DNA of 60,413 bases, taken from the NCBI GenBank assembly GCA_902767245.1, contig CACXGO010000021.1, forward strand, positions 1 through 60,413. Reading direction: 5' to 3'. The notes below the pieces were generated by a model. It worked only from the letters and a program-made list of their open reading frames with translations, was not told where the DNA came from and searched no databases. Origin of the DNA: an uncultured Erysipelotrichaceae bacterium (GTDB lineage: Bacteria; Bacillota_I; Bacilli_A; RF39; UBA660). Position numbers and translations under genes: made by a program. Positions 1 to 60,413 of the stretch are shown piece by piece (the stretch's first letter is position 1; each line of letters begins with the position of its first letter).

Positions 1-59
1 ATCTCAATATGAGATGATATCTATCGTAAATGTTCGAAAAGTTCGAACAGAAACGTCAC

Positions 60-134
60 TGGAGCAAGTGAGCGGAATCGAACCGCCGTCTCAGCCTTGG
101 CAAGGCCGCATACTAACCGCTGTACTACACCTGC
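60..134 (-). tRNA. tRNA-Gly(GCC)
   Basis: Reverse complement GCAGGTGTAGTACAGCGGTTAGTATGCGGCCTTGCCAAGGCTGAGACGGCGGTTCGATTCCGCTCACTTGCTCCA folds as a cloverleaf; anticodon GCC, encoded CCA. Confidence 0.96.
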
Positions 135-146
135 AGTTTATAAAGA

Positions 147-220
147 TGGAGGAGCCAGTCGGATTTGAACCAACGATCAGGGAGTTGCAGTCCCACGCCT
201 TACCACTTGGCTATGGCTCC
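147..220 (-). tRNA. tRNA-Cys(GCA)
   Basis: Reverse complement GGAGCCATAGCCAAGTGGTAAGGCGTGGGACTGCAACTCCCTGATCGTTGGTTCAAATCCGACTGGCTCCTCCA; anticodon GCA, CCA end. Confidence 0.96.
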
Positions 221-313
221 GTCATGTATAAATTATAGCAAAACATTAAAAATATTGCAAGCAAAAATAATAAAAAATATAAATATATGATATAATCAAT
301 ATTGGTGGTACTA

Positions 314-2461
314 ATGACTGATAAAATTTATTCTAAAAGCGTTTTTAAAATAATTTTAGATCATACATTAACATTATTTAATATTTTAAATATTATCCTA
401 GCAGTTTTAATAATAATTTTTGATAGTCCAAAAAATTGCTTATTTATGGGTGTTGTTATATGCAATACTTTAATTGGAATATTACAAGAATTATATGCTA
501 GAAATATTTTAAAAAAACTAAATGTTTTAAATAAAACAAAATTTACTTTAAAAGATAATTCTATTAAATCAATTGAAGAAATTTGTATCTCTGATCATAT
601 TAAACTTAATATTGGTGATCAAATTGTATTTGATGGTATTGTTTCAGAAGGTGAAGTAAGTGTAGATGAATCATTTATTACTGGTGAACCAGATTATATA
701 GTAAAACATCAAGGAGATAAATTAATTCCAGGTTCATTTGTAGTCTCTGGAAGTGGGATTTTATTAGTAACTGCTATTGGCGAAGAAAATTATATTTACA
801 AAATAATGAATGAAGGTAAAAAAGTCAAAAAAATCGATTCAGAAATAGTAAAATCACTTAAAAAAATTATCAAAATTATTACTATAATTATTATTCCACT
901 TTCGATTTTAATATTTTTAAAGCAATATTATATTTTAGATTCAAAGGTAAATGTTGCAATAGTAAATACAGTAGCATCAATTCTATCGATGATTCCAGAA
1001 GGACTTATTCTATTAACAAGTACAGTAGCTGTATTATCTATTATTAAATTAAATAAATATCAAGTTTTAATTCAAAATTTATATGCAACTGAATTGCTTG
1101 CTAGAACCGAAGTAATTTGTTTTGATAAAACAGGAACTTTAACTACAGGAAACATAATTTTAGAAGGTGTAATTGAATTTGATTCAAAAACTAGTGAAAT
1201 ATTAACAGCAATTGCAACTAATTCAAAAGATAATAATAAGACAATGCTTGCTATTAAAGAGAAATATAGTGAGGAATCAACTAAAAAAATTGATAAAATT
1301 ATTCCTTTTGATTCCAAAAAGAAATATATGCAAATTACAATTGATAAAGTTACCTATCAACTAGGAGCGCCAATTAAAGAAACAAAAGAAGTAAGAAAAT
1401 ATCAAAAAGATTATCGTGTCTTAACACTATCAAAAGATGCAGAAATTCTTGCAATTTTGCTTTTTAAAGATGAACTCAGAAATAATATTGATGTAATAAT
1501 TGATGAATATAACAAATCCAATATAAAAGTTGTTGTAATTTCAGGGGATGATGCATCTACTGTTTCGGGAATTGCTGAAAAAGCTGGAATTATCGGTATA
1601 AAAACAGTTAATATGAACAGTTTAAAATCAATTGATTATGATAAACTTGTAAAGGAATATAACATTTTTGGCCGGGTAACTCCAGAACAAAAGCAAAAAT
1701 TAGTTGCAGCCTTAAAACTATATAGCACTGTTACATATGTAGGAGACGGCGTCAATGATGTTTTAGCTCTCAAAGAAGCAAATACATCAATAACCTTTGA
1801 AAATGCCTCAGAAGCCGCCAAAAGTGTCTCAGAAATAGTGCTTTTGAATAACGATTTTGAAGTTTTACCAAAAATTATCAAAGAAGGAAGAAGAATAACT
1901 AGTAATATTGAAAGAAGTGCTAGCTTATTCCTCTCTAAAACAATATATGCAATTCTTTTAACAATTATTTTTCTAATTGTTAGTGTCAAATATCCGTTTA
2001 TTCCAATTCAAATAACTTTAATAGGATCAATGACTATTGGAATACCTGGTTTTATATTATCTCTTGAAGCTTCTAATGATGACATTAATAAAGATTTTTT
2101 AGTGCGAGTTTTAAAAAAATCTTTACCAACAGCTTTAACAGTAGCAATTGCAACAATATTAATTTTAGCATTAAAAAATGTAACAAAATTAAGTATTCAA
2201 GAATTTACAACAATTTCGGTTTTAGTTGTTTCATTTATTGGTTTTATTAATTTATATCGTGTTTGTAAACCATTTACTAAACTTCGAAAATGCTTATTTA
2301 TAAGTTTAGGAATTATATTTTTATTGCAAGTTATATTTTTAAAAGATTTTTATAATTTAGCAACAATAAATTTGAAAATAGCATTAGGAACAATTCTTGA
2401 AGGAATATTAATGTTATTTGTTTATAGTTTTTTTGACAAACTTATTAAACGATATTTATAG
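314..2461 (+). CDS. P-type cation-transporting ATPase (CtpE-like)
   Basis: DKTGT phosphorylation motif, TGE, IPEG and GDGVND motifs, multiple TM segments; start moved to ATG 314 after GGTGG SD. Confidence 0.9.
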   Translation: MTDKIYSKSVFKIILDHTLTLFNILNIILAVLIIIFDSPKNCLFMGVVICNTLIGILQELYARNILKKLNVLNKTKFTLKDNSIKSIEEICISDHIKLNIGDQIVFDGIVSEGEVSVDESFITGEPDYIVKHQGDKLIPGSFVVSGSGILLVTAIGEENYIYKIMNEGKKVKKIDSEIVKSLKKIIKIITIIIIPLSILIFLKQYYILDSKVNVAIVNTVASILSMIPEGLILLTSTVAVLSIIKLNKYQVLIQNLYATELLARTEVICFDKTGTLTTGNIILEGVIEFDSKTSEILTAIATNSKDNNKTMLAIKEKYSEESTKKIDKIIPFDSKKKYMQITIDKVTYQLGAPIKETKEVRKYQKDYRVLTLSKDAEILAILLFKDELRNNIDVIIDEYNKSNIKVVVISGDDASTVSGIAEKAGIIGIKTVNMNSLKSIDYDKLVKEYNIFGRVTPEQKQKLVAALKLYSTVTYVGDGVNDVLALKEANTSITFENASEAAKSVSEIVLLNNDFEVLPKIIKEGRRITSNIERSASLFLSKTIYAILLTIIFLIVSVKYPFIPIQITLIGSMTIGIPGFILSLEASNDDINKDFLVRVLKKSLPTALTVAIATILILALKNVTKLSIQEFTTISVLVVSFIGFINLYRVCKPFTKLRKCLFISLGIIFLLQVIFLKDFYNLATINLKIALGTILEGILMLFVYSFFDKLIKRYL

Positions 2462-2482
2462 GAACATTATTGTTCCTTTTTA

Positions 2483-2512
2483 TTTACGCAAAACATTTGT
2501 TTGTGTTAAAAT
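2483..2512 (+). promoter_or_regulatory. Putative sigma-A promoter of dinB with LexA/DinR-like box AAACATTTGTTT (2491-2502)
   Basis: TTTACG...TG-n-TAAAAT with a GAAC-N4-GTTC-like dyad in the spacer, upstream of a Y-family polymerase. Confidence 0.5.
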
Positions 2513-2528
2513 ATTATTGGTGGAATAT

Positions 2529-3704
2529 ATGGAAAGAATAATTATGCATATAGATGTAAATAACGCTTTTTTATCTTGGAGTGCCATTGATTTATTAAAT
2601 AAAGGCTCTAAATATGATATAAGAAATAGTTATGCCGTTATTGGTGGCGATGAAAAAGCAAGAAGAGGGATAGTTTTAGCTAAGTCAATGCCAGCTAAAA
2701 GGCAAGGGGTAGTAACAGCTGAAACTCTTTTCCAAGCCAAGAAAAAATGCCCGGCTTTAAGAATATATCCGCCTAATTTTGAATTTTACCATATGATGTC
2801 AAATAAAATGTTTGATATTCTTTACAAATATACACCAGATATTGAAATAGCTAGTATTGATGAATGTTATTTAGATTACGGCAAAATAAAAAAAATAAAT
2901 GGAAATGAAATAGAATTTGCTTATAAAATTCAAAAAGAAATATATGATACATTAGGATTTACCGTTAATGTTGGAATTGCTAATAATAAATTATGTGCTA
3001 AAATGGCCTCAGATTTTTCTAAGCCAAATAAAGTTCATACTTTATTTAATAATGAAATAGAAGAAAAAATGTATCCATTACCAATTGGTGATTTATTTGG
3101 TGTTGGTAAAAAAACAGCTGCGATTTTAAAAGAAATGGGCATTTTAACCATAGGTGATTTAGCAAATGCTTCATATGATGAATTAAAAAAAACTTTTAAA
3201 AATCAAACTGACTATTTAATAAATAGTGCTAAAGGAATCGATAATAGTGAAGTAATTAGCTTTAAAGTCGACCCAAAATGTATAAGTACTACTGAAACTT
3301 TACCGAATGATGCCCACAATTTGTCCGAAATAAAAGATTTATTAAAAGAACAAGCTGAAAAATTAGGACTTGAACTCAGAAAAGAAGAAAAATATGCTTA
3401 TGTAATAGCAGCCATATTAAAAAATAAAGATTTTCAAAGTATATCAAAACAAACAAAACTTTTAAATCCAACAAATATTTCAAAAGAAATATATAATATT
3501 GCTTTAAAACAAATGGAACAAATTTGGGATAAAAATGGTGTTCGTTTAATTGGAATTAGACTTTCAAATCTAGTTTCAAACTATTATTTTCAAGCATCAA
3601 TGTTTGACAATAATATAGAAGTTAATGAAAAAAAAGAAAAATTGGAAAAAACAATTGATCATTTAAAAGAAAAATATGGAATAGAAAAAATAAATAATTT
3701 TTAA
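2529..3704 (+). CDS. dinB: DNA polymerase IV (Y family)
   Basis: HIDVNNAF, SIDECYLD, AKMASD..KP motifs; start refined to ATG 2529. Confidence 0.93.
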   Translation: MERIIMHIDVNNAFLSWSAIDLLNKGSKYDIRNSYAVIGGDEKARRGIVLAKSMPAKRQGVVTAETLFQAKKKCPALRIYPPNFEFYHMMSNKMFDILYKYTPDIEIASIDECYLDYGKIKKINGNEIEFAYKIQKEIYDTLGFTVNVGIANNKLCAKMASDFSKPNKVHTLFNNEIEEKMYPLPIGDLFGVGKKTAAILKEMGILTIGDLANASYDELKKTFKNQTDYLINSAKGIDNSEVISFKVDPKCISTTETLPNDAHNLSEIKDLLKEQAEKLGLELRKEEKYAYVIAAILKNKDFQSISKQTKLLNPTNISKEIYNIALKQMEQIWDKNGVRLIGIRLSNLVSNYYFQASMFDNNIEVNEKKEKLEKTIDHLKEKYGIEKINNF

Positions 3705-3780
3705 TTTTATTTTCTAAACTATAATTAATATAAAAAACTTTAAATTTTTGTTATAATATTTAAAGAATTGGAGAATTTTT

Positions 3781-5925
3781 ATGAATGAATTATTAATTAA
3801 AGAAATAAGTAACGAACTAAATATTAAAATAAATCAAATAGAAGCCGTTTTAAAACTTTTAAGTGAAGGTGCAACAATTCCTTTTATTGCAAGATATAGA
3901 AAAGAAGCAACTGGAGCATTAGATGAAGAACAAATACGAAAAATAAATGATGTTTATGAGTATCAAGAAAATCTTCTTAAAAGAAAAGAAGATGTAATTC
4001 GTTTAATTGATGAAAAAGGACTATTAACTGAAGAACTTAAAAATCAAATAATGGCAGCCGAAAAATTAGTTGAAGTTGAAGATTTATATCGTCCATATAA
4101 GGAAAAAAAGAAGACAAAAGCAACTGACGCTATTAATAATGGTTTAGAACCACTTGCTAAAATGATGATGTCTTTTCCAATTAAAGGAGATATTAATTCA
4201 TTAGCAAGCAAGTTTGTAAATGAAAAAGTAAAATCAGTTGAAGAAGCTATTGAAGGTGCTAAATATATTATTGCTGAATATATAAGTGATAATGCATATT
4301 TTAGGAAGTCAATTCGCTCATTTATTTATAAAAATGGCTTGATTGTAACAAAAAAGAAGAAAAATGATTTAGATTTAGAAAAAGTTTATGAAATATATTA
4401 TGACTATAATGAACCAATAAAATATATAAAACCTCATCGCATTTTAGCATTTAATCGTGCCGAAAAAGAAGATGTTATTTCCGTTAATATAAAAGTTGAA
4501 GATGAAAAAATAATTGAATATTTAAAAAGTAAAATTATTAAAAATTCTGAATCTTTCGTATCTGAATATGTAATCGATGCTATAAATGATTCATATAAAA
4601 GGCTTATATTTCCATCAATTGAACGCGAAATTAGAAGTGATTTAACTGATAAAGCAAGCGAAGTTGCAATTGAAAACTTCAGCAATAATTTAGAAAAGCT
4701 TTTAATGACACCACCAATGAAAGATAAAATGGTTTTAGGCTTAGATCCTGCATATAGAACTGGTTGTAAACTTGCTGTTATTGATAAAACTGGTAAAAAA
4801 TTAGATATAAAAGTTATATATCCACATGAACCACATAATAAAAAAGAAGAAGCTAAAAAAATTGTTTTAGATTTAATTGATAAATATAATATTGATATTA
4901 TAGCAATTGGTAATGGAACAGCATCCAGAGAATCAGAAAGTTTTATTGCAGAAACAATTAAGGATGCTAAAAGAAAAGTTGAATATATCATTGTAAGTGA
5001 AGCTGGAGCTTCAGTTTATTCAGCATCAAAACTTGCAATTGAAGAATTTCCAAACCTTCATGTAGAAGAAAGAAGTGCTATAAGCATTGCAAGACGACTT
5101 CAAGATCCATTAGCAGAACTTGTTAAAATTGATCCCGAAAGCATTGGAGTAGGATTATATCAGCATGATATTCAAGGAAAAAGACTAGATGAATCACTTG
5201 ATTTTGTTGTTTTAAAAGCCGTAAATAATGTTGGAGTTAATGTTAATACAGCAAGTCCATTTTTACTTAAATATGTTTCTGGTTTAAATAAAAAAAATAT
5301 TGACAAAATAATTGAATATCGTGAAAAAACTGGAAAAATTTTAGAAAGAGAAGAATTAAAAAAGAAAAAAATCTTAACTGATAAAACCTATGAGCAAGCA
5401 ATAGGATTCTTAAGAGTTACTGAAGGAAAAAATCCGTTAGATGTTACGGGAATTCACCCTGAAAGTTATAGTATTGCTTTAAAGCTACTTGATATAATTG
5501 GTTGTACTTTAACTGATTTAGGTAGTGAAAAAATTAAAGAAAAACTAAATTTAGATCTTAATAAATTAAAAGATGAATTAAATACTGATATTTATACCTT
5601 AGAAGATATCATAAAAGCTTTAAAAATGCCTTTAAGAGATCCTAGGGATGATATGCCACATCCAATTCTTCGAAGTGATATATTACATTTAGAAGATTTA
5701 AAGGTTGGAATGAAATTAGAAGGAACAGTTCGAAATGTTGTTGATTTTGGAGCTTTTGTTGATATTGGTCTTAAAAATGATGGGTTGATTCATATTTCCA
5801 ATATGGCAGATAAATATATAAAACATCCAAGCGAAATTTTAAATGTAGGCGATATTATTGAAGTATATGTTAAAGAAATATTTTTAGATAAAAAGAAAGT
5901 TGCTTTATCATTAAAGGAGATATAA
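3781..5925 (+). CDS. tex: Tex/YhgF transcription accessory protein
   Basis: GATIPFIARYRKE, LDPAYRTGCK, SIGVGLYQHD, C-terminal S1 domain (VRNVVDFGAFVDIG). Confidence 0.95.
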   Translation: MNELLIKEISNELNIKINQIEAVLKLLSEGATIPFIARYRKEATGALDEEQIRKINDVYEYQENLLKRKEDVIRLIDEKGLLTEELKNQIMAAEKLVEVEDLYRPYKEKKKTKATDAINNGLEPLAKMMMSFPIKGDINSLASKFVNEKVKSVEEAIEGAKYIIAEYISDNAYFRKSIRSFIYKNGLIVTKKKKNDLDLEKVYEIYYDYNEPIKYIKPHRILAFNRAEKEDVISVNIKVEDEKIIEYLKSKIIKNSESFVSEYVIDAINDSYKRLIFPSIEREIRSDLTDKASEVAIENFSNNLEKLLMTPPMKDKMVLGLDPAYRTGCKLAVIDKTGKKLDIKVIYPHEPHNKKEEAKKIVLDLIDKYNIDIIAIGNGTASRESESFIAETIKDAKRKVEYIIVSEAGASVYSASKLAIEEFPNLHVEERSAISIARRLQDPLAELVKIDPESIGVGLYQHDIQGKRLDESLDFVVLKAVNNVGVNVNTASPFLLKYVSGLNKKNIDKIIEYREKTGKILEREELKKKKILTDKTYEQAIGFLRVTEGKNPLDVTGIHPESYSIALKLLDIIGCTLTDLGSEKIKEKLNLDLNKLKDELNTDIYTLEDIIKALKMPLRDPRDDMPHPILRSDILHLEDLKVGMKLEGTVRNVVDFGAFVDIGLKNDGLIHISNMADKYIKHPSEILNVGDIIEVYVKEIFLDKKKVALSLKEI

Positions 5926-6537
5926 ATGAATAAAAAGTTATTAAAAAAAACATTGTTTATTATTCTTTTTTTAGTTTTTATTGTTATTTTATATTTGGTT
6001 TTAAAATATGATTCAAATATATTTGATACTAAAGGTTATAATTTAGTTTCAAATTATATAAATAACACAAATACTAGAATTGCTAAAATTTTTACTTTTT
6101 TAGGAAGTACATTATTTATAACAATTCTATGTATTTTAAGCTTACTTTTTAAAAAATATCGTATTTCAATAATATCTAATACTTTAATTGTAGTTGGAAT
6201 TAGCCAAGCTTTAAAATTTATTGTAAGAAGAAATAGACCAATCGGAATAGCTTTAATTGATGAAACCGGCTTTAGTTTTCCAAGTGGGCATTCAATGGTT
6301 AGCTGTGCTTTTTATGGCTTTATTATTTATTTAATTTACAAATCAAAATTAAGAAAATCCTTAAAAATATCTTTAATGGTATTGTTTTCTTTAATAATCA
6401 TTAATATTGGCTTAAGTAGAATATATTTAGGTGTACACTACACAACTGATGTTTTTGCTGGTTTTACACTTGCTTTGATTCATTTAATTTTATTTATTGA
6501 ATTAATTTATAAAAAGTACATTTTAAAAGAGAAGTAA
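5926..6537 (+). CDS. PAP2-family membrane phosphatase
   Basis: K..VRRNRP, SFPSGH and SRIYLGVHY motifs; TM helices. Confidence 0.9.
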   Translation: MNKKLLKKTLFIILFLVFIVILYLVLKYDSNIFDTKGYNLVSNYINNTNTRIAKIFTFLGSTLFITILCILSLLFKKYRISIISNTLIVVGISQALKFIVRRNRPIGIALIDETGFSFPSGHSMVSCAFYGFIIYLIYKSKLRKSLKISLMVLFSLIIINIGLSRIYLGVHYTTDVFAGFTLALIHLILFIELIYKKYILKEK

Positions 6538-6547
6538 TTCTCTTTTT
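6523..6547 (+). terminator. Intrinsic terminator, copy 1 of 25-bp repeat TTAAAAGAGAAGTAATTCTCTTTTT
   Basis: AAAAGAGAA/TTCTCTTTT hairpin plus T-run overlapping the stop codon. Confidence 0.7.
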
Positions 6548-6586
6548 CATGTGATATAATTGATATATAAACAGGTGGTGATAATA

Positions 6587-9133
6587 ATGGAAGAAAAAAT
6601 TGAAAAATTATATCAAGAATATTTAAAAGAAAAGCTTGATTTAATATTTAATGGTGACAAGGACATCACAAATTCAAATAATTTAAGATATTCTGTTGTT
6701 AAATTACAAAATGGCACTTACTTTGAAAAGATAGTAAGAAATGGTAAAAATAATTTTATAGATACTAATGGGAAACTAATAAGTAAAGAAGGCTTTGATT
6801 TTGCATATGATTTTAAAAATGGTTATGCAAGAGTAGAAAAGAATGGTAAGTGTAATTTTATAGATACCAACGGAAAATTTGTAAGTAAAGAATGGTTTGA
6901 TGGTGTTAGAGACTTTGAAAATGGTTGCGCAATGGTCATAGAGTCAAATAGGTTCAGTCGGAATAGCAAAAAGAATTTTATAGATATTAATGGGAAACTA
7001 ATAAGCAAAGAATGGTTTGATGAAGCTGAAAATTTTGAAAATGGTTATGCAAGAGTAGAAAAGAATGGTAAGTGTAATTTTATAGATACCAACGGAAAAT
7101 TTGTAAGTAAAGAATGGTTTGATAATGTATGGAATTTTAGAAATGGCTATGCATTAATAAAGAAGAAACTTAAATATAATCTTATAGATATCAACGGGGA
7201 AGTAATTAGCGAAGAATGGTTTGATTTTGCTTCAAATTTTGAAAATGGATATGCTGCAGTTAGTGAAGAATATAAATGGAATTTCATAAATATTAATGGG
7301 GAATTAATAAGCAAAGAATGGTTCGCTAGTGTAGAAAGTTTTAAAAATGGTTATTCGATAGTTGAAAAGGATGGTAAATATAATTTAATAAATTCTAATG
7401 GAAAACTAGTAAGTGATGAATGGTATGATTATGCAAAAAATTTTGAAAATGGATATGCTGCAGTTAGAGAAGAATATAAATGGAATTTCATAAATATTAA
7501 TGGGGAATTAATAAGCAAAGAATGGTTCGCTAGTGTAGAGAGTTTTAAAAATGGTTATGCAAGAGTAGAAAAGAATGATAAGTGTAATTTTATAGATACC
7601 AACGGAAAATTTGTAAGTAAAGAATGGTTTGATTTTGCTTCAAATTTTGAAAATGGATATGCTGTAGTTGGAAAAGATGGCAAGTGTAATATTATAGATA
7701 CCAACGGAAATCTTGTATGTGAAGAATGGTATGACGATATAGAGGGTCTTGAGAACGACTATATAAAAGTATACAAAGATGATAAATGGAATTTTATCGA
7801 CACAAACGGAAAATTAATAAATGAAAATGAGTGGTATGATAATGTAGAGGATTTTAAAAATGGATATGCAAAAGTCAAGAAAGATGGAAAATTTAATTTT
7901 ATTAATAAAAACGGAAAAATAATAAGTGAAGAATGGTATAATTACGCAGAAAATTTTACAAATAGTGGTTTTGCACTTGTTAAAAAAATTAAATTGAATA
8001 ATAAATGTAACATAATAAATGTTAATGGAAAATTAGTAAGTGAAAAGTGGAGCAAGAACACTTCATTTAGATCAATTTCTCCTAATTTTGTAATATTTGA
8101 TGGCGAAGCAATATGTTCATATATAAATATGCAAGAATATAAGGTTAGAAGAACGCTTACAGGTTATCAATGCAGTAGTTCAAAATTTAATGATAAATAT
8201 AATGTTAAATATAAACCAATAAAAAGATTTGGTTTAAGATATACATTATGTTTAAATAAAGAAATGATATGGCTATATGATAGAAATAACGATAGCTATC
8301 AAAATATGGGAACTGCCTATGACATTGAGTACGATGATAATTTTATCTTCAATAAAATAAATAAAAAAATATACTTAATATATGAAAACCAAATGATTGA
8401 TATTACAGAATATTATAATGAAGAACTAAAAGATAAAAAAGAAATAAGTATTAGTAAAGGTGTAACCAATATACTTTCAAGAGAAGAATTTTCTTTTAAA
8501 AATATGCAAGAAATAGATAGATTAATGCAAGAAGAAAAAGAAAGAAACAAAATTATAAAAGAAGCTCAAGAAAAAGAAAAGAAAGTTGAGGAATTTAAAA
8601 AAATACAAGAAAAAGAGAATAAAACTGAAGTTGCAAGAAAAGAAGCAAGACAAAAAGCACTAAAACAATTAGAAGAGACTTTAACAATGCTACAACAAAT
8701 TGATACTTCTAAAGATAAGACACAAAAAATAAGATATGATAATATTTTTGTGCAAGTAGAAGATCATTTAGAAATTCCACCAATTACATTAAATGTATTA
8801 AGATATATAGATTTAAGTGCTATAAAGTTTGATAATGTTAAAGTTGAAGGCATAGATTTCAGAAGTTGCAATATTGATTTACTAAATCCTCAAAACGTCT
8901 ATCAAAGAAGTTTAAGAAATTGCAATTTTGAAGGAATATTTATAAAACCTTTTAGTAATTATACTGATGTTGATATAAGAGGATGTGCTTTTAGTGTAGA
9001 TAATGATTCAACAACATTAGATGTATTTAATCAGACATTTAAAGATGCAATATATGATGAAACAACAACATATAATGGTATAAGCTTTGTAAAGATATTT
9101 GGTGAACGCGCTAAAGTTAAAAGTATTAATTAA
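6587..9133 (+). CDS. WG-repeat (KWG-like) protein with coiled coil and pentapeptide-like C-terminal domain
   Basis: About 13 repeats of ~34 aa (F.NGYA.V..NGK.NFID.NGK...EW), an E/K-rich coiled coil, then IDFRSCNI/CNFEG/DIRGCAF; no signal peptide; start refined to ATG 6587. Confidence 0.8.
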   Translation: MEEKIEKLYQEYLKEKLDLIFNGDKDITNSNNLRYSVVKLQNGTYFEKIVRNGKNNFIDTNGKLISKEGFDFAYDFKNGYARVEKNGKCNFIDTNGKFVSKEWFDGVRDFENGCAMVIESNRFSRNSKKNFIDINGKLISKEWFDEAENFENGYARVEKNGKCNFIDTNGKFVSKEWFDNVWNFRNGYALIKKKLKYNLIDINGEVISEEWFDFASNFENGYAAVSEEYKWNFININGELISKEWFASVESFKNGYSIVEKDGKYNLINSNGKLVSDEWYDYAKNFENGYAAVREEYKWNFININGELISKEWFASVESFKNGYARVEKNDKCNFIDTNGKFVSKEWFDFASNFENGYAVVGKDGKCNIIDTNGNLVCEEWYDDIEGLENDYIKVYKDDKWNFIDTNGKLINENEWYDNVEDFKNGYAKVKKDGKFNFINKNGKIISEEWYNYAENFTNSGFALVKKIKLNNKCNIINVNGKLVSEKWSKNTSFRSISPNFVIFDGEAICSYINMQEYKVRRTLTGYQCSSSKFNDKYNVKYKPIKRFGLRYTLCLNKEMIWLYDRNNDSYQNMGTAYDIEYDDNFIFNKINKKIYLIYENQMIDITEYYNEELKDKKEISISKGVTNILSREEFSFKNMQEIDRLMQEEKERNKIIKEAQEKEKKVEEFKKIQEKENKTEVARKEARQKALKQLEETLTMLQQIDTSKDKTQKIRYDNIFVQVEDHLEIPPITLNVLRYIDLSAIKFDNVKVEGIDFRSCNIDLLNPQNVYQRSLRNCNFEGIFIKPFSNYTDVDIRGCAFSVDNDSTTLDVFNQTFKDAIYDETTTYNGISFVKIFGERAKVKSIN
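6811..7664 (+). repeat. Near-identical internal DNA repeats in the WG-repeat gene
   Basis: A ~90-bp block at ~6811, ~7033 and ~7543, and a ~115-bp block at ~7237 and ~7441, differ by only a few bases. Confidence 0.85.
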
Positions 9134-9144
9134 TATTAAGGACT

Positions 9145-9169
9145 TTAAGAAAGAAGTAATTCTCTTTTT
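9145..9169 (+). terminator. Intrinsic terminator, copy 2 of the 25-bp repeat (2 mismatches)
   Basis: TTAAGAAAGAAGTAATTCTCTTTTT. Confidence 0.65.
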
Positions 9170-9277
9170 TATATGAAATTTAATAATTTGTAAAATAAAA
9201 ATTTTTGTGATAATATAACTGCAAAAAAGAAGCTTATTATAGAAGTAACTTTTAAAAGAAAGGGAGGGTGGCCCTAG

Positions 9278-10375
9278 ATGATAAAAATAGATAATTTTAA
9301 TGGTAAAATCATTAAAAACGTAATTCAAAGCTATAAGTTTAGTTATAACACAAAAATGCGCACTGTTACTATTGCAGATTTACACGGATATACTAATAAT
9401 TCAAAAAGAGCAACAAGATTAGCTGAAACTATAAAAAAACAAGCACCTAATTTTATATTTATTGCTGGTGATATATTTCATGGTGGAACACCTTGGGAAG
9501 GTGGCAGAAAACTAAAATTATTTAGAAATTTTATTGACAATATATCTGAAGTTGCACCTGTATTTATAACATGGGGTAATCATGATTTAAGAAAAATGAC
9601 GCCTGATAACAAAAATATAAGAATTGATAACTTAAATAAACTTGAAAATGTTAGACCAGGCCAAATATATCCACTATATAACGATAGAGTTGTTGTAAAC
9701 GGAATGGAAATAATTGGCTATGTTCCAAGTTTTGATATAATTGAAGGCTCAATGAAAGATCATTTTCTTGGAGTTCCAATTCAATTACATGGTATTGCTC
9801 ATGATAAATTTATTCAAGAATATGAAGAAAAAGGTGTTAAATTTGAACATCCAGAGCTTGTAACAACCTATTTAGGTCACGATCCACACTTAATTGCTGT
9901 ATCTGAAAACGGAATTGGTTTAGGCAGTTTATCATCTTGCGACTATTTCATAGCAGGTCATTTACATGATGGCTATAAGTTGATATTAAACGCTTTAGGC
10001 TTAGGAAAACTTGAATCACTTAAATATGATCAAGGTTGGACTGCACAACCATCAGTAGTTGATAAAAATGGCAAAATCATTAAAAGAAATTTTATTTTGG
10101 GTAAAACAAATCTATGCCGTGGTATTGTTTATTTTGATGATAGAGCCCAACAAAAAATATGGCAATCACCAGACAGTAAATTTTATAAAAATATTGCTAT
10201 TGGTGATAATAACCAAATTTGGAGTCCAATATTAGAAGAAATAGCGCGTGCTGAAATATTGAATAATAAACTACATTTTATGCTTATTTCAGAAGGTATT
10301 GCTCCAGGATTTGCATCAAACGAAAAACTTGCAACAATAAATGTTGTCGATTTTGAGGGAGTTAAAAAAAGATAA
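9278..10375 (+). CDS. Calcineurin-like metallophosphoesterase
   Basis: DLH, GD, GNHD, HDP and GHLH motifs. Confidence 0.85.
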   Translation: MIKIDNFNGKIIKNVIQSYKFSYNTKMRTVTIADLHGYTNNSKRATRLAETIKKQAPNFIFIAGDIFHGGTPWEGGRKLKLFRNFIDNISEVAPVFITWGNHDLRKMTPDNKNIRIDNLNKLENVRPGQIYPLYNDRVVVNGMEIIGYVPSFDIIEGSMKDHFLGVPIQLHGIAHDKFIQEYEEKGVKFEHPELVTTYLGHDPHLIAVSENGIGLGSLSSCDYFIAGHLHDGYKLILNALGLGKLESLKYDQGWTAQPSVVDKNGKIIKRNFILGKTNLCRGIVYFDDRAQQKIWQSPDSKFYKNIAIGDNNQIWSPILEEIARAEILNNKLHFMLISEGIAPGFASNEKLATINVVDFEGVKKR

Positions 10376-10455
10376 ATTTAAAGGATATATTTTATATATG
10401 TCCTTTTTTAATTGTATTAAATAAACTTTTGTATTATAATTATTATGGTGATAAT

Positions 10456-11148
10456 ATGATACCAAATCATATGGCTATTATCGTTGACGGTAATGGTAGA
10501 TGGGCTCGAAATAAAGGCTTACCACGGAGCCTAGGTCATAAAGCAGGTAGTGAAAGATTAGAAGAAATAACGCTTTATGCAGCTAAAAAAGGTATTAAAT
10601 ATTTAAGTTTATATGTGCTTTCGTGTGATAATTTAAAACGAAGTGAAGATGAAATAAATTTTTTATTCAAATTATTTATAAATACATTTAAAAAGAAAAA
10701 AGAGATTTATAAAACAAAAAATATTAAGGTTTTATTTTCAGGAGTTAAAGATAATCTTCCAGATTTACTTTTAAAAACGATGGATGAAATGGTCGAAATC
10801 ACAAAAGGTAATACTGGAATGATTGTTAATTTCTGCTTAAATTATAGTTCTAGAATGGAAATAATTGATGCATTTAAAAGAATAAGTAAAGAAAAAGTTA
10901 GTTTAGACAATATCGATTTAAGGAAATACATGTATCAAGATTTACCAGATATTGATTTTTTAATCAGAACTAGTGGTGAACAAAGATTGAGTGATTTTAT
11001 GCTTTATCAAGCATCATATGCGGAGCTTTATTTCCCTAAAGTTCTATTTCCTGATTTTGATAAAAATGAATTTGATATTGCATTAGCTGAATATGAAAAA
11101 CGTGATCGTAGATTTGGAGGTATAAATTATGAAAACACGAATAATTAG
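10456..11148 (+). CDS. uppS: Undecaprenyl diphosphate synthase
   Basis: IVDGNGRWA, IRTSGEQRLSDF, RRFGG; start refined to ATG 10456. Confidence 0.95.
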   Translation: MIPNHMAIIVDGNGRWARNKGLPRSLGHKAGSERLEEITLYAAKKGIKYLSLYVLSCDNLKRSEDEINFLFKLFINTFKKKKEIYKTKNIKVLFSGVKDNLPDLLLKTMDEMVEITKGNTGMIVNFCLNYSSRMEIIDAFKRISKEKVSLDNIDLRKYMYQDLPDIDFLIRTSGEQRLSDFMLYQASYAELYFPKVLFPDFDKNEFDIALAEYEKRDRRFGGINYENTNN

Positions 11149-11917
11149 TGCGTTAATAGCTTGCTTAATTGTAATTCCTATTGTTTATTTTGGAGGTTTA
11201 CCATATAGAATAGGTGTTGGATTAGTAGCAGTTATAGGATATACGGAATTTTTAATGACATATGAAAAGCAAAAAAGAATACCAGATTTAGTAAAAATTA
11301 TTGGTTATATTGTTTTATTTAGTATTTTTGCAATAAACATTCTAAATAAAAATAATTTTGATTTTAATTATAAAACATTAATATTCACATTAATAATGTT
11401 TTTAATACCAGTAATTCTTTATCACGATGATAAAACATATAATACTAAAGATGCTTTATATTTAGTTGGTGGAACTATTTTTTTAGGACTTGCATTTTCA
11501 ATTCTTTATACAATTAGAGAATGGGGACTTACTACTATTATTTATTTAGTTACAATTACTATTTCAGCGGACACATTTGCATACTTCACTGGAGTTTTAT
11601 TTGGTAAACATAAAATGATTCCAAGTATTTCTCCTAATAAAACATGGGAAGGCGCACTTGGTGGAACTATTTTTAGTGTTATTTTAGCTACTCTTTACTA
11701 TGTTACATATTTAAATCCAGACAAAAATTTATTTATGGCAATATTAATAACTTTATTTTTAACTATTATTAGTCAATTTGGAGACTTGATTTTTTCAGCA
11801 ATGAAAAGGAATGCAGGAATTAAAGATTTTTCAAATATTATGCCTGGTCATGGTGGTATTTTAGACCGCCTAGATAGTTTAATTTTAGTAATGCTAGCAT
11901 ATATGTTAATTTTATAG
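11129..11917 (+). CDS. cdsA: Phosphatidate cytidylyltransferase
   Basis: SPNKTWEG, KDFSNIMPGHGGILDRLDS. Confidence 0.95.
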   Translation: MKTRIISALIACLIVIPIVYFGGLPYRIGVGLVAVIGYTEFLMTYEKQKRIPDLVKIIGYIVLFSIFAINILNKNNFDFNYKTLIFTLIMFLIPVILYHDDKTYNTKDALYLVGGTIFLGLAFSILYTIREWGLTTIIYLVTITISADTFAYFTGVLFGKHKMIPSISPNKTWEGALGGTIFSVILATLYYVTYLNPDKNLFMAILITLFLTIISQFGDLIFSAMKRNAGIKDFSNIMPGHGGILDRLDSLILVMLAYMLIL

Positions 11918-11927
11918 GAGGATAAGT

Positions 11928-12968
11928 ATGACATTAATTTATTTTATTTTAGTTTTAGGAATTACCATTTTAATACATGAATTTGGGCATTTCATTTTTG
12001 CCAAAAAAGCCGGCGTTCATTGTTATGAATTTTCAATTGGAATGGGGCCAAGATTATTTAAATGGAATCGTAAAAATGATGAAACTGATTATTCGATTCG
12101 TTTGTTTCCAATTGGTGGATATGTTTCAATGGCAGGGGAAAGCATTGAAATGGATCCAAATGTTCCAAAAAATAAACATTTACAGAAAAAAACATGGTGG
12201 CAAAGATTTTCAATCATGTTTGCAGGTGTTTTATTTAATTATTTGCTTGCAATTGTTTGTTTTACAATCGTTGCTTTAAAAACAGGAGCTCCTACTAATG
12301 TTCCATATATTAAAGAAGTTTCTGAAGGATACTCAGCTTATGAAGAACAAGTTCCAGTAGATAGTATAATTACCAAAATAAATGATACAAATATTATTAA
12401 TTTAGATCATTTAAGTTTGGTTATTACCTCAGTAAATGGTCAAGACATTAATTTAACTGTAAAGACAAAAGAAGGCAACCTTGAAACTTATGCTTTAACG
12501 CCTAAAAAAGAAGAAGAAAATGGTAAAACAGTATATCGTTATGGCTTTGCAATTGGAACCGAATATGAAAAAGGGTTCTTTAAAGCCATAAAATATGGAT
12601 TTACCAAAATGTTTTCTTTATTCTACCAAATGATTTTAATCATTGGCTATTTAATCACAGGCAAATTAAGTTTAGGTTCACTATCTGGGCCAGTCGGAAT
12701 TTACAGTATTGTTGGTGAATCTGCAAAAGCAGGACTAATTAACTTAGTATATTTAGTTGGTTATTTATGTGTCAATGTTGGAGTTATTAATATTATTCCT
12801 TTACCAGCTTTTGATGGTGGGCATATATTATTCTTAATAATTGAAAAGATAAAAGGTAAACCAGTATCTCAAAAAGTAGAAAATACAATTCATGGAATTG
12901 GAATGGCATTTTTAATTTTACTTATGATTGCCATTTCAATAAATGACATCATAAAATTAATCAAATAG
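11928..12968 (+). CDS. rseP: Site-2 (M50) intramembrane metalloprotease
   Basis: HEFGH, NIIPLPAFDGG, PDZ-like middle region; synteny with uppS-cdsA. Confidence 0.94.
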   Translation: MTLIYFILVLGITILIHEFGHFIFAKKAGVHCYEFSIGMGPRLFKWNRKNDETDYSIRLFPIGGYVSMAGESIEMDPNVPKNKHLQKKTWWQRFSIMFAGVLFNYLLAIVCFTIVALKTGAPTNVPYIKEVSEGYSAYEEQVPVDSIITKINDTNIINLDHLSLVITSVNGQDINLTVKTKEGNLETYALTPKKEEENGKTVYRYGFAIGTEYEKGFFKAIKYGFTKMFSLFYQMILIIGYLITGKLSLGSLSGPVGIYSIVGESAKAGLINLVYLVGYLCVNVGVINIIPLPAFDGGHILFLIIEKIKGKPVSQKVENTIHGIGMAFLILLMIAISINDIIKLIK

Positions 12969-12980
12969 GGGGGGTAAAGT

Positions 12981-13877
12981 ATGTTAAAAGTAGAAAACGT
13001 AACAAAATATTATGGCGATATAAAAGCTGTAGATAATTTATCATTTGAAGTGAGGCCCGGTGAAATATTCGGGCTTCTTGGTGTCAATGGAGCAGGTAAA
13101 ACAACAACATTTAGAATGATTACTAATTTACTTGATCCAACAAGCGGAAAAATAACTTTAAATGGTAAAAAAATCGATTATAATATGACTGATAAAATTG
13201 GATTTTTGACTGAAGAAAGAAGTTTACTTACAAAATTGACTGTAAAAGAACAATGTTACTTTTTTGGAGCGCTTAAGGGTATGAGCGATAACGAAATAGA
13301 AAAAAGTATGAACTCTTTACTTAATGAATTTGAAGTAGCAGAATACAAAGAGCGAAAAATCAAAGAACTTTCCAAAGGAAATCAACAAAAAATCCAGTTT
13401 GTAACAGCAATTTTAAATCACCCTAAATTACTAATTCTAGATGAACCATTTAGCGGTCTTGATCCAATTAATGTTGAACTTTTTAAAAAAGTAATTATTC
13501 GTCTTGCTAATGAGGGTAGTATGATAATATTTTCATCACATCGAATGGAACATGTTGAACTTTTCTGCGAAAAACTAGTTATTTTAGTGCACGGAAAATC
13601 AGTATTAGAAGGTTATTTAAAAGATATAAAAGAAAATTATCAAAAGAAAAACATTTTAATAAAAGGTGATTTAACTAAAAAAGATTTAGAAAATATTGAT
13701 GGGGTAATAAAAGTAGAAAAACTGAAAGATGAATTTAATGTTCAAATAAAAGATAAATCATATATTGATATTGTATTTAATAACATTAAAAAATTTAAAA
13801 TTATAAAATTTGTGGTTGAAGAACCAACGCTAAATGAAATATTTGTTGAGAAAGTTGGTGAAAGCTATGAGAAATAA
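12981..13877 (+). CDS. ABC transporter ATP-binding protein (YhaQ-like)
   Basis: GVNGAGKT, LSKGNQQK, ILDEPFSGLD. Confidence 0.92.
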   Translation: MLKVENVTKYYGDIKAVDNLSFEVRPGEIFGLLGVNGAGKTTTFRMITNLLDPTSGKITLNGKKIDYNMTDKIGFLTEERSLLTKLTVKEQCYFFGALKGMSDNEIEKSMNSLLNEFEVAEYKERKIKELSKGNQQKIQFVTAILNHPKLLILDEPFSGLDPINVELFKKVIIRLANEGSMIIFSSHRMEHVELFCEKLVILVHGKSVLEGYLKDIKENYQKKNILIKGDLTKKDLENIDGVIKVEKLKDEFNVQIKDKSYIDIVFNNIKKFKIIKFVVEEPTLNEIFVEKVGESYEK

Positions 13878-15189
13878 ACTTGGATTTTTAATTAGTGTAA
13901 GTTTAAAGAGAAAAATAAAATCTAAATGGTTTATAATAGCTAATATTTTAGTTGGCTTATTAATAATTGGCTTATTAAATATTGACACAATTATCAATTA
14001 TTTTGGTGGCGATTTTAATGAAAAGCGTGTTATTTATGTTGTTGATAATGCCAATGCTTATGAAAGCTTTAAAGATTTTTTATCAAAATCAGCAATTTTA
14101 AGCTTTGAAAACGAGAATGATACTTACGACATTATTTTAACCCAAAAATCAATTGAGGAACTAAAAAAAGATTATGACAGTGAAAGTGATAAAAAAGAAT
14201 TTTGGATAGTTGCATTTAATAAAAGTGAAAAAAATGTTATTGATGCAAAAGTAATCAGTAAGTCTTTCATTGATACACTGGATTATCAATTACTTGTAGG
14301 AGCCATCAATAACACCAAAACAATGCTTGCAATCCGTGACTATAATCTAAGTGAAGACGATATAAATCGTTTGTTTGGAACAATTGAAGTTGAACGTGAA
14401 ATAATTGATGAAAATCAAAAATCTGAAGACGAAATGATGGCTTCAATGTTTACAACAGTATTTCCAGTTGTAGTATTACCGTTCTTTATTCTTTCGATTA
14501 TGTTAGTTCAAAATATAGGTTCTGAAGTAAATGATGAAAAAACAACTAGAGGAATGGAAATAATTATTTCCAGTGTTTCACCAAGAAAACACTTTTTTGC
14601 AAAAGTAATTGCTGGAAACTTATTTATTTTAATTCAAGGAATATTACTGCTAGTTTTTGGTGGAATTGGATTATTTATAAGAAGCGAAACAAGTACACTC
14701 GTTGCTAAGGGAAGTTTTGACCTTACTGAAATAACTTCAAAACTTATAACACCTTCAATTATTTCAGAACTTACATCAATTATTCCGGCTTTATTAATAC
14801 TTATGATTTTAACATTTATTGGTTATTCACTTGTTGCTGGTATTTTAGCTTCAATGACAACAAATGCCGAAGATTTCCAGCATGTACAAACTCCAATTAT
14901 GATGATTTCATTAGTTGGATATTATTTATCAATGATGGCGGGAATCTTTAAAGGTGCAACCTTCTTAAAAATACTTTCATATTTTCCATTTATTTCAGCA
15001 ATTCTGTCACCATCGTTACTTGTGATGGGAGATGCAACAATAATTGATTTTATTATTTCAGCTCTTATTATGGCATTAACAAATTATCTATTAATAAAAT
15101 ATGGGCTTAGAATTTACAAAGTTGGAATATTAAATTATTCATCAAAAGATCTTTGGAAAAAAATGATAAAAGCATTAAAAGAGAAGTAA
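13867..15189 (+). CDS. ABC-2 type permease (YhaP/NatB-like)
   Basis: N-terminal TM, extracellular loop, EK..RGMEII.SS motif, C-terminal TM bundle; overlaps the ATPase gene. Confidence 0.88.
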   Translation: MRNKLGFLISVSLKRKIKSKWFIIANILVGLLIIGLLNIDTIINYFGGDFNEKRVIYVVDNANAYESFKDFLSKSAILSFENENDTYDIILTQKSIEELKKDYDSESDKKEFWIVAFNKSEKNVIDAKVISKSFIDTLDYQLLVGAINNTKTMLAIRDYNLSEDDINRLFGTIEVEREIIDENQKSEDEMMASMFTTVFPVVVLPFFILSIMLVQNIGSEVNDEKTTRGMEIIISSVSPRKHFFAKVIAGNLFILIQGILLLVFGGIGLFIRSETSTLVAKGSFDLTEITSKLITPSIISELTSIIPALLILMILTFIGYSLVAGILASMTTNAEDFQHVQTPIMMISLVGYYLSMMAGIFKGATFLKILSYFPFISAILSPSLLVMGDATIIDFIISALIMALTNYLLIKYGLRIYKVGILNYSSKDLWKKMIKALKEK

Positions 15190-15200
15190 TTCTCTTTTTT
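15175..15200 (+). terminator. Intrinsic terminator, copy 3 of the 25-bp repeat (identical to 6523-6547)
   Basis: TTAAAAGAGAAGTAATTCTCTTTTT. Confidence 0.7.
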
Positions 15201-15255
15201 GTTTACATTAATAACTAGTATATTTATTTAATTTTTGTTATAATTAGTATGTGAT

Positions 15256-15330
15256 TGCCCCGTTGCCAAGCGGTAAGGCCTCGGACTCTGACTCCGATAT
15301 GCGTTAGTTCGAATCTAACCGGGGCAACCA
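15256..15330 (+). tRNA. tRNA-Gln(CTG)
   Basis: TGCCCCG...CTCTGAC...TTCGAAT...CGGGGCAACCA cloverleaf, anticodon CTG. Confidence 0.95.
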
Positions 15331-15381
15331 AGTATATTTTTTAAAACTAAATTATATAATTTAATAGAATGGAGAATTTTT

Positions 15382-16461
15382 ATGCGCGCTATAATTAGTG
15401 CCGGAGGCACTGGAGGACATATATATCCAGCATTAGCAATTATAAATAAAATCAAAGAAATGGAGCCAAATAGTGAATTTCTTTATATTGGTACTCATGA
15501 TCGTATGGAAAATGAAATAATCCCAAAACATGATATACCATTTAAAACTATTGAAATTTATGGTTTTAATAAAAATCCATTTAAAAATTTTAAAACTATT
15601 AAAAAATTTATTAAAGCATATAAAGACGCTAAAATAATGATTGAAGAATTTAAACCTGATGTTGTAATTGGCGTAGGTGGATATGTAACAGGTCCAGTTT
15701 TATATGCTGCAAGCAAACTTGGAATTAAAACATTTATTCACGAGCAAAATAGTATTCCTGGAAAATGTAATAAGTTTTTAAGTAAATATGTGGATGTGAT
15801 TGGTGTATCAATGAAATCTTCGTTGCAAGCATTCCCAGAAGCAAAAGTTCATTTTACTGGAAACCCTTGCAGTGAAGAAGCATTAAAGATGAAACCCGCA
15901 AAAAAAACAGACTTTGGTCTAACAGAAAACAAAAAATTAGTTTATATAGTAATGGGATCACTTGGATCAAGTGCAATAACTGAAAAGTTAAAATCATCAA
16001 TTAAACTTTTTGATAAAAAAGATTATGAAGTTATGTTTGTAACCGGAAAAGGTTCATACAATGATATAAGTGCATTAGAAATACCATCTAATGTAAAAAT
16101 TTTTCCATATGTTGAAGCACAAGCTCGCATTATGAAAAGAGCTGATTTAATTGTCACTCGATGTGGAGCTTCAACATTAGCAGAAATAATTTCGTTAAAA
16201 TTACCATCAATATTAATACCTAGTCCATATGTTCCAAATAACCATCAATTTATTAATGGTATGGATTTTGTAAACAAAAATGCTGGTGTTATGATTGAAG
16301 AAAAAGATTTAACCGGAGAACTTTTAGTAAACACTATCGATAAATTAATCAATGACAATAATAAATTAAAAGAAATGAAAGAAAATTTATCGGATTTAGG
16401 AATAGATGACTCTGCAAGTCAAATTTATAAGTTATTGAAAGAACTCACAAGTAAGGAGTAA
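15382..16461 (+). CDS. murG: Lipid II GlcNAc transferase
   Basis: GGTGGHIYPA, HEQN, GSLGS, NHQ..N. Confidence 0.96.
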   Translation: MRAIISAGGTGGHIYPALAIINKIKEMEPNSEFLYIGTHDRMENEIIPKHDIPFKTIEIYGFNKNPFKNFKTIKKFIKAYKDAKIMIEEFKPDVVIGVGGYVTGPVLYAASKLGIKTFIHEQNSIPGKCNKFLSKYVDVIGVSMKSSLQAFPEAKVHFTGNPCSEEALKMKPAKKTDFGLTENKKLVYIVMGSLGSSAITEKLKSSIKLFDKKDYEVMFVTGKGSYNDISALEIPSNVKIFPYVEAQARIMKRADLIVTRCGASTLAEIISLKLPSILIPSPYVPNNHQFINGMDFVNKNAGVMIEEKDLTGELLVNTIDKLINDNNKLKEMKENLSDLGIDDSASQIYKLLKELTSKE

Positions 16462-16464
16462 AAA

Positions 16465-17361
16465 ATGACAATAAAAGAAATATTTAAGAAAGTAAAATGT
16501 GGACATAAAGAATATGACGTATCATTAAAAAAATATACTACATATAAGCTTAATACAATTGCTAGACTTATAGTAAGTCCACACAATATTGATGAATTAA
16601 AATTAGTTTTAACGACAATAAAAAATAATAATTTAAATTATAAAATCCTAGGTAATGGCTCAAATCTAATATTTGCAACCGATATTTATGAAGGAATTTT
16701 AATAAAACTAAACGATTTAAATGATTTAAAAATTAAAGGAACAAGAATTATTGTTGGAGCAGGATATAATTTAGTAAAACTCACAATGAAAGCTGCAAGT
16801 GAATCCCTAACTGGATTAGAATTTGCATCAGGAATTCCTGGTACTGTTGGTGGAGCTTGTTATATGAATGCAGGCGCATATAAAAGTGATATGGGATACA
16901 TTGTTGAATCAGTTAAAGTTCTTACACCAAATTTAGAAATAATAACAATGATGAACAATGAACTTGATTATCACTATCGTTCTTCGTTTTTTCAAAAAAA
17001 TAAAAATTATGTTATTTTAGAGGCAACTCTTCATTTGAAAAAAGGTAAGAAAGAGGCAATAATGGCAGTTATAAATGATCGTCGTGAACGTAGAATTGCT
17101 TCACAACCACTAGAATATCCAAATGCTGGAAGTGTTTTTAGAAATCCGGAAAATGATTTCGCCGGAAGATTAATTGAAGAAAGCGGGTTAAAAGGAACCC
17201 ATATAGGTGATGCCTATGTTAGTGAAAAACATGCCAATTTCATTATTAATAAAGGTAATGCAAGTGGCAAAGATATAAAAAAATTGATTGAAAAAATAAA
17301 AAAAGAAGTAAAAGAAAAATATAATATAGAATTAAAAGTTGAACAAGAAATTATTGAATAA
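16465..17361 (+). CDS. murB: UDP-N-acetylenolpyruvoylglucosamine reductase
   Basis: GNGSNL, GIPGTVGG..MNAGA, GSVFRNP, HANFIIN. Confidence 0.96.
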   Translation: MTIKEIFKKVKCGHKEYDVSLKKYTTYKLNTIARLIVSPHNIDELKLVLTTIKNNNLNYKILGNGSNLIFATDIYEGILIKLNDLNDLKIKGTRIIVGAGYNLVKLTMKAASESLTGLEFASGIPGTVGGACYMNAGAYKSDMGYIVESVKVLTPNLEIITMMNNELDYHYRSSFFQKNKNYVILEATLHLKKGKKEAIMAVINDRRERRIASQPLEYPNAGSVFRNPENDFAGRLIEESGLKGTHIGDAYVSEKHANFIINKGNASGKDIKKLIEKIKKEVKEKYNIELKVEQEIIE

Positions 17362-17373
17362 ATAGGTGAAATT

Positions 17374-18045
17374 ATGAAAAAGGGTAAAAAGAAAGTTAAA
17401 ATTCGCTATGATCGTATAATAATGGTATTAATTATTTTAATAATTATAGGATTTATAATATATAAATATTTTGATAGAAATTTAAAAAACATTTATATTT
17501 CTGGAAATACTTATTTATCTGATCAAACAATTATCAAAATAGCAAAAATTAATAATTACCCTAAAATGATTAATATAAATAACCTTAATATTAAAGAAAA
17601 ATTGCTTGAAAATAGTTATATTGACGATGTTGACATAAGTAAAAAGTCTACTGAACTTCATATTAAAATCAAAGAAGCTCATCCAATATACCTTGACTCA
17701 AATACTAATAAAACTATTTTATCTAATGGAAATAGTGTTGATGATATTTATATTCTACCAACATTAATTAATTATGTTCCAGATACTATTGTAAAAGACT
17801 TTAATAAAGCTATGGGAAATGTCAAAAATGAAATACTCATTAAAATATCTGAAATAAAATATGATCCTAATATTGATTCAGAAAGATTTTTGCTCACAAT
17901 GACAGATGGAAATTATGTTTATATAAATATTAATCGTTTCGATTTAATCAATAATTATTTAACAATTATTTCTAATTTCAAAGATCAAAAAGGAATCGTT
18001 TATTTAGATTCTGGAAGTCATTTTGAACTATTTAAAAAAAGTTAA
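17374..18045 (+). CDS. divIB: Cell division protein DivIB/FtsQ
   Basis: Basic N-tail, single TM, POTRA-like I.ISGN..LS motif; located between murB and ftsA. Confidence 0.8.
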   Translation: MKKGKKKVKIRYDRIIMVLIILIIIGFIIYKYFDRNLKNIYISGNTYLSDQTIIKIAKINNYPKMININNLNIKEKLLENSYIDDVDISKKSTELHIKIKEAHPIYLDSNTNKTILSNGNSVDDIYILPTLINYVPDTIVKDFNKAMGNVKNEILIKISEIKYDPNIDSERFLLTMTDGNYVYININRFDLINNYLTIISNFKDQKGIVYLDSGSHFELFKKS

Positions 18046-18129
18046 AATTATTAACTTTTTTTATTTTTTCTCTTTTATAATCATCATGTTTATAGTATAA
18101 TTGTTATTAGATTATAGGAGATGATTTGA

Positions 18130-19368
18130 GTGCGACATATATATACTAGTATTGACATTGGGTCAGATACTATCAAAGTAATTGTATGTGAATTATGCAA
18201 AAACAAACTTAATTTGCTTGGAGCATCTTCAGTTAATGCAAATGGAATAAAAAAGGGCGTTATAAGTGATCCCAAAGCTGCAATTATTTCAATAAAAAAA
18301 GCCATCAATGAGGTTGAAGAAATGCTAGGAATTGAATTAAAAAAAGTTTTAGTAACAGTTCCAAGCTATTTTGCAAAATATAAAACTTTTAAAGAAGAAA
18401 TTGCACTTGATGATACACCAATTTCTAACGAAACTATTAGTAAACTAATGCAACAAATTCTTACAAACAACAGTAATAAAGCAGAAGAAATTGCAACGGT
18501 TCAAACAACTGACTATAAAGTCGATGATGTTGAAGTTAAAGATCCAAAAGGTCAAATTGGCAAAACATTAAAAGTTAGAGGAATTGTTACAACAATTCCA
18601 CGTGAAAATTTATATTCAGTCGTTGCTTTACTTGAGAAAAATGGAATTAATGTTGTTGACGTTTGTGTTGGACCTATATCTGATTATTATGCATATAAAT
18701 CTAAACAATATGATTCTAAAAATGGAATCGTTGTTAATATTGGTTCTGAACTTACCACAATTTCAGTTGTAACTCATGGAATAGTAATTAAATCAAGTGT
18801 CATCCAATTTGGTGGTAAAAGCATTGATAACGATATAGCTTATATATACAAAATTGATAGTAAAAGTGCTACAGCATTAAAAGAAAAATTTGCATTTGCT
18901 CATTCATCTGGGGCAAAATCAGATGAAGTTAAGGTAGTAAAAAACATTATAAATGAAGATATTGAAATAAATCAACATAAAATATCAGAAATTTGCATGG
19001 CTAGGCTAGAGGAAATATTAAACTTAATAAAAAACGAAATTTCTTCTTTGACTAATATAGAAAATGATTATATAATAATTACAGGCGGAACTAGTAATAT
19101 GAAAGGTCTAGGTAAGCTCGCAATTGAAAAACTTGATTCAACAGCAGTAGTTGAAAATATAAAATTATTAGGTGTTCGTAACAATAAGTTTGTAACGCCT
19201 ATCGGAACAATTATATATTTTATAAGTAAACTAAAAACTAGAGGTCAAGAATATACTATGATTGATAAAAACGAAGTAAATGAAATGATTTCAAATGCTA
19301 AAAGTAAAAACATTAAAAATGGTAATAATGTAATAGATAAAGTATTTAATTACTTTTTCAATGAATAA
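18130..19368 (+). CDS. ftsA: Cell division protein FtsA
   Basis: [19 protein letters not shown]; amphipathic C-terminal helix; precedes ftsZ. Confidence 0.92.
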
Positions 19369-19385
19369 AGGAGGAATTAGTAATT

Positions 19386-20450
19386 ATGTTTGGAGTAGAA
19401 ATGAATTTATTAGCAAAAATTAAAGTTATTGGAGTAGGTGGCGGTGGTAATAACGCCGTTAATCGCATGATCGAATCCGGATTAAAAGGAGTAGATTTTA
19501 TTGTTGCTAATACGGATTTACAAGTTTTAAACAATTCACAAGCACCAACAAAAATTCAAATAGGCGCTGAACTTACAAATGGCTTAGGTGCAGGTGCTAA
19601 TCCTCAAGTTGGAAAAGAAGCAGCATTGGAATCTAAAGCCGATTTAGAGGAAGCTCTTAAAGGTGCTGATATGGTATTTGTAACTTGTGGTATGGGGGGT
19701 GGAACTGGTACTGGTGCTGCACCTATAATTGCAGAAATTGCTCAAAGTTTAGGAGCTTTAACAGTTGGAATTGTTACGAAACCATTTTCATTTGAAGGAA
19801 AAAAGAGAATGGCACAAGCTTTAGCAGGTTTAGAAGAGTTAAAAAAACATGTTGATACACTTATCGTTGTTCCAAATGATCGTTTAAGAGAATTAATTGA
19901 CAAAACAACTCCTCTTTTAGATTCATTTAAAGAAGTAGATAATGTATTAAGAACTGGCGTTCAATCAATTTCTGATTTAATTGCTGTATCAGGTTTAATT
20001 AACTTAGACTTTGCAGATGTTAAAGCCGTTATGGAAAAACGTGGTAATGCACTAATCGGAATTGGTATTGGAGTAGGCGAAAATAGAGCTGCAGAAGCTG
20101 CAAGACAAGCAGTCTCTAGTCCACTTCTTGAAACAAGCATTAATGGTGCAACTGATGCTATAATTAATGTTACTGGTGGTCCATCACTTACATTATTTGA
20201 AGTTGAGGAGGCAGCCGAAGTAGTTAGAACAAGTGCTAATACTGATATAAATACAATTTTTGGTGCAATTATTTCTGAAAATTTAACTGATGAAGTAATT
20301 GTTACTGTTATTGCTACGGGATTTGAAGAAGAAAGTGAACCTTTATACAAATCATACGCCAAAAGCAATGTAAAAGAAGAAAAATTTGATCCTGAAGAAG
20401 ACAATAATGATACGGATATTCCATCATTTTTCAGAAATAGAAACTTCTAA
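19386..20450 (+). CDS. ftsZ: Cell division protein FtsZ
   Basis: GGGTGTG signature, NLDFAD, C-terminal DIPSFFR. Confidence 0.99.
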
Positions 20451-20506
20451 TCATAAAACGACACAATTATATGTGTCTTTTTTTTATGATTATATTGGTG
20501 ATATTT

Positions 20507-21229
20507 ATGTATATAGAATTAATTATTATTTTTAATATTTATATTGATTTTTTAATAATTATGATGACATCTATTTTAATGCATCAAAAAATTTCAATAA
20601 AAAAAATTTTTTCTGCATCATTTATTTATGGACTATCATCAATAGTTTTATTTGCAAAAATATCTATTTTAGAATTATTAATTTTCAGTTTTATTATGTG
20701 TTTTATTATCACCAAAATCATCTTTCATAAATTAAAAGCATTAATGTATTTTTATTTAAACGCTATTTTAATCGGTGGAGTCATTTTTTTAATAAATAAT
20801 TATTTTAAAATCTCTACTTTTGGAAACTATTTATTGTTAATAATCCTAACTCCAATTATCCTATTAATCTACAAATATAGAATCAAAGATTTAAAAGAAA
20901 ACTACAATTTAAATTATCAAATACATTTTAAATATAATAATCAAAACATAATTTTAAATGCATTTTTAGATACAGGTAATAAATTAAATGACCCATATTT
21001 TAATAAGCCAGTTATATTAATTAATGAATCAATTATAAAATGTGACAAATATTTTTATATACCATATAGTACAATAACAGAAACTGGTATTATTAAGGCA
21101 ACAACAGTAAGTGAAATAGAAATAGTAGGAATAAAAAAAATAAAAAATGCTGTCATTGGCTTACTACCAAAAAAATTGCAAATGAAAAAAATTGATTGTC
21201 TTTTAAATAATAGGCTACTGGAGGAATAA
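20507..21229 (+). CDS. spoIIGA: Pro-sigma-E processing aspartic peptidase
   Basis: TM-rich N-terminus, FLDTGN catalytic motif, between ftsZ and sigE; start refined to ATG 20507. Confidence 0.88.
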   Translation: MYIELIIIFNIYIDFLIIMMTSILMHQKISIKKIFSASFIYGLSSIVLFAKISILELLIFSFIMCFIITKIIFHKLKALMYFYLNAILIGGVIFLINNYFKISTFGNYLLLIILTPIILLIYKYRIKDLKENYNLNYQIHFKYNNQNIILNAFLDTGNKLNDPYFNKPVILINESIIKCDKYFYIPYSTITETGIIKATTVSEIEIVGIKKIKNAVIGLLPKKLQMKKIDCLLNNRLLEE

Positions 21230-21231
21230 AA

Positions 21232-21918
21232 ATGTTGAATATTATTAAAAAAATTTTAAGAATTTTCTTACCTAAAAATAACATATATTTTGTTGGAAGT
21301 GCAGATAAATTACCTGGACCTTTATCAAAAGAAGAAGAAACTGCTTATGTTTTAAGAGCAATGGCTAATGATGAAGAAGCTAAAAATAAATTAATTGAAC
21401 ATAATCTAAGATTAGTTGTTTATCTAGCCAAACGTTATGAAACATCAGGATACGATTTAGAAGACTTAGTAAGCATTGGAACAATTGGTTTAATAAAGGG
21501 AATTAATACATATAAACTTGATAAAAATATTAAACTTGCTACCTATGCATCAAGATGTATTGATAATGAAATACTGATGTTTTTAAGAAAAAATAAAAGA
21601 AGAAAAGGGGAAGTATCATTTGAAGATAATTTAAGTTACGATGCTGAAGGTAATGAACTTCATTTAGAAGATATATTAGGGACCGAACCAGATTTAGTGA
21701 CAAAAGGATTAGATGATGAACTAAATTATAATTTATTGCATCAAGAACTAGAAAAATTAAATGATCGTGACAAAAAAATTATTATTTTAAGATATGGCTT
21801 GTTTGGTGAAAAAGAAATGACTCAAAAAGATGTTGCTGAATATTTAAATATAAGTCAATCATATATATCAAGAATTGAAAAAAAAGTGATTAAAAAATTG
21901 AAATCAGTAATAAAATAA
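21232..21918 (+). CDS. sigE: Sporulation sigma factor sigma-E (pro form)
   Basis: Basic amphipathic pro-peptide, DLVSIGTIGLIK, KLATYASRCIDNEILM, ISQSYISR. Confidence 0.93.
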   Translation: MLNIIKKILRIFLPKNNIYFVGSADKLPGPLSKEEETAYVLRAMANDEEAKNKLIEHNLRLVVYLAKRYETSGYDLEDLVSIGTIGLIKGINTYKLDKNIKLATYASRCIDNEILMFLRKNKRRKGEVSFEDNLSYDAEGNELHLEDILGTEPDLVTKGLDDELNYNLLHQELEKLNDRDKKIIILRYGLFGEKEMTQKDVAEYLNISQSYISRIEKKVIKKLKSVIK

Positions 21919-21972
21919 TCTTTAGCTATGAAGATTATTTTCTTTGTGCTAAAATAATTATTGGTGATTTAA

Positions 21973-23793
21973 ATGCTTGATAAAATAAATAATCAAACAG
22001 ATATAAAAAAATTAAATATTGACGAATTAAACGAATTAAGTAAAGAAATAAAAGCATTTATTCTTGAAAGTGTATCAAAAACCGGTGGCCATTTAGCATC
22101 TAATTTAGGTGTTACTGATTTAACTGTGGCTTTATTTAAAGTTTTTGATTTCAATAAAGATAAAATCATATTTGATGTTGGTCATCAATCATATGCATAT
22201 AAAATACTAACCGGAAGAAAAAATGAGTTTAATACTTTAAGAAAACTCAATGGAATTAGTGGCTTCCCTAAAATAGAAGAAAGCAAATATGATTTTTTTA
22301 ATACTGGGCATAGTAGCAATTCAATTTCAGCAGCTTTAGGTTATGCTATAAGTCGCGATTTAAATCATGAAAAATACAATGTTATTGCTTTAATTGGCGA
22401 TGGTTCAATGACTGGTGGTGAAGCTTTTGAAGGCCTTAACAATCTTGGGCATTTAAACACTACAATGTTAGTAATTTTAAATGATAATGGTGAATCCATA
22501 TCAAGTAGTGTAGGTGGCCTAGCTAAAAAACTAAATAATATAAGAATTAATCAAAAATATATAAATTTTAAAAAAGATTTAAAAAAGAAATATAAAAGTA
22601 AAACTATTTTTACTTTACGAAAAATCAAAAATCATATTAAAAACATAATTATTCCAAATAAAATGTTTGAAAGTTTTGGTGTAAAATATATTGGCCCAAT
22701 AAATGGTCATAATATAGCAGAATTAGTGAGCACATTAAATAAAATTAAAAAAATTGATGGACCAGTCTTATTGCATGTAATTACTGAAAAAGGAAACGGT
22801 TATGAATTCGCAACTAAATATCCAAACTTATATCATGGTGTATCATCTTTTAATATTAACGAAAAAATTCAAAAAAATACTAATGATTTTTCAAATTATG
22901 TTGGGCATGAACTTAGTGAATTAAGATCTAATAATGATAGAATTGTAGCAATAACAGCTGCAATGAAAGATGGCGTTGGTTTAAATGAATTTGCAACTAA
23001 ATATCCAAAATCATTCTTTGATGTTGGAATTTGTGAAGAACATGCTGTTTCTTTTGCGGCTGGACTTGCATTAAATAAATATAAACCTTTTGTTTGCATT
23101 TATTCAACTTTTTTAGAGCGTGCATACGATCAAATATTGATTGATGTTTGTATGCAGAAATTAAATGTAATTTTTTTAATTGACCGTGCTGGCTTAGTAG
23201 GCGAGGATGGTGAAACTCACCAAGGAATATTCGATTTGTCATATTTAACGCATATGCCAAACATTGAAATAATTGCGCCAAAATGTGTTGAGGATATTAA
23301 ATTATGCCTTAATTATGCTTTAAACGCCTCAAATCCAGTTGCAATTCGCTACCCCAAAGGATTTTATTCTTCAAAAGAATATGCCTTAAAAACCCTAAAA
23401 ACAGGAAAATGGAGCATAATTCAAAAAGGTAAAAAAATTGCAATTCTGGCAACTGGTAAAATGTTTGAAATTGCAATTAATTTAATAAATGAATTTAAAG
23501 ATATTGAAATAATAGATGCAACTTTCATAAAACCTCTTGACTATGAAACATTAGATAGATTAGCTTCAAAAAATTACAAAATAATTACTTTAGAAGACAA
23601 TCAAATAATTGGTGGTTTTGGATCATTAGTACTTTTATATCTAAATAAAATTGGATATAAAGAAAAAATTGAAATAATTGGATACAACGATACCTTTATA
23701 AAACAAGGAAAAATAAGTGAACTTTATAATAAAGAAAATATTACTTACGAAAACTTAAAAGAAATCATACTAAAACTAAAAAATGTGATATAA
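21973..23793 (+). CDS. dxs: 1-deoxy-D-xylulose-5-phosphate synthase
   Basis: GGHLASNLG, DVGHQSY, GDGSMTGG, DRAGLVGEDGETHQG. Confidence 0.96.
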   Translation: MLDKINNQTDIKKLNIDELNELSKEIKAFILESVSKTGGHLASNLGVTDLTVALFKVFDFNKDKIIFDVGHQSYAYKILTGRKNEFNTLRKLNGISGFPKIEESKYDFFNTGHSSNSISAALGYAISRDLNHEKYNVIALIGDGSMTGGEAFEGLNNLGHLNTTMLVILNDNGESISSSVGGLAKKLNNIRINQKYINFKKDLKKKYKSKTIFTLRKIKNHIKNIIIPNKMFESFGVKYIGPINGHNIAELVSTLNKIKKIDGPVLLHVITEKGNGYEFATKYPNLYHGVSSFNINEKIQKNTNDFSNYVGHELSELRSNNDRIVAITAAMKDGVGLNEFATKYPKSFFDVGICEEHAVSFAAGLALNKYKPFVCIYSTFLERAYDQILIDVCMQKLNVIFLIDRAGLVGEDGETHQGIFDLSYLTHMPNIEIIAPKCVEDIKLCLNYALNASNPVAIRYPKGFYSSKEYALKTLKTGKWSIIQKGKKIAILATGKMFEIAINLINEFKDIEIIDATFIKPLDYETLDRLASKNYKIITLEDNQIIGGFGSLVLLYLNKIGYKEKIEIIGYNDTFIKQGKISELYNKENITYENLKEIILKLKNVI

Positions 23794-23812
23794 TTATAAA
23801 ATGAGGTGCGTT

Positions 23813-25108
23813 ATGAAGAAAAAAAACATTTTTAAAAGAAACTTTATTATAATAAGTGCCGTTTTTATTCTTGGACTAATATTTGCATTTGGTTCAAGAT
23901 TAATTCACTTTTATTTAAAAGAAAACAAAAAAATAAATGAAGAAGGCGAAGTTATTACTACTAATTATTTTTCTGATATTATAGAAAATACAATCAACGT
24001 TTCTGATGTTAATGGTGGGCTTTATTTAGATGGTGATGACTTTGTTTATAAATATGCTGCAAATGAAAATTATTTATGGTATTCTGGTCAAATGTGGCGC
24101 ATTATGAAATTAAATGCCGATAAATCATTAACTATAATTACTGATGAAGCAATTAGTTTAATGCAACCAAAATATGAAGAAAATAATTATATTAACAATT
24201 TTTTAGACGATTTTTATAACAAATTAGATCAAGAATATTTGCAAGAATTTGAGTATTGTAATGATCAAATTATAGATATTAAGAAAATAACTTGTAAAAA
24301 CAAGCAAAAAGGATTTGTATCTTTACTAGATATGTATAATTACAACAAAGCTGGTAATATTAAAAGCTATTTAAACAATAAAACAACTTTTTGGCTTAAT
24401 AATACTGATGAAAATAATAACTATTGGTACATTGATGATTCTGGTGCCGTTGGAATTGGAACTGAAAATGTAGCTCATTATGTAAGACCAATTGTTAATA
24501 TTAAAAGTAATATTAATGTTGTAAGTGGCGATGGTACAAAAGAAAATCCATACATAATTAAAAATTTGGAAAAAGAAAAAATCAGTAAAATTTTAACAGG
24601 TGAATATATTAAATATAATAACTCATTATGGCGAGTTTTAAATATTGGCGAAAGCGTAAAAGCAATAAAAGTTGAATGCCTTAAAAATGAAGAAGAATGT
24701 TTAAATCATAAATTTGGTTATAATATTACTTATTTAAACAGTTCAATTTATAGATATTTAAATGAAACTTATTTTAATTCTTTAGATAATAAAGAGTTTT
24801 TGGTAAAAGATAAATTTTATGTTGGTTCTTATACTGATTATAGTTTAGACTCATTAAAAGAAAAAGAAGTAGAAGCTTATATAGGCCTTCCTAAAATAGG
24901 TGAATACTATAACTTTAGTAATTTAAATAGTTATTTAATAACCCCGAATACTATTGAAACTGTTTATACAATAAATGATATGGGAAATTATTATTTAGTA
25001 AAACCAACAACTGAAAAAAATATTTATCCAATTTTAAACTTTGATATAAATTTACTTATTGTAAATGGAAATGGAACAATGGAAAAACCATTTGAATTAG
25101 GTAGGTGA
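23813..25108 (+). CDS. Membrane-anchored protein with two internal repeat domains (DUF6273-like)
   Basis: N-terminal TM; duplicated module Y..Y....WRI/V ... RP/YP.... G.GT.E.P(Y/F). Confidence 0.6.
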   Translation: MKKKNIFKRNFIIISAVFILGLIFAFGSRLIHFYLKENKKINEEGEVITTNYFSDIIENTINVSDVNGGLYLDGDDFVYKYAANENYLWYSGQMWRIMKLNADKSLTIITDEAISLMQPKYEENNYINNFLDDFYNKLDQEYLQEFEYCNDQIIDIKKITCKNKQKGFVSLLDMYNYNKAGNIKSYLNNKTTFWLNNTDENNNYWYIDDSGAVGIGTENVAHYVRPIVNIKSNINVVSGDGTKENPYIIKNLEKEKISKILTGEYIKYNNSLWRVLNIGESVKAIKVECLKNEEECLNHKFGYNITYLNSSIYRYLNETYFNSLDNKEFLVKDKFYVGSYTDYSLDSLKEKEVEAYIGLPKIGEYYNFSNLNSYLITPNTIETVYTINDMGNYYLVKPTTEKNIYPILNFDINLLIVNGNGTMEKPFELGR

Positions 25109-26187
25109 TGTTAGTGACAAATGAAGAAGAAATATTAATTATTGAAGAAGATAATAAAAACAGAAAGAAAAATAAAAAAGGCAAAAAAATCAACCGTTGG
25201 TTTTATATTTTTATTATCTTAGATGTTTTGGCTATTGCTGCTTTATTTGTTATCTACGGACCTTGGAGTGGTTTTAGAGATTTTTGGATTACTTCAGCAA
25301 TGACAACAATGACTCATCACTATTTAGCAGAAACATTTTATTCAGATGAAGTAATAAAAGATGTTATCAATAAAAACTTTGTTGAAAATATTGACGCAAC
25401 AACTGATGCAAGTGAAATTACTTTTTCAGATGGAAAAGATACAGGAATATATGAATCTGAATATGAAGAACAAATCTTAAAAAGAGATGAAGGAAATGAT
25501 TTATATAAAGTATTTGATATAACTGTCAATCGCTCAAAAGCACATATAGCTGTTATATATGATCCATCAAGAATCACATACACCGTTTCATCTAAAATAA
25601 ATAATCGTGGGCAACAATTAATTGATATAGCAAGAGAACAAGAGGCAGTTGTTGCAATAAATGCTTCTGCTTTTGCACGAATTGGATCTGGAGGAAGAAA
25701 ACTTGTTCCCAATGGAATAACTATTAAAGAAGGTAGAATTTTGCAAAATGGAGTAGTTGCTTCAAAATACGGAATAATTGGCTTTAACAATGATAATGTC
25801 CTAGTTTTGATGAAAGGTACAGCTGAAGAAGCAATTGCAGCAGGAATTCGTGATGCAATGACATTTGGACCATTTTTATATGTTAATGGAGTTCCGGCAA
25901 AAATAAATGGTAATGGAGGATGGGGTGTCGCCCCACGAACTGTTATTGCTCAAAGAAAAGACGGAATAGCATTCTTTATCGTTTTTGATGGTCGTAGTGC
26001 TGGTGGTTTAGGTGCAAGTATGAACGATTTAATTGAAGTTCTAACTCGTTATAAGGCTTATAATGCTGCTAATTTAGATGGTGGTGGCTCATCAACTCTT
26101 GTTGTAAACAATAAAGTTATAAACGAAACTGGTGGATGGGGCTATACTGGTGATAGATACCTACCAGATGCTTGGATAGTAAAATAG
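25105..26187 (+). CDS. Phosphodiester glycosidase (NAGPA/EpsL-like) family protein
   Basis: AINAS.F, PRTVIAQ..DG, DGR, ANLDGGGSS; single TM. Confidence 0.88.
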   Translation: MMLVTNEEEILIIEEDNKNRKKNKKGKKINRWFYIFIILDVLAIAALFVIYGPWSGFRDFWITSAMTTMTHHYLAETFYSDEVIKDVINKNFVENIDATTDASEITFSDGKDTGIYESEYEEQILKRDEGNDLYKVFDITVNRSKAHIAVIYDPSRITYTVSSKINNRGQQLIDIAREQEAVVAINASAFARIGSGGRKLVPNGITIKEGRILQNGVVASKYGIIGFNNDNVLVLMKGTAEEAIAAGIRDAMTFGPFLYVNGVPAKINGNGGWGVAPRTVIAQRKDGIAFFIVFDGRSAGGLGASMNDLIEVLTRYKAYNAANLDGGGSSTLVVNNKVINETGGWGYTGDRYLPDAWIVK

Positions 26188-26188
26188 T

Positions 26189-26239
26189 GAATAAAAAAAT
26201 CTTTTTTCGCTCAAAATAAAGCGAAAGGAGATTTTTTTA
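26189..26239 (+). promoter_or_regulatory. sigG sigma-F/G-type promoter and RBS-occluding hairpin
   Basis: GAATA-N15-GCTCAAAATA; TAAAAAAATCTTTTTTCGCT pairs with AGCGAAAGGAGATTTTTTTA, covering the SD. Confidence 0.7.
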
Positions 26240-27019
26240 GTGGCACGTCACAAAGTAGAAATTGCGAACGTGAATACTGCGGACTTAAAAGTTTTATCAC
26301 ATAAAGAAATGATTAAACTTTTTAAAAAATTAAAAACTGGAGATAAAACTGTAAAAGAAGAATTAATCAACGGAAACTTAAAATTGGTTTTATCAATATT
26401 AAAAAAGTATACTAATAGAACAGATAACATGGATGACTTATTTCAAGTTGGTTGTATTGGTCTTATAAAAGCTATTGATAATTTTGATTTAAAACATGAA
26501 GTAAAATTTTCGACTTATGCTGTTCCTATGATATTAGGAGAAATAAAGCGTTATATAAGAGATAATAACAGTAGCATACGAATATCAAGAAGCATTAAAG
26601 ATCTTGCATATAAAGCGTTAAAGGCGAAAGAATTTTTGACCAATAAATACAATCGTGAAATAAATCTAAAAGAACTAGCAGAATATATGAAAATTGATGA
26701 AACTGAAATAAATGAAGCTTTTGAAGCCATGTATGATACTATAAGTATATTTGAACCAATTTTTAACGATGGGGGAGAAACAATATATTTATGTGATCAA
26801 TTAAGTGATAAAAAAAATTCATTATACCCACTTGATGATCATATTGCCTTAAATGATGCCTTAAAAAAATTAAAACCTAAAGAAAGATATATTATTAATG
26901 AAAGATATATATATGGTAAAACCCAAATGGAATTAGCTGAAGAAATTGGAATTTCGCAAGCTCAAATATCAAGACTCGAAAAAAATGGAATTGAAACCTT
27001 AAAAAAAATAATAAAATAA
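26240..27019 (+). CDS. sigG: Forespore sigma factor sigma-G
   Basis: GTG start, KVEIANVNT N-terminus, DDLFQVGCIGL, FSTYAVPMI.GEI.RY.RDN, GKTQME.A.EIGISQAQ. Confidence 0.93.
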   Translation: MARHKVEIANVNTADLKVLSHKEMIKLFKKLKTGDKTVKEELINGNLKLVLSILKKYTNRTDNMDDLFQVGCIGLIKAIDNFDLKHEVKFSTYAVPMILGEIKRYIRDNNSSIRISRSIKDLAYKALKAKEFLTNKYNREINLKELAEYMKIDETEINEAFEAMYDTISIFEPIFNDGGETIYLCDQLSDKKNSLYPLDDHIALNDALKKLKPKERYIINERYIYGKTQMELAEEIGISQAQISRLEKNGIETLKKIIK

Positions 27020-27035
27020 AAGTAAACTCTAAAGT

Positions 27036-28013
27036 TTACTTTTTATTTATCAAAAATGTCAATAATTTGTTTTTATCACAATTATTAAAAATAATATCAT
27101 ATATTAAATCAATAATTGGCATTTCAACTTTCTTATTTTTCAAAAGCTTATGAATTGATTTTAAAGTATATAATCCTTCAATTGTAGTGTTATTTATATA
27201 ATTATCGATTTCTTTTTTACTTAGACCACTACCTATCATATAACCAAAAGTAAAATTACGGCTTTTTTTACTTGTACAGGTAAGTAAAATATCACCAAAA
27301 CCAGCAAAAGATAAAATTGTTTTTTTAGAACCACCTAATGCTTTAATCAAGTTTTTTATATCATTTAATGACTCAGTAATAAACATTGCTTGAGTAGATT
27401 CAGGCATATTCATACCGGCTAAAATACCTGAGGCAATTGCAATGATATTTTTGACTGAACCACATATTTCAATACCTAAAATGTCGGTTGTTGATCTTAA
27501 TTTTAATGTATCATTTTGAAGTGTTTTCTTTAAGATATTTAATGTTTCTTTATTTTTGGTACCTAAACTAAGTCCAATTGGGACATTAGCAGCAATATCA
27601 ACTGCAAAAGATGGACCAGAAATGATAGCTAGTTTATTCGTTTTAATATATTTTTTAAAAACATCAGTTACAAATAAGCAAGTATCTTGTTCAATTCCTT
27701 TTGAACCAATACAAACATGCTGATCTTTTTTTATAATGCTTTTTAATTCTTTTGAAACATCATCAACAAAACCAGCAGGAACAGTAATTAAAATTAGTTT
27801 AGCTTCCTCAATTGCTTCTTTCATATTTGTTGTATATTTAAAATTTGAAGGAAGAATAACTCCTTTTAAAGAAATCTTATGCTCATGAAACTTTTCAAGC
27901 ATTTTTCTTTCTTCTTCAAACTTTGTCCATATAGTGACATCAATATTATTTTTATTAAACATCATTGCTAATGATAAACCATATGCACCTGAACCTAAGA
28001 TTGCTACTTTCAT
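27036..28013 (-). CDS. gpsA: NAD(P)H-dependent glycerol-3-phosphate dehydrogenase
   Basis: GSGAYG, SKGIE, SGPSFA, KNIIAI, GDILLTC.S..SRN. Confidence 0.94.
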   Translation of the reverse strand: MKVAILGSGAYGLSLAMMFNKNNIDVTIWTKFEEERKMLEKFHEHKISLKGVILPSNFKYTTNMKEAIEEAKLILITVPAGFVDDVSKELKSIIKKDQHVCIGSKGIEQDTCLFVTDVFKKYIKTNKLAIISGPSFAVDIAANVPIGLSLGTKNKETLNILKKTLQNDTLKLRSTTDILGIEICGSVKNIIAIASGILAGMNMPESTQAMFITESLNDIKNLIKALGGSKKTILSFAGFGDILLTCTSKKSRNFTFGYMIGSGLSKKEIDNYINNTTIEGLYTLKSIHKLLKNKKVEMPIIDLIYDIIFNNCDKNKLLTFLINKK

Positions 28014-28090
28014 ATTATCACCAATATTATTTTACCATTTATATGTAATTATTAAAATACTTTTTCATATAATTGAGTAGGTGATTTATT

Positions 28091-28318
28091 ATGCGATTAT
28101 CAGATTTACAAAATAAAGATGTAATAAATGTAAAAGATGGTAAAAAAATAGGAAATATTATTGATATAATTATAAATTTGGAAGGTAAGATGCAAAGCAT
28201 TGTTGTTGAGCAAACAAAAGGAATGAGAGTTTTTACAAGTAAAGAAGATATTGAAATCACATGGCAACAAATTGAAAAAATAGGGGAAGATGTAATTTTA
28301 GTAAAATTAACTATTTAA
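28091..28318 (+). CDS. ylmC: YlmC/YmxH PRC-barrel sporulation protein
   Basis: MRLSDL..KDVIN..DG, W..I.KIG.DVILV; CATATAAT (sigma-E-like -10) at 28066. Confidence 0.88.
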   Translation: MRLSDLQNKDVINVKDGKKIGNIIDIIINLEGKMQSIVVEQTKGMRVFTSKEDIEITWQQIEKIGEDVILVKLTI

Positions 28319-28319
28319 A

Positions 28320-29126
28320 ATGGAAATAATTAAAATAATAATCTACGGAATTATTGAAGGTATTACTGAATGGTTACCAATAAGCAGTACTGGCCATTTA
28401 ATAATTTTTGAACACTTATTAAATCTTCCTTTTAATGAAAATTTTATGAACACATTTCGAGTTATTATTCAATTTGGTGCAATTTTAGCAGTAATATTCA
28501 TTTATTTCAAAAAAATATGGCCATTTTCTAATAAAGGAAAATTTTTTATTGATGAAGATATTATAAAAATGTGGTTTAAAATACTAGTAGCATGTATCCC
28601 TGCAACAATAATTGGACTATTTTTTGATAATTTTTTTGAAAAATTATTCTATAATTATATTTCAGTTGCATTCGCTTTAATTATTGTTGGAATTATTTTT
28701 GTTATTATTGAAAATAAAAATTTTAACACAAATATTTATAGTATTAATGAAATAAATTATAATATGGCTTTAATTATTGGAATTTGTCAAGCAATAGCAG
28801 CTATTTTCCCTGGGGTTTCAAGATCAGGCGCAACAATAATTGGTGCAATAGTTTTAGGTGTTTCAAGAGAAATTGCTGCGGAATTCACCTTTTTTATGGC
28901 AATTCCTGTAATGTTTGGAGCAAGCCTATTAAAATTAATCAATTTTGGTTTTAATTTTGATAAAAAAGAAATAATTGCATTTATAATTGGATTAATTGTA
29001 TCTTTTCTTACTTCAATTGTGGCAATTAAATTTTTAATTAATTTTATTAAGAAACACGATTTTAAAGTTTTTGGTTATTATCGAATATTAATTGGATTAA
29101 TTATTTTATTACTTTTTATCATATAA
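28320..29126 (+). CDS. uppP: Undecaprenyl-diphosphatase BacA
   Basis: EGITEWLPISSTGH, PGVSRSGATI. Confidence 0.95.
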   Translation: MEIIKIIIYGIIEGITEWLPISSTGHLIIFEHLLNLPFNENFMNTFRVIIQFGAILAVIFIYFKKIWPFSNKGKFFIDEDIIKMWFKILVACIPATIIGLFFDNFFEKLFYNYISVAFALIIVGIIFVIIENKNFNTNIYSINEINYNMALIIGICQAIAAIFPGVSRSGATIIGAIVLGVSREIAAEFTFFMAIPVMFGASLLKLINFGFNFDKKEIIAFIIGLIVSFLTSIVAIKFLINFIKKHDFKVFGYYRILIGLIILLLFII

Positions 29127-29147
29127 AAAAAGCAACAAATTGCTTTT

Positions 29148-30875
29148 TTATTGCGATGTAATAATTACATTATATGTTTTACCTTGTGTTACTTTTGTTC
29201 CATCTTTTACCTGACTATTTTCATGAATATAACCAGCACGAGGATAAGTATTACTTTTTTTATAACTAAAAACAAAATTAACATCAGGATAGTTTTTTGC
29301 AAAATATGTTTTTAAGGTGTTAGCTGTCGCACTAGCATTGCCTAAAGTTAATTGTGATTCAAATATTTGAACCGTAAATGTTTTAGCAGTTCCTTTACTT
29401 AATGTAATAATAAGTGATGTTCCACTTATAACACTAGAACCAGCTTTCTTGTTTTGGCTTACAGCAACATCCTTTGATGTAGTAGAGTATGAGCCATATG
29501 TAAATGAACAAGAAAGTCCTATATTTTTACATGAAGATGTTATTTCCGACTTTGATTTACCAACATAGTTTGGAATTGTTACCGCTTTTCCGTTAGAAAT
29601 AGTTACAATAATAGGAACATTTTCATCTATTAAATCATTAGGAGATAAGGAGAATTTAATAATATTACCTTTGCTAACATTATTATTAAACTCATATTCT
29701 TCTTCATATTTAACATTATATGTATTGGCCCATTTTCTAAATTCACTTAATGATTTAAATGAAAGCATTTTTAATGCACCTTTAGAAGTAGTAACTTTTA
29801 CCAGTGTTCCTTCAGATATTTCTTCATTTTCTTTATAGTTTGCGCTAATTACTTTTCCTGCTTCAATTTTATTGTTATAGGCATCAGTTAATTCAATTTT
29901 TAAATTATTATCTGTAATCCATTTAATTACTTCAGAAATAGTCATTTTAGTTAAATCTGGAACTAAAATTTTATTTCCTTTTGAAACAGTTAAAATAACT
30001 TTAGTATCAAAAGGTTTAATAATCTCGTTTTCTTTTACAGATTGAGAAATAACAACATCTTTGTTTTCATTACTAAAATCATATTTGATTTCATAATTAA
30101 TACCATTTTGTTCTAAATATAGAGTAGCATCAAAAATATTTTTACCAACTAATGAAATCATAGTAATTTCTGATAGTTCACTTTTTTTACCTAATGAAAC
30201 AACAATTTTTACTTCTTCATTTCTTCTAATTTCACCACTTACACTTTGAGTTAAAACAATTCCTTTTTGATTATAATCATTTACTTCATAATCAATTTTA
30301 ACATTATTTAAATGTAAATCAGTAATATCATTTAAAAGTAAACTTATATCTTGCCCAACATATGAAGAAAGTACCACAGTTTTATCATAATTAATACCAT
30401 TAGAAATAGTTACGTTTAATTTTTCAATTTCTTTGACATCAATATTAAATTGATCTTGAGCAAAAATATTATTTTCTTTAAATGAATCACTGAACTCATA
30501 GGTTTGCACTAATTCAACTTTATTTTTAGAAGCCCATTCAACTGCTTCACTAATATTTTTGCCTATAAAATTAGGTACCAAATTTTCAGTTCTTGCTACT
30601 GTTTTTCCAGTATTAATAAGAAAAAAAGTACCAATTCCAAATACCAAAACCATTACTGAATTCAAAATATTAAACTCTGATTTTTTCGATCCAATTCTAA
30701 TTTGATTTATAACTGCTAGAATGGAAGTCATAACTAAAAGCCCAATAATTAAAGCAAGAAGCTTAAAATTTGAAAAATTTCTTTTATAAAGAACAATATA
30801 TACTGCAAAAGCCAAAACTAATACAAGTACAACTATTGATATAATTAAACCATAATTCTTTTTTCCTTTATTCAT
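29148..30875 (-). CDS. Multi-PASTA-domain membrane protein with no catalytic domain
   Basis: Three N-terminal TMs, then about 6 PASTA repeats (VPNFIGK, LSSYVGQ, MISLVGK, VPDLTKM, MLSFKSL, IPNYVGK). Confidence 0.85.
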   Translation of the reverse strand: MNKGKKNYGLIISIVVLVLVLAFAVYIVLYKRNFSNFKLLALIIGLLVMTSILAVINQIRIGSKKSEFNILNSVMVLVFGIGTFFLINTGKTVARTENLVPNFIGKNISEAVEWASKNKVELVQTYEFSDSFKENNIFAQDQFNIDVKEIEKLNVTISNGINYDKTVVLSSYVGQDISLLLNDITDLHLNNVKIDYEVNDYNQKGIVLTQSVSGEIRRNEEVKIVVSLGKKSELSEITMISLVGKNIFDATLYLEQNGINYEIKYDFSNENKDVVISQSVKENEIIKPFDTKVILTVSKGNKILVPDLTKMTISEVIKWITDNNLKIELTDAYNNKIEAGKVISANYKENEEISEGTLVKVTTSKGALKMLSFKSLSEFRKWANTYNVKYEEEYEFNNNVSKGNIIKFSLSPNDLIDENVPIIVTISNGKAVTIPNYVGKSKSEITSSCKNIGLSCSFTYGSYSTTSKDVAVSQNKKAGSSVISGTSLIITLSKGTAKTFTVQIFESQLTLGNASATANTLKTYFAKNYPDVNFVFSYKKSNTYPRAGYIHENSQVKDGTKVTQGKTYNVIITSQ

Positions 30876-30982
30876 ATCATCACCAATCTAATTATATCTT
30901 ATTTTCGTTAAAATAAAAAGATTTATATAAAATATTGTAAATAAAACTTTATTTTTTGAATATATTATAATAAGTTGTCAAT

Positions 30983-31011
30983 TTGACAATCTATTGAATT
31001 TTTGATAAAAT
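30983..31011 (+). promoter_or_regulatory. Consensus sigma-A promoter for the OLE RNA
   Basis: TTGACA-N17-TAAAAT with extended -10 TG; predicted start ~31017-31021. Confidence 0.8.
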
Positions 31012-31020
31012 TTACTTTGT

Positions 31021-31557
31021 TAGTGGCACATTATTCTAGTCACTTCTAATTGTTATGGAGACGGGGCTAAAAATCCGTTGAAGAGCATATATTTCACCTT
31101 TTGGTTTTTGCTTCTTACGCCCAGTTTGGGGTGATAGCTGAAAGGAATGAATTATTGGGCTCTCATAATGGCATATGAGCAAGTTCCAATAATTTGAACG
31201 TCTATTTTATAGACAAAACCTACTAGGTGGCGAATAGTTGCGAGTAGTGTAGCTTGTCTTGAGTGAATGTTGGGGATAATTAGCAACATTTTAAATATAT
31301 GCGGCCACATATATTTAATCTACAAATTTGAAACAGCCTTTGCAAAAAAGAATAAGTAACAATTAAGTGTTTGAGGAAAACTCCTAGGAATGTGTATAGG
31401 TAAGGATTGCAGTGCGAACTAAGTGGTAATCAAGTCATATAGATGGAAACACTATATTAAGTTTTTTAAAGGGGAACCGCTTTTGGGTAACTGAAAGTAA
31501 AACTTAGAGAAATTCTACTTGACCTATGTCGCAAAGTTTACTTCTTATACGCCATTA
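31021..31557 (+). ncRNA. ole: OLE (ornate, large, extremophilic) RNA
   Basis: ORF-free, relatively GC-rich, highly paired: TAGTGGC/GCCATTA closing stem and CACTTCTAATTGTTA/TAACAATTAAGTG; OLE-like motifs TTCTAGTCA, CGGGGCTAAAAATCCG, GAGGAAAACTCCTAG, GGATTGCAGTG..ACTAAGTGGTAATC, GGGGAACCGC; directly upstream of oapA. Confidence 0.9.
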
Positions 31558-31597
31558 TTTATTAATTAGAGCACAGCTCTTTTTTTATAGGTGAAGT

Positions 31598-32164
31598 ATG
31601 AAAAAATATGTTCAAATTTTAAAAAATGATGATAAAAAACACAAAAAAAATAAAAATAATGGATGGATAGTATTAATTACTATTTTATCTTTCATTATTT
31701 CTTTAGTATTTTCGTTTATAGCCGAAACAGTTTTACCTGATGTTAATATAATTTTAGGTATCATTTTGATTTTTTGTTTTATTTTAATTGGTGTACTATT
31801 TGACATGATTGGAGTTGCGGTTGCATCTGCAAATGAGGCACCATTTCATTCAATGGCAAGTCAAAAGGTAAAAGGAGCAGTAACTGCTATAAAAATGATT
31901 AAAAATGCTAGTAAAGTATCATCATTTTGTAATGATGTTATTGGTGATATATGTGGTATTATTTCAGGATCTGCAGGTATTACTATTTCCTTGAAAATTG
32001 GAAATTATTTAAATATAGATCAGCTAATTTTGACATTATTAGTAACTGCTTTAATTGCCGCAATGACGATAGGTGGTAAAGCAATTGGAAAAAGTATTGC
32101 CTTAAATAAAAGCAATATGATTCTTTATGAAACTGCAAAAATATTAAGTATTTTAAAAAAATAG
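31598..32164 (+). CDS. oapA: OLE-associated membrane protein A (DUF21/CNNM-like)
   Basis: About 4 TMs; PFHSMASQKVKGA and FCNDVIGDICGIISG (DxxxD) motifs; immediately downstream of ole. Confidence 0.9.
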   Translation: MKKYVQILKNDDKKHKKNKNNGWIVLITILSFIISLVFSFIAETVLPDVNIILGIILIFCFILIGVLFDMIGVAVASANEAPFHSMASQKVKGAVTAIKMIKNASKVSSFCNDVIGDICGIISGSAGITISLKIGNYLNIDQLILTLLVTALIAAMTIGGKAIGKSIALNKSNMILYETAKILSILKK

Positions 32165-32222
32165 TTTATTTGACATGAGCTATTTTTTATTATATAATTT
32201 ATTGTGAAATGAGGTAAATTTT

Positions 32223-32651
32223 ATGAATTTAGATGAACGTAAAGAAGCAATAAAAGAAATAGAAAAAATTAAAAAATTAGAATACAAATCAGGAGTAAAG
32301 AGCCATCATTATACTGCCAAAGAAGTAGTTATGGCAATATTAGTTGGTGGCAGTTTAGCTAGTTATATTGTGCAAAAAGGTGTTGAACCAATTGCAAATC
32401 TTGAAGCTCTTCCAAGTAATGGTTACTTAGAAGAAAGTTGGATTTGGATAAAACAAGTATTTTTACCAAAACTACGTAGTTTTCCAGAACTTTGGAATGC
32501 TATTAAGCCAAATAATAGTTTGGAAGGATTTACAGCTGCAACAACCGCTTTATTTGCAGGAGCTGGAATGTGGTTTCATCATAAAAAAGCTTTATTAAAA
32601 AAGCAACTAGATAAAGAACAAAGTGAAGAAATAAAAGGTTTGGGGAGATAA
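32223..32651 (+). CDS. Hypothetical protein with two hydrophobic segments
   Basis: Own TTGACA-N17-TATAAT promoter (32170-32198) and GAGG SD; no family recognised. Confidence 0.7.
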   Translation: MNLDERKEAIKEIEKIKKLEYKSGVKSHHYTAKEVVMAILVGGSLASYIVQKGVEPIANLEALPSNGYLEESWIWIKQVFLPKLRSFPELWNAIKPNNSLEGFTAATTALFAGAGMWFHHKKALLKKQLDKEQSEEIKGLGR

Positions 32652-32652
32652 T

Positions 32653-32877
32653 ATGAAGTTTGAAATTGGAGATATCATAACATTAGCTGATGATAAAGAT
32701 TATGTAATAAGTTGTGCTAAAAATTATGAAGGTAATTTATATATGTTATTAATAGAAATGCCTGATTATAAATCATTTAAGTATGTAAAAGTTATTGATA
32801 AAAGTAATTTAGAAGAATTAGAAGATATTGAATTAATTGAAAAATTATCAGCATTATTTACAAAAACTGAAGATTAA
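32653..32877 (+). CDS. Small acidic hypothetical protein (DUF1292-like)
   Basis: IITL.DD..Y.I.......YMLL pattern; coupled to the upstream ORF. Confidence 0.6.
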   Translation: MKFEIGDIITLADDKDYVISCAKNYEGNLYMLLIEMPDYKSFKYVKVIDKSNLEELEDIELIEKLSALFTKTED

Positions 32878-32939
32878 ATTGATCTTCTTTTTTATTGTTT
32901 AATTACATTAAAATTGATATAATAAATTTGGTGATAAAG

Positions 32940-33872
32940 ATGATTTATTTATTTTATGGCCTTGAAAAATTTTTTATAAATGAAGAAATTAAGAAAATTC
33001 AAAATTCAAATCAAATAGATGAATATAGTATTTCAAAATTTGATGCCAACCAAGATAATATAGATAACATTATTTTGGATGCAATTTCCATGTCTTTATT
33101 TGGTACAAGAAGATTAATTATTATTGAAAATGCTTATTTTTTTACATCTGATAAAGTAGAGGATGATGTTTCTTCAAAACTTGAAAAATTTTTAAATAAT
33201 TATAATCAAAATAATGTAATAATATTTGCTCTTAATAATGAAAAATTAGATGAAAGAAAAAAATTAACAAAACTCATAAAAAAGGTTGCAAAAGTCATAG
33301 AATGTAACAATAAAAAAGATAGTAAAGAGCTTATAAAAGACTTATTAAAAGATTATCATATCGATTATAAAAATATTGAAAATATTAAAAATAAATTAAA
33401 TAATCAAAGTGAATTAGTAAATTCAGAAATTGAAAAATTGATTACTTATAAAGAAAATAAAGAAATTACCGAAGATGATATAAATAATGTAATATGTGAC
33501 TACCCTAAAATCGATTTTTTTGAATTTATTGACAACATTATTAATAAAAACATAAAAGAAAGTATTAAAACATATGAAGAACTCTTAAAATTAAAAGAAG
33601 AACCCATTAAAATAATTGTTACACTAGCTAATCAATTTAGACTTATGTATCAGGCAAAAAAATTAAATCAAAATGGATATTCAGAAAAAGATATTGCATC
33701 AGAAATTGGAGAACATCCATATCGTGTAAAATTAGCGATTTTAAAAGCTAAAAACTATTCTGATAGTGATTTATTAGAAAATTTAAAAAAGCTTGGAGAA
33801 ATAAATATAAATGCCAAAAAAGGACTTGTTGATAGTGCAAATGCTTTAGAATTATTTATTTTAGACATTTAA
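32940..33872 (+). CDS. holA: DNA polymerase III delta subunit
   Basis: MIYLFYG.E, SLFG.RRL, KLDERKK, EIEKL, HPYRVK; start refined to ATG 32940. Confidence 0.92.
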   Translation: MIYLFYGLEKFFINEEIKKIQNSNQIDEYSISKFDANQDNIDNIILDAISMSLFGTRRLIIIENAYFFTSDKVEDDVSSKLEKFLNNYNQNNVIIFALNNEKLDERKKLTKLIKKVAKVIECNNKKDSKELIKDLLKDYHIDYKNIENIKNKLNNQSELVNSEIEKLITYKENKEITEDDINNVICDYPKIDFFEFIDNIINKNIKESIKTYEELLKLKEEPIKIIVTLANQFRLMYQAKKLNQNGYSEKDIASEIGEHPYRVKLAILKAKNYSDSDLLENLKKLGEININAKKGLVDSANALELFILDI

Positions 33873-33892
33873 AAAAAGACATAAGTCTTTTT

Positions 33893-35101
33893 TTATGGGT
33901 TTACTTTTTCGATAGCTTCATAAATGTTTTTTAATGTTTGTTCATTTTTACTTGTTTCTTTTGGAACATAATATTTTTTACCAACAAGTTTATCAGGCAT
34001 ATATTGTTGTTTTACAATCGCATTTTTATAATTATGAGGATATTTATAATCTTTTGATGTTGTTCTTAAATGACTCGGAACTTTCCCAGTATCAATTGTT
34101 TCGACATCTTTTATAGCTTCATCAATTGCTAATATTGCACTATTAGATTTTGGAGATAAGCACATTTCAATAACAATTTCTCCTAAAGGAATTCTAGCTT
34201 CCGGAAATCCTAAGCGTTCACAAATATTAATTACAGCATCCACTTTGGGGCCAATTGAAGGATTGGCAAGACCAATATCCTCATATGCTATAACACTAAG
34301 TCGCCTTAAAATAATATCTAAGTCTTCAGCAATAATCAGTTTTGCTAAATAATGTAAAGCGGCATTTACGTGACTCCCACGAATAGATTTCTGAAATGCA
34401 CTTATTGTATCATAATAACCATCGTCATTTTTATCAATAGTAATCGAAGGTTTATTATTTATTATTTTGACAAGATCAATATCAATTTTATTATCGTTTG
34501 AACAAGTATAGGCAACCTCTAATAAATTTAAAGCAAATCTTAAATCTCCATTAGAGAGTTTAGCAATATAATCTTTTGCTTTTGCTGTAATTTTAATATT
34601 TTCTAAATAGGGAATAGCTTTATCTAACCCTTCTAAAACATCTTCAGTTGAAAGAGGTTTTAGTTCAAATATTTGACATCTACTTCTAATTGCACTATTA
34701 ATACTATGATATGGATTAGCAGTAGTCATCCCAACCAAAGTAATAAGACCACTTTCAAGATGAGGAAGAAGTAAATCTTGTTTATCTTTATTTAAGCGAT
34801 GGATTTCATCCATTAAAATAACAAGCCCATGGTCTTCTTTGGCTTCATTAATTGCTTCATCAAAGTCTTTTTTGTTATTAATTGTTGCATTTAAAAGTTT
34901 ATATTTTAGATTAAGCTCATTTACAATTGCCAAAGCAATACTTGTTTTACCAATTCCTGGATTTCCATATAAAATCATTGAAAAAATATGATTATGTTTA
35001 ACCATATTATAAATAACATGATTTTCACTTACTAAATGCTTTTGACCAACTATGTCGCTTAATTTTTGAGGACGCATTTTTATTGCTAATAAATCTTGCA
35101 T
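33893..35101 (-). CDS. rarA: Replication-associated recombination protein A (MgsA)
   Basis: MRPQ, GNPGIGKT, DEIHR, SAFQKSIRGS, EDIGLA, YKYPH. Confidence 0.95.
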   Translation of the reverse strand: MQDLLAIKMRPQKLSDIVGQKHLVSENHVIYNMVKHNHIFSMILYGNPGIGKTSIALAIVNELNLKYKLLNATINNKKDFDEAINEAKEDHGLVILMDEIHRLNKDKQDLLLPHLESGLITLVGMTTANPYHSINSAIRSRCQIFELKPLSTEDVLEGLDKAIPYLENIKITAKAKDYIAKLSNGDLRFALNLLEVAYTCSNDNKIDIDLVKIINNKPSITIDKNDDGYYDTISAFQKSIRGSHVNAALHYLAKLIIAEDLDIILRRLSVIAYEDIGLANPSIGPKVDAVINICERLGFPEARIPLGEIVIEMCLSPKSNSAILAIDEAIKDVETIDTGKVPSHLRTTSKDYKYPHNYKNAIVKQQYMPDKLVGKKYYVPKETSKNEQTLKNIYEAIEKVNP

Positions 35102-35163
35102 AGTATCACCAAAAACATTATAGCAAAATTAATCTTTTTTTGCTATAATGGAGTAGGGATTAT

Positions 35164-36075
35164 ATGAAAAGTATTTTTGAAAAAATTGAAAAAGATTGTA
35201 TTACTGACCAAGATTTAATTAATTACATAAAATTTTTGCTTATGGAAAAAAAATCAAGTGAAAATACCATATATAGTTATTATAATGATTTACATAAAAT
35301 TAGTGTTTTTACAAAAAAGAAGTTATATGCTTTAACAAAAAATGAAATAAATGACTATATTAATAATTTAAATGAAAGCGAGTATTCAATAGCTCATTTA
35401 ATTACAGTCCTAAATTCTTTTTATAAATATTTGATTATAAATAATAAATTAAATAATAATCCTATGGATTTAATAAAACCACCAAAATTAAGAAAAAATA
35501 TTCCTAAAGTATTAAATATTGAAGAAATTGATAAATTATTAAATATTAAGCTTGAAAACGAATATGATTATCGCAACAAAGCGATGCTCGAACTTATGTA
35601 CGCCTGTGGTCTGCGTGTTAGTGAAATTGTTGAACTCAAAACAACAGATGTTGATCTTACAAATAGTATTGTTAGGGTTTTTGGTAAGGGTAGTAAAGAG
35701 CGCATAATTCCAATCGGAGATTATGCAAATACAGCTTTAAATCTTTATTTAGAACATTCGCGAAATATTTTATTAAAAAATAAAACAAGCAATTTTCTTT
35801 TTATAAATAATCAAGGTAATAAACTAAGTAGAGTGGGGTTCTTTAAAATGCTTAAAAAATTAGCATTAAAAGAGGGGATAAAGAAAGATTTTTCTCCCCA
35901 CACATTAAGACATTCATTTGCAACACATTTACTTGATAATGGTGCTGATTTAAGAAGCATTCAAGAATTGCTTGGTCATGCATCAATTTCAACAACACAA
36001 ATATATACACATGTTTCAAAAGAAAATATAAGAAAAGATTATGATGAATACCATCCACATGGAAAGGAAGTATAA
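35164..36075 (+). CDS. xerD: Tyrosine recombinase XerD
   Basis: LMYACGLRVSE, GKGSKER, HTLRHSFATHLL, LGH...TTQIY; adjacent to deoB as in Bacilli. Confidence 0.88.
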   Translation: MKSIFEKIEKDCITDQDLINYIKFLLMEKKSSENTIYSYYNDLHKISVFTKKKLYALTKNEINDYINNLNESEYSIAHLITVLNSFYKYLIINNKLNNNPMDLIKPPKLRKNIPKVLNIEEIDKLLNIKLENEYDYRNKAMLELMYACGLRVSEIVELKTTDVDLTNSIVRVFGKGSKERIIPIGDYANTALNLYLEHSRNILLKNKTSNFLFINNQGNKLSRVGFFKMLKKLALKEGIKKDFSPHTLRHSFATHLLDNGADLRSIQELLGHASISTTQIYTHVSKENIRKDYDEYHPHGKEV

Positions 36076-36076
36076 T

Positions 36077-37234
36077 ATGCAATTTAAACGAATTTTTTTA
36101 ATTGTTATGGATTCAGTAGGAATTGGTGAAGCTAAAGATGCTGTTAAGTTTGGTGATGTTGGCGCCAATACTTTAAAGCACACAATTGAATTTAACAAAT
36201 TAGAACTTAACTATTTTAATTGGCTAGGTTTAGGTAATTTGCTAGGCGGAAATAATAAAACTGCTGGATATTACGGGAAATTAGCAGAAATGAGTAATGG
36301 AAAAGATACACTTACAGGTCATTTAGAAATGATGGGTATTAGATCAAAAGTACCATTTAAAACTTTCCCAAACGGATTTCCTGCTGAACTTTTAAAGGAA
36401 ATCGAAAAAGCCACTGGACATCGTGTAATCGGAAATAGAGCAGAAAGCGGAACTGAAATTATTAAACAATTAGGAGAAGAGCATATAAAAACAGGTAATT
36501 TAATCATTTATACATCAGCTGACTCAGTTTTACAGGTAGCTGCTCATGAAGAAATTATTCCATTAAAAGAATTATATAATATTTGTTCAAAAATAAGAGA
36601 AATTACATTAAAAGAAGAGTGGAGAGTAGGCCGTATTATTGCAAGACCATTCATTGGAACCCCAGGTAATTTTACACGAACTCCAAATAGACATGATTAT
36701 GCTTTAAATCCTCCCAAAAAAACAGTTTTAGATGAACTTAAAAATAATGGATATGAAGTAATTGCAATAGGTAAAATTGCAGACATATTTAATAATAATG
36801 GAATTACTTATACAATTAAAACCCAAAACAATGCCGATGGTATAGAAAAAATATTAGATATTATGAAAAAAGATTTCAACGGATTATGCTTTGCAAATTT
36901 AAATGATTTTGATACATTATATGGTCATAGAAGAGATCCTATAGGTTATGGTAAAGCATTAGCATATTTAGACAAATCAATACCAAAAATTGTTAAAAAT
37001 TTACGAGAAGATGACTTACTTATGTTTACTGCTGATCATGGTAATGATCCAACATTTAAAGGAACAGATCATACTAGAGAATATACACCAATATTTATGT
37101 ATTCAAAATCTTTTAAATATACTGGAAAATTACCAGAAATAGGGAACTTTGGTGATATTGGAGCCTCAATTGCTAAAAACTTTGAATTAGATGCTCCAAG
37201 TATTGGTAAAGATATGTTTTATTTATTTAAATAA
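36077..37234 (+). CDS. deoB: Phosphopentomutase
   Basis: DSVGIG, GKDT..GH, YTSADSV, D..YGHRRD, ADHGNDP, DHTRE; start refined to ATG 36077. Confidence 0.95.
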   Translation: MQFKRIFLIVMDSVGIGEAKDAVKFGDVGANTLKHTIEFNKLELNYFNWLGLGNLLGGNNKTAGYYGKLAEMSNGKDTLTGHLEMMGIRSKVPFKTFPNGFPAELLKEIEKATGHRVIGNRAESGTEIIKQLGEEHIKTGNLIIYTSADSVLQVAAHEEIIPLKELYNICSKIREITLKEEWRVGRIIARPFIGTPGNFTRTPNRHDYALNPPKKTVLDELKNNGYEVIAIGKIADIFNNNGITYTIKTQNNADGIEKILDIMKKDFNGLCFANLNDFDTLYGHRRDPIGYGKALAYLDKSIPKIVKNLREDDLLMFTADHGNDPTFKGTDHTREYTPIFMYSKSFKYTGKLPEIGNFGDIGASIAKNFELDAPSIGKDMFYLFK

Positions 37235-37304
37235 ACCTATATAAAAATAGGTTTTTTTGTTAATAAAAAGAGATACATAAATGTATCTCTTAGGTAATCA
37301 AAAA

Positions 37305-37433
37305 CTAATTACATTCTCTTGAAGAATTAGCAGATTTTTCATTTCTAGAATTTTCTTTATTTTTATTATTTTCTCTAGAATTATTTTTTCTACTATTATT
37401 TTTAGATTTTTGATTTCTAGAATCTTTCTTCAT
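37305..37433 (-). CDS. Unannotated 42-aa N/K/S/R-rich peptide (SASP-like)
   Basis: MKKDSRNQKSKNNSRKNNSRENNKNKENSRNEKSANSSRECN; GGGTGA SD; upstream sigma-G-like promoter; downstream hairpin at 37269-37291. Confidence 0.7.
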   Translation of the reverse strand: MKKDSRNQKSKNNSRKNNSRENNKNKENSRNEKSANSSRECN

Positions 37434-37449
37434 TTTAATCACCCAGTAA

Positions 37450-37479
37450 TATTATTAACAAAGTAGGGATAAGTTATAC
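37450..37479 (-). promoter_or_regulatory. Sigma-G-type promoter
   Basis: Minus strand GTATA-N18-AATAATA. Confidence 0.6.
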
Positions 37480-37507
37480 TATCAAAAACAAAAAACAAAT
37501 ATTTGCT

Positions 37508-37535
37508 AGTTAACATAATATATATTATAGGAAGT
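37508..37535 (-). other. dif: dif site (chromosome dimer resolution)
   Basis: Minus strand ACTTCCTATAA-TATATA-TTATGTTAACT; 11-6-11 layout near-identical to B. subtilis dif; located at the gene-orientation switch. Confidence 0.9.
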
Positions 37536-37927
37536 AATATGTTGGCTTTATAATTGTATGTGTTTAAATATAAAAATCTGTATTATTATACCTGTTTTTG
37601 ACTTGTTTTACTAATTGTTTTAAGAATCTTTTTCTTGATACTTATATTCTATAAAATATTTATTTTTAATTAAATTTTAAATATATAGTTTTAAAATTTT
37701 TTATGCTTTTTATATATTTTGTTTTATATATATTTTTTTATTATTTTAATTTCTAATATAATCAAACTTTTTATCAAATATTTTTTGTATACAAATTTTG
37801 CAATTTATATATTTATCTTCTCCTTACCTACTTTCCTTGCTATAATTTTTTTCACTTTACATTTTGTTTACAATTTGACAAAATTAAAAAATTATCTATA
37901 ATATTAAGCAATTAAGGGGGAAAAATA

Positions 37928-38368
37928 ATGTTAGGTGAGAAAATAATATTAGGGACGAAAGAAGTTTCTATGGATGAAAAAGGACGTATGATAATTCCAA
38001 GTTTTGCATACCCTACACCAGATGAAGAGGTTGTTTTTACAGTTGAAGATAAAGAATCATTTTATATATCATCTTTAGAAATGCTAAAAAATACTTTGAT
38101 CAATTTAAAAAACGAAAGATATTCTACTATTAATAGTCAAAAAATTTTTGAAATTGAAAGAAGAATTGAACAAATATATAAGACTGCAATTGATATTGCT
38201 CAAATTGATAAAAACGCTCGTATCATTGTACCAAAGTTCATCAGAAGTGAGATTATATTTGTAAATGATGAAACTCAAAAAAGTACAAATTTAATTGCTC
38301 AAGGCAATGGATATCGTTTAAAATATTATATTAATAAAAATGCATATTATAATAGTTTAGTAAAATAA
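37928..38368 (+). CDS. Divergent MraZ-like (tandem AbrB/SpoVT) protein
   Basis: Two D..(G/A)R.I.P motifs (MDEKGRMIIP, IDKNARIIVP); own TTGACA/TATAAT promoter at 37875-37902. Confidence 0.75.
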   Translation: MLGEKIILGTKEVSMDEKGRMIIPSFAYPTPDEEVVFTVEDKESFYISSLEMLKNTLINLKNERYSTINSQKIFEIERRIEQIYKTAIDIAQIDKNARIIVPKFIRSEIIFVNDETQKSTNLIAQGNGYRLKYYINKNAYYNSLVK

Positions 38369-38391
38369 AAAAAGTATCAAATGATACTTTT

Positions 38392-39168
38392 TTATATTTT
38401 TCTTGATTGAATTTCAGCCATTTTTTCTAATATTTCAGCTGCATTTTGTTCATTTATTTCACTATAACCAAGTTCTTTTAAAGCTTGGCTTTTAATTATA
38501 TTTAGTTCTAAAGTACGACTCATTTTTTCTTCTTTTTTATGTTCAATTTGTTCCACAAATCTACGATGTGATTCAGCTAGTTTATTTCTTGATAAACCAC
38601 CATTATTATATAAAGTCATCCCACTAAATACAATACTTTCAAAAGAAAACTGTTCATCTTCATTAAATACAAACTCCAATGGTTTTACAAAACCCATTGA
38701 TTTTGCAGTATATGCAAGAAAATACTTTAATTCCTTTGAACTATCTAATCCTTGCAAGAAATAATATAAATATCTCATTGTATTAGTAGCATCTGAATCA
38801 CTTTCATCTTCTAATTTTTCATGCAAAATATCAATGATATTTTTTAATAAATCTCTTTGGGTTTTCTTAAGCCCATTATAAACATTAGCACTTTCACTAC
38901 CATTTGCACGATAATTATTTTCACAAATGTTATTAAACCTCGCTTCAACATCCATTATATAGTCTGTATTAACCTTTAATGTGTCAATTTCCTCCGGAGT
39001 TTTAATCCCAAGCAAATTAAAAAGCATTACTTTTTTGTCTTTTGGCCATTTATTTAAATCGTCTAATTCTAAATAATTATAGATCATTTGGCGTGAAACT
39101 CCTAGAAATTTTGCAAGTTTAACTTTTGAAATTCCTACTTCTTTTAATAGATTATTTAATTTATCCAT
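38392..39168 (-). CDS. XRE/Cro-like HTH protein with a long helical C-terminal region
   Basis: GISKVKLAKFLGVSRQMIYNY HTH; start refined to ATG 39168; promoter TTGACA-N17-TAAAAT at 39216-39188. Confidence 0.75.
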   Translation of the reverse strand: MDKLNNLLKEVGISKVKLAKFLGVSRQMIYNYLELDDLNKWPKDKKVMLFNLLGIKTPEEIDTLKVNTDYIMDVEARFNNICENNYRANGSESANVYNGLKKTQRDLLKNIIDILHEKLEDESDSDATNTMRYLYYFLQGLDSSKELKYFLAYTAKSMGFVKPLEFVFNEDEQFSFESIVFSGMTLYNNGGLSRNKLAESHRRFVEQIEHKKEEKMSRTLELNIIKSQALKELGYSEINEQNAAEILEKMAEIQSRKI

Positions 39169-39249
39169 CTCACTACCCTCCACTATCATTTTAGCTAGTT
39201 TGCTGTCAATTGTCAAGTGTAAAGTTAAAGTAAAATCTGACAAATTTTA

Positions 39250-40317
39250 TCAAAGAAGACTTTTGAATATACGATATAAAGTATAATAACTATTAATATC
39301 TGCATATTCATTCTTATTATGCCAATAATCTCCAATTGGATTCATAATAATTACAGGTATCTTTTTTTCACTAAAATATGTAGCATCACTACCAGCAGAG
39401 CATTTAGTAATAACTAATTTTTTATTTAAAATTTTTTCGGATTTAGCAATAAAATTTTTAACTATTTCTAATTCCTGATCCAAATAGAAAACTGGTTCAA
39501 CATCCAATATTTTAAGAGTTATATCTTCTGAATAATTTCTAATATAATTAATTATTCTGTTAATATTATCATTTGCTGTATATCTTATATCAAGTGCCAT
39601 CGTTGCTTTATCTGGTACCTTGTTATTTGCATCTCCACCATTCATTTTTGAAAGTGTAATTGATAAACGCCAATCATCTTTTGACTTTGGTAGCGAATAA
39701 ATACTAATTAAATCATTATATAAATTTATAAGTTTTAGTATTGCATTGTCTCCGTTGAAAGGTTCACTTCCGTGTGCCGAAACACCAGTAGCAGTTATTT
39801 CAAGTTGTGCAAGGCCTTTTTCTTCAACTATTAAATCAAAATTTTTTCCACCATCTGGCATAATTACGATTTGGGCGTTTAAATTTTTAGCAATGTTTTC
39901 GCAACAAAATCCACCAATTTCTTCATCACTCGTTAAAAGAAGTGCCATTTTTTTTGAGGTTTTAGCATTTTTCAATATTTCCATCATGACTGCTACTTGC
40001 CCCTTCATATCAATAGCTCCTCGTCCATATAATTTATTGCCTACAATTCTTGCTTTGTATTCTTCATTCTTTACAACATCAACATGTCCACTAAAAATGA
40101 TATCAAAATCATTACTTTCTACATTTGAAATAAGTAAATTATGGTTATCATGATTATTATAATTAACAATAATGTCTTTTATAAAAAAACCATTCATTTG
40201 CTCTTTTACATAATCAAATAGCTCTTTAAAGGCATCATCATTCCCATGATATGTAGGAAATGATATTAATTTACTTGTATTATTTACAATATTATTTAAT
40301 ATTTCGTTTTTATTCAT
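39250..40317 (-). CDS. M20 family metallo-amidohydrolase (ArgE/DapE-like)
   Basis: GHVDVV, YGRGAIDMKG, DEEIGG, AHGS.P, GSDA, WH..NE. Confidence 0.9.
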   Translation of the reverse strand: MNKNEILNNIVNNTSKLISFPTYHGNDDAFKELFDYVKEQMNGFFIKDIIVNYNNHDNHNLLISNVESNDFDIIFSGHVDVVKNEEYKARIVGNKLYGRGAIDMKGQVAVMMEILKNAKTSKKMALLLTSDEEIGGFCCENIAKNLNAQIVIMPDGGKNFDLIVEEKGLAQLEITATGVSAHGSEPFNGDNAILKLINLYNDLISIYSLPKSKDDWRLSITLSKMNGGDANNKVPDKATMALDIRYTANDNINRIINYIRNYSEDITLKILDVEPVFYLDQELEIVKNFIAKSEKILNKKLVITKCSAGSDATYFSEKKIPVIIMNPIGDYWHNKNEYADINSYYTLYRIFKSLL

Positions 40318-40327
40318 TATTTACCTT

Positions 40328-41356
40328 CTATCTAACTAATTTCTTTCTTTTTTCTTCTTTAGCACTACCAATTATAAATTCATCAATTAATTGAATTCTA
40401 CTTAAAGGAATACGATCATTTCCTTTTTCTGTTCCGTTTGTAATAATATTTGAAAAATTCTTAAGTTGATTGAATGTAGAATCAAGTTTTACATAAGTAA
40501 CATCTACTCCACCAAGTTCCATATCTTTATTTACAACTGGATGAAAATGTAAATCAGGCTTAAATGTTTCAACCACTGTCCTTAATAATGATTCATTTAT
40601 ATTTTTGTCTGGAATAAATTCAAGTTTCCTTTCAAAATGTTTTTCTATTTTTTTAGGTTCCAAATCTACTTCCATTACTAATGTTGGTGCCTCAGTTAAT
40701 TTCTTATGTTGGTTAGTAATTATATAATAAGCTGTAATATATGTAGGAAATTCCATTCCTTTTTGATCTAACTTAAATTTTTCACCTAACTTTTGTGCTG
40801 CATTTTTTAAAGCATATATGCTATGTTTATTTCTACAATCAATTACGCACATAATTCTTGTATCTTTATAAGCGCTATTTTGTTTAAAAGCAAGTGCTGC
40901 AAATAATTCTATTTCATATATCTTATTTCCAATTCCATTTAAACCTCGAAATTTATTGGTTGGATTTGTTAAAATCCCAGTGATTGAAAAGTATTTAGAA
41001 TTCATTTCTGGAAAATATGGATCAACATGATTCTCTGTTACTTCATCATATTGCATTGTTGAAATTCCAAGTATTTCCATATTAACTTTGTCATACGCAA
41101 TTATAATTGGAAATGATTTAATATATTTCATCATTTTGTCATAATTGGGTATATGCATAAAATCTTGATTTCCTGTCCAATTTTCATTATAAAATTCAAC
41201 CAAATCATATGGGCAGAAACTTTGCTCTTCACTTTCTTTCATAAATTGGTAAACTCCAAAAGCAACATTTGGATTTACTTTTGAGTATTCCATTGTAGCT
41301 TTTTTGCATAATTGTTTAAGAACACTCATAATTCTCATAAATTTTTCATCATTCAT
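40328..41356 (-). CDS. Hypothetical protein with probable GNAT acyltransferase fold
   Basis: IIIAYD....ILGIST beta-hairpin, then SITGILT....FRGLNGIGNKI (motif A-like); strong GGAGG SD. Confidence 0.55.
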   Translation of the reverse strand: MNDEKFMRIMSVLKQLCKKATMEYSKVNPNVAFGVYQFMKESEEQSFCPYDLVEFYNENWTGNQDFMHIPNYDKMMKYIKSFPIIIAYDKVNMEILGISTMQYDEVTENHVDPYFPEMNSKYFSITGILTNPTNKFRGLNGIGNKIYEIELFAALAFKQNSAYKDTRIMCVIDCRNKHSIYALKNAAQKLGEKFKLDQKGMEFPTYITAYYIITNQHKKLTEAPTLVMEVDLEPKKIEKHFERKLEFIPDKNINESLLRTVVETFKPDLHFHPVVNKDMELGGVDVTYVKLDSTFNQLKNFSNIITNGTEKGNDRIPLSRIQLIDEFIIGSAKEEKRKKLVR

Positions 41357-41379
41357 AAAAATTCCTCCTCTTTGCTTTT

Positions 41380-41445
41380 AATATAATTGTTTTTTTTAGA
41401 TGTATAAAATATTAAATTTTTATACAAACTATAAAATTTTTAAAT
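41380..41445 (-). promoter_or_regulatory. Putative LysR-dependent promoter of the GNAT-M20 unit
   Basis: ATTTAAAAATTTTAT-AGTTTGT-ATAAAAATTTAATAT, then 23 nt to -10 TATATT. Confidence 0.6.
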
Positions 41446-41958
41446 AGTCTTTTCTTTTTTTCGGTTTATAAATATTCCTACTAACTCAACCAATAAAAGA
41501 ATTATTTCCGTAATAACAGCAAACGGTGAACAAATATGAATTCCATAAATAATAAATTCAATACTTACAATAACAGCAATATATCGATATTTTTTTACAT
41601 CTTTCTGCCATACTGAATAAGCAGATAAAAGTGACGCACTCATTGATATTAAACTATAAAAATCTTGATATGAATAAATACCAAAACCAATAATTATTGC
41701 AAATAAAATTATTAAAAATGTTAAACCATTTTCTTTTCCTTTTTTATTGTTGTAATAAAAAAATACATTTCTACCAATACTAACAAGATTCATAAAAAAT
41801 CCCGTATAAGCATTCAAAAGTAAATAATGTATTCCATAAAATGTATTATAAGCAATAAAGCATTCTAAAAGTTTTTTTCGTGATTTTGTAATGTAAGTAA
41901 CTGATATTATTACTGTTGCAATTATTACTAATAATTGTGATATAAAATATTTATCCAT
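41440..41958 (-). CDS. YgjV-family inner membrane protein
   Basis: Multi-TM; HYLLL.A.TG, N.VS..RN, WQ.....R motifs; start refined to ATG 41958. Confidence 0.75.
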   Translation of the reverse strand: MDKYFISQLLVIIATVIISVTYITKSRKKLLECFIAYNTFYGIHYLLLNAYTGFFMNLVSIGRNVFFYYNNKKGKENGLTFLIILFAIIIGFGIYSYQDFYSLISMSASLLSAYSVWQKDVKKYRYIAVIVSIEFIIYGIHICSPFAVITEIILLLVELVGIFINRKKEKTI

Positions 41959-41980
41959 AATTCTCATCCCTTTCAATTAC

Positions 41981-42046
41981 ATTGTATTAAAAGAGAACAA
42001 GATTTTCTAATACCATTTTTTTATACTTACTATTAATTTTTTTTAT
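41981..42046 (-). promoter_or_regulatory. Putative LysR-dependent promoter of the YgjV-like gene
   Basis: ATAAAAAAAATTAAT-AGTAAGT-ATAAAAAAATGGTAT, then 23 nt to -10 TACAAT. Confidence 0.6.
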
Positions 42047-42057
42047 AAAAAAAGAAA

Positions 42058-42951
42058 TCAATTTTTTGATCTCTTTGATTCAAGTAATACATAATAATCA
42101 TTGTTTTTAAAAAAATCTACAACTGCAGTAATTTTTTTATTTGATAATCTTTTTATATATGAAGCATACATTTTAGCCTTTGGAAGGCCAATATTAGTAT
42201 TAAGTTCAATAAATTCGCCACTCTGCAATTCTCTTTTTAAAATCATTTTAGGAGCAATTCCAATGTTATCCGTTTCTTCTAATTTTAGTAACATAAGTGG
42301 TGTATTTCTAAAGTGCTCATATTTAAAATCAGGATATATTTCCATAATTTTTTGGCTAAATCTATTCATAGGAACAATACCTATTGAATTCTTCTGGCAA
42401 TATTTTTCGTCAATAATTTTTTCTCCTAAATCTTTTTTGTTTGCTTTATGTGCTATAAAAATTGCTGGATCTTCAAAAGCCAAGATTGATGCCACTTCAT
42501 CATCTAGTTTTACCTCATCAATTAGAATATCTATCTCATGATTCAAAAGCATTTTTCTTAATGACTCAGATTCCCCCGTTATATAATCAATTTCCAAATT
42601 AGGATAAATTCTATTTAATTCACGCATATAAATTGGCATTGTTTCTTCAGCAAAAGCAGGTCTGAGCCCAAGAGTTACTTTACCACTTACTAAGTCAGCA
42701 TTAATATTTATTTCATCCAAGGCCTCAAAAATTGGAATCAATTTATTATATATTTCTCTTCCAGCTTCTGTTAAATATACATGATTTTTCTCTTTTTTAA
42801 AAAGTTTTATTTCCAATTGCTCTTCTAAAACTTTAATACTATAACTTAATGAAGGTTGTGAAATCATTAATTCTTCAGCAGCTTTTGTATAATTTTCATA
42901 TTTTGCTACTTGAAAAAAGTATTTATATAAATTTAAATTAATATTATTCAT
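42058..42951 (-). CDS. LysR-family transcriptional regulator
   Basis: NYTKAAEELMISQPSLSYSIKVLE...LF...LTEAG wHTH; 297 aa. Confidence 0.95.
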   Translation of the reverse strand: MNNINLNLYKYFFQVAKYENYTKAAEELMISQPSLSYSIKVLEEQLEIKLFKKEKNHVYLTEAGREIYNKLIPIFEALDEININADLVSGKVTLGLRPAFAEETMPIYMRELNRIYPNLEIDYITGESESLRKMLLNHEIDILIDEVKLDDEVASILAFEDPAIFIAHKANKKDLGEKIIDEKYCQKNSIGIVPMNRFSQKIMEIYPDFKYEHFRNTPLMLLKLEETDNIGIAPKMILKRELQSGEFIELNTNIGLPKAKMYASYIKRLSNKKITAVVDFFKNNDYYVLLESKRSKN

Positions 42952-42996
42952 ATTATCACCTACTTTAATTATACATCAAAATACTTAAATTTAATC

Positions 42997-45255
42997 TTAT
43001 TTAGTTGGATTATTATTTGGATTATTATAATCATTTTTATTAAAATCATTTATAGTCAAAAGTCTTATGGCCATATCATAAAGAATATTGTGCTTAAGAA
43101 TTTCAAAAATCTCATCGACATCTTTTGCATCTTTTACATTTTTATATGTTTTTTTAGAAACTTCGCCATTTTTATAAGCACTGAGAGCAACATATGGTAA
43201 TGTATCAATCATTTCTTTATATTCTAAAAGCAAAATTAAATTTGAAAATCCAATATGTTCAGAGGTTATAAAAATAATTTCTGGTTTTGGAGTAAAAAGA
43301 ACATTCCAATTGTCAAGATTAGTAGGTGTATAAAAATAGTTTAATATTTCATTAATTGGTAAAAATAAATCCAAACATTCATTGACTATAAAACTTCCGT
43401 TTGATAATAACAAAAAATTAGGATTATGAAACATTTTTACAATATGTTTTGAAATTTCTGCGGCTGAGGCGCATTTTGTGTGTAATCCTTCCAATTGAAC
43501 TTGCAAATATTGTTCATAACGCTGTAAATATGCCCTTTGTACTTTGCCAGATATTTTTGACGACGCAAAAACATAATCATCAATTATCACTGGTGGATTG
43601 ACTTTGAAAGCATTAATACTTTTTGAAAAAATTAAACATTTATAATATTCCTTTACAAGATTCGGAAAATTTTCAATTCTATCAACTTTGAGATAAGGCT
43701 GAATAGTATTTTCATCAACAGGTGTTATGTATATTTCAGTTTGCAATTGATTAGAAAAATACGATTCAATATAATTAGTAATATATGTTTTTCTATTTAA
43801 TTTAATTAATTCACTTTTTCGACCTAACACATATAATTGATTATCTATATATATTCCAAGATCTCCAGTATTCTTATTACGATATAAAATGTTTAAATCT
43901 TTGTCAACTACTACATCTTTTTCATATTTACTACTAACTGTTAAACATGGAGTATAGCCAAACAAATCTTTTGGCACTACAATTTCTTTTGTAACACCAT
44001 TTTCAATTTCATAAAATGTTTTTTTATCATATGTGTAATAAACCTTACCGATTTCATAGTCTCCAACATTTATATAACAAGTTTTAAGATCTTTTTCATC
44101 ACAATAACAGATAACACCATTGGCCTCCGTTGAACCATATAGATTTGTAAATACTCCCTTAGGAATAGATGGAATTTTCCTGCGCATTTTTTTAATTACT
44201 TCTTCTGAATTAATTCCACCTGCCATATATATATGGTGAATTGAGGAAAGGTCGACTCCGTTTAAATCAGCATTAGCTAAATATTTCATAATATTTCTCG
44301 GGAGCATCATTGAATCTGCTTTCATTTCAGTTCCATTAAATAATTTTAATAAAGTCAACTGATTACCACTAATCATCTGATAATCTGGGTGACATTCTTT
44401 GATAACTAATTCATTTTCATCTATATAAGTCTTATTATAAAAAATTCCATCATATTTTTTTCTTTTATAAAAAACCAAATTAATCAAAGCTGGATTAGCT
44501 GTTGATAAAAAATAGCGTTTTTCAATATATTTATTTTCAAAATTTTTTTTCAAAAACTTGTTCATATTACCAGCAAAATAAATAGATTCAAGATTAAAAT
44601 TTTGATCTAATAATATTTTATTATTATGAACTATTGGGTTCACAATGTTAGTTAATAATCCTGAAATATTTGCACATGATATATAACTATAAAAAACCCC
44701 ATCTTTTTCTCCATACTGAATAGGTAATTTAATTAGGTCTTCTTCTTTAATCAAATTAAAATGAGGTGATAGTCCTTCACTACCACTTGAACAAATAATA
44801 AGTTTAGAGCCAGGCTCATTTTCTCCATCTAATTTTTTATCATAATCTTGTATAAGATTTAGATAATTTTGGACAATTTTATCTTGCATTTCGGCACCTT
44901 TTGCTAAATCACCATATTCAATATAAGGCAACGATTCCTCCTTTAATAAATAAACATTTTTAGCATCAATTATTACAGGAATTGCACCACACTCTAATAA
45001 TGCAATAATTGTCGCAATTGAATTGATTGAATTATCTACAACAATATATTTTCTTCTTCCAGCAATTGGCTGAAGCGTATATTCTGGATCATTATATAGT
45101 TTAATATATACATCAACTAAATATAAAAGTTCTTGGTATGATTTTGCTACATAATTAATAGTAATATTACTATTTTCTCTTCCAATCATTACGATTTTAT
45201 TTTTTAATTTAGAATCTTCTGCCTTTTCTTTTAGTAATTTATAAATAATACTCAT
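42997..45255 (-). CDS. Divergent ANL-superfamily adenylate-forming enzyme, paralog 1
   Basis: CSSGSEG, NLYGSTE, TGDLG, LGRKSELIK and SGKVQR motifs. Confidence 0.75.
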   Translation of the reverse strand: MSIIYKLLKEKAEDSKLKNKIVMIGRENSNITINYVAKSYQELLYLVDVYIKLYNDPEYTLQPIAGRRKYIVVDNSINSIATIIALLECGAIPVIIDAKNVYLLKEESLPYIEYGDLAKGAEMQDKIVQNYLNLIQDYDKKLDGENEPGSKLIICSSGSEGLSPHFNLIKEEDLIKLPIQYGEKDGVFYSYISCANISGLLTNIVNPIVHNNKILLDQNFNLESIYFAGNMNKFLKKNFENKYIEKRYFLSTANPALINLVFYKRKKYDGIFYNKTYIDENELVIKECHPDYQMISGNQLTLLKLFNGTEMKADSMMLPRNIMKYLANADLNGVDLSSIHHIYMAGGINSEEVIKKMRRKIPSIPKGVFTNLYGSTEANGVICYCDEKDLKTCYINVGDYEIGKVYYTYDKKTFYEIENGVTKEIVVPKDLFGYTPCLTVSSKYEKDVVVDKDLNILYRNKNTGDLGIYIDNQLYVLGRKSELIKLNRKTYITNYIESYFSNQLQTEIYITPVDENTIQPYLKVDRIENFPNLVKEYYKCLIFSKSINAFKVNPPVIIDDYVFASSKISGKVQRAYLQRYEQYLQVQLEGLHTKCASAAEISKHIVKMFHNPNFLLLSNGSFIVNECLDLFLPINEILNYFYTPTNLDNWNVLFTPKPEIIFITSEHIGFSNLILLLEYKEMIDTLPYVALSAYKNGEVSKKTYKNVKDAKDVDEIFEILKHNILYDMAIRLLTINDFNKNDYNNPNNNPTK

Positions 45256-45273
45256 TAAAAATACCCCCTAGCA

Positions 45274-45328
45274 CATATTTTCTTGGCAAATATAATATTA
45301 CTTTAGTATAATTTTGTCAAATTAAAAG
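45274..45328 (-). promoter_or_regulatory. Duplicated 55-bp promoter/leader, copy 1
   Basis: TTGACA-N17-TATTAT-ATTTGCCAAGAAAATATG; 49/55 identical to 47661-47715. Confidence 0.8.
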
Positions 45329-45348
45329 AAACAATTTATTATTGTTTC

Positions 45349-47640
45349 TTATTCAAATAATTTATGAATTTTTTCACGTTGCTCTTTTGATAAAATTATA
45401 CGCACTGGTGGTATATCATCAAATGCATGCGGATCAGAATATCTTATATGTTTTATTAAATATTCTTTATATTTCTTTAAAAAGTTCTTAGTTAATTGAT
45501 CTAAATCATTTCTATCAATTTTATGATCAAAATAAACATCTTTATATTGAAAATTGTCAATTGTTTTAGCATTTTTATATATCATATATTTTGTAAAACA
45601 ACTATCTTTATAGTCTTCTACTAATTTTTCATCCAATTTTTCAGTAAATTCTTCATCAACAAAAAATAATATTTGTGGCTTTATATGTAAAACAATGATT
45701 CCTTTTTCATCATCAATATCAATGACATCAAACAAATAATTAATTGATTCATAATAAGGGAAAAAGAAATTATCTTTTAAAGTTATACTGAAGCATAATT
45801 CTTCATCAATTGGTGTTACTTCATAATCGCTAAAGTATTTTCTAATAAATTCTTGACCCAATCTTCTTAAATTTTCACAATAATCTCCCATAAAATTATT
45901 ATATTGTATTTCTGAATATTTTCTTAAACCAATCAATTTTGCACGCGATACTTTCCCAGATATTTTTGACATTGGAAAAACATGATCATTTAAAAGTACA
46001 GGATGATTAATATTCATATTTTGAAAAAAATCTATTATTTTTAGGGCTTTTTTATATAGTTTAAGCCCTTCTTCAAAATGATCTTTACTATAACATAAAT
46101 ATGGTTGAATTGCTTCACCATTTGGATCTTTAATACAATAAACTTTTATTCCAAGCATCCTTGATAAATGCTGTTCAATATAAATTATATTATAATCTCG
46201 ATCATATATTTTTACTAAATCACTTTTTCGACCTAAGATATATAATTGATTATCAATATAAACCCCTAAATCACTAGTAATATTATTTTTATATTTAATA
46301 TTGATGCCATCAACTATTATATCTGGAATCAATCCTTCACTAACACTTAAATATGGTGCAAATTCAAAAGCACTATATTTTTTATTAATTTCTTTAACCT
46401 TACCATTTTGTAATCTAAAAACATGTTTTTGATCATAACTATATTCAATTATTCCTTTTTTAAATTTAGAAATATTAATATAGCAAGTTTTTAATTTTTC
46501 TTCTCTACAACTACAAATAACCCCATTTGCTTCCGTTGAACCATATAAATTTGTAATTATTCCTTCAGGAATTGATGGAATAATTCTTCTAACATTATTA
46601 ATTATTTCTTGAGAATTAATACCTCCTGCTAAATAAATTCTTTTAACACATGAAAAATCCAACTTTGATGTATCAATTTTTTTCAAATATTCCAAAATAT
46701 TTCTTGGAAACATCATAATATCTGGCATAGTATCAATATTACAATATTCAAAATCATTAGCAACGCAAAATTCTCTATAACCTTTTTTCCACTCTAGTAC
46801 TCTAACTTTGTTATTCTCAATAATAATATGATCATTAATACTCCTCCTTAAAAGTAAATAATGCATAAAATCAAAATCGTGAATAGAAAATATATAATCT
46901 TTTTGTTTAAATTTTTTATATATTTCGTGCTCTATAACACTCTTTTCCTCACGATTGAAATAATATCCTTCTAGATTAAATGATTCTGATAACATAACCG
47001 TACAATCGTTAACAATAGGATTAACAATATTAGTAAGAATTCCTGAAATGTTAGCACATGATATATAACTATAAAAATGACTTTCATTTTCGCCATATTG
47101 ATTTGGAAGATTAATTAAGTCACTTTCTTTTATTAAATTTAAATGTGGTTTTAAACATTCACTACCAGATGAACAAATAATTAACTTCCCACCTTCAGAA
47201 GTTTCATAAGGTAGTTTTTCATTACTATTAAGATAATCACGAATATAATTTGAAACCTTAATAAGAAATTCGTCAAATTCATTTTCTAAATTCCTACTTG
47301 AATAAATATGTGGCAAATAATCTGTTTCTTCTATTTCAAGATTTTTATAATCAACTAAAACAGGAATGACATTAAGTTTTAAAAGTGCAATCGTAATAGC
47401 TATTGAATTGATTGAATTATCAATAATTACATATTTTCGTTTCCCAATATCATTACTAGTTACATAACCAGCTTCTTGCAATTTATTAATATATATATCA
47501 ACCATTTTTAAAAGATCCGCGTATTTTAAAGCGGCATAATCCAAAGTATTCTTACCTTGATTTACTCTACCCATTATAACGTGTTTATCATTATATTTTG
47601 GATTTTTTGCTTTGGCTTTTAAAATCTCGTAAAATGTCAT
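45349..47640 (-). CDS. Divergent ANL-superfamily adenylate-forming enzyme, paralog 2
   Basis: CSSGSEC, NLYGSTE, TSDLG, LGRKSDLVK, SGKVSR; start refined to ATG 47640 (GGTGGTGA SD). Confidence 0.75.
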   Translation of the reverse strand: MTFYEILKAKAKNPKYNDKHVIMGRVNQGKNTLDYAALKYADLLKMVDIYINKLQEAGYVTSNDIGKRKYVIIDNSINSIAITIALLKLNVIPVLVDYKNLEIEETDYLPHIYSSRNLENEFDEFLIKVSNYIRDYLNSNEKLPYETSEGGKLIICSSGSECLKPHLNLIKESDLINLPNQYGENESHFYSYISCANISGILTNIVNPIVNDCTVMLSESFNLEGYYFNREEKSVIEHEIYKKFKQKDYIFSIHDFDFMHYLLLRRSINDHIIIENNKVRVLEWKKGYREFCVANDFEYCNIDTMPDIMMFPRNILEYLKKIDTSKLDFSCVKRIYLAGGINSQEIINNVRRIIPSIPEGIITNLYGSTEANGVICSCREEKLKTCYINISKFKKGIIEYSYDQKHVFRLQNGKVKEINKKYSAFEFAPYLSVSEGLIPDIIVDGINIKYKNNITSDLGVYIDNQLYILGRKSDLVKIYDRDYNIIYIEQHLSRMLGIKVYCIKDPNGEAIQPYLCYSKDHFEEGLKLYKKALKIIDFFQNMNINHPVLLNDHVFPMSKISGKVSRAKLIGLRKYSEIQYNNFMGDYCENLRRLGQEFIRKYFSDYEVTPIDEELCFSITLKDNFFFPYYESINYLFDVIDIDDEKGIIVLHIKPQILFFVDEEFTEKLDEKLVEDYKDSCFTKYMIYKNAKTIDNFQYKDVYFDHKIDRNDLDQLTKNFLKKYKEYLIKHIRYSDPHAFDDIPPVRIILSKEQREKIHKLFE

Positions 47641-47660
47641 TTTATTCACCACCTTTAAGG

Positions 47661-47715
47661 CATATTTTCTTGGCAAATATAATATTACTTATCAATTTTT
47701 TTGTCAAATTAAAAG
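47661..47715 (-). promoter_or_regulatory. Duplicated 55-bp promoter/leader, copy 2
   Basis: Same element as 45274-45328. Confidence 0.8.
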
Positions 47716-47730
47716 CACTATAAGTGCTTT

Positions 47731-48828
47731 TTATAAATACCAAAGTTTTTGACCATTTTTTCTTACTTCTTTTATAATTCCCCCACCAAGACATTCTTCG
47801 CCTAAATAAAAAACACATGCTTGTCCCGGTGTTACCGCTTTTACACCTGCAGGATATCTAACTAAAACTTCATTATTATCTAGAAATTCTAACTCAACAT
47901 CATTGTCAGGTTGACGATATCTAAATTTAGCTGTACATTTATTTGGTCTTTCATCGCTTATCCAATTGACTTGCTCAATGATAGCTTCAGTTGTAATTAA
48001 ATAATCTTCTATGTCAGAAACATACAAAATATTTTTTTCTAAATCTTTTCCAACGGCGTAAGTTCGATCTTCATTACCTCCAAGATTTAATCCTTTTCTT
48101 TGACCAATTGTATAATACATAAGTCCAATATGCTTAGCAATTACTTCATTTGTTTTGATATCAACTATATCTCCAGGAATATTTGGTAAATAATTTTCTA
48201 AAAATTTAGTAAAATTTCTTTCTCCAATAAAACAAATCCCCGTCGAATCTTTTTTATTTGCTGTTATCAAACCATATTCTAAAGCAATTTCACGCACTTT
48301 TGGTTTTTCCAAATCTCCAATTGGAAATAAAACATTTGATAACTGTTTTTTACTAAGTTGTGATAAAAAATATGTTTGATCTTTATTACTATCAACTGCC
48401 CTTAAAAGTTTACCATCTTTAATTCTTGCATAGTGGCCAGTTGCTATATAATCTGCACCAAGCTTTTCTGCTTCTTTGACAAACATATCAAATTTTATAT
48501 ATTTATTACACATAATATCAGGATTTGGAGTACGACCATTTTTTAACTCACTCAAAAAGTATTCAAATACATAATCCCAATATTCTTTTACAAAATCTAC
48601 ACGATGTAAAGGAATTTCTAGTTTTTCACAAACCTTTAAAGCATCATTATAATCTTCTTCTTGTGGGCATATATTGTTATTTAAATTTGGATTACCTAAA
48701 TAGTCATTATTAATTGAGCTATCCCAATTACGCATAAAAAGGCCTATTACTTCATAGCCTTGTTTTTTTAATAATATGGCAGCAACGCTACTATCTACGC
48801 CACCAGACATCCCAATAACAACTTTCAT
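47731..48828 (-). CDS. mnmA: tRNA 2-thiouridylase
   Basis: [38 protein letters not shown]. Confidence 0.97.
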
Positions 48829-48860
48829 ATAATTCACCCGAACAAATTATATCACAAATC

Positions 48861-49436
48861 TTATTTAAAAAACAAATTAAATAAAAATGGATTTAAATAA
48901 ACTTGATAAACAATAACAATTAATAAAATTCCAAACAAGATTCCAAAAATTTTATTGTAATCTACAAAAATATTTTTAAAATTTATTTCACGTTTTTTAA
49001 ATAAAATTTTAAAAAACATAAATGAAGAATTAAGGGCATAAATAGCAAGCAAAGCATAAATAAAAATACTCACAATTTGGCTTGGAAAAACATATAAAAA
49101 TGCTTTTAAAATTGCATCTTCTCCACCTAGTTTAACAATTGCTGAAACACTCAAACTTAAAAGAAACATTTTAATAAAATAAATAAATACTATAAAGCCT
49201 GAGCCAAACATTGAAAGACCAAAAATCCATATTAGAATAAATATAAGTAAATTTAATAAAATAATATTAATAATAGAATATTCGCTATTAATAAAATAAG
49301 CATCAATATATGTTTTTATTAGCTCTTGATCATTAACTCCTAATTTAAAATAAAAAATTGCTCCGGCAATAACAGCAATAATTGATAAAACAATAAAAAA
49401 TAATTTATAATTCTGAGGAATGCTTATTTTTTTCAT
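48861..49436 (-). CDS. spoIIM: Stage II sporulation protein M-like membrane protein
   Basis: About 5 TMs, WIFGLS..G, K.F...LS and P.Q.. patterns; size fits SpoIIM. Confidence 0.65.
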   Translation of the reverse strand: MKKISIPQNYKLFFIVLSIIAVIAGAIFYFKLGVNDQELIKTYIDAYFINSEYSIINIILLNLLIFILIWIFGLSMFGSGFIVFIYFIKMFLLSLSVSAIVKLGGEDAILKAFLYVFPSQIVSIFIYALLAIYALNSSFMFFKILFKKREINFKNIFVDYNKIFGILFGILLIVIVYQVYLNPFLFNLFFK

Positions 49437-49521
49437 AGTATCACCAATAAATTTTATTATTTAAAAACTTTTTTATTCCATTTTTTTATTATTTATATTA
49501 TAATTAATAATGAGGTGCAAT

Positions 49522-49677
49522 ATGGAAAAAGTAGAAAAGAATAAAAAAAAGAAAACAAGTTTGAAAAAAAGAATTAAAAATATAAATTGGACACGTATTC
49601 TTGCCTTAATACTAGTAATAACTATGTTAGCAAGCTTTGTTGCTGGCTTACTAGTTTATGTAAGTAGGTCAAAATAA
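49522..49677 (+). CDS. Unannotated 51-aa single-TM protein (DUF4044/Prli42-like)
   Basis: MEKVEKNKKKKTSLKKRIKNINWTRILALILVITMLASFVAGLLVYVSRSK; GAGGTG SD and TATAAT upstream. Confidence 0.7.
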   Translation: MEKVEKNKKKKTSLKKRIKNINWTRILALILVITMLASFVAGLLVYVSRSK

Positions 49678-49691
49678 AAATATAACAAAAG

Positions 49692-50654
49692 TTATATTTT
49701 TTTATTTATTGACATTAATGGATTTCTAAGTGGTCTTTTTTGATAACCTAAATTTTCTTTTCCTTCATAATTTACTTGATTATCATTTCCAACTAAAAAA
49801 TTAATGTAATTTTCAAAGGTATATTGAGTTTCAAAAGAAAAATCACCAGTTGATTCATAATATAAACCATTTCTAAAAGATATAGTAAAAGCATCTAAAT
49901 ATCTTTTTAAGACTTCTTCATCAAGTTCTATAAACCCATCCTGTAAAATTTTAAGCGCAATATTTTTACTTTTTTCATCCATTGTCATAAATATTCCTGG
50001 ATCACTTTCAAAAATATCAACAACGCCTATTCTTTCTAAGTTATTTCGGTGTTCATAAAAAAATTGCGAATATGTCAAATCAACCAAATATCTCTTTCCT
50101 TGATATTTCATTATATTGAAGCAATGATAACCACATTTATTATATAATTCATCATTCTTTGAAAATCCCGGATAAATTTTTATTATTTGTGACTTAACGC
50201 CATATTTATCACACACTCTTTTTATATATTCAGAAGCAATTAAACAATTATTAGTTAAATCAAGTTCTTGAATTGTAGGTTTATAAGTAGCTGTTTTGTA
50301 CTTATCTATTAAATACTTCCTTCCTAAATAAACTAAATATGTTACAAATTCAAAATCTTTTATACTTATATTGGGATTATATATAGTTTTATAATCCAAA
50401 ATTCTATTCCAATATATGCTACGAATTTTATTTCCTGCACATAGTAAACTATATCTTAAATTGTCATAAATATAACTCATACTATCATTTTTAGTATCAT
50501 AATACTTATTTGATATAAATTTGATATATTTATACATTATAGTTAATATTTGGTTAAGATTTTCTTTGGTAATCATACTTTCATATTGCATTAAAATAGC
50601 TTCATCTTTAATATATTCCTGCCATAATGCATTTTTTTTACCGAATGCTTCCAT
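49692..50654 (-). CDS. Hypothetical protein with papain/transglutaminase-like Cys-His-Asp triad
   Basis: NNCLIAS ... YHCFNI ... YLVDLTYSQF. Confidence 0.6.
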   Translation of the reverse strand: MEAFGKKNALWQEYIKDEAILMQYESMITKENLNQILTIMYKYIKFISNKYYDTKNDSMSYIYDNLRYSLLCAGNKIRSIYWNRILDYKTIYNPNISIKDFEFVTYLVYLGRKYLIDKYKTATYKPTIQELDLTNNCLIASEYIKRVCDKYGVKSQIIKIYPGFSKNDELYNKCGYHCFNIMKYQGKRYLVDLTYSQFFYEHRNNLERIGVVDIFESDPGIFMTMDEKSKNIALKILQDGFIELDEEVLKRYLDAFTISFRNGLYYESTGDFSFETQYTFENYINFLVGNDNQVNYEGKENLGYQKRPLRNPLMSINKKI

Positions 50655-50751
50655 AAATCCCCCTTAATAAATTGATATTATATAATTAATATAATAAAAA
50701 TGCAAATCTGGATACTTTATTATATTGTATTATAGCATATTTAAAAGCAGA

Positions 50752-51087
50752 TTAATCATCTGCTTCACTTCGTTTACTTGATAAAAAAGTAACTTTTTCT
50801 GCAACAAGTTCCATTATATGTTGATTATGATCTTCAGCTTCTATTGTTCTTGTTTGCAATCTTCCTTTAATGCCAACCAAATCGCCCTTTTTAACATATT
50901 CCACTGTATTTTCAGCTACACCTTTCCATAAAACGCATGAAATAAAATCTGTATCATATTCACCATTTACATTCTTATAACTTCTTGGAACAGCTAAAGT
51001 TAAATTGGTAACTTTATTACCATTTTCAGTTTGATTAAGTTCAGGGTCTCTAACTACTCTTCCAACTATTACAGATTGATTTAACAT
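50752..51087 (-). CDS. ssb: Short single-stranded DNA-binding protein (SsbB-like)
   Basis: MLNQ..IVGR..RDPE, DFISCV.W, GRLQTR; 111 aa, no long linker or DLPF tail; start refined to ATG 51087. Confidence 0.9.
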   Translation of the reverse strand: MLNQSVIVGRVVRDPELNQTENGNKVTNLTLAVPRSYKNVNGEYDTDFISCVLWKGVAENTVEYVKKGDLVGIKGRLQTRTIEAEDHNQHIMELVAEKVTFLSSKRSEADD

Positions 51088-51246
51088 TTTTTTCCTCCTT
51101 TCATTGAAATCAAGTTTAGCATTATTAAAAATAGAAATCAAAGCACTAAATCTACATATTTGCTTTATTTTTTTAACAAAAAAAACTTATTTTTTTTCTA
51201 TAAAATAAGTTTCTTTAAAATTATAATTTACAATATTTGAAAACTA

Positions 51247-52557
51247 TTAAAAATAACTTTTCATCAAAGAATTTAATTCAACCGCATATTCCATTGGTAA
51301 TTCTTCTTTAAATTTTTCAATAAAGCCCATAATTAATAATTCTTTAGCTTTTTCTTCACTTATACCTCTACTCATCAAATAAAATAGTTTTTCTTCACTA
51401 ATTCTTGATACTGTAGCTTCATGTTCAATGATAGATGAAGCCGAATAATTGATGTTTTTAGGTATAGTATCACTTTTAGATTCTGAATCTAAAATAATGG
51501 TATCACATTTAATAAAAGCTTTTGAGTTTTCTGCTTTACTTGCAATATTGACTGTTCCTCTATATGTCGCATTTCCACCATTTAAAGCTATAGATTTACT
51601 AATGATTGAACTTGTTGTATAGGGTGCTAAATGAATCATTTTAGCTCCAGCATCTTGAATTTGATTTTTTGCTGCTACTGCTATTGAAATACAATTCCCA
51701 CTTGCATATTTACCATTTAAAATACAACTTGGATATTTCATATTAATACCTGAGCCGATATTTCCATCAACCCATTCCATAAGACCATTTTCTTCAACAA
51801 TTGCTCTTTTGGTTACTAAATTATATACATCCTTCGACCAATTTTGAATTGTTGTGTAACGACACTTGGCATTCTTTTTAACATAAATTTCTACAACTGC
51901 TGCATGAAGTGAATCACTTGAATAAGTTGGTGCTGTGCATCCTTCCATGTAATGTAAACTACTATTTTCATCAACTATAATAATTGTTCTTTCAAATTGG
52001 CCCATGTTTTTTGTGTTTATACGAAAATAGCTTTGTAATGGACGATCAATTGTAGTATTAGGTGGAATATAAATAAATGTTCCTCCACTCCATACCGCTC
52101 CATTTAAAGCAGTATATTTATTTTCATCATATTTAACTAAGTTATTAAAATATTCTTTAAAAATTTCAGGATATTTTTTTAAAGCACTATCAGTATCACA
52201 AAAAATAACATTTTTTTCGTCTAATTCTTTAAGCATACTTTTATAAATGACTTCACTTTCATATTGGGCTTTAACACCATCTAAATACTTTTTTTCAGCA
52301 TCAATAAGTCCAATTTTATTAAAAGTATTAGTAATATCAGTTGGGACATCATTCCAACTACTTTTAATCTCATCCACAACTTTTTTGTAATAATTAATCT
52401 TCTTAAAATCAATTTTAAGTTCTGGCCCAAAAGTTGGATTTGAAAGCTCTAAAAATTTTTTATAAGCATTTATTCTAAAATCAAGCATCCATTTTGGTTC
52501 TTGCTTAATTTTTGAAATTTCACGTATTTTTGCTTGTGAAAGACCTAATTCTTTCAT
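51247..52557 (-). CDS. sufB: Fe-S cluster assembly protein SufB
   Basis: AVWSGG, GQFERT, EGCTAP, SLHAAVVE, HEATV, LFYLMSRG. Confidence 0.96.
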   Translation of the reverse strand: MKELGLSQAKIREISKIKQEPKWMLDFRINAYKKFLELSNPTFGPELKIDFKKINYYKKVVDEIKSSWNDVPTDITNTFNKIGLIDAEKKYLDGVKAQYESEVIYKSMLKELDEKNVIFCDTDSALKKYPEIFKEYFNNLVKYDENKYTALNGAVWSGGTFIYIPPNTTIDRPLQSYFRINTKNMGQFERTIIIVDENSSLHYMEGCTAPTYSSDSLHAAVVEIYVKKNAKCRYTTIQNWSKDVYNLVTKRAIVEENGLMEWVDGNIGSGINMKYPSCILNGKYASGNCISIAVAAKNQIQDAGAKMIHLAPYTTSSIISKSIALNGGNATYRGTVNIASKAENSKAFIKCDTIILDSESKSDTIPKNINYSASSIIEHEATVSRISEEKLFYLMSRGISEEKAKELLIMGFIEKFKEELPMEYAVELNSLMKSYF

Positions 52558-52561
52558 AAAC

Positions 52562-52987
52562 TCACTTCCCTATTTCATCAATTACTTTTTTAATTCCCCA
52601 CCAAGGAAGAAGAGCACATTTTTTTCTATTTGGTTGCTTAGCAATATCTGCATAAACAACGGCATCTTCAAGAATTTCCTCGTTATAATTTTCTTCATTA
52701 ATCATTTTTTCATAATTATTATATATTTCTTTAATTTCATCTATTGTTTTACCTAAAAGTGTATTAATCATAATTGAAGTTGCACTGGTACAAATAGCGC
52801 AAGCTTCACCATCAAAACGTATATCTACTATAACATTATTCTCTATTTTAACCATTAGATTAATTTCATCAATACATGATTCATTATTCATATTTACTTT
52901 AATATAACTATCATCATCAAATAAACCGCGATTCGTTGGATTTTGATAATTTTCTAAAATAATGGTCCTTTTTAGTTCTTGATTCAC
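52562..52987 (-). CDS. sufU: SUF system NifU-like protein
   Basis: N.SC.D, G.ACAIC..A.S, R.KCA.L.W; start refined to GTG 52987. Confidence 0.92.
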   Translation of the reverse strand: MNQELKRTIILENYQNPTNRGLFDDDSYIKVNMNNESCIDEINLMVKIENNVIVDIRFDGEACAICTSATSIMINTLLGKTIDEIKEIYNNYEKMINEENYNEEILEDAVVYADIAKQPNRKKCALLPWWGIKKVIDEIGK

Positions 52988-53109
52988 ATAAATCACCACC
53001 AATAATTATATTATAATTATTATATTTAAGCAAGAAAAAGCCAAAATATTTAAGGAAAAAACCTTTTTATTTGAAGCTACTTGTTATATAATAAATTTGA
53101 GGTGCATAT

Positions 53110-54438
53110 ATGATGTTTACAATCCTAATATGTAAAATTATACTTTTTATTGGAGATTTAATTGGCCGCGGTAGTACTTTACCTGGTACAATTGCTTTAA
53201 AATTAAATAAAAATATATTAAATAAATTTAAAGTCCCAAAAAATATTATTGCTGTTACTGGGTCTTCTGGTAAAGGAACTACTTCTAAATTAATTGCATC
53301 TGTTTTAAAAGATCAAGGTCTAAAAGTACTTCATAATCATCGTGGCGGTAATTTAAAGCCAGGAATTATCACTATGTTAATTGAAGGTGCTAGTTTAACT
53401 GGAAAAATCAAAGCTGATTACATTGTTTATGAAATAGATGAAAGATATATGAAACAAGTAATCAAATATTTAAAGCCAAAAACGATTGTTATAACTAACA
53501 TTGTTAGGGATCAACCGCCAAGGCAAGGACATCATGATTTCGTTTATAATGACATTAAAAACTGCTTAACTAGTGATATGCATTTAGTTATAAATAGTGA
53601 TGACCCTTATTTACAAAAATTTGTAATTGATACTGATTGTGAAGTAACATATTATGGTATAGAAAAAAATAATTATTCCTATACAAAAAACAATTATGAA
53701 AATCTAGTTATCGAATATTGTCCACTATGTCACACCAAATTAAAGTATAAATATTACAACTTTGAAATATATGGAGATTTTAAATGCCCAAATTGTGATT
53801 TTAAAAGAGTTAAACCAGAATATGCGGTAACAAATGTTGATTATGAAAAAGAAATAATGATTATTAATAATAAATATAAAATAAAAATTTTGAACAATAT
53901 TTTATATAATATTTACAATATTGCTGCAACATTTGCAACAGCTAGTTATTTAGGTTATGATGAAGAAAAAATCATTGATTCTATTAGTAAAAGTGAATAT
54001 GATCATAAATTATGTAATCATTATAAATACAATAATAAAGAAATATTTGTTTTTTATAATAAAAATGAAAATAGCACCTCATTTAATCAATCTTTGAATT
54101 ATGTGAGTCGCAATAAAGAAGAAAAAACAGTTGTTATTGGTTGGGAAACAATATCGCATAGATATAAATTCACAGATGTTTCATGGATTTATGATATTAA
54201 TTTTGAATGTTTAAATGATGCTAATGTCGTAAATTTTATTTGTGTTGGAGACTATGCTTATGATATAGCAACTAGATTAAAACTTGCAGGAATTGAAAAA
54301 GAAAAAATAATGGCTTTCCCTTCATTAAATGATTCTTTGGATACAATTTTAAATAAATCAAAAGGTAATTTGTATGCAGTCGTTAATCCTGACTATGTAT
54401 TACCTTTACTCCATTTATTGAAAGGAAAAGAGATATGA
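53110..54438 (+). CDS. murT: Lipid II isoglutaminyl synthase subunit MurT
   Basis: VTGSSGKGTT, EIDE, RDQ..R, CP.C...C..C zinc finger, D.SWI.D..FE (DUF1727). Confidence 0.88.
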   Translation: MMFTILICKIILFIGDLIGRGSTLPGTIALKLNKNILNKFKVPKNIIAVTGSSGKGTTSKLIASVLKDQGLKVLHNHRGGNLKPGIITMLIEGASLTGKIKADYIVYEIDERYMKQVIKYLKPKTIVITNIVRDQPPRQGHHDFVYNDIKNCLTSDMHLVINSDDPYLQKFVIDTDCEVTYYGIEKNNYSYTKNNYENLVIEYCPLCHTKLKYKYYNFEIYGDFKCPNCDFKRVKPEYAVTNVDYEKEIMIINNKYKIKILNNILYNIYNIAATFATASYLGYDEEKIIDSISKSEYDHKLCNHYKYNNKEIFVFYNKNENSTSFNQSLNYVSRNKEEKTVVIGWETISHRYKFTDVSWIYDINFECLNDANVVNFICVGDYAYDIATRLKLAGIEKEKIMAFPSLNDSLDTILNKSKGNLYAVVNPDYVLPLLHLLKGKEI

Positions 54439-55163
54439 AAATAGTAATTGCATATTTATATTATGATTTACTTAACTTATATGGTGAATCTGGTAATATA
54501 AAATTTTTAAAAAATCATTTAGAAAGCCAAGGAATTGAAGTAATTATTAAATCACTTACCATAACTGATGAAATAGATTTTAATAGTTATGATTTAGTTA
54601 TTATGTCAGCTGGAACAGAAGAAAATCAAAAACTGGCATTACATCATTTAATTAAATATAAAACCGAAATAAAAGCTGCTATTGAAGCAGGCAAGTATTT
54701 TTTAATTACAGGTAATGCAATTGATCTGTTTGGAAAAGAAATCAATTATCTTGATGGAAAGAAAATTGAAGCTTTAAATATATTTGATTATAAAGTTAGT
54801 GAAAGTGAAAAAAGAATTGTCAATGATGCACTATTTTTAAATAAGGAAACAAATGAATATGTCATCGGTTTTCAAAATCAAAGCAGCATTTTATCTAACA
54901 ATAATAATCCTTTATTTGAAGTTTTAGTAGGAACAGGTGCTAAAAAAGGATTTAAAGAAGAAGGCATTCATTATAAAAACTTTTATGGTACGTATTTAAT
55001 TGGACCGCTTCTAGTGAGAAATCCTGCTTTTGCTAAAGAGTTTATGAAAGAATTGATACTAAGTATCGATAAAAACTTTGAAATTAAAGATTTTGATCTT
55101 GATTTTGAAACTGAAGCTTATGAAAAATATTTTAATTTACATTATAATGAAATTGCAAAATAA
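54435..55163 (+). CDS. gatD: Glutamine amidotransferase GatD-like subunit
   Basis: YYDLLNLYGESGN, GTYLIGPLL.RNP; overlaps murT; usual catalytic Cys/His not evident. Confidence 0.8.
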   Translation: MKIVIAYLYYDLLNLYGESGNIKFLKNHLESQGIEVIIKSLTITDEIDFNSYDLVIMSAGTEENQKLALHHLIKYKTEIKAAIEAGKYFLITGNAIDLFGKEINYLDGKKIEALNIFDYKVSESEKRIVNDALFLNKETNEYVIGFQNQSSILSNNNNPLFEVLVGTGAKKGFKEEGIHYKNFYGTYLIGPLLVRNPAFAKEFMKELILSIDKNFEIKDFDLDFETEAYEKYFNLHYNEIAK

Positions 55164-55173
55164 AAAATCTACA

Positions 55174-56826
55174 TTAATTTGTAGATTTTTTAAATTTTCT
55201 CAATACATTTTTCAATTTTGCTTTTGAATCAATTCTAAATATGCGGTCAATCAAATTGTAATTATACGAAAGTATAATATAAATTGCACACCCTACTATT
55301 GCATATAAAGCTGTAAGTAATATAAAATTAAATTTTGTAGTTTCAATATCTACTGGAATAAATAATGCCATTATTTTTAAAGATACAAACATTATTAATG
55401 AAATTAGAATTGACTTTAAAATTGGGTTAATACTTTGCTTATAATTCAATTTATATTTTTTTGATTGAATAACAGCAATTACAATAGTTGTTCCAACATG
55501 TAAAATCAAATTTAAAATAATTGGTGCATATTGAGCTTTGATACCAATTAATGGGCAAAAATTCATAAATGGAACATTTAATAGAGCTTTAAGTAAAAAG
55601 CTTCCAAAAAGGGTCCCTAAAGCAAGTTTTGTATTCCCCATTATCTGAGCTGAATCAATTGAAATTGAATAAAAAGCAAAGGTTAATGCTTGAAAAACAT
55701 ATAAACTAAAAATATCAATTCCAAGTGCATTATTTCCATAGAATAAATTCCATACTGGTGTTGCTAGAACAAATAAACCTAAAACCATTGGTAAATTAAT
55801 AAACATAATCATTTGGAAACTTTGATTTATTTTATTATTTACATCCTTCATGTCACCCTTTACAAAGCTACTAGATATATTTGGTATAAGTGATACTGTT
55901 AAACCTGCTTCAAATGCTAAAATAATCATATTTAATTTAGAACCCCAAGTGGATATAACGCTTAAAATGTATTCTGAATCTTTTAAACTATAACCTAAAG
56001 AAGTTAATGTTGAATTGATTGTGAATGTATCTACAACTGAATATATTGAACGAACAAAATCAATTACAACAAATGGTAAAGCTACCATTATAACTTTCTT
56101 CAAAATCGTTTTAGAAGTGTTATTTTTTTCACCTTCTATTTTTTTGGCTTTAATATTAAATGCTTCTTTATTTTTAGCTTTTTTAATTTTTAAATAAAGA
56201 TAAGATACTAAAGCTCCAATTGTCGCACCTAAAACAGCAATTGCTACAACTGTTGCTGTTTTTAGTTTAAATACTTTCGCTGCTAAATAACTTCCAATTA
56301 TAATAAATCCAACACGTACTAATTGTTCAATAACATTGGAAATTGCATAAGGAGTTATATACTTATGACCACTTAAATAACCTTTTATTGATGATAAAAA
56401 TGGAACAGCAAGAAGCGCAAATGAAATTGACCTAATAACTAAAGTAACATCTTCAATTGTATTTCCACCTTTAATATCACCAATGATTAAATATGCAATT
56501 GGCTTTGCAAAAATCATTAAAATGAGAAACCATAAAACACCTAAACCAACCATTAAATTTCTAACAATTTTATATGCTTTTTCTTTCGACCAATGATAGT
56601 TTAAAGTATTATATTCACTTATGATTTTACTCATAGCAACTGGAATTCCTTGCGTTGATAGAGTTAAAAATAATGCATAAATTGTATAAGCATAGCTATA
56701 AAGTGCTCCCCCACTTTCGCCTATTATTGAATAAAATGGGATTACATATAAAAGCCCAACTATTTTACATAAAATAATACAAAATGTTGAAACAAACGCA
56801 CCTGATAAAAATCCATTCTTCTTCAT
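55174..56826 (-). CDS. MOP-family flippase (MurJ/YtgP/SpoVB-like)
   Basis: GLLYVIPF, Y.YAY.IY, GIP.A.SK, EQLVRV; about 14 TMs; start refined to ATG 56826. Confidence 0.88.
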   Translation of the reverse strand: MKKNGFLSGAFVSTFCIILCKIVGLLYVIPFYSIIGESGGALYSYAYTIYALFLTLSTQGIPVAMSKIISEYNTLNYHWSKEKAYKIVRNLMVGLGVLWFLILMIFAKPIAYLIIGDIKGGNTIEDVTLVIRSISFALLAVPFLSSIKGYLSGHKYITPYAISNVIEQLVRVGFIIIGSYLAAKVFKLKTATVVAIAVLGATIGALVSYLYLKIKKAKNKEAFNIKAKKIEGEKNNTSKTILKKVIMVALPFVVIDFVRSIYSVVDTFTINSTLTSLGYSLKDSEYILSVISTWGSKLNMIILAFEAGLTVSLIPNISSSFVKGDMKDVNNKINQSFQMIMFINLPMVLGLFVLATPVWNLFYGNNALGIDIFSLYVFQALTFAFYSISIDSAQIMGNTKLALGTLFGSFLLKALLNVPFMNFCPLIGIKAQYAPIILNLILHVGTTIVIAVIQSKKYKLNYKQSINPILKSILISLIMFVSLKIMALFIPVDIETTKFNFILLTALYAIVGCAIYIILSYNYNLIDRIFRIDSKAKLKNVLRKFKKSTN

Positions 56827-56916
56827 GATTTCCTCCAACCCTTTAAATTATAACAATTTTTACTATTTTAGTAAATATCTTTTACAAAGCTTGTACATAA
56901 TTATATTAGTGATAAT

Positions 56917-57918
56917 ATGCAAAGATTAAAATATTTATTTAAAAAGGCTTTTACTTGGAATTATAAAGATGCTTACAAACAAGCAAAAATAATCCATAAA
57001 AAGAGACACAAAAATACAATTTGGATTTTTTTAGATATGATTTTTTGTGGCATCAAATATGGTGCTGGGTATTCTGATTATGTTGAATTTGAATTTGATT
57101 TATTAAATAATTGCGAACGAAAAACTTATCTAACAAGTGAACTTAATAATCGTATTGTTAGAAAATATAATAATAAAGCTTATTTTCATTTATTTCAAAA
57201 TAAAATTGAATTTAATAATCTTTTTAAAAATTTTTTAGGGCGAAATTTTCTTGATCTTAGTTCTAATTCATTTGAAGAATTCAAAGATTTTTGTTTAAAA
57301 AATAAAAAAATATGTATTAAACCTTATAATGGTTCTTGTGGTGAAGGAATAGAATTTATTGAAATAAATAAAAATATAAATTTTAAAAATTTATATAAAC
57401 GTTTAAAAAAAGAAAAAAAATATGTAATTGAAGAATATATTAAGCAACATAAAAGTTTAAATAAATTATATCCTGATAGTGTTAATACTCTTCGTATTAT
57501 TTCTTTTCTTGATAGTAATAATAATGTAGATATTATTAGAGTTGTCATAAAATTTGGAACTACTGGTAAAATTGATAATCATGTTGCTGGTGGTATGTAT
57601 ACATTTTTAGATGAAAACGGTATTATCTTATATCCTGCATGTGATGATTTTGGAAATTCTTATACCAAACATCCAGTCACAAAAACAAATTTAATTGGAT
57701 TTAAAGTGCCATATTATAAAGAAGCAATTGAATTGATTAAAAAAGCCGCAAAAATTGTTCCTCAAATTCGCTATGTTGGATGGGATGTTGCTATAACAAA
57801 TAATGGACCTATTATTATTGAAGGTAATGAATATTGTGGATTATTTCAAAATAAAGCCAGCACTAATCCATCAAAAAAAGGAGACCTTCCCCTTTTTCGA
57901 AAATACATAGATTTTTAA
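56917..57918 (+). CDS. Sugar-transfer-associated ATP-grasp protein
   Basis: KP..GSCGEGI, IEEYI.QH, SVNTLRI, DN...GG, HP.T, VGWDVAI, IIIEGN. Confidence 0.85.
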   Translation: MQRLKYLFKKAFTWNYKDAYKQAKIIHKKRHKNTIWIFLDMIFCGIKYGAGYSDYVEFEFDLLNNCERKTYLTSELNNRIVRKYNNKAYFHLFQNKIEFNNLFKNFLGRNFLDLSSNSFEEFKDFCLKNKKICIKPYNGSCGEGIEFIEINKNINFKNLYKRLKKEKKYVIEEYIKQHKSLNKLYPDSVNTLRIISFLDSNNNVDIIRVVIKFGTTGKIDNHVAGGMYTFLDENGIILYPACDDFGNSYTKHPVTKTNLIGFKVPYYKEAIELIKKAAKIVPQIRYVGWDVAITNNGPIIIEGNEYCGLFQNKASTNPSKKGDLPLFRKYIDF

Positions 57919-58175
57919 GAAGCTTCAACAATAAGCTTAATAGCAGTTTTAGTATTACCGTCAATTGTAATATCCGCAAATGTTGGTATACAAATAATAT
58001 TTTTCCCACTCGGAGCAACAAAACCACGAGCAATTGCAATTGCTTTAATTCCTTGATTTAAAGCCCCTGCTCCTATTGTTTGAACTTCTACTTTACTTGT
58101 ATCCCTCAAAATATTTGCTAATGCTCCAGCAACTGAATTTGGATTAGACTTAGATCCTACTTTAATTATTTCCAT
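57915..58175 (-). CDS. spoVS: Stage V sporulation protein S
   Basis: KV.SKSNPNSVAGALA, IGAGALNQ..KAIAIARGFVAPSG; start refined to ATG 58175. Confidence 0.96.
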   Translation of the reverse strand: MEIIKVGSKSNPNSVAGALANILRDTSKVEVQTIGAGALNQGIKAIAIARGFVAPSGKNIICIPTFADITIDGNTKTAIKLIVEAS

Positions 58176-58244
58176 TTTGTTTCTTCCTTTCATTTAACTA
58201 TATGTTTTTAAAAATAAAATAGACTATAACTCATATAATTTAGT

Positions 58245-58628
58245 ATGAATAATGATGAAATAAATAAGCGATTAAAGCAATTAAATACTGAAGATTTTAT
58301 ATGGATAATTTATATTGGAATTATTTTTTTAAGTTTCTTATCAAATAGTTACGAAAGAAAATATTTTATATATAATGATGAAAAAAGCAAAAATAAATAT
58401 CGAAATTTAAATATTATTATTTTCAGTATTCTAGTAGTTGTTTATCTCTATTTTTTAAAAAATTCAATAAATGATTTAAAAAATTTGAATGCAAATGACA
58501 GTGAAAAAAAGAAAAAGCTTATCTATTTTTCATTTATTGGATCATTATTAATTTCTATAAGTGGTTTTATTTTTCTTTATATAGCTTTTATTGATAAAGA
58601 ATTAGATGTTGAACTTGCATTTAATTAA
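58245..58628 (+). CDS. Hypothetical 3-TM membrane protein
   Basis: Clean ORF; no SD, with CATATAAT 5 nt before the ATG (possibly leaderless). Confidence 0.7.
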   Translation: MNNDEINKRLKQLNTEDFIWIIYIGIIFLSFLSNSYERKYFIYNDEKSKNKYRNLNIIIFSILVVVYLYFLKNSINDLKNLNANDSEKKKKLIYFSFIGSLLISISGFIFLYIAFIDKELDVELAFN

Positions 58629-58685
58629 TACCTTTTTTGGTATTTTTTTCTATTATTTTATTCAATATAATAATGGTGATTACTT

Positions 58686-60020
58686 TTGAAAAATATAAGT
58701 ATCTGGAAAGATTCAATTGATTTAAAAGAATATCCTAAATTAAATGAAAATAAAAATGTTGATGTTCTAATAATTGGTGGTGGTATTACTGGAATTAGTA
58801 CTTTTTATTATTTGAAAAAGTCTGGTTTAAAAACTATATTAGTTGAGCAAAATAAAATTGGTTTGGGAATAACTGGTTCTTCTACTGGAAAATTGTCAAT
58901 TTTACAAAATGATTTAATTGATAAAATACGATCATCATTTAATGATGAAACTGCATTAAAATATATTAATAGTCAAATTGATGCAATTAATAAAATTGTT
59001 AAACTAATTTTAGATTTGAAAATTGATTGTGATTTAGAAAAAATACCAGCTTCACTATATACAAATAATGAGTTCGAAATCGATAGAATTAAAAACTTAG
59101 CTGCATTTTTATTAAAAAACAATATTAGAGTTGAACCAAGTAATTTAAAAATTGTTAAAAATAAATTTGCGATTAAAGATGATGTTTCATATGTTTTCAA
59201 TCCGTTAAAGTTTTTAAATGGTATTTTGAGTAAAGATGATTATGAAATATATGAAAAAACAAGTATTATTAAAATTAAAAGAGAAAAAAATTTTTATATT
59301 TCTTATACGGATAATTATAAGATTAAATCAAAATTTGTTGTTATAGCATCTCACTATCCTTACTTTCTAATTCCATATTTTTTTCCTTTTAAATCAGCTT
59401 TAGAAAAATCATATTTAAGTGCTTCGACATATAATGGTCAAAAATTATCTCTTATTAATTATCAAAAACCATTTATTTCGATTAGAACATATAAAAATTA
59501 TTTAATTTATCTTAGTAATTCACATAATATAAGTTGTAAAACTTGTGATTATAATCATTTTCAAGAATTGTTAAAGAAATTAGAAGATATTAAGCTAAAA
59601 CCAGATTATTTATGGAGTAATATCGACATTATTACAAATGATGGGATGCCTTATGTTGGTGAAATTAAAAAAAACTTATTAATTGGAACTGGCTACAATA
59701 CTTGGGGACTTACTAATGGTTTTTTAGCTGGTGAAATCTTAAAAGACATTATTTTAAAAAATAATAATCCATATATTAGTTTATTTGCTCCAAAGCGTTT
59801 TAATTTGGCTCAATTAAAAGGTTATATAGGAAATATATGTAAAAATGCATTGGGCTTTTTAGTGGGCTTAAAAGGCAAAAATAATCATTATTGTTCACAT
59901 ATGAATTGTAAGCTTATTTTTAATAAAATAGAAAAGACATGGGATTGTCCATGTCATGGTTCTAGATTTGATATTAATAATAATCCAATTAGTGGTCCTG
60001 CTAATAAAAAATCCAAGTGA
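58686..60020 (+). CDS. FAD-dependent oxidoreductase with minimal Rieske domain (YhfW-like)
   Basis: IIGGGITG, TG.STG, TGYN.WG.T, CSHMNC...WDCPCHGSRF. Confidence 0.88.
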   Translation: MKNISIWKDSIDLKEYPKLNENKNVDVLIIGGGITGISTFYYLKKSGLKTILVEQNKIGLGITGSSTGKLSILQNDLIDKIRSSFNDETALKYINSQIDAINKIVKLILDLKIDCDLEKIPASLYTNNEFEIDRIKNLAAFLLKNNIRVEPSNLKIVKNKFAIKDDVSYVFNPLKFLNGILSKDDYEIYEKTSIIKIKREKNFYISYTDNYKIKSKFVVIASHYPYFLIPYFFPFKSALEKSYLSASTYNGQKLSLINYQKPFISIRTYKNYLIYLSNSHNISCKTCDYNHFQELLKKLEDIKLKPDYLWSNIDIITNDGMPYVGEIKKNLLIGTGYNTWGLTNGFLAGEILKDIILKNNNPYISLFAPKRFNLAQLKGYIGNICKNALGFLVGLKGKNNHYCSHMNCKLIFNKIEKTWDCPCHGSRFDINNNPISGPANKKSK

Positions 60021-60041
60021 TTCGCTTGGATTAATTTTTAC

Positions 60042-60115
60042 TGGAGCAAATAACGGGAATCGAACCCGCACCCTAAGCTTGGGAAGCTCATGTTCTACCA
60101 TTAAACTATATCTGC
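60042..60115 (-). tRNA. tRNA-Gly(CCC)
   Basis: Reverse complement GCAGATATAGTTTAATGGTAGAACATGAGCTTCCCAAGCTTAGGGTGCGGGTTCGATTCCCGTTATTTGCTCCA. Confidence 0.94.
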
Positions 60116-60328
60116 ATAAAATTATATTAACATAAATATTAAATTTTTTCAATTTAAATGTTATAAATTAAATTCTTTTATAATTAATAAAGATATTCAA
60201 AATATTGTGATAGTTATAAGTAAATAATAGTATAAAGGAATGCTCCTAAAACTTAAAAAATGCATTTCACAGGTAACATTTAATTGACAAATAATAAAAA
60301 TAGTGTATAATTAAAATTGCTTACCAAT

Positions 60329-60402
<74 letters not shown>

Positions 60403-60413
60403 TATGTAAAAAT

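What the first reader, a model, noticed from the sequence alone, without database searches (positions are those of the whole stretch)
31021..32164. OLE RNA-oapA ribonucleoprotein locus hidden in an ORF-free gap
Seen: a consensus promoter, a ~537-nt multi-stem RNA closed by TAGTGGC/GCCATTA, then a 4-TM protein with NDVIGD. Known: OLE RNAs (~600 nt) form membrane RNPs with OapA/B/C, are linked to cold, alcohol and Mg2+ tolerance, and have no settled biochemical function. Inference: this variant is ~60 nt shorter and is retained in a streamlined genome, so it could define the minimal OLE core. The RNA class itself is known; novelty would lie in the variant and its host.
Basis: partly seen in the sequence, partly recalled or inferred. 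Interest (0 to 1): 0.75.

Follow-up and report, generated by a model that had tools for sequence, protein, structure and literature searches.

The report
Trimmed OLE RNA with oapA partner
This gene-free gap holds a real but somewhat shortened copy of OLE RNA, a large membrane-associated bacterial RNA known since 2006, followed by the gene for its membrane partner OapA; shortened copies in small-genome gut bacteria are already in print, so this is an ordinary find.

Summary
Confirmed. Window 31007-31571 (+) matches Rfam OLE (RF01071) over the whole model at 338 bits, E 1e-95. The 188-aa ORF behind it (31598-32164) is OapA. It has an invariant DxxxD motif, four long helices and a CNNM-like fold, and its homologues sit behind OLE in other genomes.

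The novelty claim fails. Fernando & Breaker 2024 (PMC11332333) already describe shortened OLE variants in reduced-genome gut clades (TANB77, RF39) that lack OapB and OapC. In the host's own family, 15 of 24 other genomes carry OLE. Hit lengths are 486-609 nt, and 6 of the 16 copies are shorter than this 565-nt hit. So this copy is not a minimal core.

About 60 nt are missing. P7 is reduced to a 15-nt stub, J6/7 is gone and the P11 hairpin is absent. No OapC family match turned up in 41 family genomes, and no true OapB match in 65 genomes of family and class.

One small point is specific to this copy: it alone of 21 aligned OLEs lacks the GA of J4a/5, so both k-turn strands are gone.

The scan has noted OLE-oapA on other DNA many times.

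The parts
30983..31011 (+). Sigma-70-type promoter: TTGACA, 17 nt, TG-n-TAAAAT. The predicted start lies a few bases before the closing helix P1.
   Evidence: 11 of 12 consensus matches, TG present. The start site is inferred, not mapped.
31007..31571 (+). Full extent of the Rfam OLE (RF01071) match, flanks included.
   Evidence: 338.1 bits, E 1.1e-95, model 1-616; the only copy in the assembly.
31021..31557 (+). OLE RNA proper, 537 nt, closed by P1 (31021-31027 paired with 31551-31557).
   Evidence: Sequence. P1-type closure in 19 of 19 scorable homologues.
31041..31055 (+). 5' strands of two long-range helices (CACU, then UAAUUGUUA). They pair with 31357-31369. This probably corresponds to the published P2/P3 stack, which the Rfam model does not include.
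   Evidence: Direct complementarity of 4 + 9 pairs in the sequence. Several pair types at these columns across 21 homologues, 55-95% canonical in a sequence-only alignment. The naming is inferred.
31060..31079 (+). P4 hairpin with the A-rich loop CUAAAAAU (L4). In the cryo-EM dimer this loop forms bridge B1.
   Evidence: model 54-73; motif present. Its role is from PMC12286853 section 5.
31087..31097 (+). J4a/5, the bulged strand of the OapC k-turn in other OLEs. Here it reads AUAUAUUUCAC: A at model position 85 instead of C, and no GA dinucleotide.
   Evidence: the only 1 of 21 aligned OLEs without GA here. Alignment confidence in this stretch is lower (posterior 6-8).
31098..31144 (+). P5/P5.1 hairpin with the GCCCA loop (L5).
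   Evidence: model 93-139.
31149..31195 (+). P6 hairpin with the AAUGGCAU loop (L6).
   Evidence: model 144-190.
31200..31214 (+). 15-nt stub hairpin (GUCUAU / AUAGAC) replacing P7. The conserved J6/7 motif GGAGAC before it is missing.
   Evidence: model 204-236: 33 positions answered by 2 nt; 80 nt between the L6 and J8/9 anchors, against 98-129 in the other 10 family copies that keep P7 and P8 (98-203 when five copies from named genomes are added).
31220..31247 (+). P8 hairpin, retained.
   Evidence: model 249-280.
31256..31350 (+). P9 arm, full length (coordinates approximate), with the self-complementary GGCC loop at 31303-31306 (L9.3, kissing-loop bridge B3).
   Evidence: (81 nt between anchors, as in full-length copies). 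Its role is from PMC12286853 section 5.
31373..31383 (+). P10 hairpin (GAG-GAAAA-CUC). The next small hairpin of the model (positions 425-435, P11 by my mapping) is absent.
   Evidence: 43 nt between the P10 and J12 anchors, against 54-69 in S. vineae and two Oscillospiraceae. All 18 Bacilli-MAG-type copies have 39-43.
31394..31550 (+). 3' domain (P12 to P15), intact. It includes P13 (31437-31457) with a GAAA tetraloop (31446-31449) and a bulged G (31442), which is the OapB docking site in H. halodurans, and P14.1 with a GUAA loop.
   Evidence: Site definition from passages of PMC7936274.
31568..31587 (+). Weak terminator-like hairpin (5 pairs, 3 of them G-C) followed by seven T, between the RNA and oapA.
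   Evidence: 2 such sites in the 2.2-kb region scanned against 0.5 expected. Its function is not shown.
31590..32164 (+). oapA: GGTGA ribosome-binding site (31590-31594) and ORF 31598-32164 (188 aa). The DxxxD codons are at 31934-31948.

Best explanation
This is the ole gene and its partner gene oapA in an uncultured gut bacterium of the class Bacilli. The genome is small, probably order RF39 (assembly 1.08 Mb at 76% completeness).

Shown here: the RNA belongs to the OLE family. It has its own consensus promoter and a closing helix, and it keeps most of the conserved loops. The downstream protein has all the sequence and fold marks of OapA.

Inferred from work on Halalkalibacterium halodurans and Clostridium acetobutylicum: a transcript of about 537 nt, possibly with read-through into oapA past a weak terminator, folds and dimerises. 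Dimer contacts would be the A-rich L4 loop, the L5 and L6 loops and the GGCC kissing loop of P9. Dimers of the four-helix, CNNM-like membrane protein OapA hold it at the membrane. The particle helps the cell cope with divalent-cation and other stresses, doing part of the job that MpfA/CorB-type Mg2+ transporters do in relatives that lack OLE.

In this lineage the particle works with fewer known partners. No OapB or OapC gene was found in the family. In this copy P7, J6/7, P11 and the GA of J4a/5 (the k-turn) are gone.

It is a moderately trimmed member of the published series of reduced OLE variants, not the smallest one.
For: Family membership: RF01071 at 338.1 bits, E 1e-95, model 1-616; a single copy in the genome.

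Retained elements: L4, L5, L6, the L9.3 GGCC loop, the P13 GAAA loop plus bulge, and the P14.1 GUAA loop.

Promoter and terminator-like site.

OapA: 7712 homologues at E <= 0.001 among 8000 scored. D113 and D117 are invariant in 19 sequences, including S. vineae. There is a weak CNNM hit below the Pfam cut-off (18 bits against 28.4), which is how PMC11332333 section 9 describes OapA. The AF2 model has pLDDT 84.8, and its six best Foldseek matches are all CNNM/CorB/CorC membrane domains: 7m1t, 7m1u, 7cff and 7cfg, probability 0.97-1.00, TM 0.43-0.51. In 5 of 6 loci found through OapA similarity in named genomes, an OLE hit lies directly upstream. All 16 OLE-bearing family genomes have an oapA-like ORF downstream: 15 directly and one, G010, 1.5 kb away.

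Partners. OapC (PF01248): 0 of 41 family genomes, 34 of them at least 90% complete; the control rang in B. subtilis. OapB: an S. vineae ORF verified against PDB 7k9b at E 1e-26 gave only two weak matches in 41 family genomes. Both lie inside DNMK-type kinase ORFs. A two-sequence profile gave 0 of 41. The same single query did find a 24%-identical OapB in an Oscillospiraceae MAG. In 4 of 5 OLE-bearing relatives, including the same-genus G003, map and infA are 4 nt apart, so the usual oapB slot is empty (map and adk checked against Pfam for G003 only).

MpfA. None of the 16 OLE-bearing genomes has a CNNM match above 29 bits other than its own OapA, whereas 15 of 16 relatives outside the family, none with OLE, have one above 100 bits.

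Expression hint: a bovine-gut metatranscriptome run holds a 328-nt contig identical over 31066-31386.
Against: No experiment exists for this organism. Transcript ends, dimerisation, OapA binding, membrane location and function are all carried over from other species.

The RNA-library contig cannot show strand or level, and DNA carry-over is possible.

The assembly is 76% complete and lacks the infA region. Absence of oapB and oapC in this very genome therefore rests on its relatives.

Two of three same-genus genomes have no OLE hit (G001 at 96% and G002 at 88% complete), so the RNA is dispensable within the genus.

The idea that OLE-OapA replaces MpfA is not a strict either/or here: 8 of the 9 OLE-less family genomes also lack an MpfA-like CNNM protein.

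Loss of L7, which is part of dimer bridge B2, and of the k-turn might impair functions seen in model species.

My assignment of P names to Rfam positions was derived from nucleotide numbers in text passages. I did not see the published figures.
Confidence: 0.9

Rival explanations
1. One reading: this copy is an unusually small OLE that defines the minimal functional core of the class.
For: It is about 60 nt shorter than full-length copies: the hit is 565 nt against 628 nt in S. vineae and 645 nt in an Oscillospiraceae MAG. It sits in a small genome.
Against: Six of 16 copies in the same family are shorter (486-536 nt). Five of them lack P7 and P8 and have a truncated P9. Such variants are published: PMC11332333 section 5.
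Confidence: 0.03
2. A decaying relic: the RNA is on its way to being lost in this genus and no longer works. The deletion of P7 and J6/7 and the loss of the k-turn are early damage.
For: Two of three same-genus genomes have no OLE. This is the only 1 of 21 aligned copies without GA in J4a/5, and it also lacks J6/7. Its score (338 bits) is lower than that of the same-genus copy in G003 (408 bits).
Against: All other conserved loops and the whole 3' domain are intact. oapA is open and keeps all 25 invariant positions of the 19-sequence alignment. A near-consensus promoter is in place. A contig in an RNA library covers 321 nt of it exactly. Relatives with much larger deletions still keep the RNA together with oapA.
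Confidence: 0.06
3. The structured region is only a long 5' leader that controls oapA in cis, not an RNA that acts on its own.
For: One promoter is placed to serve both, only a weak terminator-like hairpin separates them, and oapA starts 41 nt after P1.
Against: In G010 the RNA and oapA are separated by about 1.5 kb holding two genes on the other strand. In model species OLE is a stable, abundant RNA that binds OapA protein, as stated in PMC12265935 section 3. The RNA-library contig stops inside the RNA and none covers oapA, which is weak evidence.
Confidence: 0.02

Closest known systems
Full-length OLE RNA (Rfam RF01071), e.g. Halalkalibacterium halodurans and Clostridium acetobutylicum
   Same: Same family by covariance model. 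Same order of helices, same conserved loops (L4, L5, L6, L9.3), same 3' domain with GNRA loops on P13 and P14.1, and oapA directly downstream.
   Different: P7 is reduced to a 15-nt stub, J6/7 (GGAGAC) is missing, the P11 hairpin is missing, and J4a/5 has no GA and has A at position 85, so the OapC k-turn cannot form. The gene neighbourhood is not the ispA/dxs cluster. Here it is a PASTA-domain protein gene upstream and holA downstream. No oapB or oapC was found in the family.
Reduced OLE 'variant 1' (mostly TANB77) and 'variant 2' (mostly RF39) of Fernando & Breaker 2024 (PMC11332333)
   Same: A reduced-genome gut lineage without OapB and OapC, with shortening centred on the J6/7-to-P8 region. 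The score of 338 bits lies in their variant-1 band (310-390), although that band was set with their own model, not Rfam's.
   Different: It fits neither description fully. P8 and P9 are full length, unlike variant 1. The OapB site on P13 is kept, whereas it is often missing in variant 1. P8 is present, whereas variant 2 lacks both P7 and P8. Five relatives in the same family do fit variant 2. I did not see their consensus figure or supplements.
OapA, and the CNNM membrane domain of MpfA/CorB/CorC Mg2+ transporters (PDB 7m1t, 7m1u, 7cff)
   Same: OapA marks: DxxxD, four long helices, about 190 aa, no CBS or CorC domains, and position directly after ole. The fold is closest to CNNM membrane domains. 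PMC11332333 section 9 reports the same for H. halodurans OapA.
   Different: It falls below the Pfam CNNM cut-off (18 against 28.4 bits) and is 35% identical to S. vineae OapA in tblastn (36% in alignment A1). No transport or RNA-binding assay exists for it.

Membership tests
OLE RNA (RF01071) | Covariance-model score above the curated gathering score, over the whole model | tested here: met
   338.1 bits against 50, E 1.1e-95, model 1-616, not truncated.
OLE RNA (RF01071) | Conserved loops and junctions: L4 CUAAAAAU, L5 GCCCA, L6 AAUGGCAU, L9.3 GGCC, ACUAAGUGGUAAUC, and GNRA loops on P13 and P14.1 | tested here: met
   All present.
OLE RNA (RF01071) | oapA gene immediately downstream | tested here: met
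   ORF 31598-32164 starts 41 nt after P1.
OLE RNA (RF01071) | Host in Bacillota | tested here: inconclusive
The nearest named OapA loci are 'Bacilli bacterium' MAGs from ruminant gut at 52-57% identity. No rRNA or marker phylogeny was run.
OLE RNA (RF01071) | K-turn at the base of P5 (J4a/5 with J5/6 or J6/7) that binds OapC | tested here: not met
   There is no GA in J4a/5, position 85 is A, and J6/7 GGAGAC is absent. The feature is described in passages of PMC9723947 and in PMC12286853 section 5. It is not a feature required by the Rfam model.
OLE RNA (RF01071) | Dimer formation, membrane location and stress phenotypes | not testable with these tools
   This needs experiments.
OLE 'variant 1' (Fernando & Breaker 2024) | Shorter P7, P8 and P9; OapB site on P13 often missing | tested here: inconclusive
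   P7 is shortened, which fits. P8 and P9 are full length and the P13 site is kept, which does not fit. Their score bands use their own model.
OLE 'variant 2' (Fernando & Breaker 2024) | P7 and P8 entirely absent | tested here: not met
   P8 is present at 31220-31247.
OapA | DxxxD motif | tested here: met
   D113-V-I-G-D117, invariant in 19 of 19 aligned sequences. The motif is called distinctive in PMC11332333 section 9.
OapA | Four transmembrane helices, a CNNM-like fold, no CBS or CorC domains | tested here: met
   AF2 helices at 21-48, 51-77, 104-138 and 142-170. The top six Foldseek matches are CNNM/CorB/CorC membrane domains. The only Pfam hit is a sub-threshold CNNM match.
OapA | Lacks the conserved proline of CNNM domains | not tested
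   Mentioned in PMC11332333 section 9. I did not align against CNNM domains column by column.
OapA | Binds OLE RNA at 2:1 and holds it at the membrane | not testable with these tools
   Biochemistry is needed.

The most novel reading that the evidence does not exclude
Within one family of gut Bacilli with genomes of about 1 Mb, OLE occurs as a graded natural deletion series (609 down to 486 nt). OapA is the only known partner.

This copy is a working OLE that has lost both strands of the k-turn (the GA of J4a/5 and the GGAGAC of J6/7) together with L7, while keeping L4, L5, L6, L9.3 and the whole 3' domain.

If it is functional, three things follow. K-turn docking of OapC and bS21 and the L7 part of dimer bridge B2 are dispensable for the core activity. 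The joint loss fits the cryo-EM assignment of the k-turn to J4a/5 plus J6/7. The GNRA loop and bulge on P13, kept in 15 of 16 family copies although no OapB gene was found, are held by an RNA-RNA contact or an unknown protein rather than by OapB.
Probability: 0.3. Interest if true: 0.4.

Novelty: new member of a known kind. Interest (0 to 1): 0.2.

Why it matters
It adds one more OLE-oapA locus to a class with several thousand known members and no settled biochemical function. Its modest value is comparative. The host family offers natural deletion variants that still travel with oapA and have no OapB or OapC. These could guide which helices to keep in minimal constructs for structural or reconstitution work. 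The principle is already published (PMC11332333), so this copy does not open a new question.

Tried and rejected
(1) The 74-aa ORF 32653-32877 as a hidden OapB, because of its KOW-like start. It has no Pfam or NCBIfam hit. OapB is not among its PDB matches at E <= 10, where the best is a short chance match to I-MsoI. A homologue exists in only 1 of 40 relatives, and not near OLE. Rejected.

(2) The 142-aa ORF 32223-32651 as a new partner. It has no family hit and 0 of 40 relatives carry it. It is absent in the same-genus G003, where oapA abuts holA. Rejected.

(3) Pfam KOW (PF00467) as a probe for OapB. It finds only a 183-aa frame in the own genome, and a verified OapB has no Pfam hit at all. 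The probe is uninformative.

(4) The weak OapB-like matches in G000 (E 0.007) and G005 (E 2e-4) lie inside DNMK-type kinase ORFs. False positives.

(5) A synteny check for oapB in the own genome failed because infA is not in the assembly. Relatives were used instead.

(6) Regex anchors for measuring helices failed for about half of the sequences. They were replaced by distances between anchor columns in a MAFFT alignment.

(7) A column-wise pair count for P1 on the MAFFT alignment gave only about 50-70% standard pairs, because the 3' strand is aligned out of register. Inconclusive. It was replaced by an anchored per-sequence search, which is biased towards finding pairs.

(8) Reads. The RNA-library run X6 has no contig over oapA or the flanks, and the other short X6 pieces are conserved OLE segments of other organisms. 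This is not evidence about oapA expression. Runs holding small shares of the sampled words were not used for habitat.

(9) The search for related loci confirmed only 6 loci out of 599 pattern matches, too few for a wide survey.

(10) A passage search of PMC10898510 for OapA motifs found nothing.
Full report
What is there. The stretch 30876-31597 has no ORF of 50 aa or more apart from a 52-aa frame on the minus strand. A scan of the whole window against Rfam gives one strong non-tRNA match. It is OLE (RF01071) at 31007-31571 on the + strand: 338.1 bits against a gathering score of 50, E 1.1e-95, covering model positions 1-616 without truncation. This is the only OLE match in the assembly, which has 1,079,636 bases in 46 contigs and is 76% complete. 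The RNA is richer in G+C (35.6%) than the window (25.9%).

The promoter is a near-consensus site: TTGACA, 17 nt, TAAAAT with an upstream TG, at 30983-31011. It ends about 10 nt before TAGTGGC (31021-31027). An equivalent closing helix of 4-12 pairs, with changes on both sides, is present in 19 of 19 scorable homologues out of 21. The script picks the best candidate, so it is biased towards pairing. A column count on a sequence-only alignment was inconclusive.

Two further long-range helices, 31041-31055 with 31357-31369, are directly complementary. They are not part of the Rfam model. A weak terminator-like hairpin with seven T (31568-31587) and a GGTGA ribosome site precede the ORF 31598-32164.

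The protein. The 188-aa product has no Pfam or NCBIfam family above threshold. Its only hit is a weak CNNM match of 18 bits against a cut-off of 28.4. Fernando & Breaker describe OapA in the same way: next-best to MpfA under the CNNM model, with a distinctive DxxxD motif and four transmembrane helices (PMC11332333 section 9, read in full).

It has 7712 homologues at E <= 0.001 among the 8000 candidates scored. In a 19-sequence alignment that includes Sporolactobacillus vineae and two Oscillospiraceae MAGs, D113 and D117 (NDVIGD) are invariant. The AlphaFold2 model (mean pLDDT 84.8, pTM 0.73) has four long helices. Its six best Foldseek matches in the PDB are all CNNM/CorB/CorC membrane domains: 7m1t, 7m1u, 7cff and 7cfg. 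By sequence, 7m1u and 7m1t are also the top PDB hits, though not significant at E 0.24.

In 5 of the 6 loci that the search for related loci confirmed in named genomes, an OLE match lies directly upstream of the homologue. The sixth is a 3-kb contig. So the identification as ole plus oapA is secure.

What is trimmed. I mapped Rfam model positions to published helix names from nucleotide numbers quoted in text: U84, C85 and G144 for the k-turn, P5.1 at 97-135, and the right shoulder of P6 at 187-190 (PMC9723947 passages). I also used the order P3 to P9.3 and loops L4 to L9.3 (PMC12286853 section 5). I did not see the figures, so the names are inferred.

Against the model, three things are missing here:
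- Positions 204-236 (distal P7) are answered by 2 nt, leaving a 15-nt stub hairpin at 31200-31214.
- The conserved J6/7 motif GGAGAC before it is absent.
- The small hairpin at 425-435 (P11) is absent.

I measured distances between conserved anchors in a 21-sequence MAFFT alignment. The L6-to-J8/9 distance is 80 nt here. It is 98-129 nt in the other ten family copies that keep P7 and P8, and 43-54 nt in five family copies that lack both. P9 is full length (81 nt). The P10-to-J12 distance is 43 nt here, 39-43 in all 18 Bacilli-MAG-type copies, and 54-69 in S. vineae and two Oscillospiraceae.

What is kept: the A-rich L4 loop, L5 (GCCCA), L6 (AAUGGCAU), the GGCC loop of P9, and the whole 3' domain. 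That domain includes P13 with a GAAA tetraloop and a bulge, and P14.1 with GUAA. In the cryo-EM dimer of the C. acetobutylicum RNA, L4 forms bridge B1, L5, L6 and L7 together form B2, and the L9.3 kissing loop forms B3 (PMC12286853 section 5). So this copy keeps B1 and B3 and two thirds of B2.

One feature is particular to this copy. In J4a/5 it reads AUAUAUUUCAC. It has A at model position 85 and no GA dinucleotide, and it is the only 1 of 21 aligned OLEs like this. Alignment confidence is somewhat lower in this stretch. C85 pairs with G144 in the k-turn that OapC binds. As I read the passages of PMC9723947, C85A is the mutation that abolishes binding. The cryo-EM paper assigns the other strand of the k-turn to J6/7, which is also missing here. 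So both strands of the k-turn are gone.

Not the minimal core. In the 40 relatives sampled, OLE was found in 15 of 24 genomes of the same family (genomes of 0.8-1.3 Mb). It was found in 0 of 16 from other families of the order or class. Hit lengths are 609, 607, 607, 604, 602, 601, 597, 592, 583, 565 (this one), 536, 502, 497, 495, 494 and 486 nt. So 6 of 16 are shorter. The alignments shown for three of the five shortest, and the anchor distances for all five, show that they lack P7 and P8 and have a truncated P9. This matches the 'variant 2' that Fernando & Breaker report as common in RF39. 'Variant 1' has shorter P7 to P9 and often no OapB site, and both occur in reduced-genome gut clades that 'are largely missing OapB and OapC' (PMC11332333 section 5 read in full; passages of sections 8 and 12). 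A full-text search for 'OLE RNA' together with 'RF39' returned only that paper. This copy sits between full length and variant 2 and fits neither published variant exactly.

Two of the three other genomes of the same genus have no OLE hit (G001 at 96% and G002 at 88% complete). G003 has a 583-nt copy scoring 408 bits, with the same PASTA-gene, ole, oapA, holA order.

Partners. The L7Ae/YbxF family (PF01248, OapC) was not found in 0 of 41 family genomes. Thirty-four of them are at least 90% complete, and the control rang in B. subtilis. In the own genome the best match is E 0.11 inside long ORFs.

For OapB no Pfam or NCBIfam model exists, so I took a query from a genome that has OLE. In S. vineae, a 108-aa ORF between map and infA matches PDB 7k9b 'OLE-associated protein B' at E 1.3e-26. 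With it, 41 family genomes gave two weak matches, both inside DNMK-type kinase ORFs. The same query did find a 24%-identical OapB between map and infA in an Oscillospiraceae MAG, where PDB 7k9b is the top hit at E 3e-5. A profile of the two sequences gave 0 of 41 relatives.

In 4 of 5 OLE-bearing relatives, including G003, map and infA are 4 nt apart. In the fifth, adk precedes infA (map and adk confirmed by Pfam for G003). The own assembly lacks infA, so for this genome the absence is inferred from its kin. The P13 GNRA loop is nevertheless kept in 15 of 16 family copies. Yang et al. report that this loop also contacts the minor groove of P12.2 (PMC7936274 passages), which would explain its retention without OapB.

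Link to MpfA. None of the 16 OLE-bearing genomes has a CNNM match above 29 bits other than its own OapA. By contrast, 15 of 16 relatives outside the family have matches above 100 bits, two of them interrupted by a stop. This agrees with the published anticorrelation (PMC11332333 abstract). Within the family, however, only 1 of 9 OLE-less genomes (G008) has an MpfA-like protein. So the two are not strict alternatives here.

Expression and habitat. Of 24 runs listed, one bovine-gut run is the likely source of this DNA. A sheep-gut run and another run hold long identical pieces. One bovine-gut metatranscriptome run holds a 328-nt contig identical to 31066-31386, wholly inside the RNA. This is a weak hint of transcription. 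Contigs cannot show strand, ends or level, and DNA may be present in such libraries.

Verdict. The claim to novelty does not hold: the variant type and the host type are in print, and smaller copies exist in the same family. The scan has recorded OLE-oapA loci on other DNA many times. 150 notes in at least 148 genomes hold these words, and several follow-ups judged them ordinary. The loss of both k-turn strands in this copy, and the graded deletion series within one family, are small additions.

Papers. PMC11332333: abstract, sections 5, 6 and 9, and passages of sections 8 and 12; figures and supplements not seen. PMC12265935: abstract, section 3 part 1, and section 6. PMC7936274 and PMC9723947: passages only. 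PMC12286853: section 5 and passages. PMC10898510: a passage search that found nothing. All other titles: search listing only.

Noticed in passing
window 32170-32877: A perfect consensus promoter (TTGACA, 17 nt, TATAAT; 12 of 12) directly after oapA drives two small ORFs: 142 aa at 32223-32651 and 74 aa at 32653-32877. Neither has a Pfam or NCBIfam hit. The first has no homologue in 40 relatives. The second has one, in G010, elsewhere in that genome. The same-genus G003 has oapA directly followed by holA, so this looks like a lineage-specific insertion.
   Followed up: partly
window 29148-30875 (-): A 575-aa protein with an N-terminal membrane segment and six PASTA repeats. Only the C-terminal, non-kinase part of the PknB/Stk1 model matches (model 336-563). 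It appears to be a PASTA sensor without a kinase domain. The same gene lies upstream of ole in G003.
   Followed up: no
L014 (G010:C14:9798-13401): In this relative, ole and oapA are separated by about 1.5 kb carrying two ORFs on the opposite strand (117 and 326 aa). It is the only 1 of 16 family loci where oapA is not directly behind the RNA.
   Followed up: no
G001, G002 (same genus): Two of the three other genomes of the genus have no OLE hit (96% and 88% complete), so the RNA seems to have been lost recently within the genus. I did not check whether oapA is lost with it.
   Followed up: no
G025:C38:12039-12465 and G040:C2:172233-172730: CNNM (MpfA-like) matches interrupted by in-frame stops: TAA in G025 and one TGA in G040. 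The first may be a pseudogene. The second may point to a TGA-reading code in that 0.6-Mb genome.
   Followed up: no
L013 (G007) P13 region: In this family copy, P13 appears to have lost its 3' half and its GNRA loop. It is the only 1 of 16 family copies without the OapB-type site.
   Followed up: no
window 63-220, 15256-15327, 60045-60399: Five tRNA genes, four of them at the two ends of the window.
   Followed up: no
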